A stretch of 64,000 nt of DNA from Candidatus Saccharimonadales bacterium (GTDB taxonomy: Bacteria; Patescibacteriota; Saccharimonadia; Saccharimonadales; UBA10212). The stretch lies in assembly GCA_040900055.1 (NCBI GenBank), contig JBBDZU010000007.1, positions 104,435-168,434 on the forward strand. The letters are read 5' to 3'. This document shows positions 1 to 64,000 of this stretch, piece by piece. Both the position numbers and the translations under genes were made by a program. The notes below the pieces were generated by a model. The model was not told the DNA's origin. It searched no databases and worked only from the letters and a program-made list of their open reading frames with translations. The number at the start of each line of letters is the position of its first letter. Position 1 is the stretch's first letter.

Positions 1-147
1 GTTAAAGGCATTGGCATGGGCAGAGACGCGGCTGTAAGGACCCTAACTAACCAAAAGGTCGAAATAGAAAGTCTAAAAGACGTAACTGCCATTGCCCACG
101 GCGGAGTTCGAAAAAGAAGGGCCAAGAGGAACTAGTATGGCGAGAGA
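1..147 (+). CDS. rpsK: 30S ribosomal protein S11, C-terminal fragment (gene continues upstream of window)
   Basis: Frame 1 reads ...VKGIGMGRDAAVRTLTNQKVEIESLKDVTAIAHGGVRKRRAKRN*, the typical S11 C-terminus, directly upstream of rpsD. Confidence 0.75.
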
Positions 148-754
148 TACTGAGTCAATCGTAAAGCGTTCACGTCGTGAGGGTTATGCCCTTCACCCTA
201 AGGCCCATAAGGCCTTAGTTAAGCGCAGCACGCCGCCTGGGGGCGTATCGGGCGGTAGAATGGGTCGTTCTAAGTCTTCGCAGTACGCTTTGCAGCTACG
301 CGAGAAGCAAAAAGTAAAAAGACTCTACGGACTATTAGAGCGCCAATTTGCCAAACTTATGACAGAAGCCGCAAGATCCCGTGGCCATTCCGGCTCCCAG
401 CTACTAGAATTTCTAGAACGGCGCTTAGATAACGTTATTTATAGGGCCGGCTTTGCCCCATCTAGACCGGCTGCCAGGCAGCTGGTCAGTCATGGACATT
501 TTCAACTCAACGGCCGCCGAGTTGATATTCCTTCGATTAGAGCCAAAAGTGGCGATGAAATCAGCATACTTCCTGCTAGCGCTAAGAATGAATACTTCAA
601 GAATCTAGATAGCATCAGTCCCTCGTCAGCGGCTCCAGCTTGGCTAAATGTCAACCGTAAGAAACTGACAGTTTCAGTTAGCGCCGATCCAACTCGCGAA
701 GATGCCGAACCCGATATTAAAGAGCAATTAATCGTTGAATATTATTCTCGCTAA
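137..754 (+). CDS. rpsD: 30S ribosomal protein S4
   Basis: MARDTESIVKRSRREGYALHPK... is a typical S4 N-terminus. ATG at 137 is preferred over the longer ORF-track start at 92. Sits in S11-S4-rpoA-L17 synteny. Confidence 0.9.
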   Translation: MARDTESIVKRSRREGYALHPKAHKALVKRSTPPGGVSGGRMGRSKSSQYALQLREKQKVKRLYGLLERQFAKLMTEAARSRGHSGSQLLEFLERRLDNVIYRAGFAPSRPAARQLVSHGHFQLNGRRVDIPSIRAKSGDEISILPASAKNEYFKNLDSISPSSAAPAWLNVNRKKLTVSVSADPTREDAEPDIKEQLIVEYYSR

Positions 755-773
755 GGAGGCGACGTAAAAAACT

Positions 774-1718
774 ATGAGCAAACTAATTCATACACCAATG
801 TTGTCGGAAGTCATTGATCACAGTGACTTAAGTGCTACGTTTGTAATAGAGCCGCTTCATCCAGGCTACGGAATGACTTTAGGTAACAGCTTGCGAAGAG
901 TGTTACTTTCGTCAATCGCCGGGGCAGCTGTTACCGGCTTTAGGATAGACGGCACCAGTCACGAATTTACAACCATAAAGGGTGTTAAAGAGGACGCTAT
1001 TGCCATAATGCTAAACCTTAAAGGCATTAGATTTAAGATCTTTAGCGATGAAGGCCAAACCCTTACTTTAAGCAAAAAAGGCAAAGGACAGGTTAAAGCC
1101 AAAGATATAAAACTTAACGCCGACGTGGAAATCGTCAATCCTAGCCATGTAATCTGCACCGTTGATGACGAAAAAGCCTCGGTTAATATGGAGCTGACTA
1201 TTGAAACCGGCCGCGGTTATAGGCCTCTAGACGAGCAAAGTACTGGCCGAAAGGTTAGCGACATGATAATGCTTGATGCCCTTTTTACTCCAGTGCTTAG
1301 AGTCCGCTACAAAGTCGAGAACACCCGTGTTGGCCAAATGACGGATCTTGATAAGCTGCTTATCACTATCGATACTGATGGGTCGATAACTCCCAGGGAA
1401 GCATTTGAAGAGGCTGCAGCCATCTTGGTCAACCAATACACAGCTTTAGCTGGTCAAACTAAAGTTGAAGTCGGCTCGCCACTTACTGCAGACGACGAGG
1501 CGTCCGAGACTGGGGAGGCCGACGAACCAGCTGAGCTAATGACACCAATTGAGGACCTTAACTTAACTGCTCGCACTACCAACGCGCTGGTGAACAACGA
1601 CATCCATACCATTAAAGACCTGATCTCGTTGGGCGAAGCGGAGCTTCGAGACCTTAAGGGCTTTGGCAACAAAGCATTAGACGAAGTTAAAGAAAAAATG
1701 GCCGAACTCGAGCTTTAA
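774..1718 (+). CDS. rpoA: DNA-directed RNA polymerase alpha subunit
   Basis: N-terminal domain (VIEPLHPGYGMTLGNSLRRVLLSSI) and C-terminal domain (LNLTARTTNALVNNDIHTIKDL) signatures. SD aaggagg lies upstream. Confidence 0.9.
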   Translation: MSKLIHTPMLSEVIDHSDLSATFVIEPLHPGYGMTLGNSLRRVLLSSIAGAAVTGFRIDGTSHEFTTIKGVKEDAIAIMLNLKGIRFKIFSDEGQTLTLSKKGKGQVKAKDIKLNADVEIVNPSHVICTVDDEKASVNMELTIETGRGYRPLDEQSTGRKVSDMIMLDALFTPVLRVRYKVENTRVGQMTDLDKLLITIDTDGSITPREAFEEAAAILVNQYTALAGQTKVEVGSPLTADDEASETGEADEPAELMTPIEDLNLTARTTNALVNNDIHTIKDLISLGEAELRDLKGFGNKALDEVKEKMAELEL

Positions 1719-1720
1719 AT

Positions 1721-2182
1721 ATGAAGGACAGAAAGTTTAATCGTCAAAAAGACCAGCGAAGGGCTCTAATAAAGGGTCTGGCTGATTCATTGGTTATTAA
1801 TGAGTCAATTGAGACTACTCTCCCCAAAGCTAAAGCCGTAGCTCGCTATACCGAGAGACTTATTACTAAAGCCAAAAAAGGCGACCTAAGCAGTAGACGT
1901 CAAATAGTTAAAAGTCTTAACACGCTGGAGGCTGCTGGAAAATTGATAGACGAACTGGCCCCTAAGCTTGGCGGTAGAAGTAGCGGGCACCTAAGGGTTA
2001 AGCGGACGGGTATTCGAAGAGGAGACGACACCCAGTTGGCAAGAGTTAGTTTCGTGGATGATTTGAAAAAAATTGTTCAAACTAATACCGAAAAAGCACC
2101 TAAAAAGCCGGCCATAGCTGTTAAAAAGCCCAAGGTGGCGACAAAGACACCTGCAAGATCGACAAAAACAACCAAGAAATAG
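1721..2182 (+). CDS. rplQ: 50S ribosomal protein L17 with Lys/Ala/Pro-rich C-terminal tail
   Basis: RKFNRQKDQRRALIKGLADSLVINESIETTLPKAKAV is the L17 signature. Synteny after rpoA. Confidence 0.9.
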   Translation: MKDRKFNRQKDQRRALIKGLADSLVINESIETTLPKAKAVARYTERLITKAKKGDLSSRRQIVKSLNTLEAAGKLIDELAPKLGGRSSGHLRVKRTGIRRGDDTQLARVSFVDDLKKIVQTNTEKAPKKPAIAVKKPKVATKTPARSTKTTKK

Positions 2183-2184
2183 CC

Positions 2185-2628
2185 ATGAAGACCTACAGCT
2201 TAAAACCCACCGATATAAAACGCCAATGGTATTTGTTAGATGCCGCCCAAGCTTCTATGGGGCGGGTGGCCTCCTTTGCCGCTAGGCTGTTGCTAGGCAA
2301 AGATAAGCCCAACCAATCGCCACATATGGATAGTGGCGACTTTGTAGTAATAATTAACGCCAAAGATACAAAGTTCACTGGAAATAAAGGTGAGAAGAAA
2401 ATATATTACCGCCATAGTGGTTTCCCCGGTGGTCTAAAACAAAAAACACTTAATGAAGCAATGGCCCAGGATCCAACCTACGCATTACGTCATGCTATTC
2501 GCGGCATGCTGCCGCCCAACAAATTACGAACCGAGCGCTTAAAACGCTTGAAGATCTATCCTGAGGCCGAACACCCTCACCGCGGCCAGAATCCTAAAGA
2601 GATATCACTTCCGCAGGAGGCTAAGTAG
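2185..2628 (+). CDS. rplM: 50S ribosomal protein L13
   Basis: MKTYSLKPTDIKRQWYLLDA...VVIINAKD is the L13 signature. Confidence 0.9.
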   Translation: MKTYSLKPTDIKRQWYLLDAAQASMGRVASFAARLLLGKDKPNQSPHMDSGDFVVIINAKDTKFTGNKGEKKIYYRHSGFPGGLKQKTLNEAMAQDPTYALRHAIRGMLPPNKLRTERLKRLKIYPEAEHPHRGQNPKEISLPQEAK

Positions 2629-3029
2629 TGTCAGCTCAAAGCTACTTTTACGCCTTAGGCCGGCGCAAGCGAGCTACCGCCAGGGTCCGGGTAACTGCTT
2701 CTAAGGGTTCCTTTTTAATTAACGATAAGCCAGTTAACAATTATTTAGCCGGCAGCAAGTATTTACAGACCAAACTCTTTAAGCCATTTAATGTTTTAGA
2801 ACTAGACCCCGACAATTACACAGTCAGCGTTAAAACCAGCGGTGGTGGACAGTCCAGCCAAGTGGATGCCATTAGCTTAGGCGTTGCCAAAGCCCTGGTA
2901 GAGATAAACGAAGACTTTCGGCCTACCCTTAGAAAGGCCGAGCTGCTCGGCCGTGATCCCAGAAAGAAAGAGCGTAAAAAATTTGGGCTTCGTGGAGCCC
3001 GTAAAAAACGCCAGTTCACCAAACGCTAA
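2628..3029 (+). CDS. rpsI: 30S ribosomal protein S9 (GTG start overlapping the rplM stop by 1 nt)
   Basis: YFYALGRRKRATARVRV...GLRGARKKRQFTKR is the S9 signature. Confidence 0.9.
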   Translation: MSAQSYFYALGRRKRATARVRVTASKGSFLINDKPVNNYLAGSKYLQTKLFKPFNVLELDPDNYTVSVKTSGGGQSSQVDAISLGVAKALVEINEDFRPTLRKAELLGRDPRKKERKKFGLRGARKKRQFTKR

Positions 3030-3072
3030 TCTAAGATAGTCGATAAGCCTCTTTGGGCTATAATTGTTGTTA

Positions 3073-4113
3073 ATGAGCAAGGAAGTTGTTTTAACAGGAT
3101 TACGCTCTAATGATGAGTTTCACCTGGGCAATTATTTGGGAGCCATCCTGCCGATGGTTGAGCTTCAGAAAAAGCATGCCGGGGAATATCAGCTTCACAT
3201 GTTCATTCCGGATCTTCACAGTTTTACTACACCGATTGATCACAGCAAACTATTTGCCCAAACCATCGATAATTTAAAGGTCTTCGTAGCTGCTGGGCTC
3301 GACATTAATAATCCAAATACCCTTATATATCGGCAAAGCTACATCCCGGCCCATTCCGAAATGACCTGGATTTTGAACTGTTTTTCATACTTCGGCGAGC
3401 TGTCTAGAATGACTGAGTTCAAAGATAAGTCATCTAAGTCAGATAGCGAGAATATTTCTGCTGGCCTGTTTACTTATCCTGTGTTGATGGCGGCTGATAT
3501 CTTGCTTTACGACGCCAAATGGATACCAGTTGGCGACGACCAGCGCCAACACCTAGAGTTTACGCGAAACCTAGCTATTCGCATGAACAACAAGTTCGGA
3601 AAGCTGTTTGTAGTCCCAGAAGATAGCCCCAAGCAACAAAAATTTTCCAACAGAACCGAGTCGGTGCGAATTCGGTCGCTACGAAACCCAGACAAGAAAA
3701 TGAGTAAGTCGATAGAGGACCCAGCCGGTACGATATTACTATCCGATACACCCGAGGCTGCCTCCAAGAAGGTAATGGAAGCAACTACCGACTCGGTAGG
3801 AGTCGTACATTACGACTGGGAAAAGCAGCCCGGTATAACAAACCTTATGCAGATACTTGACTTGTTAAATAATTCAGCGGGCATTGCTAAAAAGTGGGAA
3901 GGCAAAACTAGCTACGGCGACCTCAAGACCGAAGTAGCCTCAGCCGTCAATGACTTCATGCGTGGACTGCAAAGCAAGCTAGCCCAAATTGACGAAGCTA
4001 AGCTTATAAAGAAATTAGAAAAAGACGAAGAAACCATGAGCCAACTGGCTAGTGCCAAATTGCTCAAAGTCCAACAAGCCGTAGGTCTAAGGCCAAAAGC
4101 CATAAAGCACTGA
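3073..4113 (+). CDS. trpS: Tryptophan--tRNA ligase
   Basis: Class I HIGH-like motif (FHLGNYLG) and KMSKS motif are present, with TrpS-like length. ATG 3073 is preferred over TTG 3064. Confidence 0.85.
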   Translation: MSKEVVLTGLRSNDEFHLGNYLGAILPMVELQKKHAGEYQLHMFIPDLHSFTTPIDHSKLFAQTIDNLKVFVAAGLDINNPNTLIYRQSYIPAHSEMTWILNCFSYFGELSRMTEFKDKSSKSDSENISAGLFTYPVLMAADILLYDAKWIPVGDDQRQHLEFTRNLAIRMNNKFGKLFVVPEDSPKQQKFSNRTESVRIRSLRNPDKKMSKSIEDPAGTILLSDTPEAASKKVMEATTDSVGVVHYDWEKQPGITNLMQILDLLNNSAGIAKKWEGKTSYGDLKTEVASAVNDFMRGLQSKLAQIDEAKLIKKLEKDEETMSQLASAKLLKVQQAVGLRPKAIKH

Positions 4114-4994
4114 TGCAGGAGTTCTTGGCATCCAAAGCCGACAACGGCCAAAGAGCCGATGTAGTAGTCGCTACCAAGTACCCGGAATTTACCCGGTCAT
4201 CCTTAGAGACTTTGTTCGATAAAAAAATGGTCCGTCTTGGCAACCTGCCCATAAAACCATCCAAGAAGATTGCCGCTGGCGATAAGTTAATAATCGACGA
4301 AAGTTACCTACGCATAAAACCACTGCCGATAAAATTGCCGATTATCTATGAAGATAATGACGTAATTGTAGTTAATAAGCCGGCTGGCATTTTAACTCAT
4401 TCTAAAGGCGCCATAAACTTTGAAGCTACGGTGGCTAGCTTTATCGCATCCAAAATTAACGATAAGGCGATGACTGGCAACCGGGCAGGTATTGTGCATC
4501 GTTTAGATAGAGCCACAAGCGGTGTGATTATCTGCGCCAAGAACTTAAAGTCGTTAACGCTGCTTCAAAGGCAATTTGCTAAAAGAAAAACCAAGAAAAC
4601 CTACTTGGCTATTGTTGAAGGCAGGGTCTCACCGCCTGTAGCCATAATCGACGTCCCCATAGAGCGTAACCCAAAAAACCCCAGGTCGTTTAAAGTCGGT
4701 GCTAAAGGGCGTCAGGCTCAAACACGTTATAAGACTATAAAAACATTTGACGGCCCTTTGGGTTCCTACACCTATTTGGAGGTTTCTCCAATTACAGGGC
4801 GGACTCATCAAATCCGGGTGCATTTGGCCTATCTAAAGCACCCAATAGTAGGAGATAATGTCTACGGATCTGTCGGCGAGCACCTACTATTACACGCTGC
4901 TTCGCTTGAAATTACTTTGCCAAGCAAAGAACGTAAACGCTTCACTGCTGCCATCCCGAAACAATTTAAAGAGTTCATAAACGCACATGCCTAA
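4113..4994 (+). CDS. RluA-family (RluD-like) 23S rRNA pseudouridine synthase with S4-like N-terminal domain
   Basis: HRLDRATSGVIICAK catalytic-Asp motif and VVNKPAGI motif. Confidence 0.8.
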   Translation: MQEFLASKADNGQRADVVVATKYPEFTRSSLETLFDKKMVRLGNLPIKPSKKIAAGDKLIIDESYLRIKPLPIKLPIIYEDNDVIVVNKPAGILTHSKGAINFEATVASFIASKINDKAMTGNRAGIVHRLDRATSGVIICAKNLKSLTLLQRQFAKRKTKKTYLAIVEGRVSPPVAIIDVPIERNPKNPRSFKVGAKGRQAQTRYKTIKTFDGPLGSYTYLEVSPITGRTHQIRVHLAYLKHPIVGDNVYGSVGEHLLLHAASLEITLPSKERKRFTAAIPKQFKEFINAHA

Positions 4995-5868
4995 GGATAT
5001 GTTGCTCAATCCACAAACCGCCTTAGCCGTTAAGAATTACCTTAGCGCGCCCTCGCATGCCTTGCTAATTTGTGGACCAGCTGGAGCCGGTAAAGCTTAT
5101 CTTGCCAAGCTGATTAGCGCCCAGCTTCTTAAAGTGTCGCCTCAGAAAGTTCTAAGCCACCCATCCGTTATTCATTTGACAAAGCCGGACGATAAGCAGG
5201 AAATTGCTATCGACGAAGTTAGAAGGCTAATTCGTACACTTAGGTTAAAAGCCCCGGGCGACGCAGATGTTAGGCGAGTTGTTTTGGTAGAGGACGCTAA
5301 TTTTCTTAGTCTGCCTGCCCAAAACGCTCTACTCAAAATCCTAGAAGAGCCAGATTTACAGACAGTCTTCCTTCTAACTTCGCCCTCTGAAACTTACGTC
5401 TTACCTACTACCGCTTCCAGAGCTCAGAAATTAATTGTCCATCCCGTCTCTCTTGCCCAATCCCTTAAGCATTACGACGCTAGACACTCCAAAGCGTCCG
5501 TTGAAAGCTCTTGGAGGCTCAGCGGTGGGCAAGCTGGCCTGCTAGACGCTTTATTAGAAAACCAATCCGAGCATCCTCTAAAAAAAGCTGTTGACTTAGC
5601 TAAATCTTGGCTTGGTCAGTCAAGATACGAGAGGCTATTATTTTTTGATAAATTAGCCAGCAATAAAATAGAGCTCGCTTATTTTATAGAAGGCCTCAGT
5701 AAGGTCTTGGCCGCACTTCATCATAGCTATATTGCAAAAGGAGGCTCTAAACCAGCCACTGCGCTGCTGCATTCGCGTAAACTAGTTGACGAAGCCGGAA
5801 GCGCACTAGACGTAAACGTTAACCCTAAGCTGGTTGGCCTATATTTAGCAACTCACCTCAAGGTGTAG
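4987..5868 (+). CDS. holB: DNA polymerase III delta-prime subunit-like AAA+ protein
   Basis: LLICGPAGAGKAYLAK Walker A motif and a clamp-loader-like box VII region. Delta-prime size. Confidence 0.7.
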   Translation: MPKDMLLNPQTALAVKNYLSAPSHALLICGPAGAGKAYLAKLISAQLLKVSPQKVLSHPSVIHLTKPDDKQEIAIDEVRRLIRTLRLKAPGDADVRRVVLVEDANFLSLPAQNALLKILEEPDLQTVFLLTSPSETYVLPTTASRAQKLIVHPVSLAQSLKHYDARHSKASVESSWRLSGGQAGLLDALLENQSEHPLKKAVDLAKSWLGQSRYERLLFFDKLASNKIELAYFIEGLSKVLAALHHSYIAKGGSKPATALLHSRKLVDEAGSALDVNVNPKLVGLYLATHLKV

Positions 5869-5889
5869 GTTTGCTATAATAACCTTCGT

Positions 5890-6543
5890 ATGTACGCCTT
5901 AGCGCTATTAGTATTGTTAGCATATTTTGTTTATAGGCACGCTCGTCCTTCTGAGCACGAGATGATCGTTATCCCCCGGCGGCTTGGTGCAAGGCTAACT
6001 AAACTTTGGGAAATCGCACACTACGGCATGCGCGAAAATAGGCTACTTAGAGCCGAGAAAGCCTTACTGACTATCTTAAAGATTGACGAGAAAAACGCCG
6101 CTGCCTATAACCGTCTGGGCATCTTGTACGCTAAACAACGCGAATATAAGGATGCTATCGATTGTTTTGAAATCGCCAGCAGTATCGAGCCTACGGCTTC
6201 GTCTTTGCATAACCTCGGGCTTATTTATTACGAAACAGAAAACTACGAAAAATCAGCCGCAGCTTTCGAACAGGCTCTCAAGCTAGAAGACACTCTAGCC
6301 GCCCGGCATATTGCCTACGCTAAAGTCCAAGAGAAGTTAGGCAACGAAAAGCTAGCCTTAGCGCAGCTACAAAAGGCCGTCGGGCTAGAGCCTAATCCGG
6401 AATCCTATAATTTGCTAATAAAAGCCTACGAGGTCAACGGTATGGTTGAAGAGGCAAGGGAAGCTCAAAGAAAAGCCGGTAAACTAGCCTTGCCCGCAGG
6501 ACGCCTAAAGCGAGTGCTTCGGCCCCGACGTGTAGTTATCTAA
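5890..6543 (+). CDS. TPR-repeat protein with N-terminal TM helix
   Basis: N-terminal hydrophobic segment followed by repeated AxxYxxLGxxY-type TPR units. Confidence 0.65.
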   Translation: MYALALLVLLAYFVYRHARPSEHEMIVIPRRLGARLTKLWEIAHYGMRENRLLRAEKALLTILKIDEKNAAAYNRLGILYAKQREYKDAIDCFEIASSIEPTASSLHNLGLIYYETENYEKSAAAFEQALKLEDTLAARHIAYAKVQEKLGNEKLALAQLQKAVGLEPNPESYNLLIKAYEVNGMVEEAREAQRKAGKLALPAGRLKRVLRPRRVVI

Positions 6544-6559
6544 GAGCTAGTCGAATTCA

Positions 6560-6645
6560 TGGTGCAGGGAGAGGGATTCGAACCCCCGTAGGCGAATGCC
6601 AGCTGATTTACAGTCAGCCCTCGTTGGCCGCTTGAGTATCCCTGC
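6560..6645 (-). tRNA. tRNA-Tyr (anticodon GTA), type II with long variable arm, CCA encoded
   Basis: The reverse complement gives GCAGGGA...GGTTCGAATCC...TCCCTGCACCA. The anticodon loop is CTGTAAA. Confidence 0.85.
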
Positions 6646-6689
6646 GCAAAGTAAATTGTAACACCGCTCAAAACTCCAACATCTTGACG

Positions 6690-6765
6690 TGGAGCCGGCA
6701 GAGGGATTCGAACCCACGACCCGCTGTTTACAAAACAGCCGCTCTGGCCACTGAGCTATGCCGGC
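6690..6765 (-). tRNA. tRNA-Thr (anticodon TGT), CCA encoded
   Basis: The reverse complement is GCCGGCATAGCTCAGTGG...TTTGTAA loop...GGTTCGAATCC...GCCGGCTCCA. Confidence 0.85.
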
Positions 6766-7107
6766 AATCGTCCTCAAGCTTAGCAAAATAACAGATAAGA
6801 TTCAATTTCAAGCGTGCTATAGTAGGTTCATGAGTCATGGGCCAGAGATAGCAAGAGAAGCTGAACCCATGCCAAATCCTTTGCTCGTCATGATTAGCGA
6901 CGGCCTTAGACGGATCTTCAGTGACAGAATAGGCGGCTATGGCCCTCCATGGCCTCCACCCGGGCCAGTCAATTATAAAACACCAGAAAACGACCCCGAC
7001 ACAGCGGAGCTGCAGCGAAGACTCAGAACTAGAAGGGGGATGTACAATGCATATGGCTTCCGTATTCATAGAAAATAGCATCTACGTTTATCACGCTTCC
7101 TAAACCT

Positions 7108-7389
7108 ATGAAATATTCCAATAACGACTTATGGAGCGTAAGGCAGATTGAGTTTTTAGATGACGCCCTCAAGGGGCATCGGCATAAGTCCGCTATTTAC
7201 TACCCTGAAAGAAAGATACAGTTAAGCATCCCGGATATCGCTGAATATAAGTACCTCGGTGTTTTACATTTTCCAGAGCATGATAGAACTATTATTTTTG
7301 AACAGGGCAAGAATTACGGACTTAAAAAGACTGAGATTCTGAAATTTCTTCGGGACAAGAATATTAAGGTTGAGGTTCGTGATGACTGA
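7108..7389 (+). CDS. Hypothetical 93-aa protein, translationally coupled (ATGA) to downstream nrnA-like gene
   Basis: Clean ORF with protein-like composition. Its stop overlaps the ATG at 7382. There is no SD and no recognisable family. Confidence 0.45.
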   Translation: MKYSNNDLWSVRQIEFLDDALKGHRHKSAIYYPERKIQLSIPDIAEYKYLGVLHFPEHDRTIIFEQGKNYGLKKTEILKFLRDKNIKVEVRDD

Positions 7390-8413
7390 ACCAACTAAGT
7401 TCGAGGCGTTAATCGAGCAATCTGAGCGGATTTTGGCCACTTCACATATTTCGCCAGATCCTGACGCAGTCTGCTCGGTATTACTACTCGGCACAACCCT
7501 GAAAGTCAATTTCCCGGGAAAAAAAGTCCATATGGTTTTGGAAGAAAACCCGTCAAAAGACCTCGCTTTTCTGACTGGATATGATGATGTTCAATTTGGG
7601 CCTATCACCGATGAATTAAAGAAGTTCAGCCCCAATCTAGTGATCATTGTTGATGCTATGAACTTTGAACGTATCTCCCGGCTAGATAGTACAGCCATTA
7701 GAGATTATATAGAAACAAAAGACGTTAAGCTGGCCATCATCGACCACCACCAACAGATTGACATCGAGCCAGCTGCCGATGCCTACATTAATAAAACGAA
7801 CCCCGCCACTGCCCAGGAACTTTACGAGTTACTGTTTGAGGAACTAGGGTTGAAAAAACCTAATGGGTACGCCGAAACTACTCTGCTGGGCATTATCTCT
7901 GATACAGCCCGTCATAAGTATGACAATCCTAAGCACCGGCAGACATTTAAGATTGTCAGCGACCTGATTGATGCGGGGGCGAGCATTGAGAAACTGGAGA
8001 ATAGAATTGATAATCTAACGCATGGCCAGCTGGAAGTGTTAGATAGCTTAATCAAGAACATCAGTAGCGATGCAAGAGGTTTTACCTATAGTTATGTTGA
8101 CGATACTTTTACAGATGCCTGGCTGTCGGCTGGTCGACCAATTAATGAATTTAAGTCTGGCTTTGAAGAATTCACGAACCGCTATCTGAAAAATTTTGAG
8201 GGTAATAAATGGGGCTTTGCAGTTTATCGCGATATTTCTTCGGGTGAACCAAAGACGCATGGAGCGTCCTTTAGATCGGTTAGCAACGCCAAGGATGTAT
8301 CGAAAATTGCCAATCAGCTTGGTGGTGGCGGACATAAAGCCGCGGCTGGCGCAAGAATTACCGCAGACAACATCGAAGCAGCGCTCAAAACAGTCCTATC
8401 TTTGCTAAAATAA
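7382..8413 (+). CDS. nrnA: DHH/DHHA1 phosphoesterase (NrnA-like oligoribonuclease / pAp phosphatase)
   Basis: DHH motif (AIIDHHQ) and DHHA1 motif (GGGGHKAAAGA). Confidence 0.8.
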   Translation: MTEPTKFEALIEQSERILATSHISPDPDAVCSVLLLGTTLKVNFPGKKVHMVLEENPSKDLAFLTGYDDVQFGPITDELKKFSPNLVIIVDAMNFERISRLDSTAIRDYIETKDVKLAIIDHHQQIDIEPAADAYINKTNPATAQELYELLFEELGLKKPNGYAETTLLGIISDTARHKYDNPKHRQTFKIVSDLIDAGASIEKLENRIDNLTHGQLEVLDSLIKNISSDARGFTYSYVDDTFTDAWLSAGRPINEFKSGFEEFTNRYLKNFEGNKWGFAVYRDISSGEPKTHGASFRSVSNAKDVSKIANQLGGGGHKAAAGARITADNIEAALKTVLSLLK

Positions 8414-8426
8414 CAACTTGAAGATT

Positions 8427-8502
8427 GCCGCGATAGCTCAGCTGGTAGAGCGCATCCATGGTAAGGATGAGGTCACGGGTTCGAATCCCGTTCGCGGCTC
8501 CA
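8427..8502 (+). tRNA. tRNA-Thr (anticodon GGT), CCA encoded
   Basis: GCCGCGATAGCTCAGCTGGTAGAGCGCATCC-ATGGTAA-GGATG...GGTTCGAATCC...GCGGCTCCA. Confidence 0.85.
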
Positions 8503-8561
8503 ATCTGTTGAATAAGTTATAGCAATCTGTTAAAGTTGAAAGCTGCTCATAATTATTAACT

Positions 8562-8765
8562 ATGGCCAAGAAAAGCGACAAACGAAAAATCATCGGTCTA
8601 AGCTGCGAGGCTTGCGGCCAGCGCCACTATTACAGCACTAAAAATACTATGAACACCCCTGACAGAGTGGAACTAAAGAAGTACTGCCCTGTTAAGCGCA
8701 TAATGGCTAAACAAGTCGAAACTAAGAAAAATCTTGGTAAAAACGTCGTAAAGCCGCGCCGCTAG
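8562..8765 (+). CDS. rpmG: 50S ribosomal protein L33 with C-terminal basic extension
   Basis: MAKKSDKRKIIGLSCEACGQRHYYSTKN...KKYCPVKR is L33-like. Sits in the classical position between tRNAs before secE. Confidence 0.8.
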   Translation: MAKKSDKRKIIGLSCEACGQRHYYSTKNTMNTPDRVELKKYCPVKRIMAKQVETKKNLGKNVVKPRR

Positions 8766-8923
8766 CTTAAGGTATAATTGCTCTTGTAGCTTACAATTTT
8801 GTAATAACACGCACTAAAGCAGGTTTTCGCAAAATTGAGAGGAGGAGACGACTTAAGGCTGGAAGTAGTTGGTTAATTAAGTATCAAACCTACTTACGGA
8901 AGCCGGCACGTCGACTCCGACGT

Positions 8924-9000
8924 AGGAGTGTAGCTCAGCTGGCTAGAGCGTCGGTCTCCAAAACCGAAGGTCGTGGGTTCGAGTCCCTCCACTCCTGCCA
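8924..9000 (+). tRNA. tRNA-Trp (anticodon CCA), CCA encoded
   Basis: AGGAGTGTAGCTCAGCTGG...TCGGT-CTCCAAA-ACCGA...GGTTCGAGTCC...CACTCCTGCCA. Confidence 0.85.
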
Positions 9001-9023
9001 GACCTTTATGAACTGAACTTCCG

Positions 9024-9704
9024 GTGGTAGTATCAATTGTAATGACCACCAAAATTGCCCTAGCTAAACCAATTTTACTCTGTCTTTATGGTTTTCCTGG
9101 TTCGGGCAAGAGTTTTGTAGCTAGAAACCTAGCTTCAACCTTAGAAATAGCGCTCGTTAGTGCCGACAGGGTAAGAAGCGAGTTATTTAGGCAACCTCGC
9201 TACGACGATCAAGAAAACGCCATTGTTACTCACCTAATGAACTATATGACTGAGGAATTTTTAAATGCTGGTGTCGGCGTAGTTTATGACGCTAATGCAG
9301 TAAGAGTAGCCCAAAGGCACAGGTTGAGGGAACTGGCCAAGAATCACCGTGCAGACTACCTGCTAGTTTGGCTGCAAATCGACGTTGAGAGCGCCTTTAC
9401 TCGTACTCAAAAACGTGACAGACGTACCGCCGACGATAAACATGCCGAGCCTCAAACCCGCCTAACCTTTGATAAACAGCTTAGTTTAATGCAAAATCCT
9501 AAAGACGAAGATTATCTGGTCATCAGCGGTAAGCATGCCTTCGTAACTCAAAAAAATGCGATCATCGACAGACTTTATAAGATGGGCTTTATCCCTAGCG
9601 AGACCGTACAGCATAATGTCGCAAAACCTGGACTGGTTAACCTTATACCTAACCCGCAACTTGACCAAGTGGACCTAAGCCGCCGTAGCATCTCAGTCGA
9701 ATAG
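9024..9704 (+). CDS. P-loop NTPase, AAA_33 / zeta-toxin-like predicted kinase (GTG 9024 or ATG 9042 start)
   Basis: Walker A motif LYGFPGSGKSF and Walker B-like VGVVYDAN. Size of about 220 aa. Confidence 0.65.
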   Translation: MVVSIVMTTKIALAKPILLCLYGFPGSGKSFVARNLASTLEIALVSADRVRSELFRQPRYDDQENAIVTHLMNYMTEEFLNAGVGVVYDANAVRVAQRHRLRELAKNHRADYLLVWLQIDVESAFTRTQKRDRRTADDKHAEPQTRLTFDKQLSLMQNPKDEDYLVISGKHAFVTQKNAIIDRLYKMGFIPSETVQHNVAKPGLVNLIPNPQLDQVDLSRRSISVE

Positions 9705-9705
9705 T

Positions 9706-10416
9706 ATGTCAACTAGAGCGGTCTATGTGGACGGAGTTGGGGATATATTACTTACCAAACGCAAAGGTTCCAAAAATGCCCGATTAAGTATCAGGGCCGA
9801 CGGCCGCGTGCGAGTGAACTTGCCCGCCTGGTCGTCATATGCTGCTGGCTTAGCCTTTGCCAAAGCTCATAAGCGCTGGATAATAAGCCATCGCCCTTAC
9901 TTTCAAAGGCCCGTCCTAAAAAACGGTGACCAATTTTATGGTAAGTACCATCTAAAATTTAACTACACCCTAGGGGCTCAAAGAATCACCGCCACGTTAG
10001 GCCCTAGAAGTATTGTTATATCAAGCAGCCTAGCGTATGACCACCCTAGTGTTCAAAATAAAGCTTATCAAAGCTGCGAAAAAGCCCTTAGGGCCGAAGC
10101 CAAAGTTATATTGCCTAAACGCCTAGAACAATTATCTAGGCAGTATGGCTTTAAGTGCCAAGATGTTAAAATCCGCAAACTGACAGCTAGATGGGGAAGC
10201 TGTTCAAAAGATAAAAAAATTACCTTAAGCTATTACTTATTGCAGTTATCTCCCGATCTTCGTGATTACGTTATCTTGCATGAGTTAGTACACACCAAGC
10301 ACTTAAACCATGGTCCGGACTTTTGGCAGCTTTTCCAAAGCATCTATCCCCAAGCAAACCAAAGTAGAAAGCACATCCGGAATTTTAGGCCGCGACTAGC
10401 GCCGCTAACTACTTAA
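9706..10416 (+). CDS. DUF45 / YgjP-like zinc metallohydrolase (HExxH)
   Basis: YVILHELVHTKHLNHGPDFW is the HExxH plus H..FW signature of the YgjP/DUF45 family. Start is 2 nt after the upstream stop. Confidence 0.7.
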   Translation: MSTRAVYVDGVGDILLTKRKGSKNARLSIRADGRVRVNLPAWSSYAAGLAFAKAHKRWIISHRPYFQRPVLKNGDQFYGKYHLKFNYTLGAQRITATLGPRSIVISSSLAYDHPSVQNKAYQSCEKALRAEAKVILPKRLEQLSRQYGFKCQDVKIRKLTARWGSCSKDKKITLSYYLLQLSPDLRDYVILHELVHTKHLNHGPDFWQLFQSIYPQANQSRKHIRNFRPRLAPLTT

Positions 10417-10500
10417 AAACCGTTGCAAAAACCGAATTCGTACGCTACTATTGACATGTCGAAGCCTACTTTAACAAGTAGGTTTTTTAAGTGAGGAATA

Positions 10501-10839
10501 ATGGCGACTAATTCGTCGAGTGCTAAAAAACGCATTCGAAAAACCGCACCTTCACCAGATGAGGGTAAATCTAAACACGAAAGGCAAGCAAACAGCCGTT
10601 TGCAGGGGGTTTTACCTCAAGTTATGCTGCCTGTAAGCGTTAAGCGAGTCCTAAATAAGCTAATTCCCAGCTATTTTATTAGGTCTTGGCGTGAAGTCAG
10701 AAAAGTTAGTTGGCCAAATCGTAAAGAAACCTGGCGGCTAACACTGGCGGTATTCATCTTTGCTGTAATCTTTGGGGCTTTAGCCTTCGGCGTCGATAAG
10801 GGCTTAGACATACTTTTTAGAGACCTAGTATTAGAATAA
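10501..10839 (+). CDS. secE: Preprotein translocase SecE (long basic N-terminal region)
   Basis: C-terminal EVRKVSWPNRKETWRLTLAVFIFAVIFGALAFGVD is the SecE signature. Directly upstream of nusG. Confidence 0.8.
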   Translation: MATNSSSAKKRIRKTAPSPDEGKSKHERQANSRLQGVLPQVMLPVSVKRVLNKLIPSYFIRSWREVRKVSWPNRKETWRLTLAVFIFAVIFGALAFGVDKGLDILFRDLVLE

Positions 10840-10848
10840 GGAACTTTT

Positions 10849-11391
10849 ATGAACAAACGCTATGACTCCTCTAAACAATGGTATGCCATCCATACTTATA
10901 GCGGCTACGAAGAAAAAGTAGCGGAATCTATTCGCCAGAGGGCCGAATCGTTAGATATGGGCGATAAGATTTTTCAGGTCTTGGTTCCTAAAGAAAAAAT
11001 GATTGAGATTAAAAACGGTAAGCGTCGCGTAGTCGAAAAACGCATCTTTCAAGGTTATGTGTTGGTAGAAATGAAATTATCTGAAGATGCTTGGTACATC
11101 GTGCGAAACACCCCCAATGTAACTGGCTTTGTAGGCACCGGCACTGACCCCACGCCGGTTGAACCCGATGAAATTGCTAAAATTATGAAGCGAATGGGCC
11201 GCGACGAGCCTAAGCACAAGTTCGATTATCGGGTTGGTGAGGTCGTTAATATAATTGATGGACCGTTTAAAGGTTTTGATGGAGCCATTAACGAGATAGA
11301 CGCCCAGAAAGGAAAGCTTAAAGTGCTGGTTAATATGTTTGGCCGCGAAACGCCGGTTGAGCTTGATGGCCTACAGGTAAAGAGGGTTTAA
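10849..11391 (+). CDS. nusG: Transcription termination/antitermination factor NusG
   Basis: NGN domain (WYAIHTYSGYEEKV) and KOW domain (GEVVNIIDGPFKGFDGAINEID). Confidence 0.9.
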   Translation: MNKRYDSSKQWYAIHTYSGYEEKVAESIRQRAESLDMGDKIFQVLVPKEKMIEIKNGKRRVVEKRIFQGYVLVEMKLSEDAWYIVRNTPNVTGFVGTGTDPTPVEPDEIAKIMKRMGRDEPKHKFDYRVGEVVNIIDGPFKGFDGAINEIDAQKGKLKVLVNMFGRETPVELDGLQVKRV

Positions 11392-11392
11392 C

Positions 11393-11848
11393 ATGGCCAA
11401 GGAAGTTAAAGCCAATATCAAGATGAAAATCCGGGCTGGGCAGGCCAGTCCAGCGCCGCCAGTGGGCTCCATACTCGGCCAATACGGTGTCAATATGATG
11501 GACTTTATTAATCCCTTTAACGAACAGACCAAAGACCGCATGGGACAGATGGTTACTGTCCATGTAACCATATACGATGACAGGACCATGGTCTGGCGGG
11601 TAGTCGGCACCCCTACTGACGAACTGATTTTATCCGCTCTTAAAGTAGAGAAAGGGTCAGCAGAACCAAACAAGACAAAGCTAGATGAGAAGTTGTCTAG
11701 TTCCCAGCTGAGCGAAATCGCGGAAAGTAAGGCCAGCGATATGAACACAACGGATATCGAATCTGTGAAAAAAATGGTAGCCGGTACAGCCCGCAGCATG
11801 GGTGTAGAAATAGATAAGACGGGAGAAAGTGATAATGCCCACACCTAA
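11393..11848 (+). CDS. rplK: 50S ribosomal protein L11
   Basis: IKMKIRAGQASPAPPVGSILGQYGVNMMDF is the L11 signature. Confidence 0.9.
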   Translation: MAKEVKANIKMKIRAGQASPAPPVGSILGQYGVNMMDFINPFNEQTKDRMGQMVTVHVTIYDDRTMVWRVVGTPTDELILSALKVEKGSAEPNKTKLDEKLSSSQLSEIAESKASDMNTTDIESVKKMVAGTARSMGVEIDKTGESDNAHT

Positions 11849-12740
11849 AAAAGCTGAAGACCAGGCGCTTAAGCAGGCTGAGATTACCGACAAAGTTGCG
11901 CCGGCTGCAAAGAAAGTTGACTCCGCCGCTAAAGCCGGCAAAAGAAGCCCTAAGGCCGTGAGGGAGACTTCGGAAAAATTGGCTAAAAATGCTAAAAAAG
12001 CTCACGCCGGCGAGTCAGATGCTAAAGCAAAAACCGCACACAAACCTCCCCGTAGCCGGCAAGAACGGACCGGTAAAAAATATCGCGAGGTGGCTAAGCA
12101 AGTTGATAAAACTAAAGTCTACAGCCTGGCGGAAGCCGTGGATTTGGCTACTAAAACGAATCCTGTCAAGTTTGACGCTTCAGTAGAAATACATATCAAC
12201 TTAAACGTCGATCCCACGCAAGCCGACCACAATATCCGTGGCAGCCTGAACCTCCCGGCTGGCAGCGGTAAAAAAGTGGTTGTGGCTGTTTTTGTTAACG
12301 ACGAAGACGCTGCCGAGCTTAAAAAGGCCGGCGCTGATTTAGCTGGTGTATCCGAGATCTTGGCCAAGCTAGATAATAAGGAGCTTAGTTTCGATATTTT
12401 GATATCTACCCCCGAACTTATGAGCGTACTTTCCAAATATGCCAGGTTACTGGGCCCAAAAGGACTCATGCCCAATCCCAAAAGCGGAACCGTAACTTCG
12501 GATGTCAAAAAGGCTGTTTCAGAAGCTAAAGCTGGAAGAATAGAATACCGTATTGACCCAAGCGGCATAATCCATATGGCGGTCGGTAAGGTAAGTTTTG
12601 GCCAAGACAAACTGCTTAGCAACGTCGAGGTTGCTATCTCTGCGATTCGTACGTCCAAGCCGGCTAGTCTTAAAGGCCCATACGTCAAATCGGCCTATAT
12701 TAGCACCTCGATGGGACCATCAATCAAAATTACGGTCTAG
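11835..12740 (+). CDS. rplA: 50S ribosomal protein L1 with N-terminal Lys/Ala-rich extension of about 75 aa
   Basis: Core L1 begins at GKKYREVAKQVDKTKVYSLAEAVDL and ends at GPSIKI. SD GGGAG at 11821-11825 precedes ATG 11835 (GTG 11829 is also in frame). No alternative in-frame ATG lies before the core. Confidence 0.85.
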   Translation: MPTPKKAEDQALKQAEITDKVAPAAKKVDSAAKAGKRSPKAVRETSEKLAKNAKKAHAGESDAKAKTAHKPPRSRQERTGKKYREVAKQVDKTKVYSLAEAVDLATKTNPVKFDASVEIHINLNVDPTQADHNIRGSLNLPAGSGKKVVVAVFVNDEDAAELKKAGADLAGVSEILAKLDNKELSFDILISTPELMSVLSKYARLLGPKGLMPNPKSGTVTSDVKKAVSEAKAGRIEYRIDPSGIIHMAVGKVSFGQDKLLSNVEVAISAIRTSKPASLKGPYVKSAYISTSMGPSIKITV

Positions 12741-12758
12741 GTGTAAACTAAAGTACAT

Positions 12759-13463
12759 ATGGGAGTTTATAGCAACAAGCAAATCAGAGAGGCGATTAGC
12801 GCAGGTCATATTATTTGCCATCCTTTTAATCCTGCTAACGTGGCCGGTAGTAGTCTTGACGTTACCCTAGGAGAGTGGTTCTACCGCACTGAGCGCACGG
12901 GGCTAAGTGGTTTTTATAATCCTTTTGATAAGCAAGACGTTAATCGTTACTTCGCGGGGCCATATAAAGCAGAAACTCATAGGGTATGGTCCAAAGCTAA
13001 TGGCCGAACCCTTTTTGAAGGTATCCCAGCTAACCAGCCGATAATTGTGGTTAGGCCGGGAGAGAGGTTACTCGGTCATACTCATGAATTTATAGGGATT
13101 AAGGCTCCCGGCACCAGTACTCTGCAGGCTCGAAGTACGTGGGGGCGAAATGGCGTAGCGGTTTGTATAGACGCCGGCTGGGGCGACCCTGGCTACATCA
13201 ACCGCTGGACACTAGAAATCTACAATATGAATCAACACGAAAGTGTGGTCCTTCCCGTTGGCGAACGCATTGCCCAAATGGTTTTTTACGAAACCGGACC
13301 AGTCGACGGTGAATATGTAGGGCTTAGTGGCAAATACCAGCAAGCGACTAGCGCTGATCTAAAGTCCCTCGTCAAAAAGTGGGAACCGGTCCAAATGCTG
13401 CCAAAAGCTTATAAAGACGCTAGAACTAAACCCATAAAAATTGATGGTTTGGGTGGCTCATGA
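12759..13463 (+). CDS. dcd: dCTP deaminase / dUTPase-superfamily protein
   Basis: N-terminal SSLDVTLGEWFY and the central beta-barrel region resemble Dcd. The 234 aa length is somewhat longer than canonical Dcd. Confidence 0.7.
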   Translation: MGVYSNKQIREAISAGHIICHPFNPANVAGSSLDVTLGEWFYRTERTGLSGFYNPFDKQDVNRYFAGPYKAETHRVWSKANGRTLFEGIPANQPIIVVRPGERLLGHTHEFIGIKAPGTSTLQARSTWGRNGVAVCIDAGWGDPGYINRWTLEIYNMNQHESVVLPVGERIAQMVFYETGPVDGEYVGLSGKYQQATSADLKSLVKKWEPVQMLPKAYKDARTKPIKIDGLGGS

Positions 13464-15406
13464 CCGGAACTTTCATAGTCCTAGAGGGCTCTGACGGCTC
13501 AGGCAAGACCACTCAATTTAGGCTGCTCCAAGCGCGGTTAAGGGCCCTGGGGTACGATGTCGAGGTTTTTGATTTTCCCCGTTATGACCAAGATTCCAGT
13601 CACTTTATCCGCAAATACTTAAATGGTGATTACGGACGGCCTGCCGATGTTAGCCCTTATAGTGCCTCACTTTTTTATGCGCTTGACAGATTCGAGGCTG
13701 CAGCTGATATCAGAAAAACTCTGTCTGCCGGAAAAATTGTCTTATCGGATCGCTATGTTGGATCGAATATGGCCCATCAAGGTTCAAAAATCGACGCCGC
13801 AGCCCAACTTAGAGGCTATTTTGTCTGGAACGACAATTTGGAGTACAGATTACTGGGCATACCACGTCCAACTATTAGTATTTACCTGAGGGTGCCCGCA
13901 GACATCTCCTATGACTTAATGGCCAAAAGGGCCGTTCGGAGCTACACCGATAAAGTTCGTGATGGCCACGAAGCTGACTTAAACCATCTACAAAAAACCG
14001 TAAAAACTTATGATCTACTTTGTCAGCTATTCCCTAAAGACTATATTGCTATCGACTGTACAGATAATCAAAAAATACTTGGCATAGCCGAGATTAATGA
14101 CCGGATTTGGGAAGTTGTTAAGCCGTTGCTCCCAGCCAGCCGCCCCCATCGACCAAAAAGCCTAACAGTTAATATTAATGAGCCGGTAATGCCAGCGATT
14201 CATGCCAAGAAAACTGCAAAACGTGACGGGCTAACAACAAAGGGCGACAAGGTTCTAATTTTTGAGTCAAGAAATGTCAGTCTGCTGGCTTTAGCTTCCG
14301 TCATTGCTAACCCCGTTAAGCTTGAAATGACGCCATCAAAGGATTACTTTACACCCAGCTCACTACCTGCAAATCTCCAAAAATTCTACAAAGAGAGTCT
14401 GGAGCATCTTTCCAAGCTCCAAAATCAGCTAAGGGCTGGCCTGCACAAACATGACAATACTCCAAACGAACAAATACTAGCCGCAGTTGCTTCTATTAGG
14501 CCCTTGGCGTCACTTTATAACATCCGTATTTTAGCGACCCATCAAGCGGCCGGGGACTTAATTGACGAATTAGCACTAAGCAGCCTTAAAGAGGCTAGAT
14601 GGCTAGGTGATCAACTGGCAGCGGCAGCTAAAAATATGTGGCCAGCCACTCAGGCACTACGAGGCCATACTCCGCCAGAGGCTGTCCGCAAGATTATTGC
14701 CGAAATTTCTAAAAATCACTTACCGCAAAAAATCGACGGCGCTTCAGAGCCAGTCAGACTGCTTCAGGCTTTACCTCGTAATGAATTTGAGATTTTAGCC
14801 GACGGCATCTACCCATTTAGTAATCTATCTAAGAGCGATATCGAAAATGAGCTCGATAGCTGGAGCTACGAACAAAAATCGCAAGCCCTATCGGCGATAG
14901 TAGCCAAACCGACGCTGTCACGAGAGATTTGCTATAGACTCGACGCTATTTGTGACTTTTTGTCATTTCAAACTATGCGCTCAAGCAGTATCGGTTATGA
15001 TTTTAGCCTTCAGCCGCCTACACCGCGGTACGGTTACGATATGCCTAAAATTATTGAAGACGCCGGACTAGAAGATACCTTTATGGAGTGTTTTGATGAG
15101 AGTCTAAAGCTATATAGCACGCTTCAATCCAAAAGCTCCCAAGAAAACGCCAGCTACGCAACGCTTACCGGCCATAAAATTAGGATGCAGTTTAATCTTA
15201 AAGCAGCCGACTTAAGTCAAGCACTGCACAGTGGTAGCCCTAAACCAGACACTTACCTTAAGCTGCTTGAAGAAATTCAGGAAAAAGTCTCTTCTGCCCA
15301 CCCAATAATTTGGGCAAGCTTATCTAAAGGCAAGGAGAACGCCCCCATTTTAGATAAACCTAAGACACGCCGCACTCGCAGCAAAAAAAGGGTTCGACCA
15401 TCTTAA
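13460..15406 (+). CDS. tmk: Thymidylate kinase fused to a C-terminal domain of about 430 aa of unknown function, with an Arg/Lys-rich tail
   Basis: N-terminal IVLEGSDGSGKTTQ P-loop and dTMP-kinase-like first ~215 aa. The remainder has no family I can assign. The ATGA overlap with dcd indicates coupling. Confidence 0.7.
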   Translation: MTGTFIVLEGSDGSGKTTQFRLLQARLRALGYDVEVFDFPRYDQDSSHFIRKYLNGDYGRPADVSPYSASLFYALDRFEAAADIRKTLSAGKIVLSDRYVGSNMAHQGSKIDAAAQLRGYFVWNDNLEYRLLGIPRPTISIYLRVPADISYDLMAKRAVRSYTDKVRDGHEADLNHLQKTVKTYDLLCQLFPKDYIAIDCTDNQKILGIAEINDRIWEVVKPLLPASRPHRPKSLTVNINEPVMPAIHAKKTAKRDGLTTKGDKVLIFESRNVSLLALASVIANPVKLEMTPSKDYFTPSSLPANLQKFYKESLEHLSKLQNQLRAGLHKHDNTPNEQILAAVASIRPLASLYNIRILATHQAAGDLIDELALSSLKEARWLGDQLAAAAKNMWPATQALRGHTPPEAVRKIIAEISKNHLPQKIDGASEPVRLLQALPRNEFEILADGIYPFSNLSKSDIENELDSWSYEQKSQALSAIVAKPTLSREICYRLDAICDFLSFQTMRSSSIGYDFSLQPPTPRYGYDMPKIIEDAGLEDTFMECFDESLKLYSTLQSKSSQENASYATLTGHKIRMQFNLKAADLSQALHSGSPKPDTYLKLLEEIQEKVSSAHPIIWASLSKGKENAPILDKPKTRRTRSKKRVRPS

Positions 15407-15543
15407 ATTAGGAGTCTTGCCAGGGGTAGTCTTGGTATGTTAGATTAATAGAGTGAACCAAAGACAGTAGCTTCCGTCGGTTGACGGATTAATTTAGAAA
15501 AGTTAAGGCTACCGAGGTAATCTCTTGAATAGTCTTTGGTATA

Positions 15544-15571
15544 TGCCAAAGATTTTTTATTTGGCATTTTT
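15544..15571 (+). promoter_or_regulatory. AT-rich hairpin plus T-run in rplJ leader (possible L10 leader/attenuator)
   Basis: tgccaaa-gatttttta-tttggca followed by ttttt, immediately 5' of the rplJ SD. Confidence 0.3.
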
Positions 15572-15580
15572 GGAGAAAAA

Positions 15581-16108
15581 ATGGCCCTAGCCAAAGAGAA
15601 GAAAGTCCAAATTGTAGCCGATCTTAAGGAGAGACTAGACTCTTCAAAAATGACTGTATTTGCTCATTACCAAGGCACAGCAGTTTCGGTCTTGGCCGAG
15701 CTTAGACGGAGTGCCGCAGATGAGGGTGTTAGCGTTCGGGTTGTCAAAAATCGGTTGTTCAAAAGAGCTATGGACACCAACCCCCACTTTAAGTCTTTAG
15801 ACAAAGACGTGCTTAGCGGGCAGTTGCTTTATGCCTTTGGTAACGATGAAGTAGCCCCAGCGAAAGTTTTAGCTAGCTTCGCCAAAAGCCAGCCCCAGCT
15901 AAAATTTGCGGGCGCCTTAGCGGCCGAGGGTTATTTTTTATCTGTTGACGATGTTACGGTTTTAGCTAATCTACCGACCAAACAGGAGCTGAGGGCTAAG
16001 CTAGCTTCAACTCTAAAAGCTCCGTTTCGCTCTTTGGCAGTTGTCGCGGGCTCAAGCGGGCGCAACTTACTTAGTGTGTTAAGTTCAAGATCCCAAGCAA
16101 TAAGCTAA
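15581..16108 (+). CDS. rplJ: 50S ribosomal protein L10
   Basis: MALAKEKKVQIVADLKERLDSSKMTVFAHYQG is the L10 signature. ATG 15581 follows SD ggag. The upstream in-frame ATG 15536 is less likely. Confidence 0.85.
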   Translation: MALAKEKKVQIVADLKERLDSSKMTVFAHYQGTAVSVLAELRRSAADEGVSVRVVKNRLFKRAMDTNPHFKSLDKDVLSGQLLYAFGNDEVAPAKVLASFAKSQPQLKFAGALAAEGYFLSVDDVTVLANLPTKQELRAKLASTLKAPFRSLAVVAGSSGRNLLSVLSSRSQAIS

Positions 16109-16123
16109 ATTAAGGAGAATAAG

Positions 16124-16540
16124 ATGGCAGACAACAAAGATACGAAAACCAAAGTCCCTAAAGAGTTCGAAAAGCTAGTGGCCGAGCTAGACAAAATGAC
16201 AGCCCTCCAAATCAGTCAATTTGTTAAGTTATTAGAGGAGCACTGGGGAGTCTCAGCGGCCGCACCGGCAATGGCAATGTCAACGTCGGCTCAAACACCA
16301 GAAGACCAAGCACCCACGTCCGAGGAAAAGAGCCAATTTGACGTTCTACTTAAAGATGCCGGATCCCAAAAAGTAGCCGCTATTAAAGCCGTCAAGGAAG
16401 TGACTGGCTTAGGTTTAGGTGAAGCTAAAGCTCTGGTTGATGGAGCGCCAAAAGTGATTAAAGAAAAAGTTACTAAAGATGAGGCAGAAGAGGCTAAAAA
16501 AGCATTAGAAGCTGCCGGCGCTATAGTCGAATTGACTTGA
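16124..16540 (+). CDS. rplL: 50S ribosomal protein L7/L12
   Basis: The N-terminal dimerisation helix, an Ala/Pro hinge and the C-terminal domain ([20 protein letters not shown]) are present. Confidence 0.9.
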
Positions 16541-16727
16541 GGGTCCTTAGTTCTATTGGCTAAATAACTCAATAATTTATACAGCCAGACGCGTGCAGTA
16601 GCTGGCGAGTAAAATATTTATCCACAAGTTAGGGGTGAGCGTTTTGACTCACGACTTAAACTATGGTAATTTTGGGATGAAAGACCTACAAACAAATACC
16701 AGATGAGGCTGGGGAAATTAAAAATAA

Positions 16728-17240
16728 ATGGCAGACATACCCGAAAAACAAATCAAGCGCCTGCGCACTTTGATAGCTGAGGCTGAAACAGCATTGGCAG
16801 CCACTAAGGAGCTGCTTATATCCTTGGTGGGAGAAGATTCGGTATTAGTCGAAAAAGTTAAGGATAAGTCACTGGGCAAAGTAATCGAAGGTGTTTTTGA
16901 CGGGCAAGCAATGGTTGGCAGCGATGGAAAAACCTATCCAGTACCCGCTAATTATGCTTCAAAGTCCAAATTAGTCCAGGGTGATATTTTGAAGCTAACC
17001 ATCGCCGACGACGGAGCCTTTATGTATAAGCAGATTGGCCCTATTCCTAGACGCCAGGTGGTAGGAGTGCTTAAGCAAAAAGATGGTCACTATTTTGTTG
17101 ATATAGACGGCAAGGAATACAGGGTTTTGTTGGCGTCGGTAACTTATTTTAAAGCCAAACCAGGCGACCAGGTTAGTGTTAACCTGCCAGAAGACACAAC
17201 TGTAGACGCCGAATGGGCCGCGCTTGAGGCGGCTCTTTAG
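16728..17240 (+). CDS. Hypothetical protein with N-terminal helix and an internal tandem beta-rich repeat
   Basis: GKTYPVPANYASKSKLVQGD and GKEYRVLLASVTYFKAKPGD are repeat units. SD is present. No family recognised. Confidence 0.5.
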   Translation: MADIPEKQIKRLRTLIAEAETALAATKELLISLVGEDSVLVEKVKDKSLGKVIEGVFDGQAMVGSDGKTYPVPANYASKSKLVQGDILKLTIADDGAFMYKQIGPIPRRQVVGVLKQKDGHYFVDIDGKEYRVLLASVTYFKAKPGDQVSVNLPEDTTVDAEWAALEAAL

Positions 17241-17309
17241 ATTCTTATTCGCTTTTAACCCTAAAACGAGGCAACTTATCGGTGCTAAAAAGCGTATAAT
17301 GATTTTGAT

Positions 17310-18725
17310 ATGAGGCAGGCTCTTTATAGAAAATACCGCTCAAAGAGTTTTGATGAAGTGGTTGGTCAAGAGCACATTACTGAAACTCTAAAAAATGCCT
17401 TATCGGCAGGTAAGCTCAGCCACGCCTACTTGTTTAGTGGTCCCAGGGGGGTGGGCAAAACTTCAGTTGCTAGGATTTTAGCCCACGAGGCCAACCAGTT
17501 CCCCTACAAGGACGAGACCGTTCATTTAGACATTATAGAAATTGACGCTGCGAGTAACCGGCGGATTGATGAGATTAGAGACCTTAGGGAAAAAGTCCAC
17601 ATGGCGCCAACGACCGGTAGGTATAAGGTTTATATAATTGATGAAGTCCATATGCTTACTAAAGAGGCTTTTAACGCCCTCTTAAAAACTCTAGAGGAGC
17701 CACCAAGCCACTGTTTATTCGTTTTAGCTACTACCGAAGCCCACAAACTACCCGAAACTATTATCAGCCGAACCCAGCGGTTTGAATTTAAGCAGGTTCC
17801 AGCTGACCAAATTGCCGCTCATCTTAAAAAAATCGCTAAACGTGAGAAGATCGATATATCTGATGAAGCTTTAATTTTGCTGGCAGAACATAGCGGGGGA
17901 AGTTTTCGTGACAGCATCGGCTTATTAGACCAATTAAGTTCGGCTTACAGCAAAATTTCTGAAAGTGGAGCGCGTCAAACACTAGGACTTCCGCCGCAAG
18001 AAGCTATAAATAACTTAATTAGCTTAATCACCGATGGTGATGCTCTAAGATCACTCTCGTCCCTTACACAGTTGCAAGAACAGGGCATTAACGCTGTCGC
18101 AATCTCTAAAATGCTTGGTTCAAAACTTAGACAGCAAGCCACAACTCACCCCTTAGAAGCTTGGATTTTGCCCTTTTTAAAGCAGCTACTGGCAGTAACT
18201 GCTCATCCCAAGCCCTATGACTACCTAGAAATAGCTATTTTAGAAGCGGCCAGTCAAAATCTGCAAAGCCCAAGTAATGACCCGGTTTCCTTAGCTACAG
18301 TAGACGAGTACGAAAAGTTGTCTAAGCCGGCCAAGGTCGATAAGCCGCGGCAACCAGCCAGCCCTAAAGCCGGCAGCTTTACGGAGAATGACTGGGGAGA
18401 GATTTTAGAGGTGGTAAAAACTAAGGCGACCGCTCTGTATAGAGCTCTTCGCCTGGCTATTCCAAGAATGGAAGCTAACACTCTCACCCTCTATTTCCAG
18501 TTTCCTTTGCATCAAAAAAAGGCTAATCAGCTAAAGCAGCGAGAATTGATAGGACGACTTATTGAAGAAAAATATAGCGTTAAGCTAGAGGTTAAGTGTG
18601 CGATTGATAAGGACTTATTCGAATCGCCATCAGACGCAGATGTGGCTGGGCTGGTCCCAGATGATGAAGCGTCGCTTAATACCATTAGCAATATCTTCGG
18701 TCATACCGAGGTGTTAGAATCATAA
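17310..18725 (+). CDS. dnaX: DNA polymerase III gamma/tau subunit (short, gamma-like)
   Basis: GPRGVGKTS Walker A, DEVHML Walker B and SRTQRF sensor motifs are present. The 471 aa length lacks a long tau C-terminus. Confidence 0.85.
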   Translation: MRQALYRKYRSKSFDEVVGQEHITETLKNALSAGKLSHAYLFSGPRGVGKTSVARILAHEANQFPYKDETVHLDIIEIDAASNRRIDEIRDLREKVHMAPTTGRYKVYIIDEVHMLTKEAFNALLKTLEEPPSHCLFVLATTEAHKLPETIISRTQRFEFKQVPADQIAAHLKKIAKREKIDISDEALILLAEHSGGSFRDSIGLLDQLSSAYSKISESGARQTLGLPPQEAINNLISLITDGDALRSLSSLTQLQEQGINAVAISKMLGSKLRQQATTHPLEAWILPFLKQLLAVTAHPKPYDYLEIAILEAASQNLQSPSNDPVSLATVDEYEKLSKPAKVDKPRQPASPKAGSFTENDWGEILEVVKTKATALYRALRLAIPRMEANTLTLYFQFPLHQKKANQLKQRELIGRLIEEKYSVKLEVKCAIDKDLFESPSDADVAGLVPDDEASLNTISNIFGHTEVLES

Positions 18726-18733
18726 AACAAAAG

Positions 18734-20089
18734 ATGGCTAAAACTAATACACCGCCGCAAAACCTAGACATTGAAGCCAGCCTGCTGGGCAGCCTACTAA
18801 TCGACAGCGATTCCTTTGTTAAAATTGGAGATATGTTAAAACCGGATGATTTTTTTGATGAACGCCATCGGACAATTTTTAACTCGATGCGCAAGTTATT
18901 TGACAGGCGAAGCCCGGTAGATATATTGACCTTGAGTGAGCAGTTAAAAAAAGCTGGGCAATTAGATAATGTTGGCGGCGCTAGTTACCTCACTGAGCTG
19001 ACAAATACTGTACCGACGGCCGCCCACCTTGAGCAATATGCCGAAATTGTAGCAGACAAATCGATTAGGCGGCGCTTAATTAGCGCCAGCAAAGACATTG
19101 CTGACATTGGCTTTGACGAAGACAAAAGTTTGTCGGAACTAATCGAAGAAGCCGAAACCAGAATTTTTGAAGTTAGCCAACGCCACGTTAGACAAGATAT
19201 TACTAGCTTGGAGTCAATTTTAGGTGATAGTTTTGATCGCTTAGATGACTTACACCGGCACAAGGGTGGACTACGTGGAATTCCAACTGGACTGCGGGAT
19301 TTAGATAAGCTACTAGCGGGCCTTCAGCGGTCTGATTTAGTAGTCATAGCTTCGCGACCTTCTATGGGTAAAACTGCCTTGATGCTCAATATTGCCCTCG
19401 ATATAGCCACCAAGGCTAACATGGGCTCTGTTTTAATCTTTAGCCTAGAAATGAGCAAAGAACAGCTTGTCGATAGGTTATTAGCCGCCGAAGCTGGTGT
19501 TGACGCTTGGAAACTTAGAACGGGAGACGGTCTAACCGACCAAGATTTTGAAGCTTTGAGCGCTGGTATGGGCGAGCTAGCCGAAGCGCCAATCTTTATT
19601 GATGATACGTCGGGCATAACGGTCAGTGATTTACGAACAAAAGCCCGCCGCCTCCACCACCAAAACCCTTTGGCTGCCATTATGGTGGATTACCTTCAAC
19701 TAATGAGCGGTGGATCGCGTTTTGCTACAGTGGCCAACCGCGTCCAGGAAATATCCGAAATAAGCCGCTCCTTAAAAATTCTAGCTCGGGAATTAAATGT
19801 GCCGGTAGTGGCCTTAAGTCAGCTAAGCCGATCGGTAGAGAGTCGCAGCCCGCAGATACCTCAGCTAGCTGACCTTAGAGAGTCAGGATCCATTGAGCAA
19901 GATGCCGACATTGTGGCTTTTTTGTACCGCGAAGAATATTACAACCCGGAAACTGAGAGGCAAAATGCCACGGACGTTTATATAAAGAAGCACCGTAATG
20001 GGCCTGTCGGTCATATTGAACTTTATTTTGATATGCATAAGCAGCGTTTCCGAGACCTGGACACTAAGCACGACGAACCTTTTGAATAG
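18734..20089 (+). CDS. dnaB: Replicative DNA helicase DnaB
   Basis: The N-terminal domain ASLLGSLL, Walker A SRPSMGKTAL and the RecA-like C-terminal domain are present. Confidence 0.9.
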   Translation: MAKTNTPPQNLDIEASLLGSLLIDSDSFVKIGDMLKPDDFFDERHRTIFNSMRKLFDRRSPVDILTLSEQLKKAGQLDNVGGASYLTELTNTVPTAAHLEQYAEIVADKSIRRRLISASKDIADIGFDEDKSLSELIEEAETRIFEVSQRHVRQDITSLESILGDSFDRLDDLHRHKGGLRGIPTGLRDLDKLLAGLQRSDLVVIASRPSMGKTALMLNIALDIATKANMGSVLIFSLEMSKEQLVDRLLAAEAGVDAWKLRTGDGLTDQDFEALSAGMGELAEAPIFIDDTSGITVSDLRTKARRLHHQNPLAAIMVDYLQLMSGGSRFATVANRVQEISEISRSLKILARELNVPVVALSQLSRSVESRSPQIPQLADLRESGSIEQDADIVAFLYREEYYNPETERQNATDVYIKKHRNGPVGHIELYFDMHKQRFRDLDTKHDEPFE

Positions 20090-20105
20090 GAAGCTCCGAC
20101 TAAAA

Positions 20106-21281
20106 GTGATAAACATAAAGCGTGGTCGGTTGGGCAAACCCTTACTCTTGGCCTTGGTTTTGGGTTTTGCCGCCTTTGGTTTATTTGGCTGGGGGCTATC
20201 TTCCTTAACGCCTGGCTTATCGCCTGCCGAAGCCGCTGCCAGAGTATCTAGCAGTAGCCTTGGAGCAATTGCTGGTTCACCGATAAACGCGCCCCATAAA
20301 CTTACCCAGTTGCTTTTTGGCCATATACCACTACCTGATTCAATAGCTTTAAGGCTAGCCTCAGTTGGTGCGGCTTTAATATTTACTGCCTGTTTTTACT
20401 TGCTGGTTCGGCATTGGTTTGGTAAGACCGTTGGCATCTTCGGCACGTTACTTTTTATTTCAACACCTTTGGTAATCGTTATGGCCCGTCAAGGATCGCC
20501 AGAAATTATGTACCTATCGCCATTAGCCGCAGCGGGCGCCTACTACTGGCTGATCCGGACAAAAAGACACCTCAATGCGGCCTGGTTAACGCTGTTTGTC
20601 GTAAGCGGACTTGCCTTATACACACCCGGTGTAATTTGGTGGCTCATACTTGGGGCTATCGCTGCCAGAGTAGTGTTGACTAACGGAGCAAGAAGAGTAG
20701 GCCGTGGAATTTTTTTAGGTAGTTTTGCAATACTAGCGATTATTTTAGCGCCCCTGGTGGCTGCGGTTGCCAAGGAGCCTCTAGTTTTGAAGAGCTTGCT
20801 TTTAGTGCCCTCTAAATGGCCCCAAATCCCCGAAGCACTAGAATCTATAGGAGGTATGGCAGTTGGTCTAGTTTGGCAGGCACCGTATCACCACCCTTTG
20901 ATTATTAACAAACTGCCCTTACTTGCTATGGCCCAAGTTGCTTTGGCGATTTTTGGAGCTTATGCCATGTTTGCTAAAGCTAAAAATAAAGTTTATATCT
21001 TAATGAGTGTCTTATTGCTTGGTGTGATTGCCGCCGGCTTAAACCAAAATTTAGCGATATTAGCCTTTGTCTTGCCAGTAGTTAGTTTACTGGCCGCTGC
21101 CGGGCTAAGATTTCTGTATTTAGAGTGGAAGGTTATATTTCCCAAAAATCCTTTGGCGCACATGCTCGCCATTTTTTTAATGTTGTCTTTAATAGGCGCT
21201 CACCTATTTTTTGGCGTCAGATATGGCTTAGTGGCTTGGCCGCGTAGCATGGAAACCCGCCAGCTGTACGTGCTACAATAA
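20106..21281 (+). CDS. Polytopic integral membrane protein (possibly GT-C-like/mannosyltransferase-like)
   Basis: At least 10 predicted hydrophobic helices. GTG 20106 gives a start just after the dnaB stop. The ORF-track start at 19998 would overlap dnaB by 90 nt. Confidence 0.5.
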   Translation: MINIKRGRLGKPLLLALVLGFAAFGLFGWGLSSLTPGLSPAEAAARVSSSSLGAIAGSPINAPHKLTQLLFGHIPLPDSIALRLASVGAALIFTACFYLLVRHWFGKTVGIFGTLLFISTPLVIVMARQGSPEIMYLSPLAAAGAYYWLIRTKRHLNAAWLTLFVVSGLALYTPGVIWWLILGAIAARVVLTNGARRVGRGIFLGSFAILAIILAPLVAAVAKEPLVLKSLLLVPSKWPQIPEALESIGGMAVGLVWQAPYHHPLIINKLPLLAMAQVALAIFGAYAMFAKAKNKVYILMSVLLLGVIAAGLNQNLAILAFVLPVVSLLAAAGLRFLYLEWKVIFPKNPLAHMLAIFLMLSLIGAHLFFGVRYGLVAWPRSMETRQLYVLQ

Positions 21282-21313
21282 GCCTCGAACTTCGAAAGAA
21301 AGGTATTTTTTAA

Positions 21314-21607
21314 TTGAGTAAGTTTGATCAAGCTAAATTACTGATGCGCGCTCGCAAGCTTCAAAAGGAGCTAGCCCGCGAGGTTATAGAAGTCGAGGCT
21401 GGTGAAGGAGCGGTTAAAGTTGAGATAACCGGCGAGCAGAAGATAAAAAAAATCTATATCAATCCCGAATATATTGCTCTTGATGATATTGGCCAGCTGG
21501 AAGGTTGGCTCGAGGAGGCTATTAAAGAAGCTATTTCTCGTAGCCAAAAGTTAGCCGCCGAGAAAATGCAGCCAATGATGGGAGAATTAGGTAGCCTTGG
21601 GCTATAA
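21314..21607 (+). CDS. ybaB: YbaB/EbfC nucleoid-associated protein
   Basis: TTG start, ~97 aa, YbaB-like sequence, located upstream of recR. Confidence 0.75.
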   Translation: MSKFDQAKLLMRARKLQKELAREVIEVEAGEGAVKVEITGEQKIKKIYINPEYIALDDIGQLEGWLEEAIKEAISRSQKLAAEKMQPMMGELGSLGL

Positions 21608-21619
21608 AAACAAAAATTT

Positions 21620-22228
21620 ATGGCAACTGTTATACCAAAACCGCTAGGTAAGCTAATCGAAGCCTTATCCAAGCTCCCGGGAGTGGGCCCAAGAAGCGCC
21701 GAACGCTATGCCTATTTTTTATTTAAAGCCGACCCAGCTTTTTCTGCAGATATCTCTTCAGCACTAGAAAATCTTCACAAAAAGCTTACTTATTGTCCTA
21801 AGACCTTTGCCCTAATTGAATCCGGCCAAAAAATCAGCCCCCTTTATAGTGATCCCAAGCGGGATAAAACGACGGTGGCAGTAGTGGCCGATCCGTTCGA
21901 CATTGTGGCCCTAGAAAGAACTGGTAGCTTCAGTGGTACTTATCACGTTTTAGGAGGACTAGTTTCGCCTATAGATGGGGTCGGGCCAGAACAACTTCGC
22001 ATTGAAGAGCTTTTAACTCGCGTTGACAAAGATAAAGTAAAAGAGCTAATTTTAGCCACTAATGCTAGCGTTGAGGGCGAGACAACAGCACTTTTGGTAA
22101 TGCAAAGAGTCGGCAAACGACCAGTAAAAATCACTAGAATCGCCAGAGGCTTGCCGGTTGGAGTTGACCTAGAATATGCCGACCAGATCACTTTAACTAG
22201 AGCTCTAGAAGGTCGCCAGAAACTTTAG
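21620..22228 (+). CDS. recR: Recombination protein RecR (zinc-finger cysteines largely absent)
   Basis: LSKLPGVGPRSAERYAYFL HhH region and a Toprim domain are present. Only one Cys sits in the usual C4 region. Confidence 0.85.
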   Translation: MATVIPKPLGKLIEALSKLPGVGPRSAERYAYFLFKADPAFSADISSALENLHKKLTYCPKTFALIESGQKISPLYSDPKRDKTTVAVVADPFDIVALERTGSFSGTYHVLGGLVSPIDGVGPEQLRIEELLTRVDKDKVKELILATNASVEGETTALLVMQRVGKRPVKITRIARGLPVGVDLEYADQITLTRALEGRQKL

Positions 22229-22262
22229 ACCCATCCGAAACTAGGCTATAATTGGCGCTGAA

Positions 22263-23273
22263 GTGACCACTTATCCAGAAGCCGAAGAAATCGGTAAGCT
22301 TATAGATGCGGCTAAAGCAATTGTCGTCGTTCAAGCAGATAATCCCGACGGGGACTCCTTGGCTAGTGCCTTAGCTCTAGAGCAAATATTGGGTGACCTA
22401 AAAAAGGACGTGGTCTTATACTGCGGCGTTAATTTGCCCTCCTACCTAACTTATTTGCCAGGTGCTGACCGGGTTGTTAATGAGCTGCCTAAAAAGTTCG
22501 ATTTGAGTATTATCGTAGATACTAGCAGCGACAGCTTGCTTGAGCAGCTTAATCACCAAGGCTCCAAAAGCTGGCTGGCAGCCAAGCCGTCGATTGTCAT
22601 TGATCACCATGCAACTGCGCCAACCATTAGTTTTGCGGCAGTGATTTGCAGCCACCCAGCAGTAGCCTCAGCAGAAGTTATTTATGAGCTAGCTAAAGAC
22701 TTGGACTGGAAGCTAAATTCCCCGGCGAACGAGTTTTTAGCCATAGGCATATTAAGTGACAGCTTAGGACTAACAAGCGAGGCTACTACTCCGCGGTCTA
22801 TTCACATTGTGGCCGAATTAGTAGAGACCGGTGTTAGCTTAGCAGCTTTAGAAAGTGCTCGGCGAGAAACTATGCGCCGAGAACCAGAGTTAATTCACTA
22901 TAAAGGCCGGTTGCTTCAGCGAGTCGAATTTTACGATGATAATCGTATTGCCATGGTTACCATTCCTTGGGACGAAATTGAAACATATAGCCCTGCCTAT
23001 AATCCACCGATGCTGGTTATTGACGATATGCGGCTAGGCAAAGGCACAGACGTAGCCATTTGCTTTAAGCTTTACAAAGACGGCAAGATTACTGCCAAAA
23101 TTCGCTGCAACTACGGTAAGGGGATTGCCGATAAATTAGCCGAACACTTTAGAGGGGGCGGGCACCCCTATGCTGCAGGGTTTAAAATTACTAATGGGCG
23201 AACACCGGAGGATATTAAACAAGAAACCATAGATATCACCTCAAAGCTACTAAAAGACCTAGAAAAAGACTAA
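22263..23273 (+). CDS. DHH/DHHA1 phosphoesterase paralog (NrnA-like)
   Basis: DHH motif (IVIDHH) and DHHA1 motif (FRGGGHPYAAG). GTG start. Confidence 0.75.
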   Translation: MTTYPEAEEIGKLIDAAKAIVVVQADNPDGDSLASALALEQILGDLKKDVVLYCGVNLPSYLTYLPGADRVVNELPKKFDLSIIVDTSSDSLLEQLNHQGSKSWLAAKPSIVIDHHATAPTISFAAVICSHPAVASAEVIYELAKDLDWKLNSPANEFLAIGILSDSLGLTSEATTPRSIHIVAELVETGVSLAALESARRETMRREPELIHYKGRLLQRVEFYDDNRIAMVTIPWDEIETYSPAYNPPMLVIDDMRLGKGTDVAICFKLYKDGKITAKIRCNYGKGIADKLAEHFRGGGHPYAAGFKITNGRTPEDIKQETIDITSKLLKDLEKD

Positions 23274-23279
23274 GACTTG

Positions 23280-24707
23280 ATGCTAAAAATCTATAACTCG
23301 CTAACTAAAGAAATAGAGACATTTAAGCCAATCATTAGCGGTCAGGTTAAGCTATATAGCTGCGGTCCAACAGTTTATGAGCGTGCCCACATTGGTAATT
23401 TGGCGTCTTTTATTTATGTAGACACTCTAAGACGCACACTCGAAACTTCTGGTTATAAAGTTAAGCATGTCATGAATATTACCGACATCGATGATAAAAC
23501 AATTGCCGCCAGCAAAGCCATTTATCCTGAGCTGCCTCCGACGGAGGCTTTATCAAAGCTGACAAAGAAATATGAAAAAATATTCTTAAGCGATCTTGAG
23601 GCTGTAGGAATTGATACCGATAAAATTAGTTTCGTAAGGGCCACTGAAAATATTGAATCTATGCAGACTTTAATTTTAAAGCTGCTAGATAAAGGTTTCG
23701 CCTACCAGGCTGCCGACGGAATTTATTTTTCAATTAATAAATACAGAAAGGCCGATAAAAAGTACGGGCAACTCGTAGAGCTGAGCGTAGACCAAACCCA
23801 CATTGCCAGAATCAATAATGATGAGTACGACAAAGATGAAGCAAGCGATTTTGTCCTATGGAAAGCCCAGAAAGACCACGAGCCAGCTTGGGATTTTAAG
23901 CTACCAGATGGCCAAAATCTTATAGGTCGGCCAGGTTGGCACATAGAGTGCTCGGCCATGAGTGAGAAATATCTTCACATACCCTTTGATATTCATACGG
24001 GCGGTATTGATCTAAAATTTCCTCACCATGAAAACGAAATTGCCCAAAGCACAGCACTGGGGAGCGATCGCCTGTCTAACATCTTTTTCCACAACGAACA
24101 TATGTTAGTAAATGAACAAAAGATGAGTAAATCGTTGGGTAATTATTACCATTTGGCTGATATTACTAAAAAAGGTACTGATCCTTTAGCCTTTAGGCTA
24201 TTGGTTCTACAAAGCCATTATCAAAAACCTAGCAATTTTAATTGGGAAGCACTGGAAGCAGCTAGTAACCGTCTTAAATCATATCGAGCTTTTGCAGATA
24301 TTAGACACCAGCCACTGCTTGAAATAAATATAGTTAGTGCCAATAAGAACGAAGGGTTCGAGCAAACATATGAAGGAATGAGTAGCGGTCTGGTTAGGGA
24401 AGCCAGCGAAAATTTAGATACTCCGAGCTTATTCGCTTTCCTAGATTCTTATATCAGTCGTGTAGAATCAACAGGCTATAATCAAAAATATTTTCAAAAA
24501 TTCCTAAAAACTATTGATGACTTGCTCGGTCTTGATTTATCAAATAGGCCAGACATCTCGTCAACTCAAAAACAATTTATGAACGAACGAGAAGATGCGC
24601 GAAAGAATAATGATTGGTCAAAAGCCGACGAGCTAAGAAAAAAGCTATCCAGCGAAGGAGTTGAAATCAACGACACCCCAGCGGGCTCAATTTGGTACCG
24701 TCCTTAG
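23280..24707 (+). CDS. cysS: Cysteine--tRNA ligase
   Basis: HIGN motif (HIGH-like) and KMSKSLGN motif. CysS-like length. Confidence 0.9.
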   Translation: MLKIYNSLTKEIETFKPIISGQVKLYSCGPTVYERAHIGNLASFIYVDTLRRTLETSGYKVKHVMNITDIDDKTIAASKAIYPELPPTEALSKLTKKYEKIFLSDLEAVGIDTDKISFVRATENIESMQTLILKLLDKGFAYQAADGIYFSINKYRKADKKYGQLVELSVDQTHIARINNDEYDKDEASDFVLWKAQKDHEPAWDFKLPDGQNLIGRPGWHIECSAMSEKYLHIPFDIHTGGIDLKFPHHENEIAQSTALGSDRLSNIFFHNEHMLVNEQKMSKSLGNYYHLADITKKGTDPLAFRLLVLQSHYQKPSNFNWEALEAASNRLKSYRAFADIRHQPLLEINIVSANKNEGFEQTYEGMSSGLVREASENLDTPSLFAFLDSYISRVESTGYNQKYFQKFLKTIDDLLGLDLSNRPDISSTQKQFMNEREDARKNNDWSKADELRKKLSSEGVEINDTPAGSIWYRP

Positions 24708-25795
24708 GGTATGTCGTTTGGGGTAGGCTTACTCTGCGAGCGCTGCTCGAAATAATCTTCTAGCAATACTTTGATGGCACCGGCCGCCGGAATTGCCACT
24801 ATGGCCCCCAGTAAACCGCCAAAGCCCACCCCAATAAGAGCTGCCATAAAGACAGTCATGGGCGACAGCTGGGTAACCTTGGACTGAACATACGGCTGAA
24901 GCGTCAGGTTTTCGATTTGCTGATAAACAATATAGTAGATGAGCATCACGATTCCGAGCGTTATAGAGTTAAGCAGGCTAAAGATAACTACAATTGCGGC
25001 CGACAACACTGTACCAAAGAGCGGAATCAATGATAATACAGCCACAATACCGGCCAGAGCCAGCGCGTTAAGCGATACGTTAAGGATGCTGCTGGCCAAG
25101 GTTAAAGATATAAAAGTCATGGCTCCACCAATGGCTGCCATTATCACTTGGCCGTTCACAAATCCGGTCACTGACCGATAAATCTTATGGGCAATTTTTT
25201 GATGACGTTGACGGTTTTTATCCGGCGAGAGCTTCCAAAATAGTTTTAGCCATCTGGGACCCTCAATCAACATCATAAAGGTTAAGGCTACCACGGCTAA
25301 AATCGATACCACGACACTAAGTATCTTACGACCGGCATCTAAGGCCGCACCGCCAAAATCACTATAGCGATTCGATAAGTTGTTGGCAGTCTCACTTAAT
25401 TGGTCATCTAGATCGTATCTTTCTATTAGCCTGGATAGGCTAGTGTCGCTAGCCTGAAAAGTCCTTACGGTCTGGGGGACCTCTTGAATAAACTCTCGAG
25501 TTTGGCTAATCAGCGGCGGAATGATTAAGGCCAAGAAGCCAGCCAGGAACAGGATAACCGTCAAATAAGCCACGGCAGTCGCCCGAACGCGCGACTTAAT
25601 TCTAAGCCGTCGAGAGGTCCAGCTGACTATAGGATTAAGAGCTAGAGTTAAAAACATAGCAGTGAAGATAATTGTAAGGACTGTACTAACTTCACTGACG
25701 AACTTAAAGAACAGTATTGCGGCCGCCACCCACAAGATACCCCGCACAATTGTACGGTTACTGATGTTTACGGTTACGTTACCGCTAGGCTTCAT
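24704..25795 (-). CDS. AI-2E family transporter (PerM/UPF0118)
   Basis: Eight-TM topology with the conserved C-terminal region typical of AI-2E. Confidence 0.75.
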   Translation of the reverse strand: MKPSGNVTVNISNRTIVRGILWVAAAILFFKFVSEVSTVLTIIFTAMFLTLALNPIVSWTSRRLRIKSRVRATAVAYLTVILFLAGFLALIIPPLISQTREFIQEVPQTVRTFQASDTSLSRLIERYDLDDQLSETANNLSNRYSDFGGAALDAGRKILSVVVSILAVVALTFMMLIEGPRWLKLFWKLSPDKNRQRHQKIAHKIYRSVTGFVNGQVIMAAIGGAMTFISLTLASSILNVSLNALALAGIVAVLSLIPLFGTVLSAAIVVIFSLLNSITLGIVMLIYYIVYQQIENLTLQPYVQSKVTQLSPMTVFMAALIGVGFGGLLGAIVAIPAAGAIKVLLEDYFEQRSQSKPTPNDIP

Positions 25796-26958
25796 AGTTT
25801 ACCTCGATTATGTCGACTTTTAGCCCTTTTGGCAATTGCCTTCGAGTAAATCTGCAAAATTCGTGGCCCGATGACATCAACATCATATTGCCTAACAACG
25901 TCTCGCTGCCAAATATGCAGTCGATGAGCCAGCAGGTTATCGGACAGCAGTTTGTATAACTGTGCGGCAAAGGCAGCGGTTTCTTTTGGCTCGATAAGCA
26001 AGTCTTTTTGGGGGCCCATGACACTACGGTAGCCGGGATTGCCCCCTGCTAGGACAACACCGGAGCCAGCAGCCATAGCTTCTAAAAGCACGATTCCAAA
26101 ACTTTCGCCGCCGGTAGATGGGAAGCAAGCTATGTCGGCGTTAGCTAAAAGCTTGGTCTTTTCGGCTTCGGTGACAAATCCCCTAAAAGTAACGGCTTTT
26201 GATACACCCAGCCGTTTAGCCTTACGAACAAGCTTGGCTTTATCGGGCCCGTCACCGGCAATAATTAGGCGGGCATCGGGCAGTTTCTTGTGAACTTTAG
26301 CAAAAGCTTTAAGCAAATAGCCGCAGCCTTTTCGTTCAACTAAGCGTCCCAAAAAGACTACTTGTCGCCTTGGCCTGGAAAAATATTTAGGCAGTCTATT
26401 AAACTGGCTTAGGTCTATCACGTTGGGCACAACCTCGCTCTTTAGACCAAAGGCTTTTTTGGCAAAAGCCGCCGCTGGTTCGCTGACGCTGATAATTTTA
26501 TCAAAGCGCCGAAGGCTACGACCGTAGCTGAGCTTAAGCAGACGGCTACCGGCAGAGACAGTCCGGCCGGCTGGGAAGATATGAAAAGTACCGATTACAG
26601 CCGGATGCGGGCCGGCTAGTTTGATTACCCGATTGGCAAAAAACGGTGAATGCGGCATTTGAACGTGTAAAACATCAAAATCTTCGGCCCTTAAGGACCT
26701 TAGGATTGGGGCGGGACTAGCGGGCAGGGGGACAGAAAGCCGATTCCCATTAAAATCAACCACTATGTTTTTAGCTAGGCTATAGACCTTGCCGCCGGCA
26801 TGTTCGGGCAAGTGTGTTTGGCCAACCAAATAGCGTACGTCGTGCCCCTGGGAGCTTAGCCAGCTGCCTAATGTCTTGACATAGGTAGCTACGCCTGCAG
26901 GGCTGTCTAGGCTATCGTCAAAGACGAAACCGATTCTTAGGGCGGATTCTTTTTTCAT
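25792..26958 (-). CDS. Glycosyltransferase family 4
   Basis: ESFGIVLLEAMAAGSGVV E-x7-E motif in a GT-B fold. Confidence 0.8.
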   Translation of the reverse strand: MKKESALRIGFVFDDSLDSPAGVATYVKTLGSWLSSQGHDVRYLVGQTHLPEHAGGKVYSLAKNIVVDFNGNRLSVPLPASPAPILRSLRAEDFDVLHVQMPHSPFFANRVIKLAGPHPAVIGTFHIFPAGRTVSAGSRLLKLSYGRSLRRFDKIISVSEPAAAFAKKAFGLKSEVVPNVIDLSQFNRLPKYFSRPRRQVVFLGRLVERKGCGYLLKAFAKVHKKLPDARLIIAGDGPDKAKLVRKAKRLGVSKAVTFRGFVTEAEKTKLLANADIACFPSTGGESFGIVLLEAMAAGSGVVLAGGNPGYRSVMGPQKDLLIEPKETAAFAAQLYKLLSDNLLAHRLHIWQRDVVRQYDVDVIGPRILQIYSKAIAKRAKSRHNRGKL

Positions 26959-28078
26959 GATTATTTATTGCTAGTTTATAGGTATCTTCATATAGTTGGC
27001 TGATTCGCCCGTAGTTAAATTGGGTAACGTAATCCTTAGCCCAAGTTAACCATAGATCCCGTAATGGCTGGTTAAAGGCCATAAGCTCCAGACGCCGGGC
27101 AAAATCGACTGTATCCAACGGATTGACCAACGATATCGCCCCGGTATCGGCCATAACACTTTGATAGCCAACATTATCGCCGGCTACTATGGGGCAACCG
27201 GCCGCCATAGCTTCCAGTAGCACAATGCCAAAACTTTCGCCGTAATGCGCAGGGGAGCAAAATAAGTCAGCCTTGTGTAAATGATAGATTTTATCTTCCT
27301 CAGAAATATATCCCAAAAAAGTCACGCGCGATATTTTGTTATCACGGACGTATTGTCTTAGCCTTTTCTCATCCGGGCCACTGCCGGCAATTAGAAGCTG
27401 CACGTCCTTTCGGCGTTTAGCCAGTAGCTCAAATGCGCGGAGCAGGTACTTTAGGCCCTTGCGGTTTTCTAGTCGACCAATATATAAAATTGTTTTAGTT
27501 TTAGGGTGGTGAATAGCCGAGACGGGCGAATTTTGATATTTTTCAATGTCGATGGCATTGGGCACGATTATGACTGGACGGTGGGAAAGAGTCTTAAAGT
27601 AATCGGTGGCTGGCTCAGATACGGCTGTAAAAACGTCAAAGTATTTAATCATTGGCTTGGTATAAGGAGTTATAACTGTGGTAAGAGTTTTAGCCGTCAT
27701 GGTGTCTAAGAATCGTCCGTGCATGGTAGCCACATGGGCTGCCTTAGATCGGACAACCAGCTGGCGGCTCCAAAACGGTATCCAGGGTTCATGAAAGTGT
27801 AAAACGTCAAATTGCTCCTGTTCAAATACTTCATCAATCGCATCAGTATCGACCGATACTGACCACTGCCAGGCAGTACCGGCAAAAACTTTAGTACTCA
27901 TAGAGGTTCCTAGAGTAATAATGTGTTCTGGGATCGCCTCTTTGTAGTCGCGAGGATGAGGGGTAATGATTTTGGCATAGTGCCCGCGCTTTTCGTGCTC
28001 GGCTCTTAAGGCCTTAACGCACTCTTGCACGCCACCGCCTCTAAACAAATGGTAGGGGCAAACAAGTCCAATTCGCAT
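26918..28078 (-). CDS. Glycosyltransferase family 4 (second copy, 41-nt overlap with downstream GT4)
   Basis: ESFGIVLLEAMAAGCPIVAGD motif. Confidence 0.8.
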   Translation of the reverse strand: MRIGLVCPYHLFRGGGVQECVKALRAEHEKRGHYAKIITPHPRDYKEAIPEHIITLGTSMSTKVFAGTAWQWSVSVDTDAIDEVFEQEQFDVLHFHEPWIPFWSRQLVVRSKAAHVATMHGRFLDTMTAKTLTTVITPYTKPMIKYFDVFTAVSEPATDYFKTLSHRPVIIVPNAIDIEKYQNSPVSAIHHPKTKTILYIGRLENRKGLKYLLRAFELLAKRRKDVQLLIAGSGPDEKRLRQYVRDNKISRVTFLGYISEEDKIYHLHKADLFCSPAHYGESFGIVLLEAMAAGCPIVAGDNVGYQSVMADTGAISLVNPLDTVDFARRLELMAFNQPLRDLWLTWAKDYVTQFNYGRISQLYEDTYKLAINNHEKRIRPKNRFRL

Positions 28079-28097
28079 CCTAAAATTATAGCCTAGA

Positions 28098-29027
28098 TTA
28101 GGCTATATCTTTCAGAAGCCGCCGGAGCTGTTCAGGGATATACGGAGATGCCTGCTCAGCCGATGCAATCACCGATGGCGAGTGAGCAGGCACATCAGCC
28201 CTAAATTGATAAAAATCTCTATATATCTGGCGCATATGCTTCTCAACGCTTTTGTTATTAAAGTAACGGTCGTTGTCTAAAGATACATGATAGACCGGCA
28301 AATCAATCTGTCTATCCGTTAGGTCTAATGTGAACATGGTTTTTCCCATGGACATATATGTCCGAGGGTCGTTGCATTGCCATAGGTGAATTTCAAAGGC
28401 AATTCTTTTGTCGCGCTCTGTCCGGTCTCCATCTACTAGCTTTGAGTGACGATTTTCCACTAAGCGATAGGCTGTTCTAATAAAGGGTCCTCTAAAGGCT
28501 ATATATTTTAAGAAGGCTGCTGGTAAATAGTGTGAAAAAAAGCTCGTGCCGTAGCGAAAAATCAAAAAGGTGCGCCTTTTAAAGATAAAGTCGTCCTTGT
28601 GGACTAAGCCAGCAATCGAGACAACCATGTCAACTTTTTTAATTATGTTTGGATGCCTTTGCAACAAACGTGTGACTACAACAAAACCTAGACTATAGCC
28701 GGCAATAACGAAACGTTTGTTCTTTAGGTATTTATTTATAAAGGCGGCTAAATAGTCAGCCATATTATCTAGCGTGGGCTGTTTTCCAATCTTGTAGAAA
28801 GTTTCCATGCCTCCAAAGCCTGGCAGGTCAGGCACGGTTATGCCGCTATACTTGTTTAAGAGCTCGGCTACACCAAAGATACGCTCTAAGCTCGTATGGT
28901 GACCATATATGAGTAAAATCTCGGTTCTTTTCCCGGCCGGAGGCGTCACACGCATCATCCGTCCCGATAGCCCATTTATTTCTAATGGCAACATATAATT
29001 ATCGACCGTTTTGGTGTTTTCAGGCAT
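28098..29027 (-). CDS. Alpha/beta-fold hydrolase
   Basis: GYSLG nucleophile elbow and a length of about 300 aa. Confidence 0.6.
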   Translation of the reverse strand: MPENTKTVDNYMLPLEINGLSGRMMRVTPPAGKRTEILLIYGHHTSLERIFGVAELLNKYSGITVPDLPGFGGMETFYKIGKQPTLDNMADYLAAFINKYLKNKRFVIAGYSLGFVVVTRLLQRHPNIIKKVDMVVSIAGLVHKDDFIFKRRTFLIFRYGTSFFSHYLPAAFLKYIAFRGPFIRTAYRLVENRHSKLVDGDRTERDKRIAFEIHLWQCNDPRTYMSMGKTMFTLDLTDRQIDLPVYHVSLDNDRYFNNKSVEKHMRQIYRDFYQFRADVPAHSPSVIASAEQASPYIPEQLRRLLKDIA

Positions 29028-29096
29028 TCTTAAGCTAGATTATACGACAGATACCTACCTCTGTAAAATTTACGAAGTATCTTCTGCGGCAATGTA

Positions 29097-29170
29097 TGGC
29101 TCCGGGACTTGGATTCGAACCAAGATTACTGGGACCAAAACCCAGCGTCCTACCATTAGACGATCCCGGA
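29097..29170 (-). tRNA. tRNA-Gln (anticodon TTG), CCA encoded
   Basis: The reverse complement is TCCGGGATCGTCTAATGGTAGGACGCTGGG-TTTTGGT-CCCAG...GGTTCGAATCC...TCCCGGAGCCA. Confidence 0.8.
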
Positions 29171-29271
29171 ATGACGTTTATCCATTTTATAGTCTAGCGC
29201 TACGTGAGTCCACAAGTCTCCTGTTTGTATGCTAGCGAACTAGAGAATTAGAGATCTTTTGATATGCTGTT

Positions 29272-29958
29272 TTGATGCTCAAACTCATTATCTTCGATTG
29301 GGATGATGTCTTTACTAGAGGTTCGAGTCGCGGTTATTACAAGTGCTATCACGAGGCATTAGTAAAAGTAGGGGCCGAGCTGAAGCGTGAGGAGGAATTT
29401 AGCCGATTAATCGAATATTGGGGAGCCTCGCACGATGTAATCTTAGCCCAACTTTTGCGTGAACGACCCGAATTAATTAAAAAAGCCAGCGAAATTTATG
29501 AAAAATTACTTTTTAGCCATAAGTTTTTAGGAAGCTTAAGCTTAGTACCGGGCAGCAATAAGCTGTTAACCAGACTGTCTAGTGACTATAAGCTAGCAAT
29601 TATAAGCGGCGCTCATCCTAAACTTCTAAAAGAAAAAGTTATGCCGCTATTTAAGGTGCCGAATGTTTTCTCGCACATTATTACGGCTTATGACATTAAA
29701 AGTCCGACTAGAGTCAAGCCTCATCCTTATGCCGTAAGAGCTATTATGAAAGCAGAAAAAGCCAAGCCTAAGGAGACCATAATGATAGGCGATGCCAAAA
29801 ACGACGTTTTGATGGCTCAAAATGCCAAAATCGAACCAGTGGTAGTTTTAACTGGTCACTTAAGCCCTAAAAATGCTGAAGAGCTAGGAGTTAAATACAT
29901 AATTAATAATGTCACTAAGCTGCCTGCAGTACTTGATCAGATTGCCGCTACAGCCTAA
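29272..29958 (+). CDS. HAD-superfamily hydrolase
   Basis: IFDWDDV motif I and GDAKND motif IV. Confidence 0.7.
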   Translation: MMLKLIIFDWDDVFTRGSSRGYYKCYHEALVKVGAELKREEEFSRLIEYWGASHDVILAQLLRERPELIKKASEIYEKLLFSHKFLGSLSLVPGSNKLLTRLSSDYKLAIISGAHPKLLKEKVMPLFKVPNVFSHIITAYDIKSPTRVKPHPYAVRAIMKAEKAKPKETIMIGDAKNDVLMAQNAKIEPVVVLTGHLSPKNAEELGVKYIINNVTKLPAVLDQIAATA

Positions 29959-30620
29959 AGATAGACTTTTTGCAGTTTGCTTAAGTTAGGCACAATCAAG
30001 TGTTGCTTACTGTTAACTATTAGACTCTTTTCCCTTAGCTCAATCATAGAAGTAGAGACAGTCTCGCGTGTAACGCTTAAAATATTAGCTAGTTCCTGAT
30101 GGGTCAGTGGTATTTTAATTTTGGTGCCTTCTGGAGTATTTTCGCCAAATCGTTCGGCAAAGTACGCCAATTGATGAGCTAACCTTTTATATGAGCTGCG
30201 TAAAGTAACATTCTCTAGGCCTTGTAGTGTTGAATGCAGTCGTTTGCCAGTCTCATTGAGTAGGTCTCGATAAATTAACGGGTGAGTTTTAACCGCTTCC
30301 ACCAGCTTCTCAACTTCAATTGTAAAAACCTCTGAATCACACATAGCTTCGTAGTAGAAAACTTCTCCATCTCTAGTCATAGGTTGATTGAAAAAGTTTT
30401 TCAGGGCCAAAGTAACGGGGAATATATCCCCCGGTCCATAGACTACTTGGACTCCCAATGAGCCTTCCGGTGTAATTAAATACCGTCGAACATAGCCGGA
30501 ATGAACTAGGTTCATAATTGGTCTATCCTCAGTCGTCTGGACAATCTGTTTCTTCACTAATTTATATTTTCGACCAGATAACAGCAGATTAACTAGTGGT
30601 CCAACAAAACCAGAGTTCAT
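29955..30620 (-). CDS. Crp/Fnr-family transcriptional regulator
   Basis: cNMP-binding-like N-terminal barrel and a C-terminal HTH (HQELANILSVTRETVSTSM). Confidence 0.75.
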   Translation of the reverse strand: MNSGFVGPLVNLLLSGRKYKLVKKQIVQTTEDRPIMNLVHSGYVRRYLITPEGSLGVQVVYGPGDIFPVTLALKNFFNQPMTRDGEVFYYEAMCDSEVFTIEVEKLVEAVKTHPLIYRDLLNETGKRLHSTLQGLENVTLRSSYKRLAHQLAYFAERFGENTPEGTKIKIPLTHQELANILSVTRETVSTSMIELREKSLIVNSKQHLIVPNLSKLQKVYL

Positions 30621-30718
30621 AGCTAAATTATATAATATTTTAACTATTTTACTGATGTAATGTTACGGAGAAGCATTAGCAATTTTACATCCTCTAAAAT
30701 TATGACATTATACTGGGG

Positions 30719-31675
30719 ATGAGCGAGATAAGACGCGAAAAAAAAGGTGATCGACTGGAGATAACCCCGGATATCGACGCTGCGTTGCAGTACCTAAGCG
30801 CTTTAAATGCCGACAGGCGCCGGGAATTATATAAGTTTGCTTATCCAAGCCGCAATATATGGAAAGAAATAGTTGCAGAACTAAAACTTAGGGGAGATCT
30901 TCAAGGTACCGAATCGATTTTAGATATTGGAACAGGTACAGGAGTATTTATTGAAGAGCTTCTGGCCAGTAATCATAGAGGGGCGATAATTGGAGCCGAT
31001 CTCTACATTCACCAGTTTCAGCCAGCGCATCAAAAGCTAAAGGAAAGAGCAGAGAGGGGTGAGCTTAGCAGAGGAGTAGGTTTTATTCGAACTGACGCAC
31101 AAAACATGATTGAAATACCTGACAACCATTATGATGTCGCCAGCTCTTTGTTTTTAATTTATCACTTGTCCTACCCGGCTCAACATATCCTTGAGATTTC
31201 CCGCGTAGTGAAGCCAGGCGGGCTATTTGTGGTCTCTACCAGAGACCCCGATAACTTGTTCAATCTATGGCATTACGCAGGGGAGGCCGCAGGTGCCATT
31301 GGAGCCAAGCAGCACGAGCCTTTTTATAGGCAGTGCGATATCGAAACAACAAAAAATCTACTTTATCCCTTTGAAGATATATATTCAGATACTCAAGACT
31401 CCGAGCTTCTAGTGCCTTTAGATATTAACCCAGGAGATCGCAGAGGTTTGAGCATGTACCGAGATGCTTTTCTTAGTCTTAGTGATAGTTTGATTGACTC
31501 TACAACAGGACAACCGATAGACGAGAATAAAATTAGAGATGTAGAGGCTTACTTTGAAAATCAAATTGCCCCAGAGCTTGAAGCCTTTAGCGTTATAAAT
31601 CTCGACCCTTATGGTAGGCCGAGCATACAGGATCGGGTTCACCAGGCATACTTTATATGCAGAAACATTAAATAA
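30719..31675 (+). CDS. Class I SAM-dependent methyltransferase
   Basis: ILDIGTGTGVF motif I. Confidence 0.7.
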   Translation: MSEIRREKKGDRLEITPDIDAALQYLSALNADRRRELYKFAYPSRNIWKEIVAELKLRGDLQGTESILDIGTGTGVFIEELLASNHRGAIIGADLYIHQFQPAHQKLKERAERGELSRGVGFIRTDAQNMIEIPDNHYDVASSLFLIYHLSYPAQHILEISRVVKPGGLFVVSTRDPDNLFNLWHYAGEAAGAIGAKQHEPFYRQCDIETTKNLLYPFEDIYSDTQDSELLVPLDINPGDRRGLSMYRDAFLSLSDSLIDSTTGQPIDENKIRDVEAYFENQIAPELEAFSVINLDPYGRPSIQDRVHQAYFICRNIK

Positions 31676-31772
31676 AAGAACAGCGGCCCTTTTCTACCTG
31701 AGCTTATCTTATACTGGGCTCAAATGTATGCCGCAGTGTCAGGCAAAGGACCGCCACATTTATCAACCCGAC

Positions 31773-31806
31773 CTCCAGTTTAAGTCGCCTCTAACTTAAG
31801 CTGGAG
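31773..31806. other. Near-perfect 12-bp-stem hairpin without U-tract
   Basis: ctccagtttaag-tcgcctctaa-cttaagctggag, with 11 of 12 positions complementary, lying between convergent gene ends. Confidence 0.4.
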
Positions 31807-31837
31807 CGGTTCGATACAAATTGTCGAAAGTGCTGGC

Positions 31838-32032
31838 CTATACTAACTGGTGTTTGATCTTGCGCCAGCGGCGTACTTGGAGTTGTCTGGATTTTTGCCT
31901 CCAGCTGTGCTCCGTTTCGTCCTCCAGGTCGTCTATCGTTAGATCCGATAGTTTAGTCGGTCGTGTTAGGATGTACTTGGTACTTCCTATGTCCCGAGTA
32001 ATAGAACCTGCGAACGCGCGATAGCTCCCCAT
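31838..32032 (-). CDS. Hypothetical 64-aa protein
   Basis: A perfect SD AAAGGAGGAG sits 6 nt upstream of the ATG on the minus strand. No family recognised. Confidence 0.4.
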   Translation of the reverse strand: MGSYRAFAGSITRDIGSTKYILTRPTKLSDLTIDDLEDETEHSWRQKSRQLQVRRWRKIKHQLV

Positions 32033-32229
32033 GCTAACTCCTCCTTTTAAGTTATTAGCAAGGACATAATAGCCCGCCCTGGATCACTGGGCTGTCAGGC
32101 ATTTATCACCGACCTTGTATGCTATCTAACATTTCCCCAAAATTAAGCTCCGCATATCCTCAATCACGTATAATAACTACCGACTTGTATTCACAGGTGT
32201 AATTCTGACAACTTATACACAGCGACTTT

Positions 32230-32895
32230 ATGCAAATCTTAGAATCTCAAACTGCCACAGTAAATAAGACTGCGGATTTCGTCGCTAAGACGTTAGCCGA
32301 ACGCTTAAGGTGTGGGCAAAGTGTGCTGTGGTTGGTCCCTGGAGGCTCAGCAGCGACTGTAGCAGTTAGGGTGAGTCAGAAGCTAAAGACTGTACCGCAA
32401 GCAAAGCTAACAGTATCTTTAACAGACGAACGCTTTGGTCGTCCCGCCCATACCGACTCAAATTGGGAACAGCTGGGGGAAGCCGGTTTCCGCCTAAATG
32501 GGGCTGCTTTGCAGCCTGTATTGCAGGGCAAATCTCTGGCACAAACTGTTTTAGATTTTGAAAGAACGCTGGAAAAAGAACTGCGCCAGGCCGATTATAA
32601 AATTGGATTATTTGGTATTGGTGAAGATGGTCATACAGCGGGAATTCTACTGAAATCTGTTGCTCTAAAGACTAAGATGCTAGTAGCTAGCTTCCAAGGC
32701 CCGGATTTTGCGAGGATAACTATTACACCACAGGCTATCGCTAGCTTGGACTTAGCTATTGTTTATGCGCTAGGGAAGGCGAAATACCAGGCTATTAGGA
32801 GTCTAAAAGAAAACCAAAGCCTGGCAAAGCAGCCTGCTCAAGCCTTAAAACAGGCTAAGCGGTTAGTAATTTTTACTGATCAGTCTATTAACTAG
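32230..32895 (+). CDS. pgl: 6-phosphogluconolactonase (NagB/Pgl family)
   Basis: GIGEDGHTAG motif. Confidence 0.7.
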   Translation: MQILESQTATVNKTADFVAKTLAERLRCGQSVLWLVPGGSAATVAVRVSQKLKTVPQAKLTVSLTDERFGRPAHTDSNWEQLGEAGFRLNGAALQPVLQGKSLAQTVLDFERTLEKELRQADYKIGLFGIGEDGHTAGILLKSVALKTKMLVASFQGPDFARITITPQAIASLDLAIVYALGKAKYQAIRSLKENQSLAKQPAQALKQAKRLVIFTDQSIN

Positions 32896-33692
32896 CGAAC
32901 TGGCAGTAGCCGATAAATACTAGAAGGGTAATCGGAGAAAGCTGGTAGACCAAAAAACTGCTCTAATGTTTGGCCGCTATCCTTAATCTGAGTAGCTAAT
33001 TCTTTACCGACATACCGTAAATGCCAGGGTTCGAAATCATATCCGGTTAGAGACTGCTTATCTTTTTCATATCGAACAAAATAACCAAATCTGTGAGCAT
33101 TTTGGGTAATCCATGCACCCTCTTCCAGATCAGCAAAACATTTTAGGAGCTCGCATCTACGGCTCACAGCTCCAACGTCGGCCGCAAGACCCGTTTGATG
33201 CTCGCTATGGCCAGCACGAGCGCTGGTGGCGTCTGAATAGGCTTGTCCGTAAGCCTTAACGTAGTTGGTGTAGACAACCTGTTGAGTAGCATAGCTCCGA
33301 TAACCACTGACTAACATCAATTTGATGCCTGCGCTTGATGCGTCGGCAAATAGATTTTCCAATTTAGAGGCGGCGTCGCTTCTCAAAAGCATATTATCGG
33401 AGCTTCTCGAGTCCCTTAAGCTAACCGCTGGTACCCCTAAATTGCCTGGCCTGTAATCTTTTGGTAATTGACGGCCTTTATTGACAATTACCCAAAGGCT
33501 AGTAGCCTCATTAAGCGAATGCTGGGATTTATTAAATTGATTGATTTTCTTGCCAGACTCCTTAGGCGAAGATATAGGCCGATCTATCTTGGAGTCAGAT
33601 AGTTTCTCATAGCCCAAGCCAAGGCTGGTTAACAAGGCTATGACTAAGATGATAATAAAAATGGCTAGATTTTTGTTGATACGCCTTGGCAT
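32892..33692 (-). CDS. VanY-like D-Ala-D-Ala carboxypeptidase (peptidase M15B), membrane-anchored
   Basis: SEHQTGLAADV and EPWHLRYVG motifs, with an N-terminal TM helix. Confidence 0.8.
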   Translation of the reverse strand: MPRRINKNLAIFIIILVIALLTSLGLGYEKLSDSKIDRPISSPKESGKKINQFNKSQHSLNEATSLWVIVNKGRQLPKDYRPGNLGVPAVSLRDSRSSDNMLLRSDAASKLENLFADASSAGIKLMLVSGYRSYATQQVVYTNYVKAYGQAYSDATSARAGHSEHQTGLAADVGAVSRRCELLKCFADLEEGAWITQNAHRFGYFVRYEKDKQSLTGYDFEPWHLRYVGKELATQIKDSGQTLEQFFGLPAFSDYPSSIYRLLPVR

Positions 33693-33694
33693 GT

Positions 33695-35431
33695 CTAGTC
33701 TACTAAATAATCCTTGCAGTCTGGGTTAGGTTGATTCTTTAGCCGCTCGGTAATATCGCGGTAGTCGTAAATTATAAACTTATTGCCAGTTGAAAAGTGG
33801 CAATCTGGCAACATGCTTAAGTCGTAGCCAAGGTAACGGTTTAATACGAACCTAAAGACATTTACCGAAGAATCCATCTTCGCTACTTCATTCGGGGGCA
33901 AGCCTGGCATGTAGTAACTAGCTAAAATACCTTGTTTTTGTTTAAGTTCGGCTAAAGGCAAGTCAGCTATGTCGTAGTAATTATTAGAAGTAAGAGCGTG
34001 GCGAAATTGTTTGGGGTAGGCGCCTTCGTCTGGCTGGATAATAATTACAGCTTCGGGCGAGTTTGTGCGAATATGGCTTATTAACTCTGTAAATCTTTTG
34101 TTTAGGTAAGTAATTTCGTTAGTGTATTTTATCTTTTCATCAACTCCAATGTCGGTTCGGTTAGGGTCGTAGTTTGGCTTGGACCCATCGGCGTCAAAAA
34201 TATATGGATCGTGCGGGGCTAAGATATGGGCAAAAACAAATTTGGGCATATTTTGGTCAACCTTGGCACCTAAACTCTTTAGGGCCGACATTTGGCGTTC
34301 GAAATTTTCTGTAGGATTTCGGTCAAGGTCATATTTTAAAACAGCCGTATCTCCGACCGTTAGTCCCTTCTTTAGCCACGGTGATAGAATACTTTTGTTG
34401 ATAATGTCCCTCTCTAGGTCACTTAAGAAAATTCGCCAACCGAAAAGATTTAACCGAAAAGATATGGCGGGATCACGATCGGCTTTTATGCCTATGCGGG
34501 TGTAGTCTGACCACGAGCTAACTTGGATGTAGTTGTAACCGTTTTGTTTTAAGGCTTGCGCCACAGGCGGGTTTTTTAAAATGCTGCGGTAAGGAAAGGC
34601 TGCCTGCCAAGAGCCGGACTTAGCGAATTTTTCCTCCAGGTCAGGAAAATAGTTCATGGCTAGTGTTGACGATAGCGAAGACATAGTAAACGGATAATTT
34701 GCGTATGCGGACGGGCGATTAACGAAGCCTTGTGCTTGCAAAAAGTTTAAGAAGGCGGAGTTGTCGTACTTGTAAACTTCCTTTAAGGCCTCGGCGCTGG
34801 TATAACGGTCAATATTGAGATAATAGATGTCCGGCTTGGTTACCGTTGTCTGACTTGGCTGCGGTAGACTAATGGCAGGGTAGGAGTAGCTAAGTTGATC
34901 AGCGATTGTCACCAGGCGAATGCCCCCTCTTGCAAGCTGCAAGCCAAAAATAAACACCGTTGTGAACAAAATAACCTTCAGCGGCTGCAAAGACTGCAGC
35001 CAGCTTAATCTGACGGTCAATCGAGCTAGCACAAATCCCAGCAAGCCAGCGGCCAGGGCCGCAGTAACCCCCAACACCAGGCTGTCCGTGAAATTCGTTG
35101 ATAAGCCGCTGGGAATAAGCTCTTTTATAAATTGACTCAAGCTCCAGCCGGCTAAGTGGGCGTAATTATAAAATCCAAAGCTAAGCGTTAGCGTTGCCAC
35201 GTGAGTAGCTAGACCCGGTCCAAAAATTACACGATAACCATAAAATACTGCACTAACTAATACGCTAAATAAAAGAACCGGTATAGCAATCTCGGTAGGG
35301 TATTGAAAGTCGGAGTTTTGAATCCACCGGACTAAAAGTAGCGTAGCTATAAATAATACTGCTGGTAGCGGTGAATCAGCCAGCCGATAAATTATTTTTT
35401 TGATTTTATTGGATAGATAAAATAGAGGCAT
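33695..35431 (-). CDS. Membrane-anchored sulfatase/LtaS-like (alkaline-phosphatase superfamily) protein
   Basis: About five N-terminal TM helices then a large extracytoplasmic domain with the VFAHILAPHDPY motif. Confidence 0.5.
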   Translation of the reverse strand: MPLFYLSNKIKKIIYRLADSPLPAVLFIATLLLVRWIQNSDFQYPTEIAIPVLLFSVLVSAVFYGYRVIFGPGLATHVATLTLSFGFYNYAHLAGWSLSQFIKELIPSGLSTNFTDSLVLGVTAALAAGLLGFVLARLTVRLSWLQSLQPLKVILFTTVFIFGLQLARGGIRLVTIADQLSYSYPAISLPQPSQTTVTKPDIYYLNIDRYTSAEALKEVYKYDNSAFLNFLQAQGFVNRPSAYANYPFTMSSLSSTLAMNYFPDLEEKFAKSGSWQAAFPYRSILKNPPVAQALKQNGYNYIQVSSWSDYTRIGIKADRDPAISFRLNLFGWRIFLSDLERDIINKSILSPWLKKGLTVGDTAVLKYDLDRNPTENFERQMSALKSLGAKVDQNMPKFVFAHILAPHDPYIFDADGSKPNYDPNRTDIGVDEKIKYTNEITYLNKRFTELISHIRTNSPEAVIIIQPDEGAYPKQFRHALTSNNYYDIADLPLAELKQKQGILASYYMPGLPPNEVAKMDSSVNVFRFVLNRYLGYDLSMLPDCHFSTGNKFIIYDYRDITERLKNQPNPDCKDYLVD

Positions 35432-35741
35432 CTGACTGCCCTTAAGTATATAACGTCCGGGCCTAGGGTGAACTCTATCTTAAAGTAGCTACTTCTTCTT
35501 TGGTGTCGACTTTGTAAAAAGCGAGCGAGCCTTTTGGGTAATGCCCCCGAATAAGTTTCGCCCAAATACGGCTATTCCAACGACTAGGCCAATAAGCGAC
35601 TGTATAACTAAGCTGCCTGTACCCGGGTCGATGTAGCTATAATATGAACCTAAATCCAAAATGATTCTCCCTTATAAGTCGAGGATTTGTGAGGAAATTC
35701 AACAGCCAGTGTAGCATGAATCCTAATCTGTTGAAAGACAG

Positions 35742-36671
35742 CTAGTCTATGTTCTTAAATCGGTCGGCTGCTGTTTGCTTCCCTTGGCGGTGCCTTAAAC
35801 TAATTTCTGTAGCCGGCTTTTTAAAAAAGCTAACCACGAAAGGTGCCGCCAAATAAGCAGCTAATGCGTAAAGGACGCCAAGCGCTACATCAAAAACATA
35901 GTGCTCACCCTGATAGACCATGCCAATAAATAGTATCGCCGGATAAGTTACTGCTACCAGGCCAAGTTTTCGCCCGTAAAATTTATAAACGAACAAAAAG
36001 ACTAAAAAAGCCCAAGCAGCATGCAGTGAAGGTACAGCCGCTACGGGGTTGGGCGAAATGTGGTTATAGATCGACGGAAAGTCTTCTAACCCAAAGGCCC
36101 ACCAAACGTCAGATGAAATGCGAGTTATTGGTTCTATATGCCCGGTTTGGGCCGCCAGCCAAGGCGGTGCCGCAGGGAAGAATAAGAAGGTAAAGAAAGC
36201 GGTAAACGTCACCAAAACAAAGGCGGCGATGTAGCGAAAGTAATAGGCCTCTTTAGTCTTCCATATCAAAATAGCCAAACCAATGGGTAAAACAAAATGC
36301 AAAAGATACGGAAAATAAAAGACAAAATCATACCACCTCACTTGGCCGTCCCATAATAGGTTCTGTAATGAGGCTGTAGGCAAGCTGCCAAACAGCCAAT
36401 TGTCAAAAGCCGGAGGTAAAGAATAGTTAACGTAGGTATTTAGTTGGTCAACAGCGCCCCTGAAAGAATCATAGACCAGCAATATAATTACAAAGGGTAA
36501 CAATCGTTTTAGCATAAACAACGCTTGGCGAAAAATCATAAAGAAAAAGAAAAGATAAATAATAATTTTATCAGGAGTTGGGAAACTAGGTTTACGAACA
36601 AATACAATTGTCAGCGAGGCAGTAAACAGTAAACCGATCAATTGCCCTACTGAAATCTTTGGTTTTTTCAT
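35742..36671 (-). CDS. PAP2-superfamily membrane phosphatase
   Basis: PSLHAAWA (PSGH-like) and GEHYVFDV (SRx5Hx3D-like) motifs. Start at internal ATG 36671 (MKKPKISV) avoids overlap with DoxX. Confidence 0.6.
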   Translation of the reverse strand: MKKPKISVGQLIGLLFTASLTIVFVRKPSFPTPDKIIIYLFFFFMIFRQALFMLKRLLPFVIILLVYDSFRGAVDQLNTYVNYSLPPAFDNWLFGSLPTASLQNLLWDGQVRWYDFVFYFPYLLHFVLPIGLAILIWKTKEAYYFRYIAAFVLVTFTAFFTFLFFPAAPPWLAAQTGHIEPITRISSDVWWAFGLEDFPSIYNHISPNPVAAVPSLHAAWAFLVFLFVYKFYGRKLGLVAVTYPAILFIGMVYQGEHYVFDVALGVLYALAAYLAAPFVVSFFKKPATEISLRHRQGKQTAADRFKNID

Positions 36672-36753
36672 TCGATCCAATTGTAACAAAGACTGCCATT
36701 GCAAACCTTGAAGCATGAGGGGTATGATGAATTTAATAATTGGGGATTTTATT

Positions 36754-37293
36754 ATGGCGCTAAGTAAACATCTGACCGACACCAGTCTGTACACCTGGGC
36801 GATGTTGCGAATAGGTTTAGGAGCTATATTTTTGTGGGCTTTCTTAGACAAATTATTTGGACTGGGCTTCGCTACATGTCGTGATGCAGTGACAGACGTA
36901 GTCAGCGTCGGCTGTTCAGCGGCATGGCTTTATGGCGGCTCGCCTACCGAAGGATTCTTACAATTCGCTACCAAGGGGCCCTTTGCTGACTTCTACCAGA
37001 GTTTAGCCGGGCTCGCGTGGGTAGATTGGCTGTTTATGCTCGGATTAGCTGGCATCGGCACCGGACTCCTGTTAGGGATAGCTGTTAGACTAGTCGCCGT
37101 GGCTGGGATCATGTTAATGCTTCTGATGTGGAGCTCGCTGCTGTGGCCTAGTAATAATCCAGTCATTGATGAGCATGTCATCTATGCGTTAGTTTTGGCG
37201 GGCATATTCGTGACTGCTCAACATCAGAAATGGAGCTTGCGTAGACACTGGCTGAAGCTTGATATCGTTCAACGCCTCCGATTTTTACAATAA
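36754..37293 (+). CDS. DoxX-family membrane protein
   Basis: LRIGLGAIFLWAFLDKLFG and a four-TM pattern. The start could be 36715. Confidence 0.6.
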   Translation: MALSKHLTDTSLYTWAMLRIGLGAIFLWAFLDKLFGLGFATCRDAVTDVVSVGCSAAWLYGGSPTEGFLQFATKGPFADFYQSLAGLAWVDWLFMLGLAGIGTGLLLGIAVRLVAVAGIMLMLLMWSSLLWPSNNPVIDEHVIYALVLAGIFVTAQHQKWSLRRHWLKLDIVQRLRFLQ

Positions 37294-37299
37294 AGCTAG

Positions 37300-38961
37300 C
37301 TATTCATACTTTCGACGAATGTGAGACATGGAGAAGCTCCAATTAGCATCGGTTTTTTTGTGAGGGTTAAAGATACCGGCTGGGTCAAAAATCTGTTTTG
37401 TTTGCCGAAACAGGTTTAATGTATCTTCGCCATACATTTGAGCCAGCCAGGGTCCGCGCACCAATCCATCGTTGTGCTCGCCGGACAAGCTGCCACCATA
37501 GGACAACACCAGCTCGTTAACCTCGCGCATTACCGGTTCCAGCTTAGCTCGTTCCGTAGCTTTATCTAACTCCATAAGCGGAATGACATGAAAATTGCCA
37601 TCGCCCATATGACCTGCGATAGTAGCCATTAATTTGTATTTCTTTATGATCTGGCGCAGCCTTGGCAAGAAATCGATGAGGTGTTCTGGAGGCACCACCA
37701 CATCGTCTATAAATGGAGCCGTATGCTTGTCCTTTACTTTCTTACGCAGTAAATTAAAGCTTTCGCGCCGCATAATTCTATACTTCCAGGCTTTGGCTTC
37801 AGTGGAATCTTCCTCCAGAGCCATTAGGTTGTATGGCTCCAGAAGCTGCCTCATTTTATGGACTTTTCGACCTACCTCATCGCCAGTCTGGCCTGTAAAT
37901 TCGATTAACAACACTAGCTTAGGGATACCGCTAAGTAGTAAAAATGCGTCGGGCAAAAGCTGGATCCCCAGCTTGATCAATCTCCACCAGCCAATGGTCT
38001 TTCTGAAATAAGGGAAGAACTTAATCGACAAACTTAATGTGTAATTGTCGAATGATTCAAAACTCGATGGCTTTTGGGCTAGAGCTGTGTTAATAAGTTC
38101 GCCTAGTCTATTAAAATCTTTCATAAAGACTACTAGCACTCCAGAGTGAGGTTTGTCTTTAACTAACTTAAAACCAACACTGGAAATTAGTCCTAATGTA
38201 CCCTGGGCGCCTATAAAGAGCTTAGTGAGATCAAATATTCCGGTCTCACGGTTCCAGACATCCCAAAGATTATAGCCCGTGGAGTTTTTAGTAACCTTTG
38301 GTTTAGCGGCCTTAATAGCTTCGTAGTTTTTATCTACGAGCTCAAAAGTCTCCCGGTAAACCTGGCCTTCATATGTCTTTAGTACTCTTTTAGCAGCCAG
38401 CTGTTTACGGTTTAGGGCTTGGAGGCGGTAAAGTTGCCCATCGGCTAACACCACATCTAAATGCCGCACAAAATTCCCGGTTTTGCCATATTCCAGAGAT
38501 TTCTCGCCGCCAGCATTATTAGCTACCATGCCACCGATGGTAGCTATTTCGCGGCTGGCAGGGAAGGAAGGCAAGAGCGCCTGGTGCTTTAGGCTTTCTT
38601 TCTCGAAATTCCTATAAAATACACCGGACTGGGCGATAGCAGAAGTCATGCTTACACCCTCCATTTGATTAAAGTAGCGGCTAAAATCAACAATCACGGA
38701 ATCGTTAATAGGGCCACCGGACATGCAGGTTCCGCCGCCGCGAGCTGTCAAAGAAAGACCTGGAATCTTGCTCCTGCAAATATTAGTCACCCCAACCAAT
38801 CGCTTCAAGTCTTCGTTATTTTTGGGAAAGACTACTAGCTTAGGTTCTACCTCAAAAAGTGAAGCGTCGTGGCTATAAAAGTCACGGCTAGCTTCGGTAG
38901 AGTCGATGTCACCCTCAAAGCCAGCTTTTGCTAGAGCCTCCGCAAACACATCTATTGTCAT
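37300..38961 (-). CDS. FAD-linked oxidase (GlcD / D-lactate dehydrogenase family)
   Basis: FAD_binding_4 motif GGMVANNAGGEKSLEYGKTGNFV plus a C-terminal oxidase domain. ATG 38961 is chosen and the TTG 39009 alternative rejected. Confidence 0.7.
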   Translation of the reverse strand: MTIDVFAEALAKAGFEGDIDSTEASRDFYSHDASLFEVEPKLVVFPKNNEDLKRLVGVTNICRSKIPGLSLTARGGGTCMSGGPINDSVIVDFSRYFNQMEGVSMTSAIAQSGVFYRNFEKESLKHQALLPSFPASREIATIGGMVANNAGGEKSLEYGKTGNFVRHLDVVLADGQLYRLQALNRKQLAAKRVLKTYEGQVYRETFELVDKNYEAIKAAKPKVTKNSTGYNLWDVWNRETGIFDLTKLFIGAQGTLGLISSVGFKLVKDKPHSGVLVVFMKDFNRLGELINTALAQKPSSFESFDNYTLSLSIKFFPYFRKTIGWWRLIKLGIQLLPDAFLLLSGIPKLVLLIEFTGQTGDEVGRKVHKMRQLLEPYNLMALEEDSTEAKAWKYRIMRRESFNLLRKKVKDKHTAPFIDDVVVPPEHLIDFLPRLRQIIKKYKLMATIAGHMGDGNFHVIPLMELDKATERAKLEPVMREVNELVLSYGGSLSGEHNDGLVRGPWLAQMYGEDTLNLFRQTKQIFDPAGIFNPHKKTDANWSFSMSHIRRKYE

Positions 38962-39034
38962 TACCCTTAAGCTTACTGTAGTAAAAAGTGCCGCGCAAGT
39001 AGCCGCCAAGTCCCCGAATTGTTATATTTGAGAC

Positions 39035-39952
39035 GTGAAACAATACCTGGAACTTCTTGCTGACATTAAACAAAACGGCACAAAAAAAAGTGATCGCACC
39101 GGCGTAGGAACACTAAGCGTTTTTGGGAGGCAGATGCGTTTCGACCTGTCGGCTGGCTTTCCGGCTGTAACGACTAAAAAGCTGTTTATGCGGGGTATTA
39201 TTCACGAATTGATTTGGTTTTTACAAGGCTCTACTAACATTAAATATTTAGTGGATAATGACGTGCATATTTGGGACGAGTGGCCTTATAAAGCCTACCT
39301 AATTAAGAATGCCAAAAAAGTACCGGAGGCGGGGAGTGACGAATGGAACAAAGGTATAACTGAGTTTACCAATATGATTAAATCTGACGCTCAGTTTGCC
39401 AAAGAAAACGGCGAGCTTGGGCCAGTCTACGGATATCAGTGGCGCAGCTGGCCTACTCCAGACGGTAGACACATAGATCAAATTAAGGCTGCCATTGATA
39501 CAATCAAAACCAAGCCAGACTCCCGCCGAATTATAGTTTCTGCCTGGAACGTGGCCGATATAGACGAAATGGCCAAAGCTGGCCTGCCGTCATGCCATAC
39601 ATTCTTTCAATTTTATGTAAATGACGGCAAACTATCCTGCCAGCTTTATCAGCGCAGTGCCGATACTTTCTTAGGAGTGCCATTTAATATTGCTTCTTAT
39701 GCGCTACTTACAATGATGATTGCCCAAATTACTGATCTGGAACCGGGAGATTTTGTACATACTTTTGGCGATACCCATATTTACTTAAATCACTTGGAAC
39801 AAGTTAAACTCCAGTTGTCTCGCAAACCCAAAAAATTACCAACAATGAAATTAAACCCGGGCGTCAAGAATATCGACGATTTTAAGTTCGAGGACTTTGA
39901 ATTAACGGACTATGACCCGTACCCAGCCATCTGGGCGCCCATAGCGGTTTAG
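39035..39952 (+). CDS. thyA: Thymidylate synthase ThyA
   Basis: CHTFFQFYV...[23 protein letters not shown] shows near-textbook ThyA motifs. GTG start. Confidence 0.9.
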
Positions 39953-40446
39953 TGATGATCTCTATAATAGTAGCGACGGCCGAAAACGGTGTTATTGGTA
40001 AATCTGGCGGGCTACCGTGGTATTTGCCCGCAGAATTAGCCTACTTTAAAAAAACTACTATGCGTCATCCAATCATAATGGGCCGAAGGACTTACGAGTC
40101 AATTGGGCGAGCACTGCCTGGGCGAACAAACATTGTCATAACGCACGACAAAACCTACGAAGCAGAAGGCTGTATAGTGATCGACTCGCTAGAGAAAGCA
40201 ATCGAGAAAGCAAAAAAATCGGAGGGCTCTGACGAGATATTTATTATTGGCGGCGAGTCGGTATATAAAGAGGCCTTGCCTCTAGCTGGACGTCTTTATT
40301 TAACAAAGGTTAAGGCTACGATCGATGGTGATAAATTTTTTAAGTACAATCCAGCCAACTGGAAACAAGTAATTAGTGAGAAGCATTCCTCCAACGAGAA
40401 AAACTCCTACGAATATGATTTCACTGTCTGTCAGCGAATTAGCTAG
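39952..40446 (+). CDS. folA: Dihydrofolate reductase
   Basis: IVATAENGVIGKSGGLPWYLPAELAYFKKTT...IIMGRRTYESIG. Confidence 0.85.
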   Translation: MMISIIVATAENGVIGKSGGLPWYLPAELAYFKKTTMRHPIIMGRRTYESIGRALPGRTNIVITHDKTYEAEGCIVIDSLEKAIEKAKKSEGSDEIFIIGGESVYKEALPLAGRLYLTKVKATIDGDKFFKYNPANWKQVISEKHSSNEKNSYEYDFTVCQRIS

Positions 40447-40473
40447 TTCCTCGCATGGTGTAGAATACTAAAA

Positions 40474-41094
40474 ATGAGTAGAACTAATAGGGCTGACCTG
40501 GAATATAGCGATTATATTGGTGCTAGGCCTGCTGTAAGTCAGCTTGGGGTTACTGGACTCTCTATTTCTAGAGGTTTTGATGTAAATCTCCTAGCAGATG
40601 CCCACCAGCTTCTTGCAGAGCAGTTTCCAGAAGCGTTAATAAGAGAGACAAGCAGGAGTCTCGAGAAGCCTCCTGCCGTAAATCTGTTAGAGGCCAACGA
40701 AGTAAAAAGACAAAAAAATATAGGCAATATTGCAGTTCAAGACGCGGTCGATAAACTCTACGACGAAGTCTACAGCCTCCGCCAGAACATTCCGGCCGCA
40801 CCATCACGAATCCTATTTCTTGGAAGAGCAGCATCCAGGAATCAAGTAATGACGGTTGTTTTTGATGCTGGCACTGAAGAGGCTTTGGTCGCTGAGCGTA
40901 AGGAAATTCTTGATTCTTTAGAGGGTATGGCTGAAGTAGAGTATGAATATAGCTGGATAAGGAAAAAGATTCCACATATCACCTTGGCGCGTCTGGGGCT
41001 TAACCAGGTAGCTGTTGTAGGCCCTAAGACACGCAAAGAGATAATGCGCAGTTTGCCTGAATCAATAGTCCTTAATAAAGCATCCTTTTCGTAA
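40474..41094 (+). CDS. Hypothetical protein (single HxT motif; possible degenerate 2H-phosphoesterase-like)
   Basis: Clean ORF 27 nt after folA. Carries HITLARL near the C-terminus. No confident family. Confidence 0.45.
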   Translation: MSRTNRADLEYSDYIGARPAVSQLGVTGLSISRGFDVNLLADAHQLLAEQFPEALIRETSRSLEKPPAVNLLEANEVKRQKNIGNIAVQDAVDKLYDEVYSLRQNIPAAPSRILFLGRAASRNQVMTVVFDAGTEEALVAERKEILDSLEGMAEVEYEYSWIRKKIPHITLARLGLNQVAVVGPKTRKEIMRSLPESIVLNKASFS

Positions 41095-41152
41095 ACGGCG
41101 TTTAGTAAAAAGCACACTGTAGTCTCTGTATCTATAAGGCTATAATTTCTTT

Positions 41153-42253
41153 ATGGCGTTTATCAAAAATCGTAGCCGTGGATTTGGCTTACTCGGTGTA
41201 GTCATAGTGTTGGGCGTGATTACCGCAGTTAGTTTGGCTTTTTGGTATGTCCAGAAAGAGACCGCAAAAGAGAAGCAGCTAAAAATAACTACCGAAGTCG
41301 TAGCTAAGAAGCTAGCTGTCCCCTGGGAAATTGCCTTTTTACCAGCTGGCGATATGTTAATCACCGAACGCCGAGGGACTCTAAAGCGTATCGGCACAGG
41401 TACCCAAATTTATAACGTTAGTGGTGTGGAGCATATTGGCGAGGGCGGGCTACTTGGACTGGCCCTGCACCCTAACTTCGAAGATAACCGCCTGCTTTAC
41501 CTATACCTGACGACTCGCTCTGGTGACGATTTAATAAACCGCGCCGAGCGCTACCGCCTAACAGATGATCAACTGACCGAAAAAACGGTTATTATCAGCG
41601 ATATACCAGGAGCGGCTAATCACGACGGTGGCCGATTAGCCTTTGGGCCAGACGGTATGCTTTACATAACCACCGGCGATGCCGGCCAGCCACAGCTAGC
41701 CCAAGACAAGAATTCTTTAGCCGGAAAAATATTAAGATTAACGGACAACGGACGTGTGCCAGCAAGCAACCCGCTTGGTAGTGCTGTATATAGCTTAGGG
41801 CATCGAAACCCCCAAGGATTAGCTTGGGATAACAAAGGCCAACTCTGGGCTACAGAGCACGGACAATCCGCCTATGACGAAGTTAATCTTATTAAGCCAG
41901 GTGGCAATTATGGCTGGCCGATTATTCAAGGCGACGAAACTCAAGCTGGCATGACCGGGCCAATCGCTCACTCTGGACCGAACGAGACTTGGGCTCCCTC
42001 TGGAATGGCCTTTGCTGATGGCTCGTTGTTTTTTAGCGGGCTCCGCGGCAAAACACTATACAAAGCTAAGCTAAATCCTGATAACAGCCTTGCAATCTCA
42101 AGTCACTATTCGGGTGAGTTTGGACGGCTGCGGGCTGTGGTTGTCGGACCAAATGACAACCTTTACATCAGTACCAGCAACACTGATGGTCGAGGGGACA
42201 TAATTTCTGACGATGACCGTATCATCCGTCTAAGACTGGAGCTCTTCCGTTAA
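41153..42253 (+). CDS. PQQ-dependent sugar dehydrogenase (GSDH / sorbosone dehydrogenase family), membrane-anchored
   Basis: NHDGGRLAFGPDGMLYITTGD and GGNYGWP motifs, with an N-terminal TM helix. Confidence 0.75.
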   Translation: MAFIKNRSRGFGLLGVVIVLGVITAVSLAFWYVQKETAKEKQLKITTEVVAKKLAVPWEIAFLPAGDMLITERRGTLKRIGTGTQIYNVSGVEHIGEGGLLGLALHPNFEDNRLLYLYLTTRSGDDLINRAERYRLTDDQLTEKTVIISDIPGAANHDGGRLAFGPDGMLYITTGDAGQPQLAQDKNSLAGKILRLTDNGRVPASNPLGSAVYSLGHRNPQGLAWDNKGQLWATEHGQSAYDEVNLIKPGGNYGWPIIQGDETQAGMTGPIAHSGPNETWAPSGMAFADGSLFFSGLRGKTLYKAKLNPDNSLAISSHYSGEFGRLRAVVVGPNDNLYISTSNTDGRGDIISDDDRIIRLRLELFR

Positions 42254-42990
42254 CGTAGTCGTTGTTCTAAGTTGCCAATAGGCGCATACCAACCACTGTC
42301 TAGCACGTAGGTCTGAATTTTCTTATCAATCCCTAGAAGAATTACCAAACCGACTAATATAAATATTACCCCCGCAGTTAGTCGAAGCTTGCCACGAGGG
42401 TTGCTCAGCCACCCTAAGCGCCGCACAAAAGCCTGGCCGGCAAAAGCAATAATCAAAAGCATGAGCGCTAGCCCTAGGGCATAGGCTACTAAATAACTTA
42501 GTCCCGTAAAAAAGGATACCGGCAAAATAGCCGCTACTATCAAAGCGTAGGTAGGGCTGCAGCTATTAAAGACTGGCCCTAGCGACGAACCTATCAAGAC
42601 GTCGCGGCCCCAGCCCTGCCGTTGCGAAGAAGAAGCTAACAATTGGCTGGATCCCACAGCCAAGCCGGATTTTAACGCTAACTTTCCCCATAGTCGTGGC
42701 CATAGATAAGTTAAGCCTAGGATTATTATGATAGTCCCAGAGACTACCTGCCAAAACACCGAAGAAACCCCCAGTAATAAAGTAGTGGCTTTTAGGAGTA
42801 AGCCAAAAACAATAACTGATATGGCTAAGCTAGCCGTAATGACGACTGGATGCAACCAGCTTCGAGCAGATTTGTCGCTATTGGTGACTCCCGACAGTGA
42901 GCCTCCGACTATAACCGGCAAAAGCGGCAAAATGCAGGGAGCAGCTACCGTAAAGCCTCCGGCTATAAACGACAAAATTATCAAGCTCAT
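42250..42990 (-). CDS. ccdA: Cytochrome c-type biogenesis protein CcdA / DsbD transmembrane domain
   Basis: Six-TM protein with conserved Cys in TM1 (AAPCILPLLP) and the C-terminal half. Confidence 0.75.
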   Translation of the reverse strand: MSLIILSFIAGGFTVAAPCILPLLPVIVGGSLSGVTNSDKSARSWLHPVVITASLAISVIVFGLLLKATTLLLGVSSVFWQVVSGTIIIILGLTYLWPRLWGKLALKSGLAVGSSQLLASSSQRQGWGRDVLIGSSLGPVFNSCSPTYALIVAAILPVSFFTGLSYLVAYALGLALMLLIIAFAGQAFVRRLGWLSNPRGKLRLTAGVIFILVGLVILLGIDKKIQTYVLDSGWYAPIGNLEQRLR

Positions 42991-42995
42991 AGATT

Positions 42996-43430
42996 CTAAA
43001 GAAGATTAAGTTTTAGATTTTCCAGCGTTGGTTCATCATAGGCCACATATTTTTCGACCAAATTGCCGTTGTCGTCCACTTTGACTAAGGTAGTTTGAAT
43101 GGTCACGCCGTATTTTTGGCGCAGTTCTTGGTTTGAATCGTAATCTACTTTAATAACCGTTACTCCGTTTGGAATAGTGCCGGATAAAATGCTGCGCTCC
43201 AGTTGACGACACTGCGGACACCATGAGGCATGAAAAAACAGAATTTTAGTTCCAGCGGTTTGGGCAATGACGTCGTCACTATATTCTACATATTGGGCTT
43301 GACTGGCTGAGATGGGTTTAGGGCCCGTCGGATTTTGGTTGGTTGGTCTATTTTGATCCTTATTACTCAGGAGAGTAAAGCCAACCAGTGCCAACATCGC
43401 TACAGCGATAAGAGGAAGCCATTTTTTCAT
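42996..43430 (-). CDS. Thioredoxin-fold thiol-disulfide oxidoreductase (TlpA/ResA-like), membrane-anchored
   Basis: WCPQC active site and an N-terminal signal or TM anchor. Confidence 0.75.
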   Translation of the reverse strand: MKKWLPLIAVAMLALVGFTLLSNKDQNRPTNQNPTGPKPISASQAQYVEYSDDVIAQTAGTKILFFHASWCPQCRQLERSILSGTIPNGVTVIKVDYDSNQELRQKYGVTIQTTLVKVDDNGNLVEKYVAYDEPTLENLKLNLL

Positions 43431-43494
43431 TGCAAGCTAATTATATAGGACAAGAGCACTAAGCACTTAAGCTTGCATTAAACTGCTTAGCAGT
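43431..43494. promoter_or_regulatory. Divergent intergenic region with 8-bp inverted repeat and a 13-bp palindrome
   Basis: TGCAAGCT (43431-43438) pairs with AGCTTGCA (43470-43477), and ACTGCTTAGCAGT is a palindrome (43482-43494). Confidence 0.3.
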
Positions 43495-43511
43495 AGTAAG
43501 TTATCAATCAG

Positions 43512-43913
43512 ATGAGCGAGCGATATCTAGACAACGAAAACTTTGCCGATACCGAAAATGATGCCATAAAGGATCCGAGTCTTAGGCCTGCATACAGAAA
43601 CGAGCGTGTAGCTAAAATAAAGGCTGGCGAAGAAACATGGATGCTGCGCAATTTTGACGGACCAAGCGATATGGAGCCCGGAATCATAATCGATTATTAC
43701 GCCGGCGGCCGTCACTGCGGTTACATAGATGGTGATGATCAAGAGGGCTGGTTCATGTATGGGCGAGACATTGGTGATGAGCAAGAGGAGCAATCGCAGC
43801 TAACTGACCCTCCAACGATCATTCAACTTAATACCGAACCTGTTGCCTACAGGAGCGAAGCCCAAAGGCGACTAAGCGACTACGTCAAAGAGACTATCTT
43901 AAAATTTAACTAA
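43512..43913 (+). CDS. Hypothetical acidic protein
   Basis: Clean 133-aa ORF with no recognisable family. Confidence 0.45.
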   Translation: MSERYLDNENFADTENDAIKDPSLRPAYRNERVAKIKAGEETWMLRNFDGPSDMEPGIIIDYYAGGRHCGYIDGDDQEGWFMYGRDIGDEQEEQSQLTDPPTIIQLNTEPVAYRSEAQRRLSDYVKETILKFN

Positions 43914-43952
43914 GATCCTAGCTAAGACTCTACTCGAAGTTGGGGTAGTAGC

Positions 43953-44603
43953 TTATCTTTTGGTTCGAAGGTAGTTAATCCACCAGATCTTTTTGCTAGT
44001 GAATAGTAAATCGTAAAGGTTGACTGCTAGCAAACCACCCACTAGTGGTCCAAGGATGTATAGCCAGCTACCATTGTTCTGGCCTAGGGCAATTGCTGGA
44101 TTAATGTAAGCCGCTGTAGCTGTAGCCGCTACCATAACGCCGACAAATAATGAGGCTCCGTAAGTTAAGGCAGAGTGTAAAACATCTACCGTACGAGAGA
44201 CAGCTGCTGTAAAGCCAAGAACTAAAACAAAGGCTCCAACCACTTCGGCTACGAACATTGGCCAGCTAAAAGTGGCTGCCTTGGAAGCAATGGAATGGTC
44301 AGTAAAGTATTGGTACAAGAGCAGTGCGCCCAAACCACCCAAGACTTGGGCGGCAATGTAGGCCAAACCTGGAATCGTTCTAATACGGCGGGCCGTCCAT
44401 AGCCCAAAGGTAACAGCCGGGTTAAGATGTGCCCCAGAAACCGGAGCAAAAATAGTGTACGCGGCTATTAGCGTGATAGCTAGGCTAGTCGCTACAAAGT
44501 ATGAAACCGATGTCGTTTCACTTAGCACCAATGCAATCATTACCAGCAGGCCGGCGCCTAAAAACTCGGCGGCCAGCTGACCTAATCTGCCTCTTGTTAA
44601 CAT
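43953..44603 (-). CDS. Aquaporin / MIP-family channel
   Basis: Two NPA boxes (SGAHLNPAVTFG and NPAIALG). Confidence 0.85.
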   Translation of the reverse strand: MLTRGRLGQLAAEFLGAGLLVMIALVLSETTSVSYFVATSLAITLIAAYTIFAPVSGAHLNPAVTFGLWTARRIRTIPGLAYIAAQVLGGLGALLLYQYFTDHSIASKAATFSWPMFVAEVVGAFVLVLGFTAAVSRTVDVLHSALTYGASLFVGVMVAATATAAYINPAIALGQNNGSWLYILGPLVGGLLAVNLYDLLFTSKKIWWINYLRTKR

Positions 44604-44691
44604 TTTTATATCCTCCGTAAGTTAGTCTTAAGCCTCACTATAGTACGAACTACCTAAAATGCAAAGCCACCAGGCGTTTGTTAAAATATGT

Positions 44692-44943
44692 ATGATGAAC
44701 AAGCAGGCACCTAAAGTTACCGTTTACAGCGCAGTCTGGTGCGCTTACTGCCACATGGCTATGGAGTATCTAAAGAGCAAAGGCGTGGACTATAACGAAG
44801 TTGATATCGATAAGGAGCCGGCGGCCGTTAAGCAGATAGTAGCTAAAACTGGCCAAGTTGGGGTACCGGTTATCGAAATAGGTGACAAAGTTATTTTAGG
44901 GTTTAACCGCCCAGCAATCGACGAGGCTCTTAAGGCCAATTAA
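44692..44943 (+). CDS. Glutaredoxin-like protein
   Basis: VTVYSAVWCAYCHMA shows CxxC in a glutaredoxin context and the protein is about 84 aa. Confidence 0.7.
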   Translation: MMNKQAPKVTVYSAVWCAYCHMAMEYLKSKGVDYNEVDIDKEPAAVKQIVAKTGQVGVPVIEIGDKVILGFNRPAIDEALKAN

Positions 44944-45003
44944 CAGGGATAGAAAAGCGCTTAGGCTTGCTGGCAGGAGTATAATGCATACAGAGGTTTA
45001 GCT

Positions 45004-45513
45004 ATGTCAGAAGCGTTACATACAACTCCTGAGCAAGATCAACGGCCTAAGTGGTCCATCGTTGAAGGTCATTGGCCAATTACTGATTTGCCCGGTAAAG
45101 AAGAAGTAACCATCCAGCTAAATAAGCTGAAAGAGTTTAGCCATGATTTACCTGAAAGCGCCGCTCTTAAAAGTCGAGTTTCTGGTCTACTTATGTACGG
45201 TTTGAGGATATGCAGACCAGAATTATTTTACAACTCCAGTATGATTGATGCTGTTGAGAAGGATTTAGACCAAGCTACAGTGGCTTGCTCGCAGTACACA
45301 AACAGCCAGCGAGAAAGTGAACTGAAGAGATTGGCAGGTCCAGAGGTCAAGCACGATACTCCCATTGTCGCTTTTATCAACTTTGCCAGCTTACAAGATG
45401 GGGAATTCGTCGACAGAGACACAAGAGCTCTCGCAGAGGGCGTAGTTCGCTACCTTCATTTAGAACAGTCCGGCCGGAAAGACGAGCTGCCACAAGTAGT
45501 CCCCGAAGTGTAA
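45004..45513 (+). CDS. Hypothetical protein
   Basis: Clean 169-aa ORF following a TATAAT-like -10 element. No family recognised. Confidence 0.45.
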   Translation: MSEALHTTPEQDQRPKWSIVEGHWPITDLPGKEEVTIQLNKLKEFSHDLPESAALKSRVSGLLMYGLRICRPELFYNSSMIDAVEKDLDQATVACSQYTNSQRESELKRLAGPEVKHDTPIVAFINFASLQDGEFVDRDTRALAEGVVRYLHLEQSGRKDELPQVVPEV

Positions 45514-45523
45514 AATGTAGTTC

Positions 45524-46093
45524 ATGGCGTTTGAGGACTATAAGACCAAGCAGTCTGTTGTATTGGTTTACACAGGCGAGGGCAAAGGCAAGACCAGCGC
45601 CGGTGTAGGCCTAATGGCTCGGGCGCTTGGGAGCGGCTGGAAAGTAGCTTTTGTGCAGTTTATAAAACACTGGAACGTAGGCGAACACGATTTTATCCAT
45701 AAAATAGAGCCAGTTTTTGGAAAGAAACTGCTTTTTTATAAAGGCGGCAAAGGCTTCTACAACGCTGGTGAGCTATCTGCTAAAGACGTTACTCCAGCTG
45801 AGCATAAACAGGCAGCCAAAGACACTTACGATGTTGCTTTAAAGGCCGCCGCTAGCGGTAAATTTGATTTAGTTATCTGTGATGAGATTAATAATGCCCT
45901 CCACCACAAGTTGATAACTAAGAACGATGTTAAAAATTTAATAAAGTCACGGGCTTCTAAAACCAGCCTCTGTCTAACTGGCCGCAATTTTCCGGAAGCT
46001 ATGTTGCCGATGGTAGATATCGCTACCAATATGACTAAGTTGCGCCATCATTTTGATAAAAAGTTCTTGGCAAACAAAGGAATTGATTTTTAG
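45524..46093 (+). CDS. Cob(I)yrinic acid a,c-diamide / corrinoid adenosyltransferase (CobO/BtuR family)
   Basis: VLVYTGEGKGKTSAGVG P-loop, FDLVICDEINNAL and the C-terminal KGIDF all match BtuR. Confidence 0.75.
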   Translation: MAFEDYKTKQSVVLVYTGEGKGKTSAGVGLMARALGSGWKVAFVQFIKHWNVGEHDFIHKIEPVFGKKLLFYKGGKGFYNAGELSAKDVTPAEHKQAAKDTYDVALKAAASGKFDLVICDEINNALHHKLITKNDVKNLIKSRASKTSLCLTGRNFPEAMLPMVDIATNMTKLRHHFDKKFLANKGIDF

Positions 46094-46142
46094 GTCCGAC
46101 CGTTTTGTTTTAACTGCAGCAAGATTATAATCTAACCTTAGG

Positions 46143-46718
46143 ATGATAAAGCAGGAGAGGCGTCCGCCAATGTGGGTTTGGTGGCTAGTTTTCTTGCTAC
46201 TTATTGCAATTGCCGTTGTCTTATTAGCCAATTTTGCCGGACCAAAAAAGCTGGCATTCAACCAACCCGGGCTGTACAAGGTGGAGCAGGTCGTGGACGG
46301 CGACACCATTATTGTTGATATGAATGGCCGCCAAGAGATAGTAAGAATGATTGGCGTAGACACGCCAGAAACCCGTCATCCCGACAGACCAATAGAATGC
46401 TTTGGCCAAGAGGCGACTGCCTTCAACAAGCAGCTAATTGGCTCTAGCCGTGTTAGGTTGCAGGCTGACTCACTAGAAACTAATCGCGACCGCTATAGCC
46501 GTCTGCTTCGCTACGTTTATCTACCAGATGGCCGATTAGTAGAAACCGAGCTTATACGCAAAGGCTACGGATTTGCTTACCCCTTCTTTCCTTTCGAGAA
46601 GTCGGCCGAATTTATAACCCTTGAAGAGCAGGCAAAGAAAGCAGGTTTGGGACTTTGGTCGGCTTGCCAAGTAACCTTAGACAGCAACGGCGCCAAGCAC
46701 ACTAACGCCGCCCGCTAG
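46143..46718 (+). CDS. Thermonuclease (SNase-like), membrane-anchored
   Basis: N-terminal TM helix, then DGDTIIV, MIGVDTPE and RYSRLLRYVY SNase motifs. Confidence 0.75.
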   Translation: MIKQERRPPMWVWWLVFLLLIAIAVVLLANFAGPKKLAFNQPGLYKVEQVVDGDTIIVDMNGRQEIVRMIGVDTPETRHPDRPIECFGQEATAFNKQLIGSSRVRLQADSLETNRDRYSRLLRYVYLPDGRLVETELIRKGYGFAYPFFPFEKSAEFITLEEQAKKAGLGLWSACQVTLDSNGAKHTNAAR

Positions 46719-47508
46719 ACTTTTTAGACTCTCTAAGGCTGAGTAGCCAGTCGTCAACGGCGGCGAAAGGATAGACCAGAAATGTTGAGCTCCAAAGCAG
46801 AATAAACAGGCTTAAACGAAATGGATTGGCTCTAAAGTAAAATGTTCGAACCGAGCGAAACTGATAAGATACATGTCGCCGAAAACTAGTATGCATAGCT
46901 CGAAACGACACGCCCACAACTAGTCGCGGAACGTAACGGATTCGTCCAAAATTCTTTAAGCAAAAAGATAGGTCGTAATCCTCCCAAATATCTGGGCGAA
47001 GTAGCACCTTATTGTTTATAGCCCGCCAGCTACTGCGCCGCAGGGCGCAGTTAGATCCCCAGAGCATCCGCTGGCCACCAATTAAACCGGCCAGATAAAT
47101 ATAGCCATGAAAGATGGCTGTACCAACCAATTTTGCGGGCATGTCGTATGGCGAAGCACCGCCTGTTATAGCTATCACATTTTTATCCAAGAAGGCTTGT
47201 TTTACTTTACTAACCCAATCAGGAGGCAAGATGCTATCGGCGTCAATTCTGCCTAATATCTGGCTGGAAGATGCATTAAAGCCAGTGGCCTGGGCAAAAG
47301 ATTGGTGTTGCCACTTTTCTTTAATAACCCTAACAAACACAAAGCTTTTAGCGATCTTGACCGTATTGTCGCTACAGTTGTTGTCAACGACTATAACTTC
47401 ATTAGGTTCATCGGTCTGGGCGGCTATAGAACGCAGGCATGCACCGATGTAGTTTTCTTCGTTATAAGCTGGTATAACTATACTAAGCGTTAGCGGTTTT
47501 TCTTTCAT
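46702..47508 (-). CDS. Glycosyltransferase family 2
   Basis: LSIVIPAYNEE...VVDNNCSDNT is the GT2 N-terminal signature. Confidence 0.75.
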   Translation of the reverse strand: MKEKPLTLSIVIPAYNEENYIGACLRSIAAQTDEPNEVIVVDNNCSDNTVKIAKSFVFVRVIKEKWQHQSFAQATGFNASSSQILGRIDADSILPPDWVSKVKQAFLDKNVIAITGGASPYDMPAKLVGTAIFHGYIYLAGLIGGQRMLWGSNCALRRSSWRAINNKVLLRPDIWEDYDLSFCLKNFGRIRYVPRLVVGVSFRAMHTSFRRHVSYQFRSVRTFYFRANPFRLSLFILLWSSTFLVYPFAAVDDWLLSLRESKKSSGRR

Positions 47509-47536
47509 ATCAATCTAGCCCTTAGGATATCAGCCA

Positions 47537-48637
47537 GTGTCTAAGAGACAAACATCTAAGCAAATCAGTGATCGGTTGAGCTACTGGCTATGGGGCAGCC
47601 TCTGGCGTCGGGCAGGGTTGATTCTTGTAATGATAGTTTTGGTGTGGTTTGCCATGATGTGGCTGGTGGCACAGTGGTATATTGCCAAACACAACGATGA
47701 GCCGCTGGTTCTTGGGACAACTTATATATCAGATTACGCCGAAAGCTTAGGCTTAGAGCCCAAGGAAACGCTAGAAGCCATTCTGGACGATTTAAATATG
47801 AAACACATTCGGCTGGTAAGTTATTGGAAAGAAATAGAGTCTACTCCTGGGATTTATGATTTTTCTAACCTAGATTGGCAGTTTGATATGGCCGAAGATT
47901 ACGGTGCCGAGGTTTCGCTAGCCATAGGCCTTCGCCAACCGCGCTGGCCTGAATGCCACGAACCTCGCTGGGTGAGGCAACTTTCTAAACAGCAGTGGCA
48001 GCCCCAGCTTTATAAATTTATTGGCGCCACCATTGACCGCTATAAAAATCACCCCTCACTGGTAAGCTACCAACTGGAAAACGAATTTTTTATGAAGGTT
48101 TTTGGCGAATGTACCGACTTTGATCGCCAGCGCTTAACTTCCGAGTTGGAGCTTGTAAAGACTCATGACCCTGACCATCGGGTAATTATTAGCCGTTCTA
48201 ATAATTGGATTGGCTTGCCGATAGGCCAACCGCGGCCAGACCAATTTGGCATATCGGTTTATAAACGGGTGTGGGACAAAACTGTAACCAAACGCTACTT
48301 TGAATATCCGCTCCCCAGTTGGTTTTATGGCTTCTTGGCCGGCGCCGGAGAGCTTTTGACTGGCAAAGACATGATGATACATGAACTGCAAGCCGAACCG
48401 TGGCCTCCGCAAGATATTCGTAAAGCTCCCTTACAGGAACTTTATAAGTCCATGGACGCAAAGCGACTTAAAGACAGGATTGATTACGGCAAAGCTACTG
48501 GCATGCGGACCATCGAGCTTTGGGGTGCCGAGTGGTGGTATTGGCTGAAAGAGAAAGCCGGTGACGACAGCGTTTGGGATGTAGTCATGCAAGAAGTAGC
48601 CGAGTCAGCCAGCCGCGTGGCGCGCCCATCAGAGTAA
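47537..48637 (+). CDS. Membrane-anchored TIM-barrel glycoside hydrolase (GH-A clan-like)
   Basis: N-terminal TM helix and an NEF-containing segment YQLENEF reminiscent of the clan GH-A acid/base. Family unassigned. Confidence 0.5.
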   Translation: MSKRQTSKQISDRLSYWLWGSLWRRAGLILVMIVLVWFAMMWLVAQWYIAKHNDEPLVLGTTYISDYAESLGLEPKETLEAILDDLNMKHIRLVSYWKEIESTPGIYDFSNLDWQFDMAEDYGAEVSLAIGLRQPRWPECHEPRWVRQLSKQQWQPQLYKFIGATIDRYKNHPSLVSYQLENEFFMKVFGECTDFDRQRLTSELELVKTHDPDHRVIISRSNNWIGLPIGQPRPDQFGISVYKRVWDKTVTKRYFEYPLPSWFYGFLAGAGELLTGKDMMIHELQAEPWPPQDIRKAPLQELYKSMDAKRLKDRIDYGKATGMRTIELWGAEWWYWLKEKAGDDSVWDVVMQEVAESASRVARPSE

Positions 48638-48666
48638 AAGCCCGACTTTTAGCGTAAAATTATGGT

Positions 48667-49116
48667 ATGACAAAAAAGGCTCCAGCGGCAAAGAAAATAG
48701 TTAACCGGCGGGCGCGTTTCGACTATGAGCTTGGCGATAGCTTGCTGGTTGGTCTAGCACTCACCGGCGCAGAAACTAAGGCATTAAGAATGGGCCACGG
48801 GCAGTTGACAGGCGCCTATGTGACCGTAAAAGACGAGGAGCTTTGGCTGGTGAATGCGGCCATCAACAGTAGCGCTGGCGTAATAATCCCCGAAGATGAG
48901 CAGACCCGCAGCCGTAAACTGCTAGCTAAACGCCGCGAGATTAACCAGCTCATTGCCGCCAGGCAGCAGGGCAAAACAATTGTGCCGCTAGAAATTGCAA
49001 CTTCGGGACGATATATAAAGCTTAGGCTTGCGCCAGGTAAAGGCAAGAGACTCTATGACAAACGTGAAACCCTTAAACGTCGCCAGCAGGAACGCGAGGC
49101 CAAGAGCTTAAAATGA
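48667..49116 (+). CDS. smpB: SsrA-binding protein SmpB
   Basis: VNRRARFDYELGDSLLVGLALTGAETKAL and the C-terminal basic tail. Confidence 0.85.
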   Translation: MTKKAPAAKKIVNRRARFDYELGDSLLVGLALTGAETKALRMGHGQLTGAYVTVKDEELWLVNAAINSSAGVIIPEDEQTRSRKLLAKRREINQLIAARQQGKTIVPLEIATSGRYIKLRLAPGKGKRLYDKRETLKRRQQEREAKSLK

Positions 49117-49910
49117 CGCTTTATTCTTGGAATGTAAATGGCATACGGGCTGTAGTGCGCAAAGGCGCCCTGCAGGAATTTATGGCTAAACATCAGCCGG
49201 ACGTGCTTTGTCTTCAAGAAACTAAAGCCCAAAAAGGCCAGGTAGAGATTGATTTTGAAGGTTATGAGGAATACTGGAACTCAGCCGAGAAGCTTGGTTA
49301 TTCGGGCACGGCTATTTTTACCAAAATCAAACCTCTAAATGTCATTAACGGCTTTCCGGAAACATTTGCTAAAAAATATAACTTAATAGATCACAAAACA
49401 CGCGATGCCGCTAAGGAAGGAAGGGTCTTGACCGCTGAGTTTGAAAAATTCTGGCTGGTAACGGTTTATACAATCAACGCTAAAGACGATTTGAGCCGTT
49501 TGCCCTTGAAGCATAAATACTGGGACCCCGCTTTTTTGGCTTATGTAAAAGAACTTCAAAAAAGCAAACCTGTAGTCTTTTGCGGCGATTTAAATGTAGC
49601 CCCTACAGAAGATGACCTTGCTAGGCCTAAGGAAAATAAGGGTAAGAAAGGTTTCACGGACGAAGAGCGCCAAGGCTTCGAAAATTACTTGGGGGCTGGT
49701 TTCGTAGACACTTTTCGCCTTTTCCATAAAGGCAACGGCCACTACACCTGGTGGACACATTGGGCCAACGCTAGGGCTCGTAATATAGGTTGGCGGATTG
49801 ATTATTTCTTGGCCTCTCAAAGCCTGGTCCCCAAAATTAAGAATGCTCAGATCCATGCTAAAGTCATGGGTTCCGATCACTGCCCCATAAGCATAACTTT
49901 AGATAACTAA
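49113..49910 (+). CDS. xth: Exodeoxyribonuclease III (AP endonuclease)
   Basis: WNVNGIRA...LCLQETK...GDLNVAP...GSDHCPI. Confidence 0.9.
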   Translation: MTLYSWNVNGIRAVVRKGALQEFMAKHQPDVLCLQETKAQKGQVEIDFEGYEEYWNSAEKLGYSGTAIFTKIKPLNVINGFPETFAKKYNLIDHKTRDAAKEGRVLTAEFEKFWLVTVYTINAKDDLSRLPLKHKYWDPAFLAYVKELQKSKPVVFCGDLNVAPTEDDLARPKENKGKKGFTDEERQGFENYLGAGFVDTFRLFHKGNGHYTWWTHWANARARNIGWRIDYFLASQSLVPKIKNAQIHAKVMGSDHCPISITLDN

Positions 49911-49914
49911 CGCA

Positions 49915-50652
49915 ATGACTAAAGCCCCAAGCATCAAGACACATAGGCCGTTTGCGGTCTTTGATATAGACGGAACCATTATTCGCTGGCAGCTTTACCA
50001 CGCCATCGCCGATGCCTTGGCTAAAAAAGGGCTGGTTGATACCATAGCCTATCAAGCAGTCCGCGACGCTCGCATGTCATGGAAGAGGCGGACAGACACA
50101 GATTCGTTTAAAACATATGAGCAGCACCTTGTGGGATTTTACAATCAGCTGCTGGAAAACTTGAGTGTCAGTCATTTTACAGAGGCAGCAGATGCCGTGT
50201 TTGACGAATATAAAGACCAGGTTTATGTTTACAGCCGGGATTTAATCAGGCAATTAAAAAAGAAAAATTACCTGCTAATTGCCTTAAGTGGGTCACAGTC
50301 CGAAATAGTTGAAAAAATAGCCAATTACTACGGGTTTGATGATTATATCGGCACAACTTATGAACGAAGCGGTAAATATTTTACAGGTACGATGATTTTG
50401 CACTTGGGCAAGAAAGACGAAGTGCTAAAAAAACTAATCAAGCGTCATCAGGCTACGAGTAGCAAAAGCATAGGGATAGGTGATAGCGCCAGCGACATAT
50501 CCATGTTGGAAGCAGTTGAGCAACCGATTGCCTTCAACCCAGAGATGAAGCTCTTTGAACACGCTAAAAGGAGGGGCTGGAAGATAGTTATCGAACGCAA
50601 AAATGTGATTTACGAGCTAGAACCAAGAAATGGCAGATACCAGCTGGCTTAG
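49915..50652 (+). CDS. HAD-IB family hydrolase (SerB-like)
   Basis: VFDIDGTI and GIGDSASDISMLEAV motifs. Confidence 0.7.
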   Translation: MTKAPSIKTHRPFAVFDIDGTIIRWQLYHAIADALAKKGLVDTIAYQAVRDARMSWKRRTDTDSFKTYEQHLVGFYNQLLENLSVSHFTEAADAVFDEYKDQVYVYSRDLIRQLKKKNYLLIALSGSQSEIVEKIANYYGFDDYIGTTYERSGKYFTGTMILHLGKKDEVLKKLIKRHQATSSKSIGIGDSASDISMLEAVEQPIAFNPEMKLFEHAKRRGWKIVIERKNVIYELEPRNGRYQLA

Positions 50653-51412
50653 ACAAACCGGTAATGAGCCGTTATTTGCTGACTTACTGTGGAGCCAGCC
50701 GGAAAATAAGAATCAGGCAGGAAAATTGTTGATACTTGGCGGCAATCTTCATGGCTTTAAAGCTGTGGCCGCAGCTCACCAGGCTGCGACAAAAGCCGGC
50801 GCTGGCGTGGTTAAGATACTATTGCCTGACGCTTTAAAGAAGCTTTTGGGTAAGAGCTTTGGAGAAGCCGAGTTTACCTCTAGCACAAGTGCTGGCAGCT
50901 TTAGCCGCGAAGCCTTGGCTTTATTTTTAGATGAGGCAGAATGGGCCGATGGAGTGCTCTTGGCAGGCGATTTCGGTAAAAACAGCGAGACTGCCATTTT
51001 GCTGGAATCATTCATTAACAAGCAATCGAGCCTGGTGGTGATGGTTGGAGATTCTTTGGACTATTTTGCAAACAGCCCAAAGCCGGCCCAAAACAATAAC
51101 ATTGTAGTAGTGGGCGACATTGCCAGACTTCAAAAAATAGCCAAACCAACCCTTATAAAACATAGCTTTGATTTACTGCAAATGGTTAACGCGTTAAGTA
51201 AATGGACTATGCAAGCCAATTTAAATATTTTGACCAGACATGCTGGCCAGATAATTACAGCCAGCCATGGGCGAATCAGCACCACACCAGCAAAAGAAGT
51301 ATCAGACTGGGAAGTTCAGTTAGCCGCTTACGCTAGCGTTTGGTGTATCCAGCATCCTCAAAAACCTTTCGAAGCCCTAACAACCGCCGCCTTCGGCTAC
51401 ACGAAGGAGTAG
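50630..51412 (+). CDS. Possible NAD(P)H-hydrate dehydratase (YjeF-C/carbohydrate-kinase-like)
   Basis: Gly-rich LILGGNLHGFKAVAAAHQAATKAGAGVV resembles the NnrD N-terminal motif. Weak. Confidence 0.45.
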   Translation: MADTSWLRQTGNEPLFADLLWSQPENKNQAGKLLILGGNLHGFKAVAAAHQAATKAGAGVVKILLPDALKKLLGKSFGEAEFTSSTSAGSFSREALALFLDEAEWADGVLLAGDFGKNSETAILLESFINKQSSLVVMVGDSLDYFANSPKPAQNNNIVVVGDIARLQKIAKPTLIKHSFDLLQMVNALSKWTMQANLNILTRHAGQIITASHGRISTTPAKEVSDWEVQLAAYASVWCIQHPQKPFEALTTAAFGYTKE

Positions 51413-51420
51413 GAACAATT

Positions 51421-51507
51421 GTGGTGGCGCCCGTCGGACTCGAACCGACATGAGGTTGCCCTCACGGGATTTTGAGTCCCGCGTGTCTACCAATTCCACC
51501 AGGGCGC
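51421..51507 (-). tRNA. tRNA-Leu (anticodon CAA), type II, CCA encoded
   Basis: The reverse complement is GGCGCCCTGGTGGAATTGGTAGACACGCGGGA-CTCAAAA-TCCCG...GGTTCGAGTCC...GGGCGCCACCA. Confidence 0.85.
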
Positions 51508-51611
51508 CGCACCATAGGTGTATCCAACTTCGCTGAAGCCACATTGGATTTCGCCTATATTTTATCAGAGTTTAAGGTGTTCATTGTACAATAAACAGGG
51601 ATAATTACGAT

Positions 51612-52850
51612 ATGGACCTAAAGTTAGACGACCACCCTGACCAATTTAGCGAATCCTTGCCGCTACCGCCTGAGCCTGGCCAACCAAAAGCGGTAGAGCC
51701 TCCTAGTGCAGCTAATCCCGCAGCCGACCTAATTAGAAAAAGGGTAGAGGATGCCTACCTGCAGGAGCCAGATGTCGCTGCAGAGGTTGCCGAAGTGACC
51801 TCCTTAAGCAAGAAATCTACCAAGTCCAAACACCAGCAGTTTATTTTAGAACTTACTGGCTCTGGTAAATCGCTTCCGGAAATTCAAGTAGCTTGGCACG
51901 AATATTATGCATCTTTGAGCGACTCTGAAAAACACCAAGTCTGGCAGGAGTTTTATGAAAGCCATTCAGAAAGTGCGAAGTTCCCTAAAGCAGAAAGGGC
52001 AAAGCCCGATAAATCGGCTCGCAAGCCAAAGCCAGCCGCCCACCGTCAGCCCACCGCAAGAGCTAGGCTTATGGGTTGGGGGCTTGGAGATTTGCGCGAT
52101 TCGGTCTTGGGCGATTTGCCATCAAGACCGGCTGTAAAAATTGCCCCTCATTGGCGATCGGCTGGCTTTGGGCTAGCCGTAGGCTTAATTGCTGTATTTA
52201 TTTTCTTGTTTAGTTTCTTTAATGAGCGCATCATTGCTCCCTTGATCCAGCCTAGTCGAACCGTTTCTAGTACACCCATTATCAATGCTGCAGTAGCCGG
52301 AAGCTTAGATCCTAAAATTATAATCCCTAAGATTAACGTAGAAATACCGGTAGTTTATGACGTTGGGACGATAGAAGAATCGGCGGTGTTAAAAGCTCTG
52401 GAAGGTGGAGTGGTCCACTACGCCGACACCGCTCAGCCTGGCCAAAACGGCAATACCGTAATTGTTGGCCACTCGTCTAATAACATTTTTAACAGTGGTA
52501 GGTATAAGTTTGCTTTTGTGCTACTGTCACGACTAGAGAAGGGCGATACTTTTTATCTACAAAAGGACGGCAAGCGCTTTACCTATCAAATCTATGATAA
52601 GAAAGTCATTAAGCCAACTGATGTCTCGGTGCTTGGGCAAACAGACAAGCCGGCTACAGCCAGCTTAATAACTTGCGATCCACCTGGCACTAGCACTAAC
52701 CGCTTAGTAGTAGTAGGCGAACAAATAAATCCTGACACAAAGGCTAACGCGCCTGCTGCTGGACAGGGAAGTTTAGCGTCGTCAACAAAAATCGTGCCGG
52801 GCAATGCTCCCACGCTATGGTCAAAAATTGCCTACTGGCTAAGCCGGTAA
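51612..52850 (+). CDS. Sortase (transpeptidase) with cytoplasmic N-terminal extension of about 190 aa
   Basis: Catalytic triad context: VIVGHSS (His), LITCDPPG (TLxTC Cys) and NRLVVV (Arg). One TM helix at about residue 195. Confidence 0.75.
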   Translation: MDLKLDDHPDQFSESLPLPPEPGQPKAVEPPSAANPAADLIRKRVEDAYLQEPDVAAEVAEVTSLSKKSTKSKHQQFILELTGSGKSLPEIQVAWHEYYASLSDSEKHQVWQEFYESHSESAKFPKAERAKPDKSARKPKPAAHRQPTARARLMGWGLGDLRDSVLGDLPSRPAVKIAPHWRSAGFGLAVGLIAVFIFLFSFFNERIIAPLIQPSRTVSSTPIINAAVAGSLDPKIIIPKINVEIPVVYDVGTIEESAVLKALEGGVVHYADTAQPGQNGNTVIVGHSSNNIFNSGRYKFAFVLLSRLEKGDTFYLQKDGKRFTYQIYDKKVIKPTDVSVLGQTDKPATASLITCDPPGTSTNRLVVVGEQINPDTKANAPAAGQGSLASSTKIVPGNAPTLWSKIAYWLSR

Positions 52851-54350
52851 CTAACGGCTACGCAGGGCTTCGGGCAGGTCGTTGCCGGCCCGCATATCGA
52901 TATCAATAAGTGTCTGAGTGTTGGCCGAACCTGTTTGCCTAATTACTAATAAATGGCGAACATCCCGGCTAAAATAGCCAAGGGGCGAAGCGGTCGCGCC
53001 AAGTAAATGGCTGTTGCTGCCGTCATAGTCGGAAATTAGCAAATTGCCGCCGGCTTGGCCTGCCCATCTAAACCCATCTAGCCAGCTCATGGGGCTGTTG
53101 AGCTTGGCCTCTAGCTGGTAGCGATAACTTTCTTCTAGCTCAACATCAAACACCAAAAACATTTGGCCAGACTGGGCACCAAAAAAACGGCCATTGTCAG
53201 AAACTGCCAAGCTGTTAGCCTCAATGTTTTGCAAAGCTAACATCGGTTGGGCCTTGGCCACCTTAGAGTCTTTTAAGGAGCTTAACGGGTCTTTATAAAT
53301 ACTTAGGCGCTCAGAGCCCTTTGCGCCAACCATGTAGTACCAATGGCTCTGATAGGTAGTTGCGGCCAGCAGCCAGTCGCTGTTAGCCTCCAAGGACGTT
53401 AGGCTGTAGGTTTGGCCATTATCCCAAATCCTGACGCTAAAGTTGCCCCCAATTGCTGGCGAGACATAAGTTAAAAGATTATTAGAAATCGCCTTAAAAG
53501 CTAAAACTTCTCTAATTACCGTGCCGGTAAGATTAGCGCTTTGGCGGTCGGCTAGGGCCAAGGTGGCGGCAGCTTTATCAAATATATAAAACTGGCCAAT
53601 TTTTTTATCGGCTAAAGCCACATCGTCAGCAGGCACCTTAAAAAGTTTATTGACGTTAAAGGACTGCGCTGGATCTGCCCTGTCAATAACAATAAACTCA
53701 TGGCCGGATCTGCCAGTATGTTTGACCAATAGGTGGCGGTTATCGGCGGCCCATTCGACTTCGGTAAATTTCGAACTTGAGCTGGCGTAGCCGGTCAAAA
53801 GTCCAACCGGTAGCGTTAGGCTTTGGGGCGGGTCACTTAAGTTATCGGTGTCGTAAAGATCAAAGCTGGGACGAGCTGGCACGCCTGCCGTACTCTCGAT
53901 TAGAAGCCATTTTAGGTTGGGGCTTTGGCTAAAGAGCTCAGGCATATCTTCGTAGCTTTTAATAGCTGTTTCAATTGGTGCGACAGGGAATAAAAACGGG
54001 TAAGCAAACCGGGCAACGCTATGTTCGTTCAATAGGAAGTTTCTTTGCCAATTTCGATAGCCTTCCTTGCTTAAAGTCAGGTAATAGCTGCCGGCTGGCA
54101 GGACTAGACGGGCGGCCGTATCGGCGTCTTTGTCTTGGCCGTTTAGGCTTATCTTAGCACCCGATGGCCTGGAATCGGCAAACAGCAAACCATTTTGAAC
54201 GACCTCGCCGGTTTTAGTGTTAATGCCGTATCCGTAGGCAGCATAAACTAAAATTATGGTAGCTAGTCCAATAGCGACACTCATTAAACCATAGCCAATC
54301 ATGAGCCGTATTTTGTGGGCACGCCTTTTTTGAGAGTCTAAATAATCCAT
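52851..54350 (-). CDS. Membrane-anchored PEGA-domain protein with large beta-rich extracytoplasmic domain
   Basis: N-terminal TM, a PEGA-like segment (RPSGAKISLNGQ...GSYYLTLSKEGYRNWQ), then about 380 aa predicted beta-rich. Confidence 0.55.
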   Translation of the reverse strand: MDYLDSQKRRAHKIRLMIGYGLMSVAIGLATIILVYAAYGYGINTKTGEVVQNGLLFADSRPSGAKISLNGQDKDADTAARLVLPAGSYYLTLSKEGYRNWQRNFLLNEHSVARFAYPFLFPVAPIETAIKSYEDMPELFSQSPNLKWLLIESTAGVPARPSFDLYDTDNLSDPPQSLTLPVGLLTGYASSSSKFTEVEWAADNRHLLVKHTGRSGHEFIVIDRADPAQSFNVNKLFKVPADDVALADKKIGQFYIFDKAAATLALADRQSANLTGTVIREVLAFKAISNNLLTYVSPAIGGNFSVRIWDNGQTYSLTSLEANSDWLLAATTYQSHWYYMVGAKGSERLSIYKDPLSSLKDSKVAKAQPMLALQNIEANSLAVSDNGRFFGAQSGQMFLVFDVELEESYRYQLEAKLNSPMSWLDGFRWAGQAGGNLLISDYDGSNSHLLGATASPLGYFSRDVRHLLVIRQTGSANTQTLIDIDMRAGNDLPEALRSR

Positions 54351-54502
54351 TCTTGTTAATTTAAGCTAACGGGCAGCGTTGGCATTGTCCCATATAATCA
54401 GCAAGCACTACAAGCCAAGTAAATCCCCTGAAATTTGCCAGGAAAACTCTGCGGGTGTAATATGGTTTTTATACTAAAAAGCTTGGGGCTGATAGCCGGT
54501 AA

Positions 54503-55672
54503 ATGAGAACAACTAGCGTCATAGAGATTAACGGCTATCGATACGACGCAGCTACCGGCAAGATAATTGGCGCTGTAAAAGATATAGCTGCTCACGTAAA
54601 AAATAGTTCCCCAGCTGGGATTATCGACGGCATAATTTATAACCCGGCAGTTGACCATAAACCAACTGCTAAGATTTCAAAGCCGGCAAAAGCTGAAGCT
54701 CCCAAGGCCGCTATTACTAGAAACCACCGAAAAAGACATATCTTCAAAAATAGCGCCTTAACGCTACATACTCGCGCCCAGCGTTCCAAAACATTGATGC
54801 GATCGACTATCGCTAAGCCCAAGGAGCGATTAAAAGATCTTACAGATGCGCCGGCGCAATCAGCTAAAACAAAATCCGTTGCTGTTAACCTGATACGTGA
54901 AAAAAGAGCCAAAGTGTTTAGAAAACATCCTAAGGTAGCGCGTTTTGGCGATTTCATAAATCGCACAGACCTCTCCGTAGACCAACCGGCCAAACAAGGC
55001 AAAGTCATATCTGCTGCCAGCCCAAAAATCGTGGCAAATCAAACAGCTAAGGCCGCAAGTAGTAACGTCCGGCCAATGCCGAGTATGGTGACTAGCGTCT
55101 CTCACCAGCATTTGGAGCGCTTATTAGATCGTGCTTTAGCATTAGCCGATTCCCACAAAAAAACCTTAAAAGAGGGGCTACCACGACGAAAAACCTTTAA
55201 ACGTTTTAAACTACTGCCGCGCTGGCTAACTTTGGGCTTAGTAGTTTTGGTTTTAGTAGCCGGCGCAATTTATTTTGCCTGGCAGAATGTTCCTGAAGCT
55301 GCCATGAAGATAGCTGCCGCCAGAGCCCAGGTTAACGCTAAAGTACCGGCCTATGAGCCCTCCGATTTCAAATTCGTAGGCCCCATTAGCTACGCTAACC
55401 ATTCGACCACAATTCGCTACCAAGCCCAAGGACAGCCGGCTAAAGCTTACGCCATCACTCAACAAGCCTCGAACCTAGACAGCGATTCTTTAGTATCAAA
55501 TGTAATAGGCCTAAATGCCCAAGTTCAAACTTCTCAAATTAACGGTATTAAAGTTTTTATCTACGGTCCATCAAATGACGCGACCTGGGTCAATAACGGT
55601 ATTTGGTATTCCATCAAAAACAATGCCGGCCTAACATCTGTCCAGCTACTAAAAATAGCCCAGAGTTTTTAG
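54503..55672 (+). CDS. Hypothetical bitopic membrane protein (basic cytoplasmic N-terminus, C-terminal extracytoplasmic domain)
   Basis: Lys/Arg-rich N-terminal 230 aa, one TM (LTLGLVVLVLVAGAIYFAW), and a C-terminal beta-rich domain. Confidence 0.5.
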   Translation: MRTTSVIEINGYRYDAATGKIIGAVKDIAAHVKNSSPAGIIDGIIYNPAVDHKPTAKISKPAKAEAPKAAITRNHRKRHIFKNSALTLHTRAQRSKTLMRSTIAKPKERLKDLTDAPAQSAKTKSVAVNLIREKRAKVFRKHPKVARFGDFINRTDLSVDQPAKQGKVISAASPKIVANQTAKAASSNVRPMPSMVTSVSHQHLERLLDRALALADSHKKTLKEGLPRRKTFKRFKLLPRWLTLGLVVLVLVAGAIYFAWQNVPEAAMKIAAARAQVNAKVPAYEPSDFKFVGPISYANHSTTIRYQAQGQPAKAYAITQQASNLDSDSLVSNVIGLNAQVQTSQINGIKVFIYGPSNDATWVNNGIWYSIKNNAGLTSVQLLKIAQSF

Positions 55673-55721
55673 CCCTAACGAGGCTAGCAGCTAGCGCTGG
55701 TTGGCTAGTATACTAATAACG

Positions 55722-57155
55722 ATGGTCAGAACGCGCTTCGCACCCAGCCCCACTGGTTTTTTACACGTTGGTGGTGTTAGAACAGCGCTATTTGCTTGGC
55801 TAGTCGCCAAACAGGCCAAAGGCCAGTTTATTTTACGCATAGAGGACACTGATAAAACTAGAGAGGTTGCCGGCTCCGAAAAACATATTATGGAGTGCTT
55901 GACTTGGCTGGGCTTAAGTATAGATGAGGGCCCGGACAACTCTTTAGAATTCGGCCCGTACCGCCAAAGTCAACGGCTAGATATCTATAAAAAATGGGCG
56001 AAACAGCTGATAGATATGGGCCGGGCATACGTAGATACAACTACCCCGGAGGATCTGGACAAGCTCCGCGAGTTAGCTAAGGCTAAAAAACAACCCTTCT
56101 TATACCGCAACCTTCGACCGGATTCTCCTATAAGCCAACCGTACCTCGAGGGCACGCCCATACGTTTCAAATCCGAGCCAAAGCCTTACAGCTGGCACGA
56201 TGAAGTAATGGGTGACTTAAGCACCGGCCCGGAGGTAATTGATGATTTTATAATTTTAAAGTCCGATGGCTTTCCCACCTACAACTTTGCACATGTGATT
56301 GATGATCATTTAATGAAGATTAGCCACGTAATTCGATCTCAAGAATTTTTACCTTCTGTCCCGAAATTTTTAAACCTATATGAGGCCTTGGAAATTAAAA
56401 GGCCAAAGCTTGCCACTTTGCCATATGTAATGGGGCCAGATGGTAAGAAAAAACTCTCTAAGCGTGATGGCGCCAAAGACCTGCTCGATTACCAGCGCCA
56501 AGGTTTTTTGCCCGAAGCCTTGGTTAATTTTTTAGCCACTTTAGGTTGGAACGATGGCACGGAGCAGGAAATCTTTTCATTGCCCGAACTTATAGCCAAA
56601 TTCCAGCTCAATAAGGTTCAAAGAAGCGGCGCCCGTTTTGACGAACAAAGACTTCTTTGGATGAACGGCCATTATATTCGTGGCCTGTCTAAAAAACAGC
56701 TCTCGGCTAAGGCTGCAGATTTTTGGCCAGCGACCGCCAAGGCCGACCAAGCCTACAAAGACGATGTTTTAGGCTTAGTCCAAGATAGGTTAAAATTTTT
56801 GGCCGAGCTACCCGAACTCACCAACTTCTTTTTTGAAGAGCCAAAAACGTCTGCCGTTAAAAGCCTCCTAAACGAGGACCAGCAGCTTAAAAATATTAGC
56901 CAAGAAACTAAGCAACAAATGCTTAAAGAGACTGTAAAAGAATTATCGATGAGCAGCTTTAGCCTGGCTGATATCAAAGAACGATTAAATAAACTCCTGT
57001 CACAACTCGAGACAAAACCGGCGATTTTATTTTCGCTTGTTCGCATCGCCATATCGGGCGCACCGTCCTCGCCAGAACTTTTTGGTACCTTAAAAGTATT
57101 AGGCAAACAAAAAAGTTTGGAGCGCTTGAACCAGGCTATTTTGGGTTTGGTATAA
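55722..57155 (+). CDS. gltX: Glutamate--tRNA ligase
   Basis: RFAPSPTGFLHVGG (HIGH) and KLSKRDG (KMSKS) motifs. ATG 55722 is preferred over the longer ORF. Confidence 0.9.
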   Translation: MVRTRFAPSPTGFLHVGGVRTALFAWLVAKQAKGQFILRIEDTDKTREVAGSEKHIMECLTWLGLSIDEGPDNSLEFGPYRQSQRLDIYKKWAKQLIDMGRAYVDTTTPEDLDKLRELAKAKKQPFLYRNLRPDSPISQPYLEGTPIRFKSEPKPYSWHDEVMGDLSTGPEVIDDFIILKSDGFPTYNFAHVIDDHLMKISHVIRSQEFLPSVPKFLNLYEALEIKRPKLATLPYVMGPDGKKKLSKRDGAKDLLDYQRQGFLPEALVNFLATLGWNDGTEQEIFSLPELIAKFQLNKVQRSGARFDEQRLLWMNGHYIRGLSKKQLSAKAADFWPATAKADQAYKDDVLGLVQDRLKFLAELPELTNFFFEEPKTSAVKSLLNEDQQLKNISQETKQQMLKETVKELSMSSFSLADIKERLNKLLSQLETKPAILFSLVRIAISGAPSSPELFGTLKVLGKQKSLERLNQAILGLV

Positions 57156-57165
57156 TAGAATCTAC

Positions 57166-58320
57166 ATGCCGATTAACAAAGAACCCGCCTCGTCTTTGGC
57201 TAAGAACCAAGCACCTAGCTCAACTTTAGGCCTGCGATCAAAAATTAAATTGTTGCCTCCACCTAAGCACTGGTGGCAAAAATGGCAAGGCCTGCCTAGA
57301 CGCTCCAAATTAATTGGAGGCTTAGCGGCAATTTTGCTAGTAGCGCTAGTCGGCTGGCTGCTTTGGCCTAAAGGGCCGGTGCCGTTGGCTAGCGCACCCG
57401 AAGCTAAAGTTGTAGAGCCGACTACTCTGCCGTCTCCGCTCACCGGCCTTCAAGTCGCCCGAGAATTAGCTAAAAGACCTGTCACGGCCATTATGATTGA
57501 GAACAGCTTGGCGGCCCGTCCGCAGTCCGGCATTGGGGAAGCCGGAGTGCTTTTTGAGGCTATCGCCGAGGGCGGCATTACGCGTTTTATAAGCTTATTC
57601 CAAGAAAGCCAGCCGACTTATATTGGACCCGTTAGAAGCCTAAGACCATATTATATCGATTGGGCCAGAGCCTTTGATGCCGGCATTGCCCACATTGGTG
57701 GCAGCCCCGAAGCCCTAGAGCAAATTCGAGGTGGAGCCGCCAAAGATTTGGATCAGTTTTTTAACCCTGGCAGCTATTGGCGGCAAGCCGGGCGCGCGTC
57801 TCCACACAATGTCTATACCAGTTTTGAAAAACTAGATGCCCTTAACAGAGCGAAGGGTTACACGACTAGTAAGTTTGCAAGCTGGTCGCGTAAAGCCGAC
57901 GCCGCACTGGCCACACCAACTGCTAAAGCCATTAATTTAACCGTAAGCAGTACCAACTATAATGTCCACTACGATTACGATGCATCGACAAACAGTTACT
58001 TGCGCAGCCAAGGCGGCAGGCCACACATTGCTACCACCTCGCCATCAGACGCTAATGGACAGCAGCTGAAGCCAAAGATCGTTATAGCCATGGTTATACC
58101 TTATAATCTTGCCGGTAGGTATAGTAGTTATGGCGTAAGTAGCGGGGGCGGGGTGATTGTATTCCAAGATGGCGGCGTGACCACAGGAACCTGGAGTAAA
58201 GCTGACAGAGCTAGCCAATTTGTCTTTAAGGATGCCGCTGGCAAACCCTTAACCTTTAATGCCGGTCAGGCATGGGTGACAGTTTTAGCTGACGCCAACA
58301 GGATTAGCTACACCCCATAG
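57166..58320 (+). CDS. DUF3048-family secreted/anchored protein
   Basis: N-terminal TM, then RPQSGIGEAGVLFEAIAEGGITRFISLF typical of DUF3048. Confidence 0.6.
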   Translation: MPINKEPASSLAKNQAPSSTLGLRSKIKLLPPPKHWWQKWQGLPRRSKLIGGLAAILLVALVGWLLWPKGPVPLASAPEAKVVEPTTLPSPLTGLQVARELAKRPVTAIMIENSLAARPQSGIGEAGVLFEAIAEGGITRFISLFQESQPTYIGPVRSLRPYYIDWARAFDAGIAHIGGSPEALEQIRGGAAKDLDQFFNPGSYWRQAGRASPHNVYTSFEKLDALNRAKGYTTSKFASWSRKADAALATPTAKAINLTVSSTNYNVHYDYDASTNSYLRSQGGRPHIATTSPSDANGQQLKPKIVIAMVIPYNLAGRYSSYGVSSGGGVIVFQDGGVTTGTWSKADRASQFVFKDAAGKPLTFNAGQAWVTVLADANRISYTP

Positions 58321-58401
58321 ACTAATTACCCCTGTTTTTGCTACAATTCTCCCAGCTCAATCGCTAATAACAATTTTGCAAAATCGTGCCTTAGCAGACG
58401 A

Positions 58402-58478
58402 GGCCCCGTCGTCTAGCGGTTTAGGATATCTGGTTCTCATCCAGAAGATCGCGGGTTCGAATCCCGCCGGGGTCACCA
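58402..58478 (+). tRNA. tRNA-Glu (anticodon CTC), CCA encoded
   Basis: GGCCCCGTCGTCTAGCGGTTTAGGATATCTGG-TTCTCAT-CCAGA...GGTTCGAATCC...CGGGGTCACCA. Confidence 0.85.
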
Positions 58479-58485
58479 CATCGCA

Positions 58486-58515
58486 TTGACATAAATTTGG
58501 TTATTTTCCTATATT
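58486..58515 (+). promoter_or_regulatory. Strong sigma70-like promoter (TTGACA-18-TATATT)
   Basis: -35 TTGACA at 58486-58491 and -10 TATATT at 58510-58515. Confidence 0.5.
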
Positions 58516-58523
58516 GCCAAGCT

Positions 58524-58535
58524 CCAAGCGCTTGG
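58524..58535. promoter_or_regulatory. Perfect 12-bp palindrome CCAAGCGCTTGG at predicted +1 region (operator-like)
   Basis: Perfect dyad immediately downstream of the -10 element. Confidence 0.4.
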
Positions 58536-58752
58536 ACTAAAATTAAATCAGCCGTATGCGGGCTTTCGCCAAGACGGTGGATTCCTCCGCATAGACTTAC
58601 AACATCTTCAATTCGCTCCCAGTAATGGAATTCATAATAGACGGTTATGGTTCTTAGCTGGTAGCCGGGCGATAAATCCGTCTGCTGACATCTCAAAAAG
58701 ATTAGTCGGTGTCTATTTCAATTAACTAAAAATAACCAAAAAGGAGCCCACC

Positions 58753-59064
58753 ATGGACAACGTAGTTAAAATCAACAAGAGTGTCAGTGTAGTGGCATAT
58801 TATTTTAAAAATGCCGGGCGGCGACTAAAATGCTTCCCCAAGCAGATGGAGTATAACGGCCAGCGCATAACCTTTACCGAAACCGGCCTGGCTCACCCCA
58901 CCAACCAAGGCCAAAGGATGATACATGTTTTTGACATGACCGATGGCAGTGCCGACTATCGCTTAGAATTTGATGCGGCTAATTTAACCTGGACGTTAGT
59001 GTCTATAGCCGACGGAGCCTATCAAAATGCCCCACACCTTACACAAGCTTCAGCTGCCGCCTAA
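58753..59064 (+). CDS. Hypothetical 103-aa protein
   Basis: SD aaaaggag precedes the ATG. No family recognised. Confidence 0.45.
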   Translation: MDNVVKINKSVSVVAYYFKNAGRRLKCFPKQMEYNGQRITFTETGLAHPTNQGQRMIHVFDMTDGSADYRLEFDAANLTWTLVSIADGAYQNAPHLTQASAAA

Positions 59065-59156
59065 GGCGCTTACGCTTATAAGAAACCCCTTCGCGGTTTC
59101 TTATCGCGCCGGGCACGGAATAAATCCGACGCTCGGGCTATTTTCCGGAGAAATAG

Positions 59157-60428
59157 ATGCCGCATCCTAGACTAGCGCTACCGATCAATACCGAACAGCC
59201 GCAGGTAATGCATACTGACCTAAACAGCTGCTTTGCCGCGGTCGAGCAGCAAGCTAGGCCACTACTTAGAGGCCGGCCAGTAGCAGTCACTAACCGCTTG
59301 ACTAAAAATGCCTGCGTTGTAGCAGCTTCTTACGAAGCTAAAGCTTTAGGCGTTAAGGTAGGCATGACTTTTAGCGAAGCCAAATTGCTGGCGCCTAATC
59401 TCGTTATGGTGGAAAGCGACCCGCCCAAATACCATCACGTTTATAAGATTTTGGTAGAGATTATGGGTTCTTATTCGCCAAACATTACCATGAAGAGCAT
59501 TGACGAGGGCATTATCGATTTTGCCGGCACCACAAGGCTAGTGAATAAGCGGCCGCTAACCGATGTCGGCTATGAGATAAAACAGCGCCTAAAGCACGAG
59601 GCAGGCAAGTGGATGACCTGTAACATTGGCTTAGCGCCTAACCGCTTTTTAGCTAAGTTAGCAGCTTCATTGCACCGGCCAGACGGCTTGGACGTAATAG
59701 ACCATACCAATCTTCGAAAAACCTATGCCGGTTTAAAACTTACCGATCTTAACGGTATTGCCGAGCGTAACCAGGCCCGCCTTAATGCCGCTGGCATTGC
59801 TACGCCTTTAGATTTTTTAGACGCCCCGGCTGATATTTTGCGAAAGAGGGTGTTTAGAAGTGTCTGCGGCGACGACTGGTATAGGCGACTTAGAGGCTAT
59901 GAGGTCGATAATCAGGAGTGGGCCACCAAAACTATTGGCCGGCAATACGTGTTAGATTCGGCGCAGCCAACTGATGAGTTGCTGCACTTCCGGCTGTCTT
60001 ATCTGGCCGAGACTACAGCAATGAAGCTTCGCTATAAGAGCTTATGTGCCCGCGGCATCTATGTTTATGTTAGGTATAAAAGTGGTGATTTTTGGTACGC
60101 CCGGCAACTGTTCGCCAGCCGTTTTTTTACCAATGCTGAGGTCTGCCGACGGGCTACTTTATTATTTAATCGCCGACCGCGTGACGAATACGAGCAGGAG
60201 ATCGGCCTTTCCTGCTACAGCTTGGAGCCTTCCAATTTAAACCAAGTTAGTCTGCTAGAGGACGTTAATCGCCAAGTTTGGCTAACCGAGGCAGTTGACA
60301 CTATCAACAGCCGGTTTGGCGAGTTTACTGTTAGCTTTGCCTCAAGCCTAACGGCCAAAGATACTGTTAAACAAAAAATCCCATTTGGTACCACCAGATA
60401 CTTTGAACTTTTGTGTACCAGGGCCTAA
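59157..60428 (+). CDS. dinB: Y-family DNA polymerase (DinB / Pol IV-like)
   Basis: MHTDLNSCFAAVEQ catalytic motif and LGVKVGMTFSEAKLLAP. The start may be the internal ATG at MHTD. Confidence 0.8.
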   Translation: MPHPRLALPINTEQPQVMHTDLNSCFAAVEQQARPLLRGRPVAVTNRLTKNACVVAASYEAKALGVKVGMTFSEAKLLAPNLVMVESDPPKYHHVYKILVEIMGSYSPNITMKSIDEGIIDFAGTTRLVNKRPLTDVGYEIKQRLKHEAGKWMTCNIGLAPNRFLAKLAASLHRPDGLDVIDHTNLRKTYAGLKLTDLNGIAERNQARLNAAGIATPLDFLDAPADILRKRVFRSVCGDDWYRRLRGYEVDNQEWATKTIGRQYVLDSAQPTDELLHFRLSYLAETTAMKLRYKSLCARGIYVYVRYKSGDFWYARQLFASRFFTNAEVCRRATLLFNRRPRDEYEQEIGLSCYSLEPSNLNQVSLLEDVNRQVWLTEAVDTINSRFGEFTVSFASSLTAKDTVKQKIPFGTTRYFELLCTRA

Positions 60429-60508
60429 AATTGAAAAAACCGGCCAACTAACAGATAATGTAAGCATAAGAGCTGCTAAAAAATTAAGTGGAGGCGGTGG
60501 GCGACTAA

Positions 60509-61714
60509 GTGTGGTTAAGAAAGAAGAGTAAAGCAGCTGAAGCGAAGTCAGATGGTCGCCTGACCTCCGATTTTATTTTAGAAGCCATCGAAGATGGTGT
60601 TGTCGTGGTTGGTAGCAGAGGCGAGATTGAGCTATACAATCGGGCAGCTACTAAGATTTCTGGCTGGCCAGCCGCCGAGGCCATCGGTTTAGACTACCGA
60701 AGCGTTTTACCCATGTTAGACGAGAAAGGCCAGCCAAAGCCTGCCGGTAACCACCCGTTTGCACAAGTATTTGCACAAGGCAAAGTCGTACGTGACCCTA
60801 ACGGGCTACTCTCAACACGCTCTTCAAAACAATTGCCCATATCCATGATTGCTTCGCCGTTAGCCGGTAGTGGTGGGCAAGGGGTCGCCAAGGTGATCGG
60901 GGTTTTTCGAGATGTTTCGAAAGAAAAAGCCGATGAGGCCAGACGCTCCGAATTTATTAGCACTGCCTCACACGAAATGCGCACCCCGTTAGCCGCCATC
61001 GAGGGGTACCTATCCCTAGCTCTAAACGAAAAAATTGCTAAGGTAGACTCTAACGCCCGAAAATATGTCGAGAAGGCCTCGGCTGCCACTAAGCACTTAG
61101 GGATATTGTTTGCCGACTTATTGACTAGTTCGCGGGCCGAGGATGGCCGCTTAGTCAGCTATCCGACCGTTATAGAAATTGGTGAAACCATTGCCCAAGT
61201 AGTGGAAGCCGAACGCTTTAGAGCCAAAGAGCGGGGGCTGGAACTTAACTACCTGGTCAGCAGCGATAAAGACGTAGCTGGCGGCTTGGTAGTCCGGCCG
61301 ACTTATTATGTTTTTGCCGACCCGCACCGTATAGCCGAAGTCCTACAAAATCTTATCGATAATGCCATTAAATACACCAGTACCGGAGCCATAAGCGTGC
61401 GGCTAACTGGGAATAGTTCGGTCGCCCAGATTCAAGTCAGCGATACCGGCGCTGGCATCCCGGCCGAAGATATTCCCCATTTGTTCCAAAAGTTTTACCG
61501 AGTCGATAACACTGCTACCAGGACAGTGGGCGGAACCGGCCTGGGGCTGTTTATTTGCCGCAAGATTATAGAACTTTATAACGGTAAAATTTGGGTAGAA
61601 AGCCAGCTAGGCAAAGGCAGCACGTTCTTCATTAACCTACCGAGGCTAACCTCCGAGCAGGCCTTGAATATGCAAAGAAAAAAAGCTTCCATCATTAGTC
61701 CAATGGAGCCTTAA
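60509..61714 (+). CDS. Cytoplasmic PAS-domain sensor histidine kinase
   Basis: PAS-like N-terminus, HisKA FISTASHEMRTPLAAIEGY, and HATPase motifs DNAIKYT and DTGAGIP..GTGLGL. No TM segment. Confidence 0.8.
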   Translation: MWLRKKSKAAEAKSDGRLTSDFILEAIEDGVVVVGSRGEIELYNRAATKISGWPAAEAIGLDYRSVLPMLDEKGQPKPAGNHPFAQVFAQGKVVRDPNGLLSTRSSKQLPISMIASPLAGSGGQGVAKVIGVFRDVSKEKADEARRSEFISTASHEMRTPLAAIEGYLSLALNEKIAKVDSNARKYVEKASAATKHLGILFADLLTSSRAEDGRLVSYPTVIEIGETIAQVVEAERFRAKERGLELNYLVSSDKDVAGGLVVRPTYYVFADPHRIAEVLQNLIDNAIKYTSTGAISVRLTGNSSVAQIQVSDTGAGIPAEDIPHLFQKFYRVDNTATRTVGGTGLGLFICRKIIELYNGKIWVESQLGKGSTFFINLPRLTSEQALNMQRKKASIISPMEP

Positions 61715-61763
61715 GGGACAAAGTTGATTTTAAAATGAAGCATAAGCGTATAAAATAGTCGAT

Positions 61764-62555
61764 ATGCCCAAAGTATTATTGGTAGAAGACGACACTAACC
61801 TTAGGGAGATCTTTGAGATGCGCCTGGTGGCTGAAGGCTACCAGACGGTCACAGCCAGTAACGGTGAAGAGGCCTTAGCCGTAGCTATGAAAGAAAAACC
61901 TGATCTTATTGTGGCCGACATTATGATGCCCAGGCTGTCTGGATTTGAGATGCTGGAAACATTGCGATCCGCTCCAGAGATGAGCCAGGTTAAAGTGGTA
62001 ATGATGACTGCTCTCGGCCAGGAAGAGGACAGGGCTCGCGGCGAAAAGCTTGGCGTGGTAAAATATCTAGTGAAATCCCAAGTAACTTTGGAAGATTTCA
62101 CCCGCGCCGTTAAAGAAGTATTGCCGGTAGGGCAATCGCCTTTGACTCCAGGCAAGGGGGATCAATCAGCCAATTTTAAAGAGGCAAACATTAAAGAAAG
62201 CGAGATCAACATGCCAGACGACACAACATCACCAACCAATTCGCCGGCACCAGAGCCTGTAGCTGACGAAGCCAGCACTAACCCAATTACTGGAGGGACT
62301 GCCGGTTCCGACAGCATGGGTGACCAGGCCCAAACAACCGCTCAAGAACAAGGTGTAGTAAATGACCAGATAAATGATTTTGCCGGTACCCCGCCAGCCG
62401 ATAGCTCAGCTGCCGGCAATCCGCCAATGGAGCCATCGGCTCCGGCCATGCCGCAGGACGACCCCGGGCAATCTTCTATACCGGTAACTCCACCGCCAGC
62501 CGACGAGCCTACTGCCGAGACTAGCGGCGATTCAAACGCACCAGCCACTCCTTAG
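61764..62555 (+). CDS. REC-only response regulator with disordered Pro/Thr/Ala/Asp-rich tail of about 140 aa
   Basis: VLLVEDD...DLIVADIMMP...VVMMTA receiver motifs are present. The tail is low-complexity and has no output domain. Confidence 0.8.
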   Translation: MPKVLLVEDDTNLREIFEMRLVAEGYQTVTASNGEEALAVAMKEKPDLIVADIMMPRLSGFEMLETLRSAPEMSQVKVVMMTALGQEEDRARGEKLGVVKYLVKSQVTLEDFTRAVKEVLPVGQSPLTPGKGDQSANFKEANIKESEINMPDDTTSPTNSPAPEPVADEASTNPITGGTAGSDSMGDQAQTTAQEQGVVNDQINDFAGTPPADSSAAGNPPMEPSAPAMPQDDPGQSSIPVTPPPADEPTAETSGDSNAPATP

Positions 62556-62620
62556 TGTAGCTAAAGAAACCAAGACAAATGCAGACGGCCTGGACCCTAA
62601 TTCAGGCTATAATAACTTAA

Positions 62621-63961
62621 ATGGTAAAACCTTCCGCCACACCAATTGTGGCTATAGTTGGACGCGCCAATGTGGGCAAGTCCAGCCTCTTTAATACCAT
62701 CTTAGGCCGAAGAGAAGCTATTACTGCTATGGAGGCTGGAACTACCAGAGATAATGTTACGGCTAAAGTCAGTTATGACCGTAGAGAGTTCTGGCTGGTC
62801 GACACAGCCGGTTTAAAAGAAGCTACCGATGATTTTGAGTTGACTATCCAAGATCAAATTACGCAAGCTGCAGACGCTGCGGGGCTAATATTAGTCGTTA
62901 CCGAAGCCGATGTCAGCCCCACCTATGAGGACCGCCAGGTGGCTAAAATGGCCCTAAAGACCAAAAAGCCAGTTATTTTAGTTATTAATAAAATCGACAA
63001 GAATCCAAGAGTTGATTTGGGGCAGTGGCAAAAGTTAGGCGTTAAGCACATTGTCACTACCAGCACCAGTCAAAAAAAGGGCATAGAAGACTTAATGTCT
63101 GCGCTCACAAGCTATTTACCTCACAGAAGGACCAAGCAGCCGGTTCAAAATACTCGCTTGGCAATACTGGGACGTCCCAATGTTGGCAAATCAGCTCTTT
63201 TTAATGCGCTGTGCGGTAAAGACCAGGCCATTGTAGCCGCAGTCTCGGGCACTACGAGAGACATAAATCGAGCGTTGGTTGATGCAGATGGGGAGGAGAT
63301 AGAGCTTATGGATACGGCCGGCATCCGCAGAGCCGGCAAAATCGAACGTGGCGTAGAGCATTTTAGCGTCATTCGCTCGCTGGCTGCCATAGAGGAGGCA
63401 GATATTTGTCTGTTAGTGATGGATGGCCTCGAATTAAATGTCCACCTTGATCAAAAAATTGCCGGTCTAGTTAAAGAGGCCGGCAAGGGCTTGATATTAG
63501 TGGTTAATAAATGGGACATCTTAGAAAAAGAACAGGGGACCCATGCGGCAACTGTAGCCAAAGTAGCCGCCGAGTTTGTTTTTGTACCGTGGGCACCCTT
63601 AGTCTTTGTCAGCGCCAAAACCGGCCAAAATGTATCAAGAATCCTAAAAATCGCCGGCGAAATAATAGCCGCTAGAAATTCCCAGTTTAAGACAGTAGAA
63701 CTAAACCGATGGCTACGGCAGGCTGTTGATGAGCACCCCCCTGCAGGACTAAAAAACAAAAGTCCGAAACTCAACTACATAGTGGCCGAAACTGGTACTG
63801 GTTTGCCTAGCTTTAAAGTCTTTGGCAGCCATACTCGTTTTTTGCATTGGAGCTACAAGCGTTATCTTGAGCGAAAATTTAGGCAAACCTGGCCACTCCC
63901 CGGCACACCCTTAAAATTCTGGTTCATTGACAAAAATATCCCCAAAGAGCGTAATCTATAA
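62621..63961 (+). CDS. der: GTPase Der (EngA), tandem GTPase domains plus KH-like domain
   Basis: Two G1 motifs, GRANVGKSS and GRPNVGKSA, and DTAG G3 motifs. Confidence 0.9.
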   Translation: MVKPSATPIVAIVGRANVGKSSLFNTILGRREAITAMEAGTTRDNVTAKVSYDRREFWLVDTAGLKEATDDFELTIQDQITQAADAAGLILVVTEADVSPTYEDRQVAKMALKTKKPVILVINKIDKNPRVDLGQWQKLGVKHIVTTSTSQKKGIEDLMSALTSYLPHRRTKQPVQNTRLAILGRPNVGKSALFNALCGKDQAIVAAVSGTTRDINRALVDADGEEIELMDTAGIRRAGKIERGVEHFSVIRSLAAIEEADICLLVMDGLELNVHLDQKIAGLVKEAGKGLILVVNKWDILEKEQGTHAATVAKVAAEFVFVPWAPLVFVSAKTGQNVSRILKIAGEIIAARNSQFKTVELNRWLRQAVDEHPPAGLKNKSPKLNYIVAETGTGLPSFKVFGSHTRFLHWSYKRYLERKFRQTWPLPGTPLKFWFIDKNIPKERNL

Positions 63962-64000
63962 AAGTATGGCATTGTTTCAAAAAAAGACTACTGAAACGAC

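Follow-up and report, generated by a model that had tools for sequence, protein, structure and literature searches.

A described counterpart of the locus examined here is that of the cultured Southlakia epibionticum (S. epibionticum) ML1, in which genes for an AAA family ATPase (SEML1_0426) and an M48 family metallopeptidase (SEML1_0425; Wang et al. 2023) lie between tRNA-Trp and secE (PMC10633639, Table S1). Both genes were scored NE/NE/NE by Tn-seq, with 39-48 insertion sites each (PMC10633639), and the pair is non-essential and dispensable in S. epibionticum co-culture. Other points of comparison are the kinase domains of polynucleotide kinases (PNKs), such as Pnkp of C. thermocellum and Capnocytophaga and Pnk/PseT of phage T4; PSTK (O-phosphoseryl-tRNA(Sec) kinase) and KTI12, both of them P-loop proteins that bind tRNA and are extended at the C-terminus; the YgjP family (COG1451, PF01863); and, for the region upstream of secE, the Gammaproteobacteria, in which the tufB terminator overlaps the secE-nusG promoter (Brandis et al. 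2019, PMC6735719).

In the window (the whole stretch of 64,000 nucleotides analysed here, from a Saccharimonadales/TM7 genome), the gene order is tRNA-Trp, AAA_33 P-loop kinase, YgjP-like/DUF45 HExxH hydrolase, secE, nusG, all on the forward strand, and all features of the first-pass annotation were found where it had placed them. Upstream lie tRNA-Thr (GGT; 8427-8502, +; ARAGORN, Rfam tRNA 70.7 bits, context) and rpmG, encoding ribosomal protein L33 (8562-8765, +; Pfam Ribosomal_L33 7.3e-14, NCBIfam rpmG_bact 8.9e-14, context). ARAGORN places tRNA-Trp (CCA) at 8924-9000 (+) and, in most of 35 related loci scanned, ~60-180 nt upstream of the kinase gene, on either strand. Two genes do sit between tRNA-Trp and secE (10501-10839, +; Pfam SecE 1.9e-16, NCBIfam secE_bact 44.3 bits against a cut-off of 27.55), which is followed by nusG (10849-11391, +), and their tight coupling is confirmed: the kinase gene stops at TAG 9702-9704 and the DUF45 gene begins at ATG 9706, 1 nt further on. 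Gene overlaps occur elsewhere in the window, of 4 nt between dcd and tmk and of 20 nt between rplK and rplA. Nucleotide-related genes are also present near the pair: upstream one for a DHH/DHHA1 NrnA-like protein, downstream one for a dCTP-deaminase-like protein and one for a Tmk fusion.

The S. epibionticum genes encode the same Pfam domains in the same order (tRNA-Trp ... kinase, DUF45 ... secE, nusG, rplK), and the DUF45 gene is 711 nt long in both organisms; the orthology rests on synteny, size and these domains. The S. epibionticum kinase differs in being annotated as 186 aa rather than 220 aa, possibly without the C-terminal motif described below, and its gene is separated from that of DUF45 by 36 nt rather than 1 nt. 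Genes for PRTase-like, SLOG (TIGR00725) and PAS-HisK proteins lie between DUF45 and secE in S. epibionticum, the first two coming after DUF45, and are absent from this position in the window.

The open reading frame first listed for the kinase gene spans 9024-9704 (226 aa). Its end stands as first annotated, while its start almost certainly has to be moved from GTG 9024 to ATG 9042, because the N-termini of homologs align to MTTKIALAKP, because an identical database protein (P0001) is 220 aa long and because positions 9025-9033 form a conserved extended -10-like element. The resulting 220-aa protein (9042-9704, +) is recognised as a P-loop kinase of the AAA_33 clade by Pfam, PHROG and PDB profiles, an AF2 model searched with Foldseek, and conservation. 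It has a P-loop (G17xPGxGK23), D42xxR45, D83 and a lid (R121xxxR125-D-x-R128), followed by a C-terminal motif (KPGLVNLIPNP...VDLSRRSISVE) that is conserved yet predicted to be disordered. As the first-pass annotation had expected, AAA_33 is its Pfam family (4e-20, 73 bits, cut-off 27); the SKI model scores marginally over its cut-off. That annotation had also named a well-characterised housekeeping kinase, such as shikimate or gluconate kinase, as an identification that would speak against an insertion, and the protein falls far under the NCBIfam cut-offs of both equivalogs.

The best named matches of the kinase are PNKs: a PHROG polynucleotide kinase is matched (2.5e-16), the kinase domain of C. 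thermocellum Pnkp and Pnkp1 are found by PDB profile (1.7e-11 and 2.8e-10), and Pnkp, at the top, and PSTK are the best NCBIfam models. PSTK is the best full-domain profile match of solved structure (5.7e-12), and, among 32 members of the kinase family, 31 are matched by Pfam KTI12. Judged by these profiles, PNKs and PSTK appear to be its closest relatives. The P-loop kinase fold, GxxGxGK(S/T), the Asp-x-x-Arg after strand 2 and the RxxxR lid are common to the kinase and PNKs. Unlike Pnkp, however, the kinase stands alone, with neither a phosphatase nor a ligase domain fused to it; the surroundings of the pair showed no ligase and no repair partner of the Hen1 type; the kinase reaches 38.6 bits against the Pnkp equivalog cut-off of 750; its conserved C-terminal motif is unique to it; and its partner is a zincin-type hydrolase, whereas those of PNKs are calcineurin- or HAD-type phosphatases. 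Unlike PSTK (39.4 bits against a cut-off of 290.5), it lacks the C-terminal tRNA-binding domain, and no selenocysteine context is evident. The AF2 model (pLDDT 80.5, below 50 in the tail) retrieves many viral PNKs in the fold search and the kinase domain of mammalian PNKP among its top structural matches, with gluconate, APS and adenylate kinases scoring almost as high as PNKs; the predicted fold is a generic one.

The second gene (9706-10416, +) encodes a 236-aa YgjP-like/DUF45 zinc hydrolase, an assignment that the first-pass annotation had anticipated and that is borne out by a nearly full-length match to PF01863 (2.8e-41, 142 bits, cut-off 26, profile positions 1-205 of 207), by the AF2 model (pLDDT 95.8) and by the invariant signatures RWGSC (162-166), H192ExxH196 and H202 downstream. 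The likeness to YgjP is one to the family profile, not a direct comparison with the E. coli protein. The primary evidence for a UTP pyrophosphatase activity of YgjP is reportedly an in vitro metabolomics screen; for an HExxH zincin, action as a phosphoesterase would be unusual, and we know of no documented protease activity in the YgjP family. The C-terminal catalytic half has a minigluzincin fold in the model: a stretch of ~93 columns aligns with the peptidases proabylysin (E = 6e-5, TM(target) 0.72, rmsd 1.9 Å), projannalysin and selecase, the nearest solved folds, then with Spartan SprT (probability 0.87) and Wss1 (0.85-0.92), and phmmer also finds both minigluzincins. Some orthologs are named "SprT family zinc-dependent metalloprotease" by NCBI, and the ECOD assignment of the S. 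epibionticum ortholog is Spartan (e6mdwA1). These resemblances, together with the match of the kinase to mammalian PNKP, would suit a pair directed at proteins, with DUF45 clearing DNA-protein crosslinks or cutting a regulator and the kinase healing the resulting 5'-OH DNA end or phosphorylating the substrate of the protease. Such a role is decidedly unlikely and, beyond the fold resemblance, speculative: Pfam SprT-like and WLM stay under their cut-offs (20.6 bits against 25.6 and 17.1 bits against 26), no DNA-binding domain was identified, and, unlike minigluzincins, SprT, Wss1 and Spartan, DUF45 carries an extra N-terminal half (~140 residues, beta-rich with one long helix) that has no match among solved structures.

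The extended -10-like element TGGTAGTAT (9025-9033, +), recognised by its consensus and conservation, lies 8 nt before the kinase ATG. Within 30 nt of this codon, a strict TGnTAnnnT occurs in 26 of 65 loci (background 2.7%) and TAnnnT in a further 23, with a modal gap of 7 nt between the end of the -10 and the ATG; SD-like motifs precede the kinase start in only 5/65. With the element 7-8 nt from the ATG, the kinase mRNA looks leaderless or near-leaderless. The spacer from kinase stop to DUF45 start has a median of 4 nt among 70 species, nine of which have 1-nt overlaps, and SD-like motifs are absent from all 17 DUF45 starts inspected. As DUF45 starts 1 nt past the kinase stop and lacks an SD, it is most likely translated by termination-reinitiation coupling to the kinase.

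To compare related loci, we anchored them on NusG and kept the best 80 of 484 confirmed relatives (NusG identity 87-96%), representing 80 species. The first-pass annotation had read the pair as an acquired tRNA-adjacent module and had held that its presence at the same position throughout related genomes would instead indicate ancestry. The pair does recur: kinase and DUF45, in this order, precede secE-nusG in all 70 Saccharimonadales species with enough upstream sequence. The order is kept in deep lineages (NusG identity 61-71%), even where kinase identity drops to 26% and 37% (contigs of 694 kb and 687 kb). A genome with 37% DUF45 identity keeps it as well. Kinase and DUF45 distances follow those of L11+L1 (Mantel r = 0.59 and 0.58, p = 0.001), while L11 and L1 correlate less with each other (r = 0.50). 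GC content (0.452 and 0.444) is close to that of the window (0.458), and no compositional shift, att-like repeat or integrase/mobility gene was found at the pair. It is thus extremely likely that the pair is ancestral and vertically inherited, and it appears to have become established between tRNA-Trp and secE before the split of the lineages sampled; with respect to other phyla, it is an ancient addition, specific to this lineage, at the tRNA-Trp/secE junction.

This distribution leaves it extremely improbable that the pair is a horizontally acquired module, whether a zeta-toxin-like kinase with a metallohydrolase as immunity protein or antitoxin or some other defence system, despite its adjacency to a tRNA and its tight coupling. 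The kinase shares a Pfam clan with the kinases of Zeta/epsilon and PezAT, Pfam Zeta_toxin weakly matches 27/32 members of its family (best E 7e-14), and some viral "Zeta toxin domain" proteins are among its fold matches, but AAA_33 is always the best match, the window protein stays under the Zeta_toxin cut-off (18.8 bits against 22.3), and zeta toxins are absent among its top structural or profile matches. Weak PADLOC matches of the kinase to VakA and IetA (1e-4) have no counterpart in DUF45. In S. epibionticum, moreover, the DUF45 gene carries 41-48 transposon insertions, and its read counts do not change although the kinase is left intact (PMC10633639), which is incompatible with an essential antitoxin and undercuts the toxin-immunity role first proposed. 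Unlike Zeta/epsilon and PezAT, the pair has no epsilon or PezA-like antitoxin partner, keeps to one place in the chromosome, is inherited vertically and includes a partner gene that is dispensable. We therefore consider it very unlikely to be a toxin-antitoxin system, a defence system or a mobile module.

Whether the two proteins belong together is a separate matter, as correlated distances are expected for any vertically inherited neighbours and are no proof of a functional link. They could be unrelated genes sharing a promoter and tight spacing through compact packing in a streamlined genome: closely spaced or overlapping genes are frequent in the window, shared phylogeny alone explains the distance correlations, and the Tn-seq profiles in S. 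epibionticum differ slightly, kinase reads falling 3.4-fold by T2 and DUF45 reads staying flat (PMC10633639). That is very unlikely, since adjacency and orientation are kept in 70/70 species and down to 26% kinase identity although the flanks are rearranged, with insertions between DUF45 and secE, tRNA-Trp flipped and upstream genes replaced. Outside Saccharibacteria, homologs of DUF45 lack a neighbouring kinase gene, and a distant kinase homolog without the C-terminal tail also stands unpaired; these unpaired homologs belong to other subfamilies. Strict co-occurrence, the conserved stop/start overlaps with no SD for DUF45, and the unpaired state of these homologs argue that kinase and DUF45 probably work together.

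The 3' boundary of the pair is occupied by putative elements of secE-nusG. A secE-nusG promoter-like element (10423-10456, +), identified as a conserved motif, begins 6 nt past the DUF45 stop and consists of a -35 (TTGCAA, 10423-10428), a 17-nt spacer, a -10 (TACTAT, 10446-10451) and a conserved TGACA (10452-10456). TANNNTTGACW is found once per locus at this position in ~75/80 loci; in the window it has 6 matches (4.0 expected), just one of them at secE. TTGnnn lies 16-18 nt upstream of the -10-like motif in 70 of 76 sequences (17 nt in 57; background 5.4%). Downstream is a hairpin, GCCTACTT-TAAC-AAGTAGGT with a T-run (10464-10488, +; stem 10464-10471/10476-10483, T-run 10483-10488), followed by the SD GAGG (10493-10496) and the secE ATG (10501). 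RNAalifold predicts 8 pairs, 6 of them with compensatory changes; 94.5% of cells are paired, and none of 500 shuffles reaches the observed values. A covariance model recovers held-out loci and has a single match in the window (50 bits, E = 1e-9), and a search of Rfam with the hairpin gave no match. T{4,} follows it in 74/76 sequences (background 21%).

The hairpin and T-run noticed in the first-pass annotation thus exist, but they do not mark the 3' end of the pair, as had been supposed: the hairpin tracks secE, its place relative to nusG ranging from -405 to -697 nt (in most cases -440 to -520), regardless of the upstream gene, and lies downstream of secE's own promoter-like element. Its position and covariation make it a candidate conserved secE-nusG leader element. 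As at the tufB/secE-nusG junction (PMC6735719), a terminator-type hairpin and a promoter are packed into a short conserved stretch upstream of secE; unlike the tufB terminator, the Saccharibacterial hairpin comes after the promoter-like element, within what is predicted to be the 5' leader, and is kept even where the upstream gene is divergent. Given that the DUF45 stop is 6 nt ahead of the promoter-like element, read-through from the pair would meet this hairpin and T-run.

As for the substrate, the pair could instead serve free-nucleotide salvage or pool sanitation, the kinase acting as a nucleoside or NMP kinase and DUF45 as an NTP (UTP) pyrophosphatase, to balance pools in an organism unable to make nucleotides de novo. 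E. coli YgjP is annotated as a UTP pyrophosphatase (table in PMC12783615), S. epibionticum is without nucleotide biosynthesis genes (PMC10633639) and has the PRTase-like and SLOG genes after DUF45, the neighbourhood in the window is nucleotide-rich, and the kinase weakly matches (d)CMP, adenylate, thymidylate and deoxynucleoside kinase models. This is unlikely, however, as searches with sequence profiles consistently place PNK, PSTK and KTI12 ahead of NMP kinases, a kinase and a pyrophosphatase on one pool would make a futile cycle unless their specificities differ, and the nearby nucleotide genes are not consistently linked, the DHH gene not being within 6 kb of the pair in more distant loci.

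The overall explanation that we favour, with some reserve, is that of an ancestral two-gene unit with a nucleic-acid or nucleotide maintenance role. The chances are about even that the substrate is a nucleic acid or a nucleotide; that it is specifically a polynucleotide end is less likely than not. The kinase would be an ATP-dependent phosphotransferase of the PNK/PSTK/KTI12 branch of AAA_33, probably phosphorylating a hydroxyl on a nucleic-acid end (5'-OH RNA, DNA or tRNA) or a nucleotide, and the YgjP-type zinc hydrolase would carry out a hydrolysis that goes with it. This could be cleavage of a phosphoanhydride or phosphoester, as the annotation of E. coli YgjP suggests; alternatively, the hydrolase could take off a peptide adduct, in the manner of its SprT and minigluzincin relatives. 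Together the two proteins would form a nucleic-acid/nucleotide maintenance module that may be beneficial in nature and dispensable in laboratory co-culture.

The features that the first-pass annotation described in the window are all present: tRNA-Thr(GGT) (8427-8502), rpmG (8562-8765), tRNA-Trp(CCA) (8924-9000), the kinase gene, the DUF45 gene (9706-10416), secE (10501-10839) and nusG (10849-11391). The families to which it assigned the two proteins of the pair are correct as well (Pfam AAA_33, 4e-20; YgjP-like/DUF45, 2.8e-41). The kinase open reading frame ends at 9704, and its start is here revised to the ATG at 9042. A GTG at 9024 was rejected in favour of this ATG, as homolog N-termini and an identical database entry of 220 aa start there, and the conserved promoter-like element at 9025-9033 also argues against the GTG. 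A single nucleotide separates the kinase stop codon TAG (9702-9704) from the ATG of the DUF45 gene (9706). Some neighbouring genes have peculiarities of their own. SecE (10501-10839, +) has a long basic N-terminal extension ahead of its single SecE domain (residues 58-109), and ribosomal protein L1 (11829-12740, +), whose gene overlaps rplK by 20 nt, has an apparent Lys/Ala-rich N-terminal extension of ~80 aa; L1 measures 303 aa here, against 321-333 aa at three further loci used in comparison (L083, L088 and L089). A 648-aa open reading frame (13460-15406, +) starts with a 4-nt overlap of the stop of a dCTP-deaminase-like gene (12759-13463) and encodes an N-terminal thymidylate-kinase domain (1.4e-21) followed by a C-terminal extension of ~440 aa without Pfam match.

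Loci were collected through NusG, encoded next door, a choice of anchor that does not depend on the presence of the pair. The sample consists of the best 80 of 484 NusG relatives, from 80 species-level genomes mostly labelled Candidatus Saccharibacteria or Saccharimonadales, with NusG identities of 87-96%. Searches by tblastn with the window proteins place the kinase gene followed by the DUF45 gene upstream of secE-nusG in 71/80 loci, the other nine being uninformative because their contig breaks off within 2.7 kb upstream of nusG. The pair is at a fixed position in 70/70 species, and the spacer from kinase stop to DUF45 start, measured on full open reading frames in 70 species, is typically short (median 4 nt, maximum 169 nt), and in nine cases the two genes overlap by 1 nt. 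The order kinase, DUF45, secE, nusG, rplK, rplA is also found in two deep lineages, one represented by a 694-kb contig (26% identity for the kinase, 61% for NusG) and the other by a 687-kb contig (37% and 71%), and kinase-DUF45-secE order is kept in a genome with only 37% DUF45 identity. In the cultured relative Southlakia epibionticum ML1, tRNA-Trp (SEML1_0428) is followed by genes for an AAA family ATPase (0426; PF13671) and a YgjP-like M48 family metallopeptidase (0425; PF01863), the latter being 711 nt long like the window DUF45 gene, then by three genes, and then by those for SecE (0421), NusG (0420) and L11 (0419) (PMC10633639, Tables S1 and S2). Orthology of these genes to the window pair was assigned by synteny, size and Pfam domains. 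Both proteins diverge much more rapidly than NusG does, at a mean pairwise identity of 0.55 (kinase) and 0.41 (DUF45), yet retain their catalytic residues. Distances for both proteins follow those of the combined ribosomal proteins L11 and L1 (Mantel r = 0.59 for the kinase and 0.58 for DUF45, p = 0.001) at least as well as L11 follows L1 (r = 0.50).

The first-pass annotation had interpreted the pair as an acquired insertion, and had held that its presence at this position in all related genomes would point to ancestral housekeeping instead. Since the pair is at the same position in every informative relative, an insertion is refuted for this genome and for the sampled Saccharibacterial lineages. 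The pair does not differ from its neighbours in GC or GC3, and composition shows no shift along the profile; the tRNA-Trp 3' end is not directly repeated at the flanks of the pair, and there is no mobility gene between 8.4 and 10.9 kb of the window. The locus shows none of the marks of a genomic island at a tRNA gene (att repeats, integrase or mobility genes, a compositional shift, presence/absence polymorphism). The comparison establishes the ancestry and synteny of the pair, its coupling and its intact active sites. It is part of a conserved Saccharibacteria gene order, not a mobile or toxin-like insertion, and represents a lineage-specific conserved arrangement of known enzyme families.

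What varies at this locus is not the pair but the interval that separates DUF45 from secE. In many species this interval holds a PAS/HisKA/HATPase_c histidine kinase of ~370 aa, often along with a divergently oriented membrane protein of ~500 aa with multiple TM segments (examples are L001:4377-5489 and L042:2718-5327, from the NusG-anchored loci). The window is without this cassette at the DUF45-secE interval and encodes a ~31% identical homolog of the histidine kinase at about 60520-61660 (+); the S. epibionticum counterpart, SEML1_0422, has a late growth defect (NE/NE/GD). On an unrelated 813-kb contig (L087:5001-8741), the gene for a short DUF45 homolog (188 aa) has that for a HisKA/HATPase_c histidine kinase directly after it, and then one for a response regulator, an adjacency which echoes that of many Saccharibacteria and may be a coincidence. 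On the other side of the pair, tRNA-Trp lies just upstream of the kinase gene in most loci, on either strand. It is strand-flipped in L035, L040, L041, L042, L044, L045, L049, L067, L077, L078 and L079, keeping its place beside the kinase gene, and tRNA-Thr GGT is flipped in L004, L009 and L025-L029, keeping its place beside rpmG, a pattern suggestive of small local inversions that each took in a single tRNA gene.

A toxin-immunity-like system had also been suggested in the first-pass annotation, and an acquired toxin-immunity module is the least probable of four alternative readings of the pair. Against Zeta_toxin (PF06414) the kinase scores 18.8 bits, under the 22.3 cut-off, and its relatives give weak matches only; no zeta toxin is found among the top 60 PDB profile matches. 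Transposon sequencing in S. epibionticum classes both genes as non-essential at three time points (NE/NE/NE), with 41-48 insertion sites and normalised reads of 2340, 2593 and 2211 for the DUF45 gene, and 39-42 sites and reads of 2155, 1813 and 641 for the kinase gene (PMC10633639). In this one cultured relative both genes are dispensable, and the 3.4-fold drop in kinase-mutant reads by T2 hints at a fitness cost. That the DUF45 gene is freely disrupted while the supposed toxin is intact is incompatible with a zeta/epsilon-type system, for which lethal antitoxin loss and a patchy or mobile distribution would be expected; neither is seen, and the partner is a DUF45 hydrolase. With Zeta_toxin below threshold, the DUF45 counterpart dispensable and the position of the pair fixed, the toxin-immunity idea is not supported. 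PADLOC gives no match for DUF45 and nothing significant for the kinase (P-loop-level matches only, E 8e-5 or weaker). Signatures of islands, toxin-antitoxin systems and defence are all absent from the pair.

The kinase clearly belongs to AAA_33 (PF13671; 73 bits against a cut-off of 27, residues 18-144 aligning to profile 1-131 of 143), a family matched by 32/32 members of its subfamily. Its P-loop is intact. Over 71 sequences, conservation reaches at least 95% at G17, P19, G20, G22, K23, R45, D83, R121, R125, D126 and R128, and at least 80% at D42; the motifs are D42xxR45, D83 and the lid R121xxxR125-D-x-R128. The subfamily is small, with 40 clusters at E <=1e-30 and 279 at <=1e-10 in an exhaustive search of 1.84 billion representatives, which contained no protein long enough to be a kinase-DUF45 fusion. 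The best NCBIfam matches are bacterial Pnkp (3.7e-10) and PSTK (4.5e-10), both far under equivalog cut-offs. Against Pnkp (TIGR04075) the window kinase reaches 38.6 bits where 750 are required, the kinase domain alone aligning (10-140 to 2-129 of 851), and unlike Pnkp and T4 Pnk it has no phosphatase or ligase domain; against PSTK (TIGR03574) it reaches 39.4 bits of a required 290.5, and where PSTK has a C-terminal tRNA(Sec)-binding domain it has a tail of ~30 residues that is predicted to be disordered. A 32-member profile compared with the PDB ranks PSTK (5.7e-12), the Clostridium thermocellum Pnkp kinase domain (1.7e-11) and Pnkp1 (2.8e-10) first, with APS kinase (3.9e-9) and adenylate kinase (~1e-7) lower. 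The best PHROG is "polynucleotide kinase" (2.5e-16), and a fold search of a viral library returns many viral PNKs. The general fold search is not discriminating, with gluconate kinase, Pnkp, mammalian PNKP, PSTK and APS kinase all at about E = 1e-8. Sequence profiles place the kinase nearest the nucleic-acid kinases. No equivalog-level match was found to shikimate or gluconate kinase, the housekeeping enzymes that the first-pass annotation had named as evidence against its interpretation: in NCBIfam, shikimate kinase NF010552 scores 25 bits against 186 and gluconokinase TIGR01313 20.2 bits against 113.75, while Pfam SKI, at 25.9 bits, is marginally over its 22.1 cut-off and 47 bits under AAA_33. 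The C-terminal tail carries a motif, KPGLVNL(I/V)P...(R)VD-SRRNISI (window 9615-9701, residues about 190-220), that is highly conserved, into the deep lineages (it is seen at L083, L088 and L089), and absent from a distant unpaired homolog (L090). It is predicted to be disordered (AlphaFold pLDDT <50) and looks like a short linear docking motif.

The second protein is equally clear as a member of YgjP-like/DUF45 (PF01863; 142.2 bits against a cut-off of 26, residues 23-225 to profile 1-205 of 207). The RWGSC motif, HExxH and H202 are invariant: W163, G164, S165, C166, H192, E193, H196 and H202 do not vary in 38 diverse homologs, and the same residues are kept in 95% or more of the 71 Saccharimonadales sequences. 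In the structural model (pLDDT 95.8), the C-terminal half, which carries HExxH, can be superposed over ~93 columns on proabylysin, projannalysin and selecase, which are minigluzincins (E = 6e-5; rmsd 1.9 Å), and the N-terminal half has no solved structural match. A protease-centred pair, engaged in DNA-protein-crosslink repair or regulated proteolysis, is the second most probable of the four alternatives. The superposition on minigluzincins is compatible with it; the fold match to SprT, Wss1 and IrrE is weaker than that to the minigluzincins, and SprT-like (PF10263; 20.6 bits, under 25.6) and WLM (PF08325; 17.1 bits, under 26) are both sub-threshold. NCBIfam and PHROGs gave no match for DUF45. 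Literature searches on DUF45/YgjP, whose matches are mostly to DUF45xx names, yielded nothing useful beyond two items: Escherichia coli YgjP is annotated as a UTP pyrophosphatase (a KEGG-style label), and some YgjP proteins tested negative for preQ1 transport. The label reportedly goes back to an in vitro metabolomics screen.

The two enzymes would act together, the kinase on a nucleic-acid end or a nucleotide and DUF45 supplying a hydrolytic step on a phosphoanhydride, phosphoester or peptide adduct. The profile ranking slightly favours a polynucleotide as the kinase substrate, and by similarity the kinase may have 5'-OH polynucleotide kinase activity. A free-nucleotide salvage pair, with which the UTP pyrophosphatase label would agree, is the most probable of the four alternatives. 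Third in probability comes the reading of two unrelated genes in a shared operon. DUF45 homologs outside Saccharibacteria (Bacteroidales and others) have no kinase as neighbour, and within the group the two genes are tightly spaced and never seen apart at the informative loci.

The signals around the pair are unusual. An extended -10-like element (TGnTAnnnT) lies at most 30 nt from the kinase ATG in 26/65 loci (2.7% background), 23 more having TAnnnT, and the gap from the end of the -10 to the ATG clusters at 7 nt. An SD-like motif is found at the kinase start in 5/65 loci, a pattern which fits a predicted leaderless kinase mRNA, and at the DUF45 start in none of the 17 examined. As DUF45 has no SD while secE starts with one (GAGG, GGAG), DUF45 would most likely be made by termination-reinitiation. 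The SD-less starts of the two genes are seen at window 9025-9041 and 9685-9708, and in loci L001-L080.

Just 5' of secE is a hairpin with T-run that had been proposed as a possible terminator of the pair. Its CCTAC...GTAGG stem followed by a T-run occurs in 15/20 relatives with a direct DUF45-secE junction (6% background) and in 16/28 of all loci tested. Stem and T-run are likewise present in ~60/80 loci, between -405 and -697 nt relative to nusG (in most cases -440 to -520), their position being independent of the upstream gene, including the divergently transcribed membrane gene. Because it is present whatever gene lies upstream, the element belongs to secE. With 6 nt between the DUF45 stop and the secE -35, read-through from the pair must also meet the hairpin; the element may therefore terminate the pair as well, but this does not account for its conservation. 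Upstream of the hairpin is a sigma-70-type arrangement, with TTGnnn 16-18 nt before the -10 in 70/76 sequences (5.4% background; 17 nt in 57/76). It is followed by TAnnnT, an invariant TGAC(A/T), the hairpin 5-9 nt on, T{4,} (74/76 sequences, 21% background), the SD and secE, which starts a median of 27 nt past the hairpin. The unit spans 10423-10500 (+) in the window and is found in ~75 related loci (e.g. L001:5520-5574, L045:5495-5548, L083:6952-7010). TTGACA at 10451-10456 was considered as a -35 with its -10 in the hairpin loop or T-run and rejected, there being no conserved TAnnnT at 16-18 nt and a spacing of ~29 nt to the T-run.

Covariation strongly supports the stem. Loci without the exact core have a hairpin at the same place with compensatory changes (e.g. 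GCTTAC/GTAAGC, CCTAT/ATAGG, ACTAC/GTAGT), and unrelated stems also occur there (GCATCTATC/GATAGATGT and GCACATAC/GTATGTGT). RNAalifold finds 8 pairs, 6 of them with compensatory changes; 94.5% of stem cells are paired (83.2% when shuffled) and 74 are doubly changed (20.4 when shuffled), values reached by 0/500 shuffles, with slid controls at most 51% paired. Scanned over the 64 kb of the window, a covariance model has a single match (50 bits, E = 1e-9); secE leaders held out of the model are recovered with 24-47 bits, and non-Saccharibacterial loci give no match. Rfam gives no match other than tRNAs in 6000-13000 at E <=0.1. The window hairpin itself has an 8-bp stem with 3 G-C pairs, then T6, and a single-sequence folding z-score of -0.72. 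A consensus promoter/terminator scan called neither this hairpin nor the two conserved promoter-like elements, because they fall just under its thresholds. An inverted repeat acting as a protein operator was rejected, as the arms lie anywhere from 3 to 16 nt apart and the stems differ through compensatory substitutions. The hairpin is a candidate leader attenuator, perhaps NusG- or NusA-dependent, a candidate stem-loop stabilising the 5' end, with a U-rich landing site for ribosomes, or a candidate insulating terminator. Such packing has a known analogue in Gammaproteobacteria, where the tufB terminator overlaps the secE-nusG promoter (PMC6735719).

A more ambitious reading, which we regard as improbable, would make the pair a Saccharibacteria-specific split nucleic-acid end-healing/repair system and, separately, the leader a new secE-nusG attenuator. 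In such a repair system the partner of a PNK-like 5'-kinase would be a YgjP-type zincin replacing the usual HAD or calcineurin-type phosphoesterase, or alternatively removing peptide adducts, and the disordered KPGLVNL...RRNISI motif would be the docking peptide. At the leader, NusG or NusA levels would feed back on nusG transcription via the promoter, hairpin and U-tract.

In public genomes the two genes already carry generic annotations. The value of the pair lies in its being a strictly co-inherited, translationally coupled kinase and zinc-hydrolase in a tiny-genome phylum, where genes that are kept are presumed useful. As S. epibionticum is genetically tractable and both knockouts are viable, the function of the pair is directly testable. 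The covariation-supported leader, with its promoter, 5' hairpin and U-tract before secE-nusG, is perhaps more useful than the pair. Transcription and translation signals of Patescibacteria are poorly known, and the putative leaderless mRNA and SD-less coupling are a further by-product that would offer a handle on them.

Follow-up and report, generated by a model that had tools for sequence, protein, structure and literature searches.

A thymidylate kinase fused to a degenerate tandem ThyX module beside dcd in the ribosomal protein gene cluster of Saccharibacteria

The 648-aa protein encoded directly after dcd in the 64-kb window (the whole stretch of DNA that was analysed) is a thymidylate kinase (Tmk) in which a decayed tandem copy of ThyX (Thy1) makes up the previously unexplained ~390 residues at the C-terminus. 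We believe that dcd and the Tmk-ThyX fusion probably form a housekeeping thymidylate-pathway operon, in which the ThyX module of the clade represented here has become non-catalytic and likely acts as a scaffold. In the literature searched, no description of a Tmk-ThyX fusion or of a ThyX pseudoenzyme was found; as background, Dcd and ThyX in amoebae are the subject of one paper.

Organization of the locus and its conservation in Saccharibacteria

The genes secE and nusG, identified by Pfam, lie 5' of rplK (ribosomal protein L11; 11393-11848, + strand), which was assigned from its open reading frame, tblastn synteny and a Ribosomal_L11 match at the homologous position in the relatives' loci L001, L002 and L006. 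The next gene is rplA (ribosomal protein L1; 11829-12740, +), the product of which matches Pfam Ribosomal_L1 over residues 109-297 (3e-55) and carries a basic N-terminal extension of ~100 aa. It is followed by dcd (12759-13463, +), encoding a 234-aa dCTP deaminase of the dUTPase-like trimeric family, and by the fusion gene (13460-15406, +), encoding Tmk, degenerate tandem ThyX and basic tail on one chain of 648 aa. Both open reading frames are as an earlier note on this DNA had described them, and so is their junction, read directly from the sequence, in which the stop of dcd overlaps the start of the fusion gene in an ATGA at 13460-13463.

Downstream of the fusion gene and upstream of rplJ lies a ribosomal protein L10 leader RNA (Rfam RF00557; 15440-15568, +). 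It matches the model over its full length (1-138) and scores 50 bits, above the gathering score of 44. It contains a terminator-like hairpin (15531-15554), after which comes a T run. A weakly supported promoter-like site (15417-15446, +; TTGCCA-18-TAGATT with an upstream TG) may precede the leader; the count of such sites in the region around it is no higher than in shuffles. The start of rplJ (L10; 15581-16108, +; Pfam Ribosomal_L10, 6e-21) is most likely the ATG at 15581, which has a GGAG 6 nt upstream, and not the TTG at 15536. The gene rplL (L7/L12; 16124-16540, +; Ribosomal_L12, 7.5e-27; L12_N, 5e-13) follows. The pair had been described as an insertion between rplA and rplJ. While the position holds, the L10 leader places the pair at the boundary of rplKA and rplJL and not inside one unit.

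Elsewhere in the window, at the place given before (39035-40446), are an intact thyA (39035-39952, +; PF00303, 7e-121), encoding the folate-dependent thymidylate synthase, and an intact folA (39952-40446, +; PF00186, 3e-58), encoding DHFR. A search for further copies, which the earlier note had proposed for tmk and dcd, found no second tmk, dcd or thyX within the 64-kb window.

The species-level search returned 150 matches; the 80 that were listed are almost all labelled Saccharibacteria, and their loci were covered to 10 kb on either side. Most of the ~80 species loci have the order nusG-rplK-(rplA)-dcd-tmk/thyX-(L10 leader)-rplJ-rplL, in most continued past rplL by orf170-dnaX. RplA is under-reported in the tblastn synteny table, and the gene tables of the relatives' loci show L1 in place. 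Both the architecture and the position between rplA and rplJ are lineage-wide, and the earlier view of the module as atypical for its organism is not supported. Some relatives have thyA-folA or a gene for dCMP deaminase in the place of dcd, which points to a biosynthetic context. The genes thyA and/or folA lie directly 5' of the fusion gene, with no dcd, in loci L003/L004, L016, L018, L024, L025, L030, L038, L047 and L059.

Domains of Dcd and of the fusion protein

The product of dcd, previously called Dcd-like, does belong to the Dcd family, as it matches PF22769 (7e-33; 114 bits, cut-off 27); with TIGR02274 it reaches 84.5 bits, under the equivalog cut-off of 92.8. Its best PDB matches are 4xjc (8e-13), 2qxx of M. 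tuberculosis and the dUMP-forming 1ogh of M. jannaschii. The stretches ARSTWGRNG and TLEIYN align with RSSVGRLG and TLELFN of 4xjc and contain the Ser/Arg loop and the catalytic Glu. The protein may be of the dUMP-forming bifunctional type, its sequence leaving either dUTP or dUMP as the product.

Residues 1-225 of the fusion protein (13460-14134, +) are the Tmk domain that the earlier note had recognized. PF02223 matches residues 8-203 (1.4e-21; 77.4 bits, cut-off 27), and among solved structures M. tuberculosis Tmk 1g3u comes closest (2e-20). The motifs LEGSDGSGKTTQ and LSDRYVGSN supply the P-loop GxxGxGK[ST] and the DR[YF] element. Across the 56-protein clade that shares the degenerate module, 74 columns of the domain are at least 90% conserved, among them G10, D12, G13, G15, K16 and T18 of the P-loop and D76-R77. 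The scores stay below the equivalog level (TIGR00041, 71.8 bits versus 83.25; NF005923, 122.4 versus 193), the N-domain being divergent and lying within a longer protein. The entire protein is 100% identical to the NCBI entry 'MAG: thymidylate kinase [Candidatus Saccharimonadales bacterium]'.

A linker of residues 226-261 (14135-14242, +), disordered in the full-length model (pLDDT ~30) and differing in length and sequence between the aligned proteins, connects the Tmk domain to two ThyX-like repeats. Repeat 1 (residues ~262-422; 14243-14725, +) was delimited by hhalign, by alignment with intact relatives and by the model. Repeat 2 (residues ~428-623; 14741-15328, +) has SSS (508-510) for RHR, keeps T521-P-R523-Y524 and has lost NxR..H..LR. 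The chain ends in a Lys/Arg-rich tail of low pLDDT, read from the sequence (residues 624-648; 15329-15403, +; KPKTRRTRSKKRVRPS), which the earlier note had also pointed out.

Searched on their own, the C-terminal 424 aa match no Pfam family even at E=10, Thy1 included, and no PDB entry by sequence; the single-sequence PDB search gave only Tmk structures. The earlier statement that this part has no recognizable fold was therefore fair at the level of a single sequence, but profiles and a structural model identify it as ThyX. A word-indexed search for homologues found 7 proteins only, and an exhaustive profile search was needed to collect the family. The C-terminal profile matched 1,169 protein clusters at E<=1e-3, and the best 150 of the 1,169 were nearly all fusions of Tmk with this C-terminal region; family proteins score between 1e-65 and 1e-120 against the profile. 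When ten better-preserved members were inspected, Pfam Thy1 (PF02511) was matched in two stretches of each (E down to 5e-40), and eight of them also matched Thymidylate_kin. The family profile matches M. tuberculosis ThyX 3gwc at 7e-10, and hhalign aligned repeat 1 with a fragment of M. tuberculosis ThyX at 93.8% probability. The evidence for homology to Thy1 is thus indirect, through family intermediates and a profile match.

An AlphaFold2 model of the ThyX-like module (pLDDT 92.4, pTM 0.87) has the ThyX fold, as the top 50 Foldseek matches are all ThyX (target-normalised TM ~0.57-0.71). This structural route had been suggested beforehand, and it resolves the C-terminal region into a known domain. 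The faint similarity to ThyX motifs that the earlier note had mentioned with reserve was also real, since MRSSS...TPRYGY is what is left of the ThyX signature RHR...SxRY. That note had named two outcomes that would make the fusion ordinary, a known domain at the C-terminus and an architecture common to the lineage, and both were largely found. A 430-residue region with no Pfam match, labelled only 'thymidylate kinase' or 'hypothetical', is now a defined evolutionary object. Annotation pipelines would wrongly score the window clade as having no ThyX homologue at all, and they could mis-score its intact relatives, one of which NCBI names 'FAD-dependent thymidylate synthase', as plain ThyX or plain Tmk.

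Catalytic residues and the fate of the ThyX module

Seventy intact-type proteins were compared with the basic-tail clade of 56 distinct proteins, using M. tuberculosis ThyX numbering. The catalytic positions of ThyX are near-invariant across the intact type: R97, S105, R107, Y108 and R172 are kept in repeat 1, and RHR, T105, R107, Y108, N188, R190, H194 and R199 in repeat 2. A complete catalytic set is divided in this way between both repeats in most Saccharibacteria species sampled, and the residues indicate that these relatives are very probably bifunctional. In the 56-protein clade the same positions are scrambled and the T/R/Y of repeat 2 alone survives. The window protein has S508-S509-S510 instead of RHR in repeat 2 and thus does not match the signature RHR(X7-8)S..RY, of which both halves are gone from repeat 1. 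The equivalents of R172 are A in repeat 1 and S/Y in repeat 2, and those of N188/R190/H194/R199 are K/A/Q/G, so that these dUMP and FAD ligands are missing. Repeat 1 has also lost the N-terminal ~110 aa of the intact relatives. The clade has lost 116 columns that show at least 90% conservation in the intact type, and it retains 34 core columns of the module at only ~30-40% pairwise identity. On the Tmk-domain columns alone, 56/56 degenerate proteins fall within one clade of 60, which indicates that they have a single origin. The catalytic positions vary freely within the clade, a signature of relaxed selection. From these residues, the ThyX module of the window protein is almost certainly inactive.

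The basic tail follows the same division. Of the 15 degenerate-type locus proteins, 14 have 7-12 K/R among their last 25 residues, as against 0-6 in the intact type; the tail is present in those 14 and in none of the intact type. It is conceivable that the ThyX-derived module and its Lys/Arg tail were given a new job, either holding the kinase on DNA or RNA, at the replisome or at the ribosome, or regulating it as a sensor of dUMP/dTMP, but we consider this rather unlikely. The distribution of the tail and the single origin of the degenerate proteins would agree with it, as would the fold, which is maintained with high confidence, the 34 conserved core columns and T521/R523/Y524, the equivalents of the dUMP-contacting Ser/Arg/Tyr of ThyX, which are kept in 49, 53 and 43 of the 56 members. 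However, most of the dUMP-phosphate ligands (RHR, R172, R199) are gone, and clade-specific conservation is limited to five columns, all of them conservative hydrophobic or K/R changes, with no new motif seen by column conservation. Basic low-complexity extensions are also found on L1 and SecE of the same genome, and the tail may therefore be a general genomic habit.

We put forward only tentatively the related idea that the pseudoenzyme domain anchors or regulates the only dTMP kinase, in a lineage where an undescribed bifunctional ThyX-Tmk has been subfunctionalised as a pseudo-tetramer. If this were true, it would offer a lineage-specific drug or physiology handle in these tiny-genome epibionts.

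The retained fold, the Ser(Thr)/Arg/Tyr triad still present in repeat 2 and the probable bifunctionality of the intact relatives might suggest that the module has kept flavin-dependent thymidylate synthase activity by means of non-canonical residues, which would make the window protein a bifunctional ThyX-Tmk. We judge this very improbable in view of the substituted ligands described above, the loss of R172 from both repeats, the deletion in repeat 1, the free variation of the catalytic positions, the lack of any Thy1 match and the complete thyA-folA pair in the window. Some nucleotide binding or unconventional activity may nevertheless persist, given the conservation of T521/R523/Y524 and likewise of R575 and H572 in the window clade.

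Proposed pathway and comparison with known systems

The fold described for nucleotide-depletion defence enzymes is that of zinc cytidine deaminases. The suggestion that the dcd-kinase pair is an anti-phage system of this kind can be dismissed almost entirely: beyond the superficial resemblance of a dCTP deaminase adjoining a kinase-like protein, and weak, generic kinase matches of the Tmk domain to the candidate PADLOC components PDC-M51B (1e-8) and VakA (9e-7), Dcd has no PADLOC match at E<=0.1 and is of the dUTPase-like PF22769 family, the position is fixed in the ribosomal protein cluster of most of the ~80 loci and is neither patchy nor island-like, dcd is exchanged for biosynthetic genes in some relatives, and the GC content is that of the flanks, with no compositional anomaly. 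With this, a false lead raised in the earlier note is removed.

The reading we prefer is the housekeeping operon, appended to rplKA and followed by the L10 leader of rplJL, an arrangement typical of Saccharibacteria. Dcd would convert dCTP to a deoxyuridine nucleotide, and the 648-aa protein would be the dTMP kinase of the cell, fused to a tandem pair of ThyX domains. In intact-type species this single operon could carry out the whole conversion of dCTP to dUMP, dTMP and dTDP. Saccharibacteria encode both the synthase and the kinase of thymidylate in a single polypeptide beside dcd, which would make a compact dCTP-to-dTDP operon within the ribosomal protein cluster. In the window clade, where repeat 1 is shortened and the residues that bind FAD and dUMP are missing, the module would no longer make dTMP, which ThyA-FolA can supply in place of the dead ThyX module. 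The ThyX-derived module appears to survive as a folded, constrained but non-catalytic body that has gained the basic C-terminal tail, and we infer that it most likely serves the Tmk domain as a scaffold for dimerisation or stability. The presence of ThyA was also considered as the full explanation of the decay. Since thyA adjoins intact-type fusions too (L016, L018, L024 and L047), it is not sufficient, and we keep it as a permissive condition. The locus would provide a clean natural example of how one domain of a fusion decays to a pseudoenzyme while selection continues on the other and ThyA is available as a replacement.

The closest known proteins are the intact Tmk-ThyX-ThyX fusions of other Saccharibacteria (for example P0063, P0085 and P0077). 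They share with the window clade the order of domains, the place in the genome between dcd and rplJ, and the 34 core columns. They differ in being ~130 aa longer (median 778 versus 650 aa), in their full catalytic set and in ending in ...LTRLAAERYTQFKL instead of a Lys/Arg tail. ThyX/FDTS itself (PF02511; T. maritima TM0449, M. tuberculosis Rv2754c) is related to the window protein through the family intermediates and shares with repeat 2 the Ser/Thr-x-Arg-Tyr segment of its signature. Unlike ThyX, the window module is a tandem duplication on one chain behind Tmk, lacks the equivalents of RHR, R172 and N188/R190/H194/R199, has a truncated repeat 1 and gives no Pfam Thy1 score.

Among kinases, the M. 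tuberculosis-type Tmk (1g3u, NF005923) is the best-matching solved Tmk and shares the P-loop and DR(Y/F); its solved chain has 214 aa and no C-terminal module. The bifunctional dCTP deaminase-dUTPases (1ogh, 2qxx) belong to the same Pfam family as the window Dcd and align with it at RSxxGRxG and TLExxN, whereas the window protein has ~35 extra C-terminal residues and falls under the TIGR02274 cut-off. Consecutive enzymes of the thymidylate cycle are also fused on one chain in the DHFR-TS bifunctional enzymes of protozoa and plants. The principle of fusion is the same there, but the enzymes are ThyA and DHFR, both domains are active and the sequences are unrelated.

Gene order around the dcd–fusion pair

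Inspection of the ORFs and their Pfam matches gave, all on the forward strand, the order secE (10501–10839), nusG (10849–11391), rplK (11393–11848), rplA (11829–12740, with the L1 domain matched by Pfam from residue 109), a Dcd-like ORF of 234 aa (12759–13463; PF22769, 7e-33), the fusion ORF of 648 aa (13460–15406; Thymidylate_kin over residues 8–203, 1.4e-21), rplJ and rplL (16124–16540). The dcd stop codon overlaps the start of the fusion gene in the ATGA at 13460–13463. The placement of the two genes between rplA and rplJ in the earlier note is thus borne out, as is its thyA–folA pair at 39035–40446 (7e-121 and 3e-58). At 0.477, the GC content near the pair does not differ from that of its flanks, and a further tmk, thyX or dcd/dut paralogue was not found within the window.

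A full-length L10 leader (RF00557, 50 bits) occupies 15440–15568 and includes a terminator-like hairpin at 15531–15554. The start of rplJ is probably the ATG at 15581, with GGAG upstream, and not the TTG at 15536 of the mechanical ORF. As the leader lies just before this ATG, the dcd–fusion pair forms an addition to the end of the rplKA unit and does not interrupt the autoregulated unit rplJL. Downstream of rplL there is no rpoB or rpoC; a conserved 170-aa ORF without a Pfam match (16728–17240) is followed by dnaX and dnaB (the three spanning 16728–20089), an order that the majority of the 80 Saccharibacteria loci described below share. Upstream of secE, 9024–10416 encodes an AAA_33/Zeta-toxin-like P-loop kinase and a YgjP-like metallopeptidase, both kept in relatives (loci L001, L002 and L006); a PAS-HisKA histidine kinase that stands between YgjP and secE in relatives is missing from the window.

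Domains of the fusion protein and its Dcd partner

The nearest solved relative of the fusion protein is the Tmk of M. tuberculosis (2e-20). The 430 residues after the Tmk domain, searched alone, gave no match in Pfam even at E=10 and none in a PDB sequence search. A word-indexed search returned six relatives, each a Tmk fusion of 571–676 aa, with the common motifs WPRNEFE, WxYxQK, QxxTPRYGYxxP, FDESLxLYS, YxxLxGHKxR and HP. When a profile built only from the C-terminal region was run in an exhaustive HMM search, 1,169 representative clusters scored E<=1e-3, and 358 of them reached E<=1e-30. Nearly all complete proteins among the best 150 of these are Tmk plus C-terminal fusions of 600–800 aa, and a minority of the 150 contain DLQRHRxVDDLxWQxLTPRYGY, in which the RHR...S/T-x-RY signature of ThyX can be read. 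Ten RHR-bearing or intermediate proteins each contain two stretches matching Thy1 (PF02511, E down to 5e-40), and eight of them match Thymidylate_kin too.

A 112-sequence family profile matched M. tuberculosis ThyX (3gwc, 2af6) at about 1e-9 and, more weakly, C. glutamicum ThyX at 1e-6, while hhalign aligned repeat 1 (the ThyX-like unit at residues ~262–422) with a fragment of M. tuberculosis ThyX at 93.8% probability. AlphaFold2 on the same 112 sequences modelled a pair of similar alpha/beta units with confidence (pLDDT 92.4, pTM 0.87), and for this model the best 50 Foldseek matches in the PDB are all ThyX/FDTS (probability 1.00, target-normalised TM about 0.57–0.71). All the above identify the C-terminal region, by profile and predicted model, as a tandem ThyX module, the second unit being repeat 2 (residues ~428–623). 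The earlier note's hedged hint of ThyX motifs was right, and the structure prediction that it proposed resolves the region to that fold.

The Ser/Arg loop and Glu of Dcd align with those of solved enzymes, and among its best structural matches are the M. tuberculosis and M. jannaschii enzymes, which are bifunctional and form dUMP. Compared with the solved enzymes, Dcd has ~35 additional C-terminal residues, and its score falls under the TIGR02274 equivalog cut-off.

Intact and decayed ThyX modules

We aligned 189 distinct full-length family members and mapped their positions to the active-site residues of M. tuberculosis ThyX. RHR is still present in 70 of the proteins (intact type), and in these the catalytic set is near-invariant yet split over the two repeats. 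Repeat 1 retains R97, S105, R107, Y108 and R172, with W-G replacing R95-H96; repeat 2 keeps R95-H96-R97, T105, R107, Y108, N188, R190, H194 and R199, with Q replacing R172. Such a division is the pattern expected for a tandem-duplicated, subfunctionalised form of an enzyme that, as a homo-tetramer, has its active sites between subunits. It is very probable that these proteins are bifunctional ThyX-Tmk enzymes. Two clearly distinct Tmk N-domains occur among them, one M. tuberculosis-like (FDFPQY..SSYFV) and the other ordinary bacterial (fusion proteins P0060, P0077, P0085, P0065 and P0134 compared with P0063, P0072 and P0144), which suggests domain replacement or very deep divergence inside the family.

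In 56 proteins, that of the window included, the catalytic positions are scrambled. The window's fusion has S508-S509-S510 where RHR is expected, K/A/Q/G at the equivalents of N188/R190/H194/R199 and A at the repeat-1 equivalent of R172; repeat 1 has no EQSTRY and, compared with intact relatives, is missing ~110 N-terminal residues. All that is left is T521-P-R523-Y524 together with a set of core residues, so a module that is still active appears highly unlikely. Productive binding of FAD and dUMP would have been lost, as the missing residues and relaxed constraint indicate. A neighbour-joining tree of the Tmk columns only places all 56 proteins in one clade of 60, and therefore the decay happened once.

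In the clade of the 56 proteins, the Tmk domain retains 74 columns at >=90% conservation, including the P-loop and DR(Y/F). Columns conserved at >=90% in intact proteins yet lost in the clade number 116; 34 core columns are retained and common to both types. Most plausibly, the module is kept as a folded body that the Tmk domain needs for dimerisation or stability. Alternatively, it could be a neofunctionalised pseudoenzyme or a nucleic-acid tether, a reading that we regard as rather improbable. No new conserved motif speaks for it; the clade has just five conserved columns of its own, all of them conservative changes. The clade also ends in a Lys/Arg-rich tail: among 15 degenerate-type locus proteins, 14 have 7–12 K/R within the final 25 residues, as against 0–6 K/R in intact proteins, whose end is ...LTRLAAERYTQFKL. 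RplA also has a ~100-aa Lys/Ala-rich basic N-terminal extension ahead of the L1 domain (11829–12150), and SecE has a basic one (10501–10620). Basic low-complexity extensions may thus be common in this genome, and the tail a general habit and not a specific adaptation.

A thymidylate slot in Saccharibacteria

Scanning a single genome from each species yielded 150 loci, of which 80 were retrieved and listed, almost all Saccharibacteria-labelled. Most of the 80 show nusG-rplK-(rplA)-dcd-tmk/thyX-...-rplJ-rplL-orf170-dnaX, and the gene tables of L001, L002 and L006 confirm the presence of L1. The loci L003/L004, L016, L018, L024, L025, L030, L038, L047 and L059 have no dcd and carry thyA and/or folA immediately before the fusion; folA precedes dcd in four loci. 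In the degenerate-type relative L003/L004 (1–6000), a block between rplA and tmk encoding a glycosyltransferase, ThyA, a dCMP deaminase, a HIT protein, a CTP_transf_like protein and an APH-type kinase stands in for dcd. The recurring order and its variants mark the rplA–rplJ slot as a lineage-wide home for thymidylate genes. Loci L010, L039 and L072 and protein P0077 bear Babeliales, Limnocylindria, Burkholderiaceae or Dormibacteraeota labels with a Saccharibacteria-type fusion; given the synteny of the three loci, these are probably mis-binned contigs.

With this distribution and the unexplained domain accounted for as ThyX, the suggestion that the pair is atypical or a nucleotide-depletion defence is refuted on the earlier note's own criteria. 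As a defence system it was rejected: Dcd has no PADLOC match and belongs to a housekeeping fold family, the position stays fixed throughout the lineage, and relatives' neighbours are biosynthetic. In the proposed pathway, Dcd would deaminate dCTP, giving dUTP or dUMP, the intact thyA and folA would provide dTMP, and the strongly conserved Tmk domain would phosphorylate it.

Database naming of these fusions is piecemeal; the window's protein is 100% identical to NCBI 'MAG: thymidylate kinase [Candidatus Saccharimonadales bacterium]', which assigns the window to a Saccharibacteria (TM7, Patescibacteria) genome, and one intact-type protein is named 'FAD-dependent thymidylate synthase'. In the literature searched, neither a fusion of Tmk with ThyX nor a pseudoenzyme derived from ThyX was found described. 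While the components and their chemistry are already known, the architecture of Tmk with tandem ThyX is new, as are the division of the catalytic set between two ThyX repeats and the clade of decayed fusions.

Follow-up and report, generated by a model that had tools for sequence, protein, structure and literature searches.

The 64-kb window analysed here, a stretch of the genome of a Saccharimonadales (CPR) bacterium, an ultra-small parasite, contains three genuine genes within positions 51612-55672, on the coordinates and strands assigned to them in the first-pass annotation. In our reading, the locus encodes a housekeeping sortase, an enzyme that attaches proteins to the cell wall, which is particular to this lineage and has a probable partner combining a PEGA domain and a beta-propeller. 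Taken as a whole, the locus is probably best explained by a long sortase typical of Saccharibacteria, with the PEGA-propeller protein as its likely functional partner and a DUF4367-family protein as an accessory.

The three open reading frames are real genes rather than chance ORFs, since each has many full-length homologs: at least 120 were listed for the sortase and at least 120 for the PEGA protein, every one of them with E < 1e-130, and 54 were found at E <= 7e-20 for the DUF4367-family protein. Hydropathy shows one hydrophobic segment per protein (residues 181-212 of the sortase, 14-43 of the PEGA protein and 235-264 of the third protein), and the basic flank on the N-terminal side of this segment in all three indicates an N-in/C-out orientation. 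The sortase gene and the PEGA gene run towards each other, with abutting stop codons, and the single sigma-70-like match (54435-54463) in the region between the divergent PEGA and DUF4367 genes is not above chance. The tRNA gene upstream of the sortase can be used as a synteny marker, because the tRNA-Leu of Southlakia epibionticum (SEML1_0328) also adjoins its sortase gene (PMC10633639, Table S1). The features of the locus are as follows.

51422-51508, minus strand: tRNA-Leu(CAA), directly upstream of the sortase gene (ARAGORN; Rfam tRNA)
51612-52850, plus strand: sortase gene, 412 aa (ORF; Pfam, TIGRFAM, homologs)
51708-51977, plus strand: sortase residues 33-122, conserved acidic five-helix cytoplasmic domain (alignments, AF2, profile search)
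51978-52151, plus strand: sortase residues 123-180, variable basic Pro/Ala/Lys/Arg-rich cytoplasmic linker (alignment, AF2)
52152-52310, plus strand: sortase residues 181-233, transmembrane (TM) helix and conserved juxtamembrane segment (hydropathy, alignment)
52311-52727, plus strand: sortase residues 234-372, catalytic domain with His287/Cys355/Arg364 (Pfam, TIGRFAM, PDB matches)
52794-52850, plus strand: sortase residues 395-412 and stop codon, conserved C-terminal tail (alignment, AF2)
52851-54350, minus strand: PEGA and beta-propeller protein gene, 499 aa (ORF; Pfam, homologs, AF2, Foldseek)
52896-53975, minus strand: PEGA protein residues 126-485, 7-bladed beta-propeller (AF2; Foldseek)
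54006-54230, minus strand: PEGA protein residues 41-115, PEGA (prealbumin-like) beta-sandwich (PF08308; AF2)
54237-54335, minus strand: PEGA protein residues 6-38, N-terminal signal-anchor helix (AF2; hydropathy, basic N-flank)
54351-54502, no strand: divergent intergenic region of the PEGA and DUF4367 genes, 152 bp, presumably a shared promoter region
54503-55672, plus strand: DUF4367-family bitopic protein gene, 389 aa (ORF; homologs, hydropathy)

Architecture and classification of the sortase

The Pfam Sortase model PF04203 covers residues 236-370 of the sortase (E 6.7e-28; 97.4 bits versus a cut-off of 26.6), and TIGR01076 scores 77.2 versus a cut-off of 39.35. In agreement with the earlier claim of an intact catalytic triad, the motifs VIVGHSS, LITCDPPG and NRLVVV were all found, His287, Cys355 and Arg364 are invariant across 21 aligned members of the family, and the catalytic domain shows a mean identity of 79%; judged from its sequence, the enzyme appears catalytically intact. 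A comparison with the sortase class HMMs, which had been proposed as a check, left it below every NCBIfam class cut-off tested (C, D, E, F and GN HMMs), and its sequence and fold matches in the PDB are sortases only, of class C and class E. It belongs to a Saccharibacteria-specific subfamily outside the class HMM cut-offs, whose nearest relatives are the class C and class E enzymes. The AF2 model of the full protein is poor (mean pLDDT 59).

The long cytoplasmic N-terminus is present in all of the homologs listed (at least 120, of 389-428 aa, with a query coverage of 91-100%), so the possibility of a mis-called start raised in the first-pass annotation is dismissed. Its description as Pro/Ala/Lys-rich fits only one of three parts, the linker, which is rich in Pro/Ala/Lys/Arg (residues 123-180; net charge +9, pI 11.4, AF2 pLDDT < 50). 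Residues 1-32 form a variable acidic tail, and residues 33-122 a domain (N-domain) with a net charge of -6 and the consensus NPAADLIRK...AAY..EP ... SKHQQFI.ELT.SGKSL.EIQ.AWHEYYA.L.D.EKHQVWQEFY, in which AF2 places helices at 36-50, 55-66, 73-83, 88-101 and 104-121 (pLDDT 55-87 per 10-residue block). On the evidence of the alignments, the N-domain is genuine and maintained by selection, because the homologs are full-length, its mean identity reaches 59% versus 18% in the linker, and it is kept in distant members of the family (L081, L083 and P0400). A Pfam search with the N-domain returned chance-level matches only, none of them significant, and its profile, run against 1.84 billion representatives, retrieved 169 clusters that are essentially all N-termini of the same sortase family.

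The sole precedent for such a region is the extension of Streptomyces coelicolor SrtE1 (PDB 5cuw), a class E, type-II membrane sortase. The SrtE1 extension comprises 100-200 cytoplasmic residues and is, according to the authors, a feature that almost no other sortase has; its first ~80 residues are indispensable in vivo, its sequence varies considerably, and the substrate motif of the enzyme is LAXTG (Kattke et al. 2016, PMC5148588). Both SrtE1 and the window sortase have a cytoplasmic extension that is acidic and then basic before the TM helix, and their catalytic domains match in sequence and fold. In contrast to the variable extension of SrtE1, the acidic part of the window sortase is a well-conserved helical domain, and the class E HMM scores 55.5 versus a cut-off of 160. 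There is no detectable homology between the two N-terminal regions, because the full-length matches to the N-domain profile that were examined all lie within the sortase family. With regard to the cytoplasmic regulatory input proposed earlier, a conserved N-domain does exist, and a regulatory role might be suggested by analogy with SrtE1.

The TM helix (FGL..G.I...IFLFSFFNER) is followed by a juxtamembrane segment (IAPFIQPSR...), with invariant columns F200-R216. The C-terminal tail (C-tail), with the pattern V/I/L-P-G/S-N-x-P-S/T-L-W-x-R..., is conserved among 41 diverse representatives of the family and is predicted to form a short amphipathic helix, not a TM helix, in the window sortase; in a minority of the family (3 of the 41 representatives, plus L081) it is followed by a TM helix plus a basic tail.

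The PEGA-propeller and DUF4367-family proteins

The 499-aa anchored protein had been described as a PEGA-like domain joined to a large beta-rich domain, expected to be a propeller or a sandwich, and structure prediction with AF2 yielded a PEGA domain and a beta-propeller (mean pLDDT 88.2, pTM 0.81), the latter with 29 strands, four in each of 7 blades and one more that closes the ring. The Pfam model PF08308 covers residues 56-114 (E 2.5e-9; 37.4 bits versus a cut-off of 20.8) and was found in 30 of 30 homologs. Whereas a PDB sequence search using the family profile found nothing, Foldseek retrieved from the PDB Leptospira Lp49 (3bws) as the best match, followed by WD40-type propellers. The Lp49 match extends across both domains (E 9.8e-11, 472 aligned columns), with an identity of only 12% and a TM-score of 0.39-0.45. 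Lp49 consists of an N-terminal Ig/prealbumin-like domain and a 7-bladed propeller; the match gives no mechanism for the PEGA protein.

The third protein has the topology that had been assigned to it, i.e. a highly basic cytoplasmic N-terminus (residues 1-234; pI 11.0 for the first 235 residues, with 49 K+R versus 17 D+E), one TM segment (235-264) and an extracytoplasmic domain (about 265-389). This ectodomain belongs to the DUF4367 family, given that PF14285 matches 18 of 20 aligned homologs; the window copy itself misses the E 0.01 threshold.

Essentiality in a cultivated relative

The only experimental data for this type of locus come from Tn-seq of Southlakia epibionticum (Wang et al. 2023, Cell, PMC10633639), where the YjeF-like gene, tRNA-Leu, sortase, PEGA and DUF4367 genes occur in the same order as in the window; in Southlakia a PKD-domain gene is inserted beside the tRNA gene, which has the other orientation. 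According to Tables S1 and S2 of that work, SEML1_0327 is a long sortase of 448 aa (Sortase domain 267-403), SEML1_0326 a PEGA protein of 490 aa (PEGA 56-116, assigned in the tables to ECOD e3bwsA1) and SEML1_0325 a DUF4367 protein of 350 aa (DUF4367 244-350). Based on synteny, lengths and domain coordinates rather than on alignment, these are probably the orthologs of the window genes. SEML1_0327 and SEML1_0326 are both GD/ES/ES, class II essential, and both flagged as core families and as Patescibacteria-enriched, whereas SEML1_0325 is NE/NE/NE (PMC10633639; its main text contains neither the word "sortase" nor the word "PEGA"). Hence, this cultivated relative depends on both its sortase and its PEGA gene for growing on the host. 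Such shared essentiality is expected for many envelope genes in an obligate epibiont and is no proof of a common pathway. A. oris SrtA, a housekeeping sortase that is essential like the Southlakia sortase, is a rare sortase needed for viability (Wu et al. 2014); in A. oris the lethality is due to the toxic membrane accumulation of one glycoprotein substrate. In Southlakia, an obligate epibiont, the reason for the essentiality may simply be that adhesins for host binding are lost.

Gene order and alternative readings of the locus

Synteny was counted in 80 genome loci fetched around the closest sortase homologs. A possible, if somewhat doubtful, reading of these data is that the genes are independent neighbours, the sortase acting alone as a housekeeping anchor enzyme and the PEGA and DUF4367 genes being a separate module or two unrelated genes, all of them adjacent only because gene order is frozen in the reduced Saccharibacteria genomes. 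The whole neighbourhood is indeed conserved over 10 kb (gltX in 74, the YjeF-like gene in 63, exoIII in 58 and DUF3048 in 56 of the 80 loci), the junction between the DUF4367 gene and gltX is likewise intact in 66 of 74 loci, and adjacency is weak evidence of shared function because overall synteny is so high. Moreover, in 78 of the 80 loci the sortase and PEGA genes point towards each other and are therefore not co-transcribed; the divergent PEGA/DUF4367 pair inverts as a unit (L060 and L063) and can separate from the sortase, with sortase-PEGA distances of 5.1 kb in L063, 2.8 kb in L006, 1.3 kb in L060 and 1.1 kb in L044; and the sortase has no adjoining PEGA gene in L090 or in L089, where a GH3 gene takes its place. 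Against independence, no more than 600 bp separate the sortase and PEGA genes in 76 of the 80 loci, whereas 35 of 63 have an interruption of > 600 bp at the upstream junction of the sortase. The sortase has also kept the PEGA gene in the divergent lineages L083, L088 and L091 despite a broken downstream synteny, and in the distant lineage L087 both genes are co-directional with a TAATG stop/start overlap, an arrangement typical of translationally coupled partners. The common Tn-seq class and flags of the two genes point in the same direction. The idea that the trio is one unit is thus upheld as regards the conservation of the neighbours, the lack of which had been named in the first-pass annotation as a ground for refutation, but not as regards the PEGA/DUF4367 pair, which inverts separately, or the DUF4367 gene, which is dispensable in Southlakia although the sortase and PEGA genes are essential.

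The suggestion that the locus assembles a pilus or S-layer-like structure fared worse and gained no support for either. A pilus-polymerising class C-type sortase building a covalent surface fibre would be in keeping with the best NCBIfam class score (class C, 75.6 bits), with the best PDB sequence and fold matches (C. perfringens SrtC 6ixz and 7d6t, A. oris SrtC-1 2xwg and GBS SrtC1; E about 1e-12 to 1e-13 and 25-30% identity for 6ixz/7d6t and 2xwg) and with the C-terminal TM helix and basic tail, a class C hallmark, that some family members keep. Nevertheless, we regard it as improbable: the class C score is far under the cut-off of 160, class E structures match nearly as well (E 2e-11 to 3e-11), the alignment lacks a conserved DP[FWY] lid motif in the stretch that joins the TM helix to the catalytic core, the window sortase ends in an amphipathic tail, and the gene occurs once, among housekeeping genes rather than in a pilus island, with no pilin-like or sorting-signal genes flanking it in the window or the 80 fetched loci. 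The filaments known in Saccharibacteria are either type IV pili or Pam pili built by donor-strand exchange, not sortase pili (PMC11623550). More improbable still is a transmembrane signalling unit in which the DUF4367 protein would act as an anti-sigma factor or sensor and the sortase N-domain as its cytoplasmic partner. The cytoplasmic domain, TM segment and RseB/LolA-like ectodomain of the DUF4367 protein do resemble bitopic anti-sigma/sensor proteins, the ectodomain of SEML1_0325 is assigned to the RseB-C-terminal-like ECOD domain, and the two cytoplasmic regions bear opposite charges (-6 for the N-domain, pI 11 for the DUF4367 protein). However, the cytoplasmic half of the DUF4367 protein yielded no match to an anti-sigma (zf-HC2, RskA) or any other known domain, no sigma factor gene is adjacent, profile-profile comparison finds the two regions unrelated, and of the two genes only that of the sortase is essential in Southlakia.

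In the reading that we favour, a housekeeping sortase with a PEGA-propeller partner, the sortase would be a type-II membrane cysteine transpeptidase. Its ectodomain most likely acts on secreted proteins whose genes lie elsewhere in the genome, cutting their C-terminal sorting signals and linking the cleaved proteins to peptidoglycan precursors. The acidic five-helix domain of the sortase would remain in the cytoplasm, tethered to the membrane via the flexible basic linker, and by analogy with SrtE1 might position or regulate the enzyme by contacting partners in the cytoplasm or the membrane. The C-tail ([LIV]P[GS]NxP[ST]LWxR) is probably a membrane-interface helix, and may either be left over from the second, C-terminal membrane anchor of some family members and of class C or stand in for it. 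The PEGA-propeller protein is predicted to face the same extracytoplasmic space as the sortase ectodomain, and probably is functionally coupled to it, for example as a scaffold, wall-binding or substrate-handling factor, whereas the DUF4367-family protein would be an accessory, dispensable envelope protein, its gene and the PEGA gene presumably having one divergent promoter region in common.

In line with the earlier claim that the sortase substrate lies outside the window, no ORF of the 64-kb window combines an LPXTG-like motif, a hydrophobic stretch and a basic tail, except for spurious antisense ORFs. Across ~1.1 Mb of related loci, the only sorting-signal-like neighbour is one DUF11 protein with LVNTG (L030).

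A Saccharibacteria sortase with a conserved cytoplasmic domain

The window comes from a Saccharibacteria/TM7 (Patescibacteria) MAG, and its sortase matches, at 100% identity, a protein in NCBI from a 236-kb contig of the same taxon; the related genome loci are likewise all from Saccharibacteria MAGs. The three ORFs of the first-pass annotation were found exactly where it had placed them, and its basic observation is confirmed.

Genes at the sortase locus
50630-51412 (+), YjeF-C/carbohydrate-kinase-like protein (Pfam 22.4 bits, below the cut-off of 27)
51422-51508, tRNA-Leu(CAA)
51612-52850 (+), sortase, 412 aa
52851-54350 (-), PEGA protein, 499 aa
54503-55672 (+), third protein (DUF4367 family), 389 aa

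The sortase, the PEGA protein and the third protein each contain a single hydrophobic segment with a basic flank on its N-terminal side, and therefore an N-in/C-out topology was assigned to all three. A promoter and terminator scan of the locus revealed nothing beyond the shuffled expectation.

The Sortase domain (PF04203) matched residues 236-370 (E 6.7e-28; 97.4 bits, cut-off 26.6), TIGR01076 scored 77.2 bits, above its cut-off of 39.35, and H287 (VGHSS), C355 (LITCDPPG) and R364 (NRLVV) were invariant in 21/21 aligned family members, the triad being kept also in distant ones; the catalytic residues are thus intact, as had been claimed. When the sortase model, of moderate quality in the catalytic domain (pLDDT 40-83 per 10-residue block), was compared with the PDB by Foldseek, all 50 matches listed were sortases, with target-normalised TM-scores of 0.52-0.76. 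Domain score, triad and beta-barrel fold place the protein in the sortase superfamily (peptidase C60), as an intact catalytic domain on a type-II anchor.

The proposed check against sortase class HMMs was run with NCBIfam models, none of which reached its cut-off.

Scores of the window sortase against class models
Class C, NF033745, 75.6 bits (cut-off 160)
Class D, NF033746, 56.3 bits (cut-off 165)
SrtD exception model, 55.4 bits (cut-off 140)
Class E, NF033747, 55.5 bits (cut-off 160)
Class F, NF033748, 34.9 bits (cut-off 166)
Class GN, TIGR03784, 26.1 bits (cut-off 158.25)

Because all of these scores lie under the cut-offs, the NCBI name of the protein, 'class D sortase', has no backing from the class models. 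No DP[FWY] lid motif is conserved between the TM helix and beta-1; the window protein reads 'LDPK' there, with an Asp that is not conserved. We newly delimit a Saccharibacteria-specific sortase subfamily outside classes A-F.

Segment map of the sortase (mean identity over the family alignment; helices and pLDDT from AF2)
1-32, variable acidic tail, 32%, net charge -5
33-122, conserved acidic domain (N-domain), 59%, net charge -6, five helices, pLDDT 55-87 per 10-residue block
123-180, Pro/Ala/Lys/Arg-rich linker, 18%, net charge +9, pLDDT < 50
181-205, TM helix, 58%
206-233, juxtamembrane segment (IAPFIQPSR), 54%
234-372, catalytic domain, 79%
373-394, variable C-linker, 39%
395-412, conserved C-tail, 53%

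All 120 homologs among the matches listed are 389-428 aa long with 91-100% query coverage, and the aligned ones share the start Met of the window sortase, which rules out a mis-called start and indicates that the long cytoplasmic extension is real and present throughout these orthologs. The earlier description of this region as Pro/Ala/Lys-rich holds for the linker (123-180) but not for the acidic tail (1-32) or the acidic helical domain (33-122). When the N-domain profile was searched against 1.84 billion representative proteins, only 169 clusters were matched; all the full-length matches examined (380-600 aa) have the sortase catalytic-Cys motif, the three scanned with Pfam all match the Sortase domain, and the shorter ones probably represent fragmentary genes on short contigs. 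The domain is kept in much more distant family members (at loci L081 and L083 and in protein P0400). Pfam gave only chance-level matches to it (MqsR, spectrin), full-length scans of the sortase with Pfam and NCBIfam found nothing in this region, and a PDB profile search with the sortase matched the catalytic domain only. We conclude that the N-domain is an undescribed domain family, now delimited and essentially private to the Saccharibacteria sortase subfamily.

The only other architectures found among the N-domain matches were a 139-aa protein, in which the domain lies C-terminal to a pair of hydrophobic segments, and the repeat proteins P0418 (1536 aa) and P0438 (7139 aa), whose 8-9 repeats match the profile segment ELT.SGKS..EIQ..W..YY..L...EKH.VW.EF. 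P0418 is a nematode polyprotein allergen (NPA/ABA-1, PF16469), and homology to these repeats was rejected, helical-repeat convergence being the probable explanation. A domain common to the N-domain and the cytoplasmic half of the third protein was also discarded (hhalign probability 0.1%).

The C-tail (window 52794-52847) follows the consensus [LIV]P[GS]N[GSA]P[ST]LWxR across 41 diverse family representatives; it and the cytoplasmic N-domain are subfamily-specific and under selection. We prefer to read the C-tail as an interfacial helix that replaces a second, class C-like membrane anchor. It resembles a degenerate LPXTG (LPxNG-like), and in 3/41 representatives (P0347, P0360, P0396), as well as in the sortase at L081:4264-5541, it is followed by a true TM helix and an Arg/Lys tail, so that in this minority the sortase itself bears the complete three-part arrangement of a cell-wall sorting signal. 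The significance of this motif and arrangement is unproven.

The PEGA-propeller and DUF4367-family proteins

The PEGA domain (PF08308) matched residues 56-114 of the convergent neighbor (37.4 bits, cut-off 20.8) and was found in 30/30 homologs. The AF2 model of this protein (pLDDT 88.2, pTM 0.81) agrees with the earlier expectation of a PEGA domain followed by a beta-propeller or beta-sandwich.

Predicted segments of the PEGA protein (AF2)
6-38, N-terminal anchor helix
41-115, PEGA sandwich
126-485, 7-bladed propeller of 29 strands (7 blades plus a closing strand)

A Foldseek search of the PDB returned 977 matches at E <= 0.001, the best 50 being nearly all propeller proteins; the best match over both domains was the Leptospira antigen Lp49 (3bws; E 9.8e-11), followed by generic WD40 propellers, and the predicted fold is that of a WD40/Lp49-like beta-propeller. 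No sequence-level family beyond PEGA was found for the protein, and profiles of the PEGA and DUF4367 families, run against PDB sequences, matched nothing meaningful. The conserved C-terminus ...RAGxDLP was considered as a cryptic sorting signal and rejected, as it has neither a conserved T/G after LP nor a hydrophobic tail.

In the third protein, PF14285 (DUF4367) gave no Pfam match at E <= 0.1 in the window sequence itself; within its family the ectodomain matched in 18/20 aligned homologs (best E 8e-10), and most database homologs carry a precomputed PF14285 assignment. Residues 1-235 have a pI of 11.0. The cytoplasmic half, in which no known domain was found, contains the conserved motifs IEING..YDA.TG, QRSKTLMR..V.KP and SHQ.LERLLD.AL..A.AHK.

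To define the synteny of the three genes, 80 genome loci were fetched around the closest homologs of the sortase. A PEGA homolog was present in 80/80 loci, lying no more than 600 bp from the sortase in 76 and convergent with it in 78, and a DUF4367-family gene adjoined it in 75/75 loci where the contig permits. The neighbors are therefore conserved with the sortase, and the extracytoplasmic PEGA-propeller is tightly linked to it. The YjeF-C-like gene (50630-51412) lies upstream of the sortase in 63/80 loci and corresponds by position to SEML1_0330 of Southlakia epibionticum ML1. At L091:7692-8714, mreB is inserted between the PEGA-propeller and DUF4367-family genes, which may hint at a link to the cell-wall growth machinery.

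Essentiality in Southlakia and the search for substrates

The Tn-seq data of Wang et al. 2023 (Cell, PMC10633639, Table S1) cover S. epibionticum ML1 with Actinomyces israelii as host, and the gene order in that strain is the same as in the window.

Southlakia genes and their calls at T0/T1/T2 (PMC10633639, Table S1)
SEML1_0330, YjeF-like
SEML1_0328, tRNA-Leu, NE/GD/GD
SEML1_0327, sortase, 448 aa, Sortase domain 267-403, GD/ES/ES
SEML1_0326, PEGA protein, 490 aa, PEGA 56-116, GD/ES/ES
SEML1_0325, DUF4367 protein, 350 aa, NE/NE/NE

Gene order, lengths and domain coordinates suggest that SEML1_0327, SEML1_0326 and SEML1_0325 are orthologous to the window genes. Normalised reads fell from 455 to 149 to 85 for the sortase and from 79 to 26 to 18 for the PEGA gene, and were steady at about 4,100-5,700 for the DUF4367 gene; SEML1_0327 and SEML1_0326 are 'class II essential' by the definition of that paper and are flagged as Patescibacteria-enriched core families (PMC10633639). 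The syntenic sortase and PEGA pair is thus essential in this cultivated relative. A second, short 'class E sortase' of 199 aa, SEML1_0711, is non-essential and gives a growth advantage on disruption (NE/GA/GA; PMC10633639), and therefore the long and short Southlakia sortases clearly differ in role. The paper concludes that multiple adhesins are required for epibiotic growth, and neither 'sortase' nor 'PEGA' occurs in its main text (PMC10633639); the gene families are already annotated publicly, and the essentiality data are published without interpretation. Our literature search found no paper linking PEGA domains with sortases in CPR bacteria, and this locus does not feature in the papers on the T4P and Pam pili of Saccharibacteria.

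Motif and hydropathy searches for sorting signals covered the window, about 10 kb past its edges, and 84 related loci amounting to about 1.1 Mb. In agreement with the first-pass annotation, which placed the sortase substrate outside the window, no genuine ORF of the window has a sorting-signal-like C-terminus, and tblastn found no second sortase there. Scans for the tripartite signal yielded only the C-termini of the sortases themselves and one protein at a related locus:

L030:896-1663 (-), DUF11 protein, 255 aa, with a signal peptide and a C-terminal LVNTG, hydrophobic/TM stretch and KVK

This protein, encoded 5 kb upstream of the sortase and having no homologs in the other loci, is on its sequence features the sole candidate substrate across the related loci (about 1.1 Mb). 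No sorting-motif consensus could be derived from the scanned loci.

Proposed role and alternatives

Saccharibacteria are obligate epibionts whose surface proteins decide host attachment and survival. To our knowledge, sortases are usually dispensable for growth outside a few Actinobacteria; in contrast, the syntenic sortase and its PEGA neighbor are both essential in the sole Saccharibacterium with Tn-seq data. The role of the sortase would be to anchor, in the Saccharibacteria wall, proteins that bear sorting signals and whose genes lie elsewhere; adhesins are the candidates, and the DUF11/LVNTG protein of L030 is a further one by its sequence. The PEGA-propeller would be a partner of the enzyme in the same extracytoplasmic compartment, and the DUF4367 protein would be an accessory. 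The cytoplasmic extension of Streptomyces coelicolor SrtE1, a feature absent from nearly all other sortases, also consists of an acidic and then a basic region, and its first ~80 residues are needed for function in vivo (PMC5148588); by analogy, the acidic N-domain on its basic tether may position or regulate the window enzyme. A more ambitious reading, which we regard as speculative and rather improbable as a whole, is that the sortase and the PEGA-propeller form a Saccharibacteria-specific essential envelope-assembly machine in which the N-domain ties the anchoring of surface proteins to a cue or landmark inside the cell, for example the secretion machinery or the site of division or growth, and the C-tail gates the active site by acting as an internal pseudo-substrate or as a signal for self-anchoring.

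That the three genes are simply independent neighbors is an alternative with some weight, since synteny is high overall and gltX, DUF3048 and exoIII are conserved nearby too, and one that we nevertheless consider unlikely. More than 600 bp intervene between the YjeF-like gene and the sortase in 35/63 loci, and on the downstream side the junction with gltX is lost in 8/74. The PEGA/DUF4367 pair flips as one unit in L060 and L063, the sortase of the latter lying 5 kb away, and the three genes are kept together in the divergent lineages L081, L083/L084, L088 and L091, despite loss of the downstream gene order in L083. Of the genomic hints of coupling, the strongest is seen at L087:161-3444, where the PEGA gene is co-directional with a 599-aa sortase and its ATG overlaps the sortase stop (TAATG). 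As to exceptions, a GH3 (NagZ-like) gene convergent with the sortase takes the place of PEGA at L089:1819-2961 (-), and L090:1662-3031 has no PEGA gene and a frameshift-split DUF4367 gene, on a contig where gene calls are generally fragmented. Were the genes unlinked, the lack of support for the 'class D sortase' annotation from the class models and the delimitation of the N-domain family would still be useful.

A class C-type pilus polymerase would fit the observation that the nearest enzymes by PDB sequence profile and fold are of class C (Clostridium perfringens SrtC, Actinomyces oris SrtC-1, GBS SrtC1). However, class E (S. coelicolor SrtE1, Thermobifida fusca SrtE) is close behind, with nearly equal E-values and about equal fold matches, and the nearest enzymes of both classes are about 25-30% identical to the sortase. 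Moreover, class C enzymes have a C-terminal TM anchor and cluster with genes for pilin substrates, whereas the window sortase has one TM segment only and no pilin or sorting-signal neighbor in the window or in the 80 closest-homolog loci; we hold this alternative to be very improbable. An anti-sigma-like signalling unit appears more improbable still.

Returning to an anchoring sortase with a PEGA-propeller partner, what is new is the sortase subfamily with its cytoplasmic helical domain and LPxNG-like C-tail, and the conserved, once operonic, pairing of the sortase with an essential PEGA-propeller protein; the locus is a testable lead for CPR envelope biology rather than a categorically new system. 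A sortase with its own conserved cytoplasmic domain offers a concrete way to ask how the cell positions or controls anchoring from within, the role of such extensions being a question raised by Streptomyces SrtE1, and the sortase and PEGA protein provide two tractable lineage-specific targets to dissect or inhibit the epibiotic lifestyle.

Several other features of the window were recorded.

47537-48637 (+), membrane-anchored protein weakly similar to TIM barrels of glycoside hydrolases (GH42/GH2), conserved on the upstream side in about 20/80 loci
57166-58320 (+), membrane-anchored, extracytoplasmic protein with the N- and C-terminal DUF3048 domains, following gltX as the second gene downstream in 56/80 loci
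15440-15568 (+), ribosomal protein L10 leader (Rfam RF00557, 50 bits)
60509-62555 (+), PAS-HisKA histidine kinase and response regulator pair, downstream of the locus
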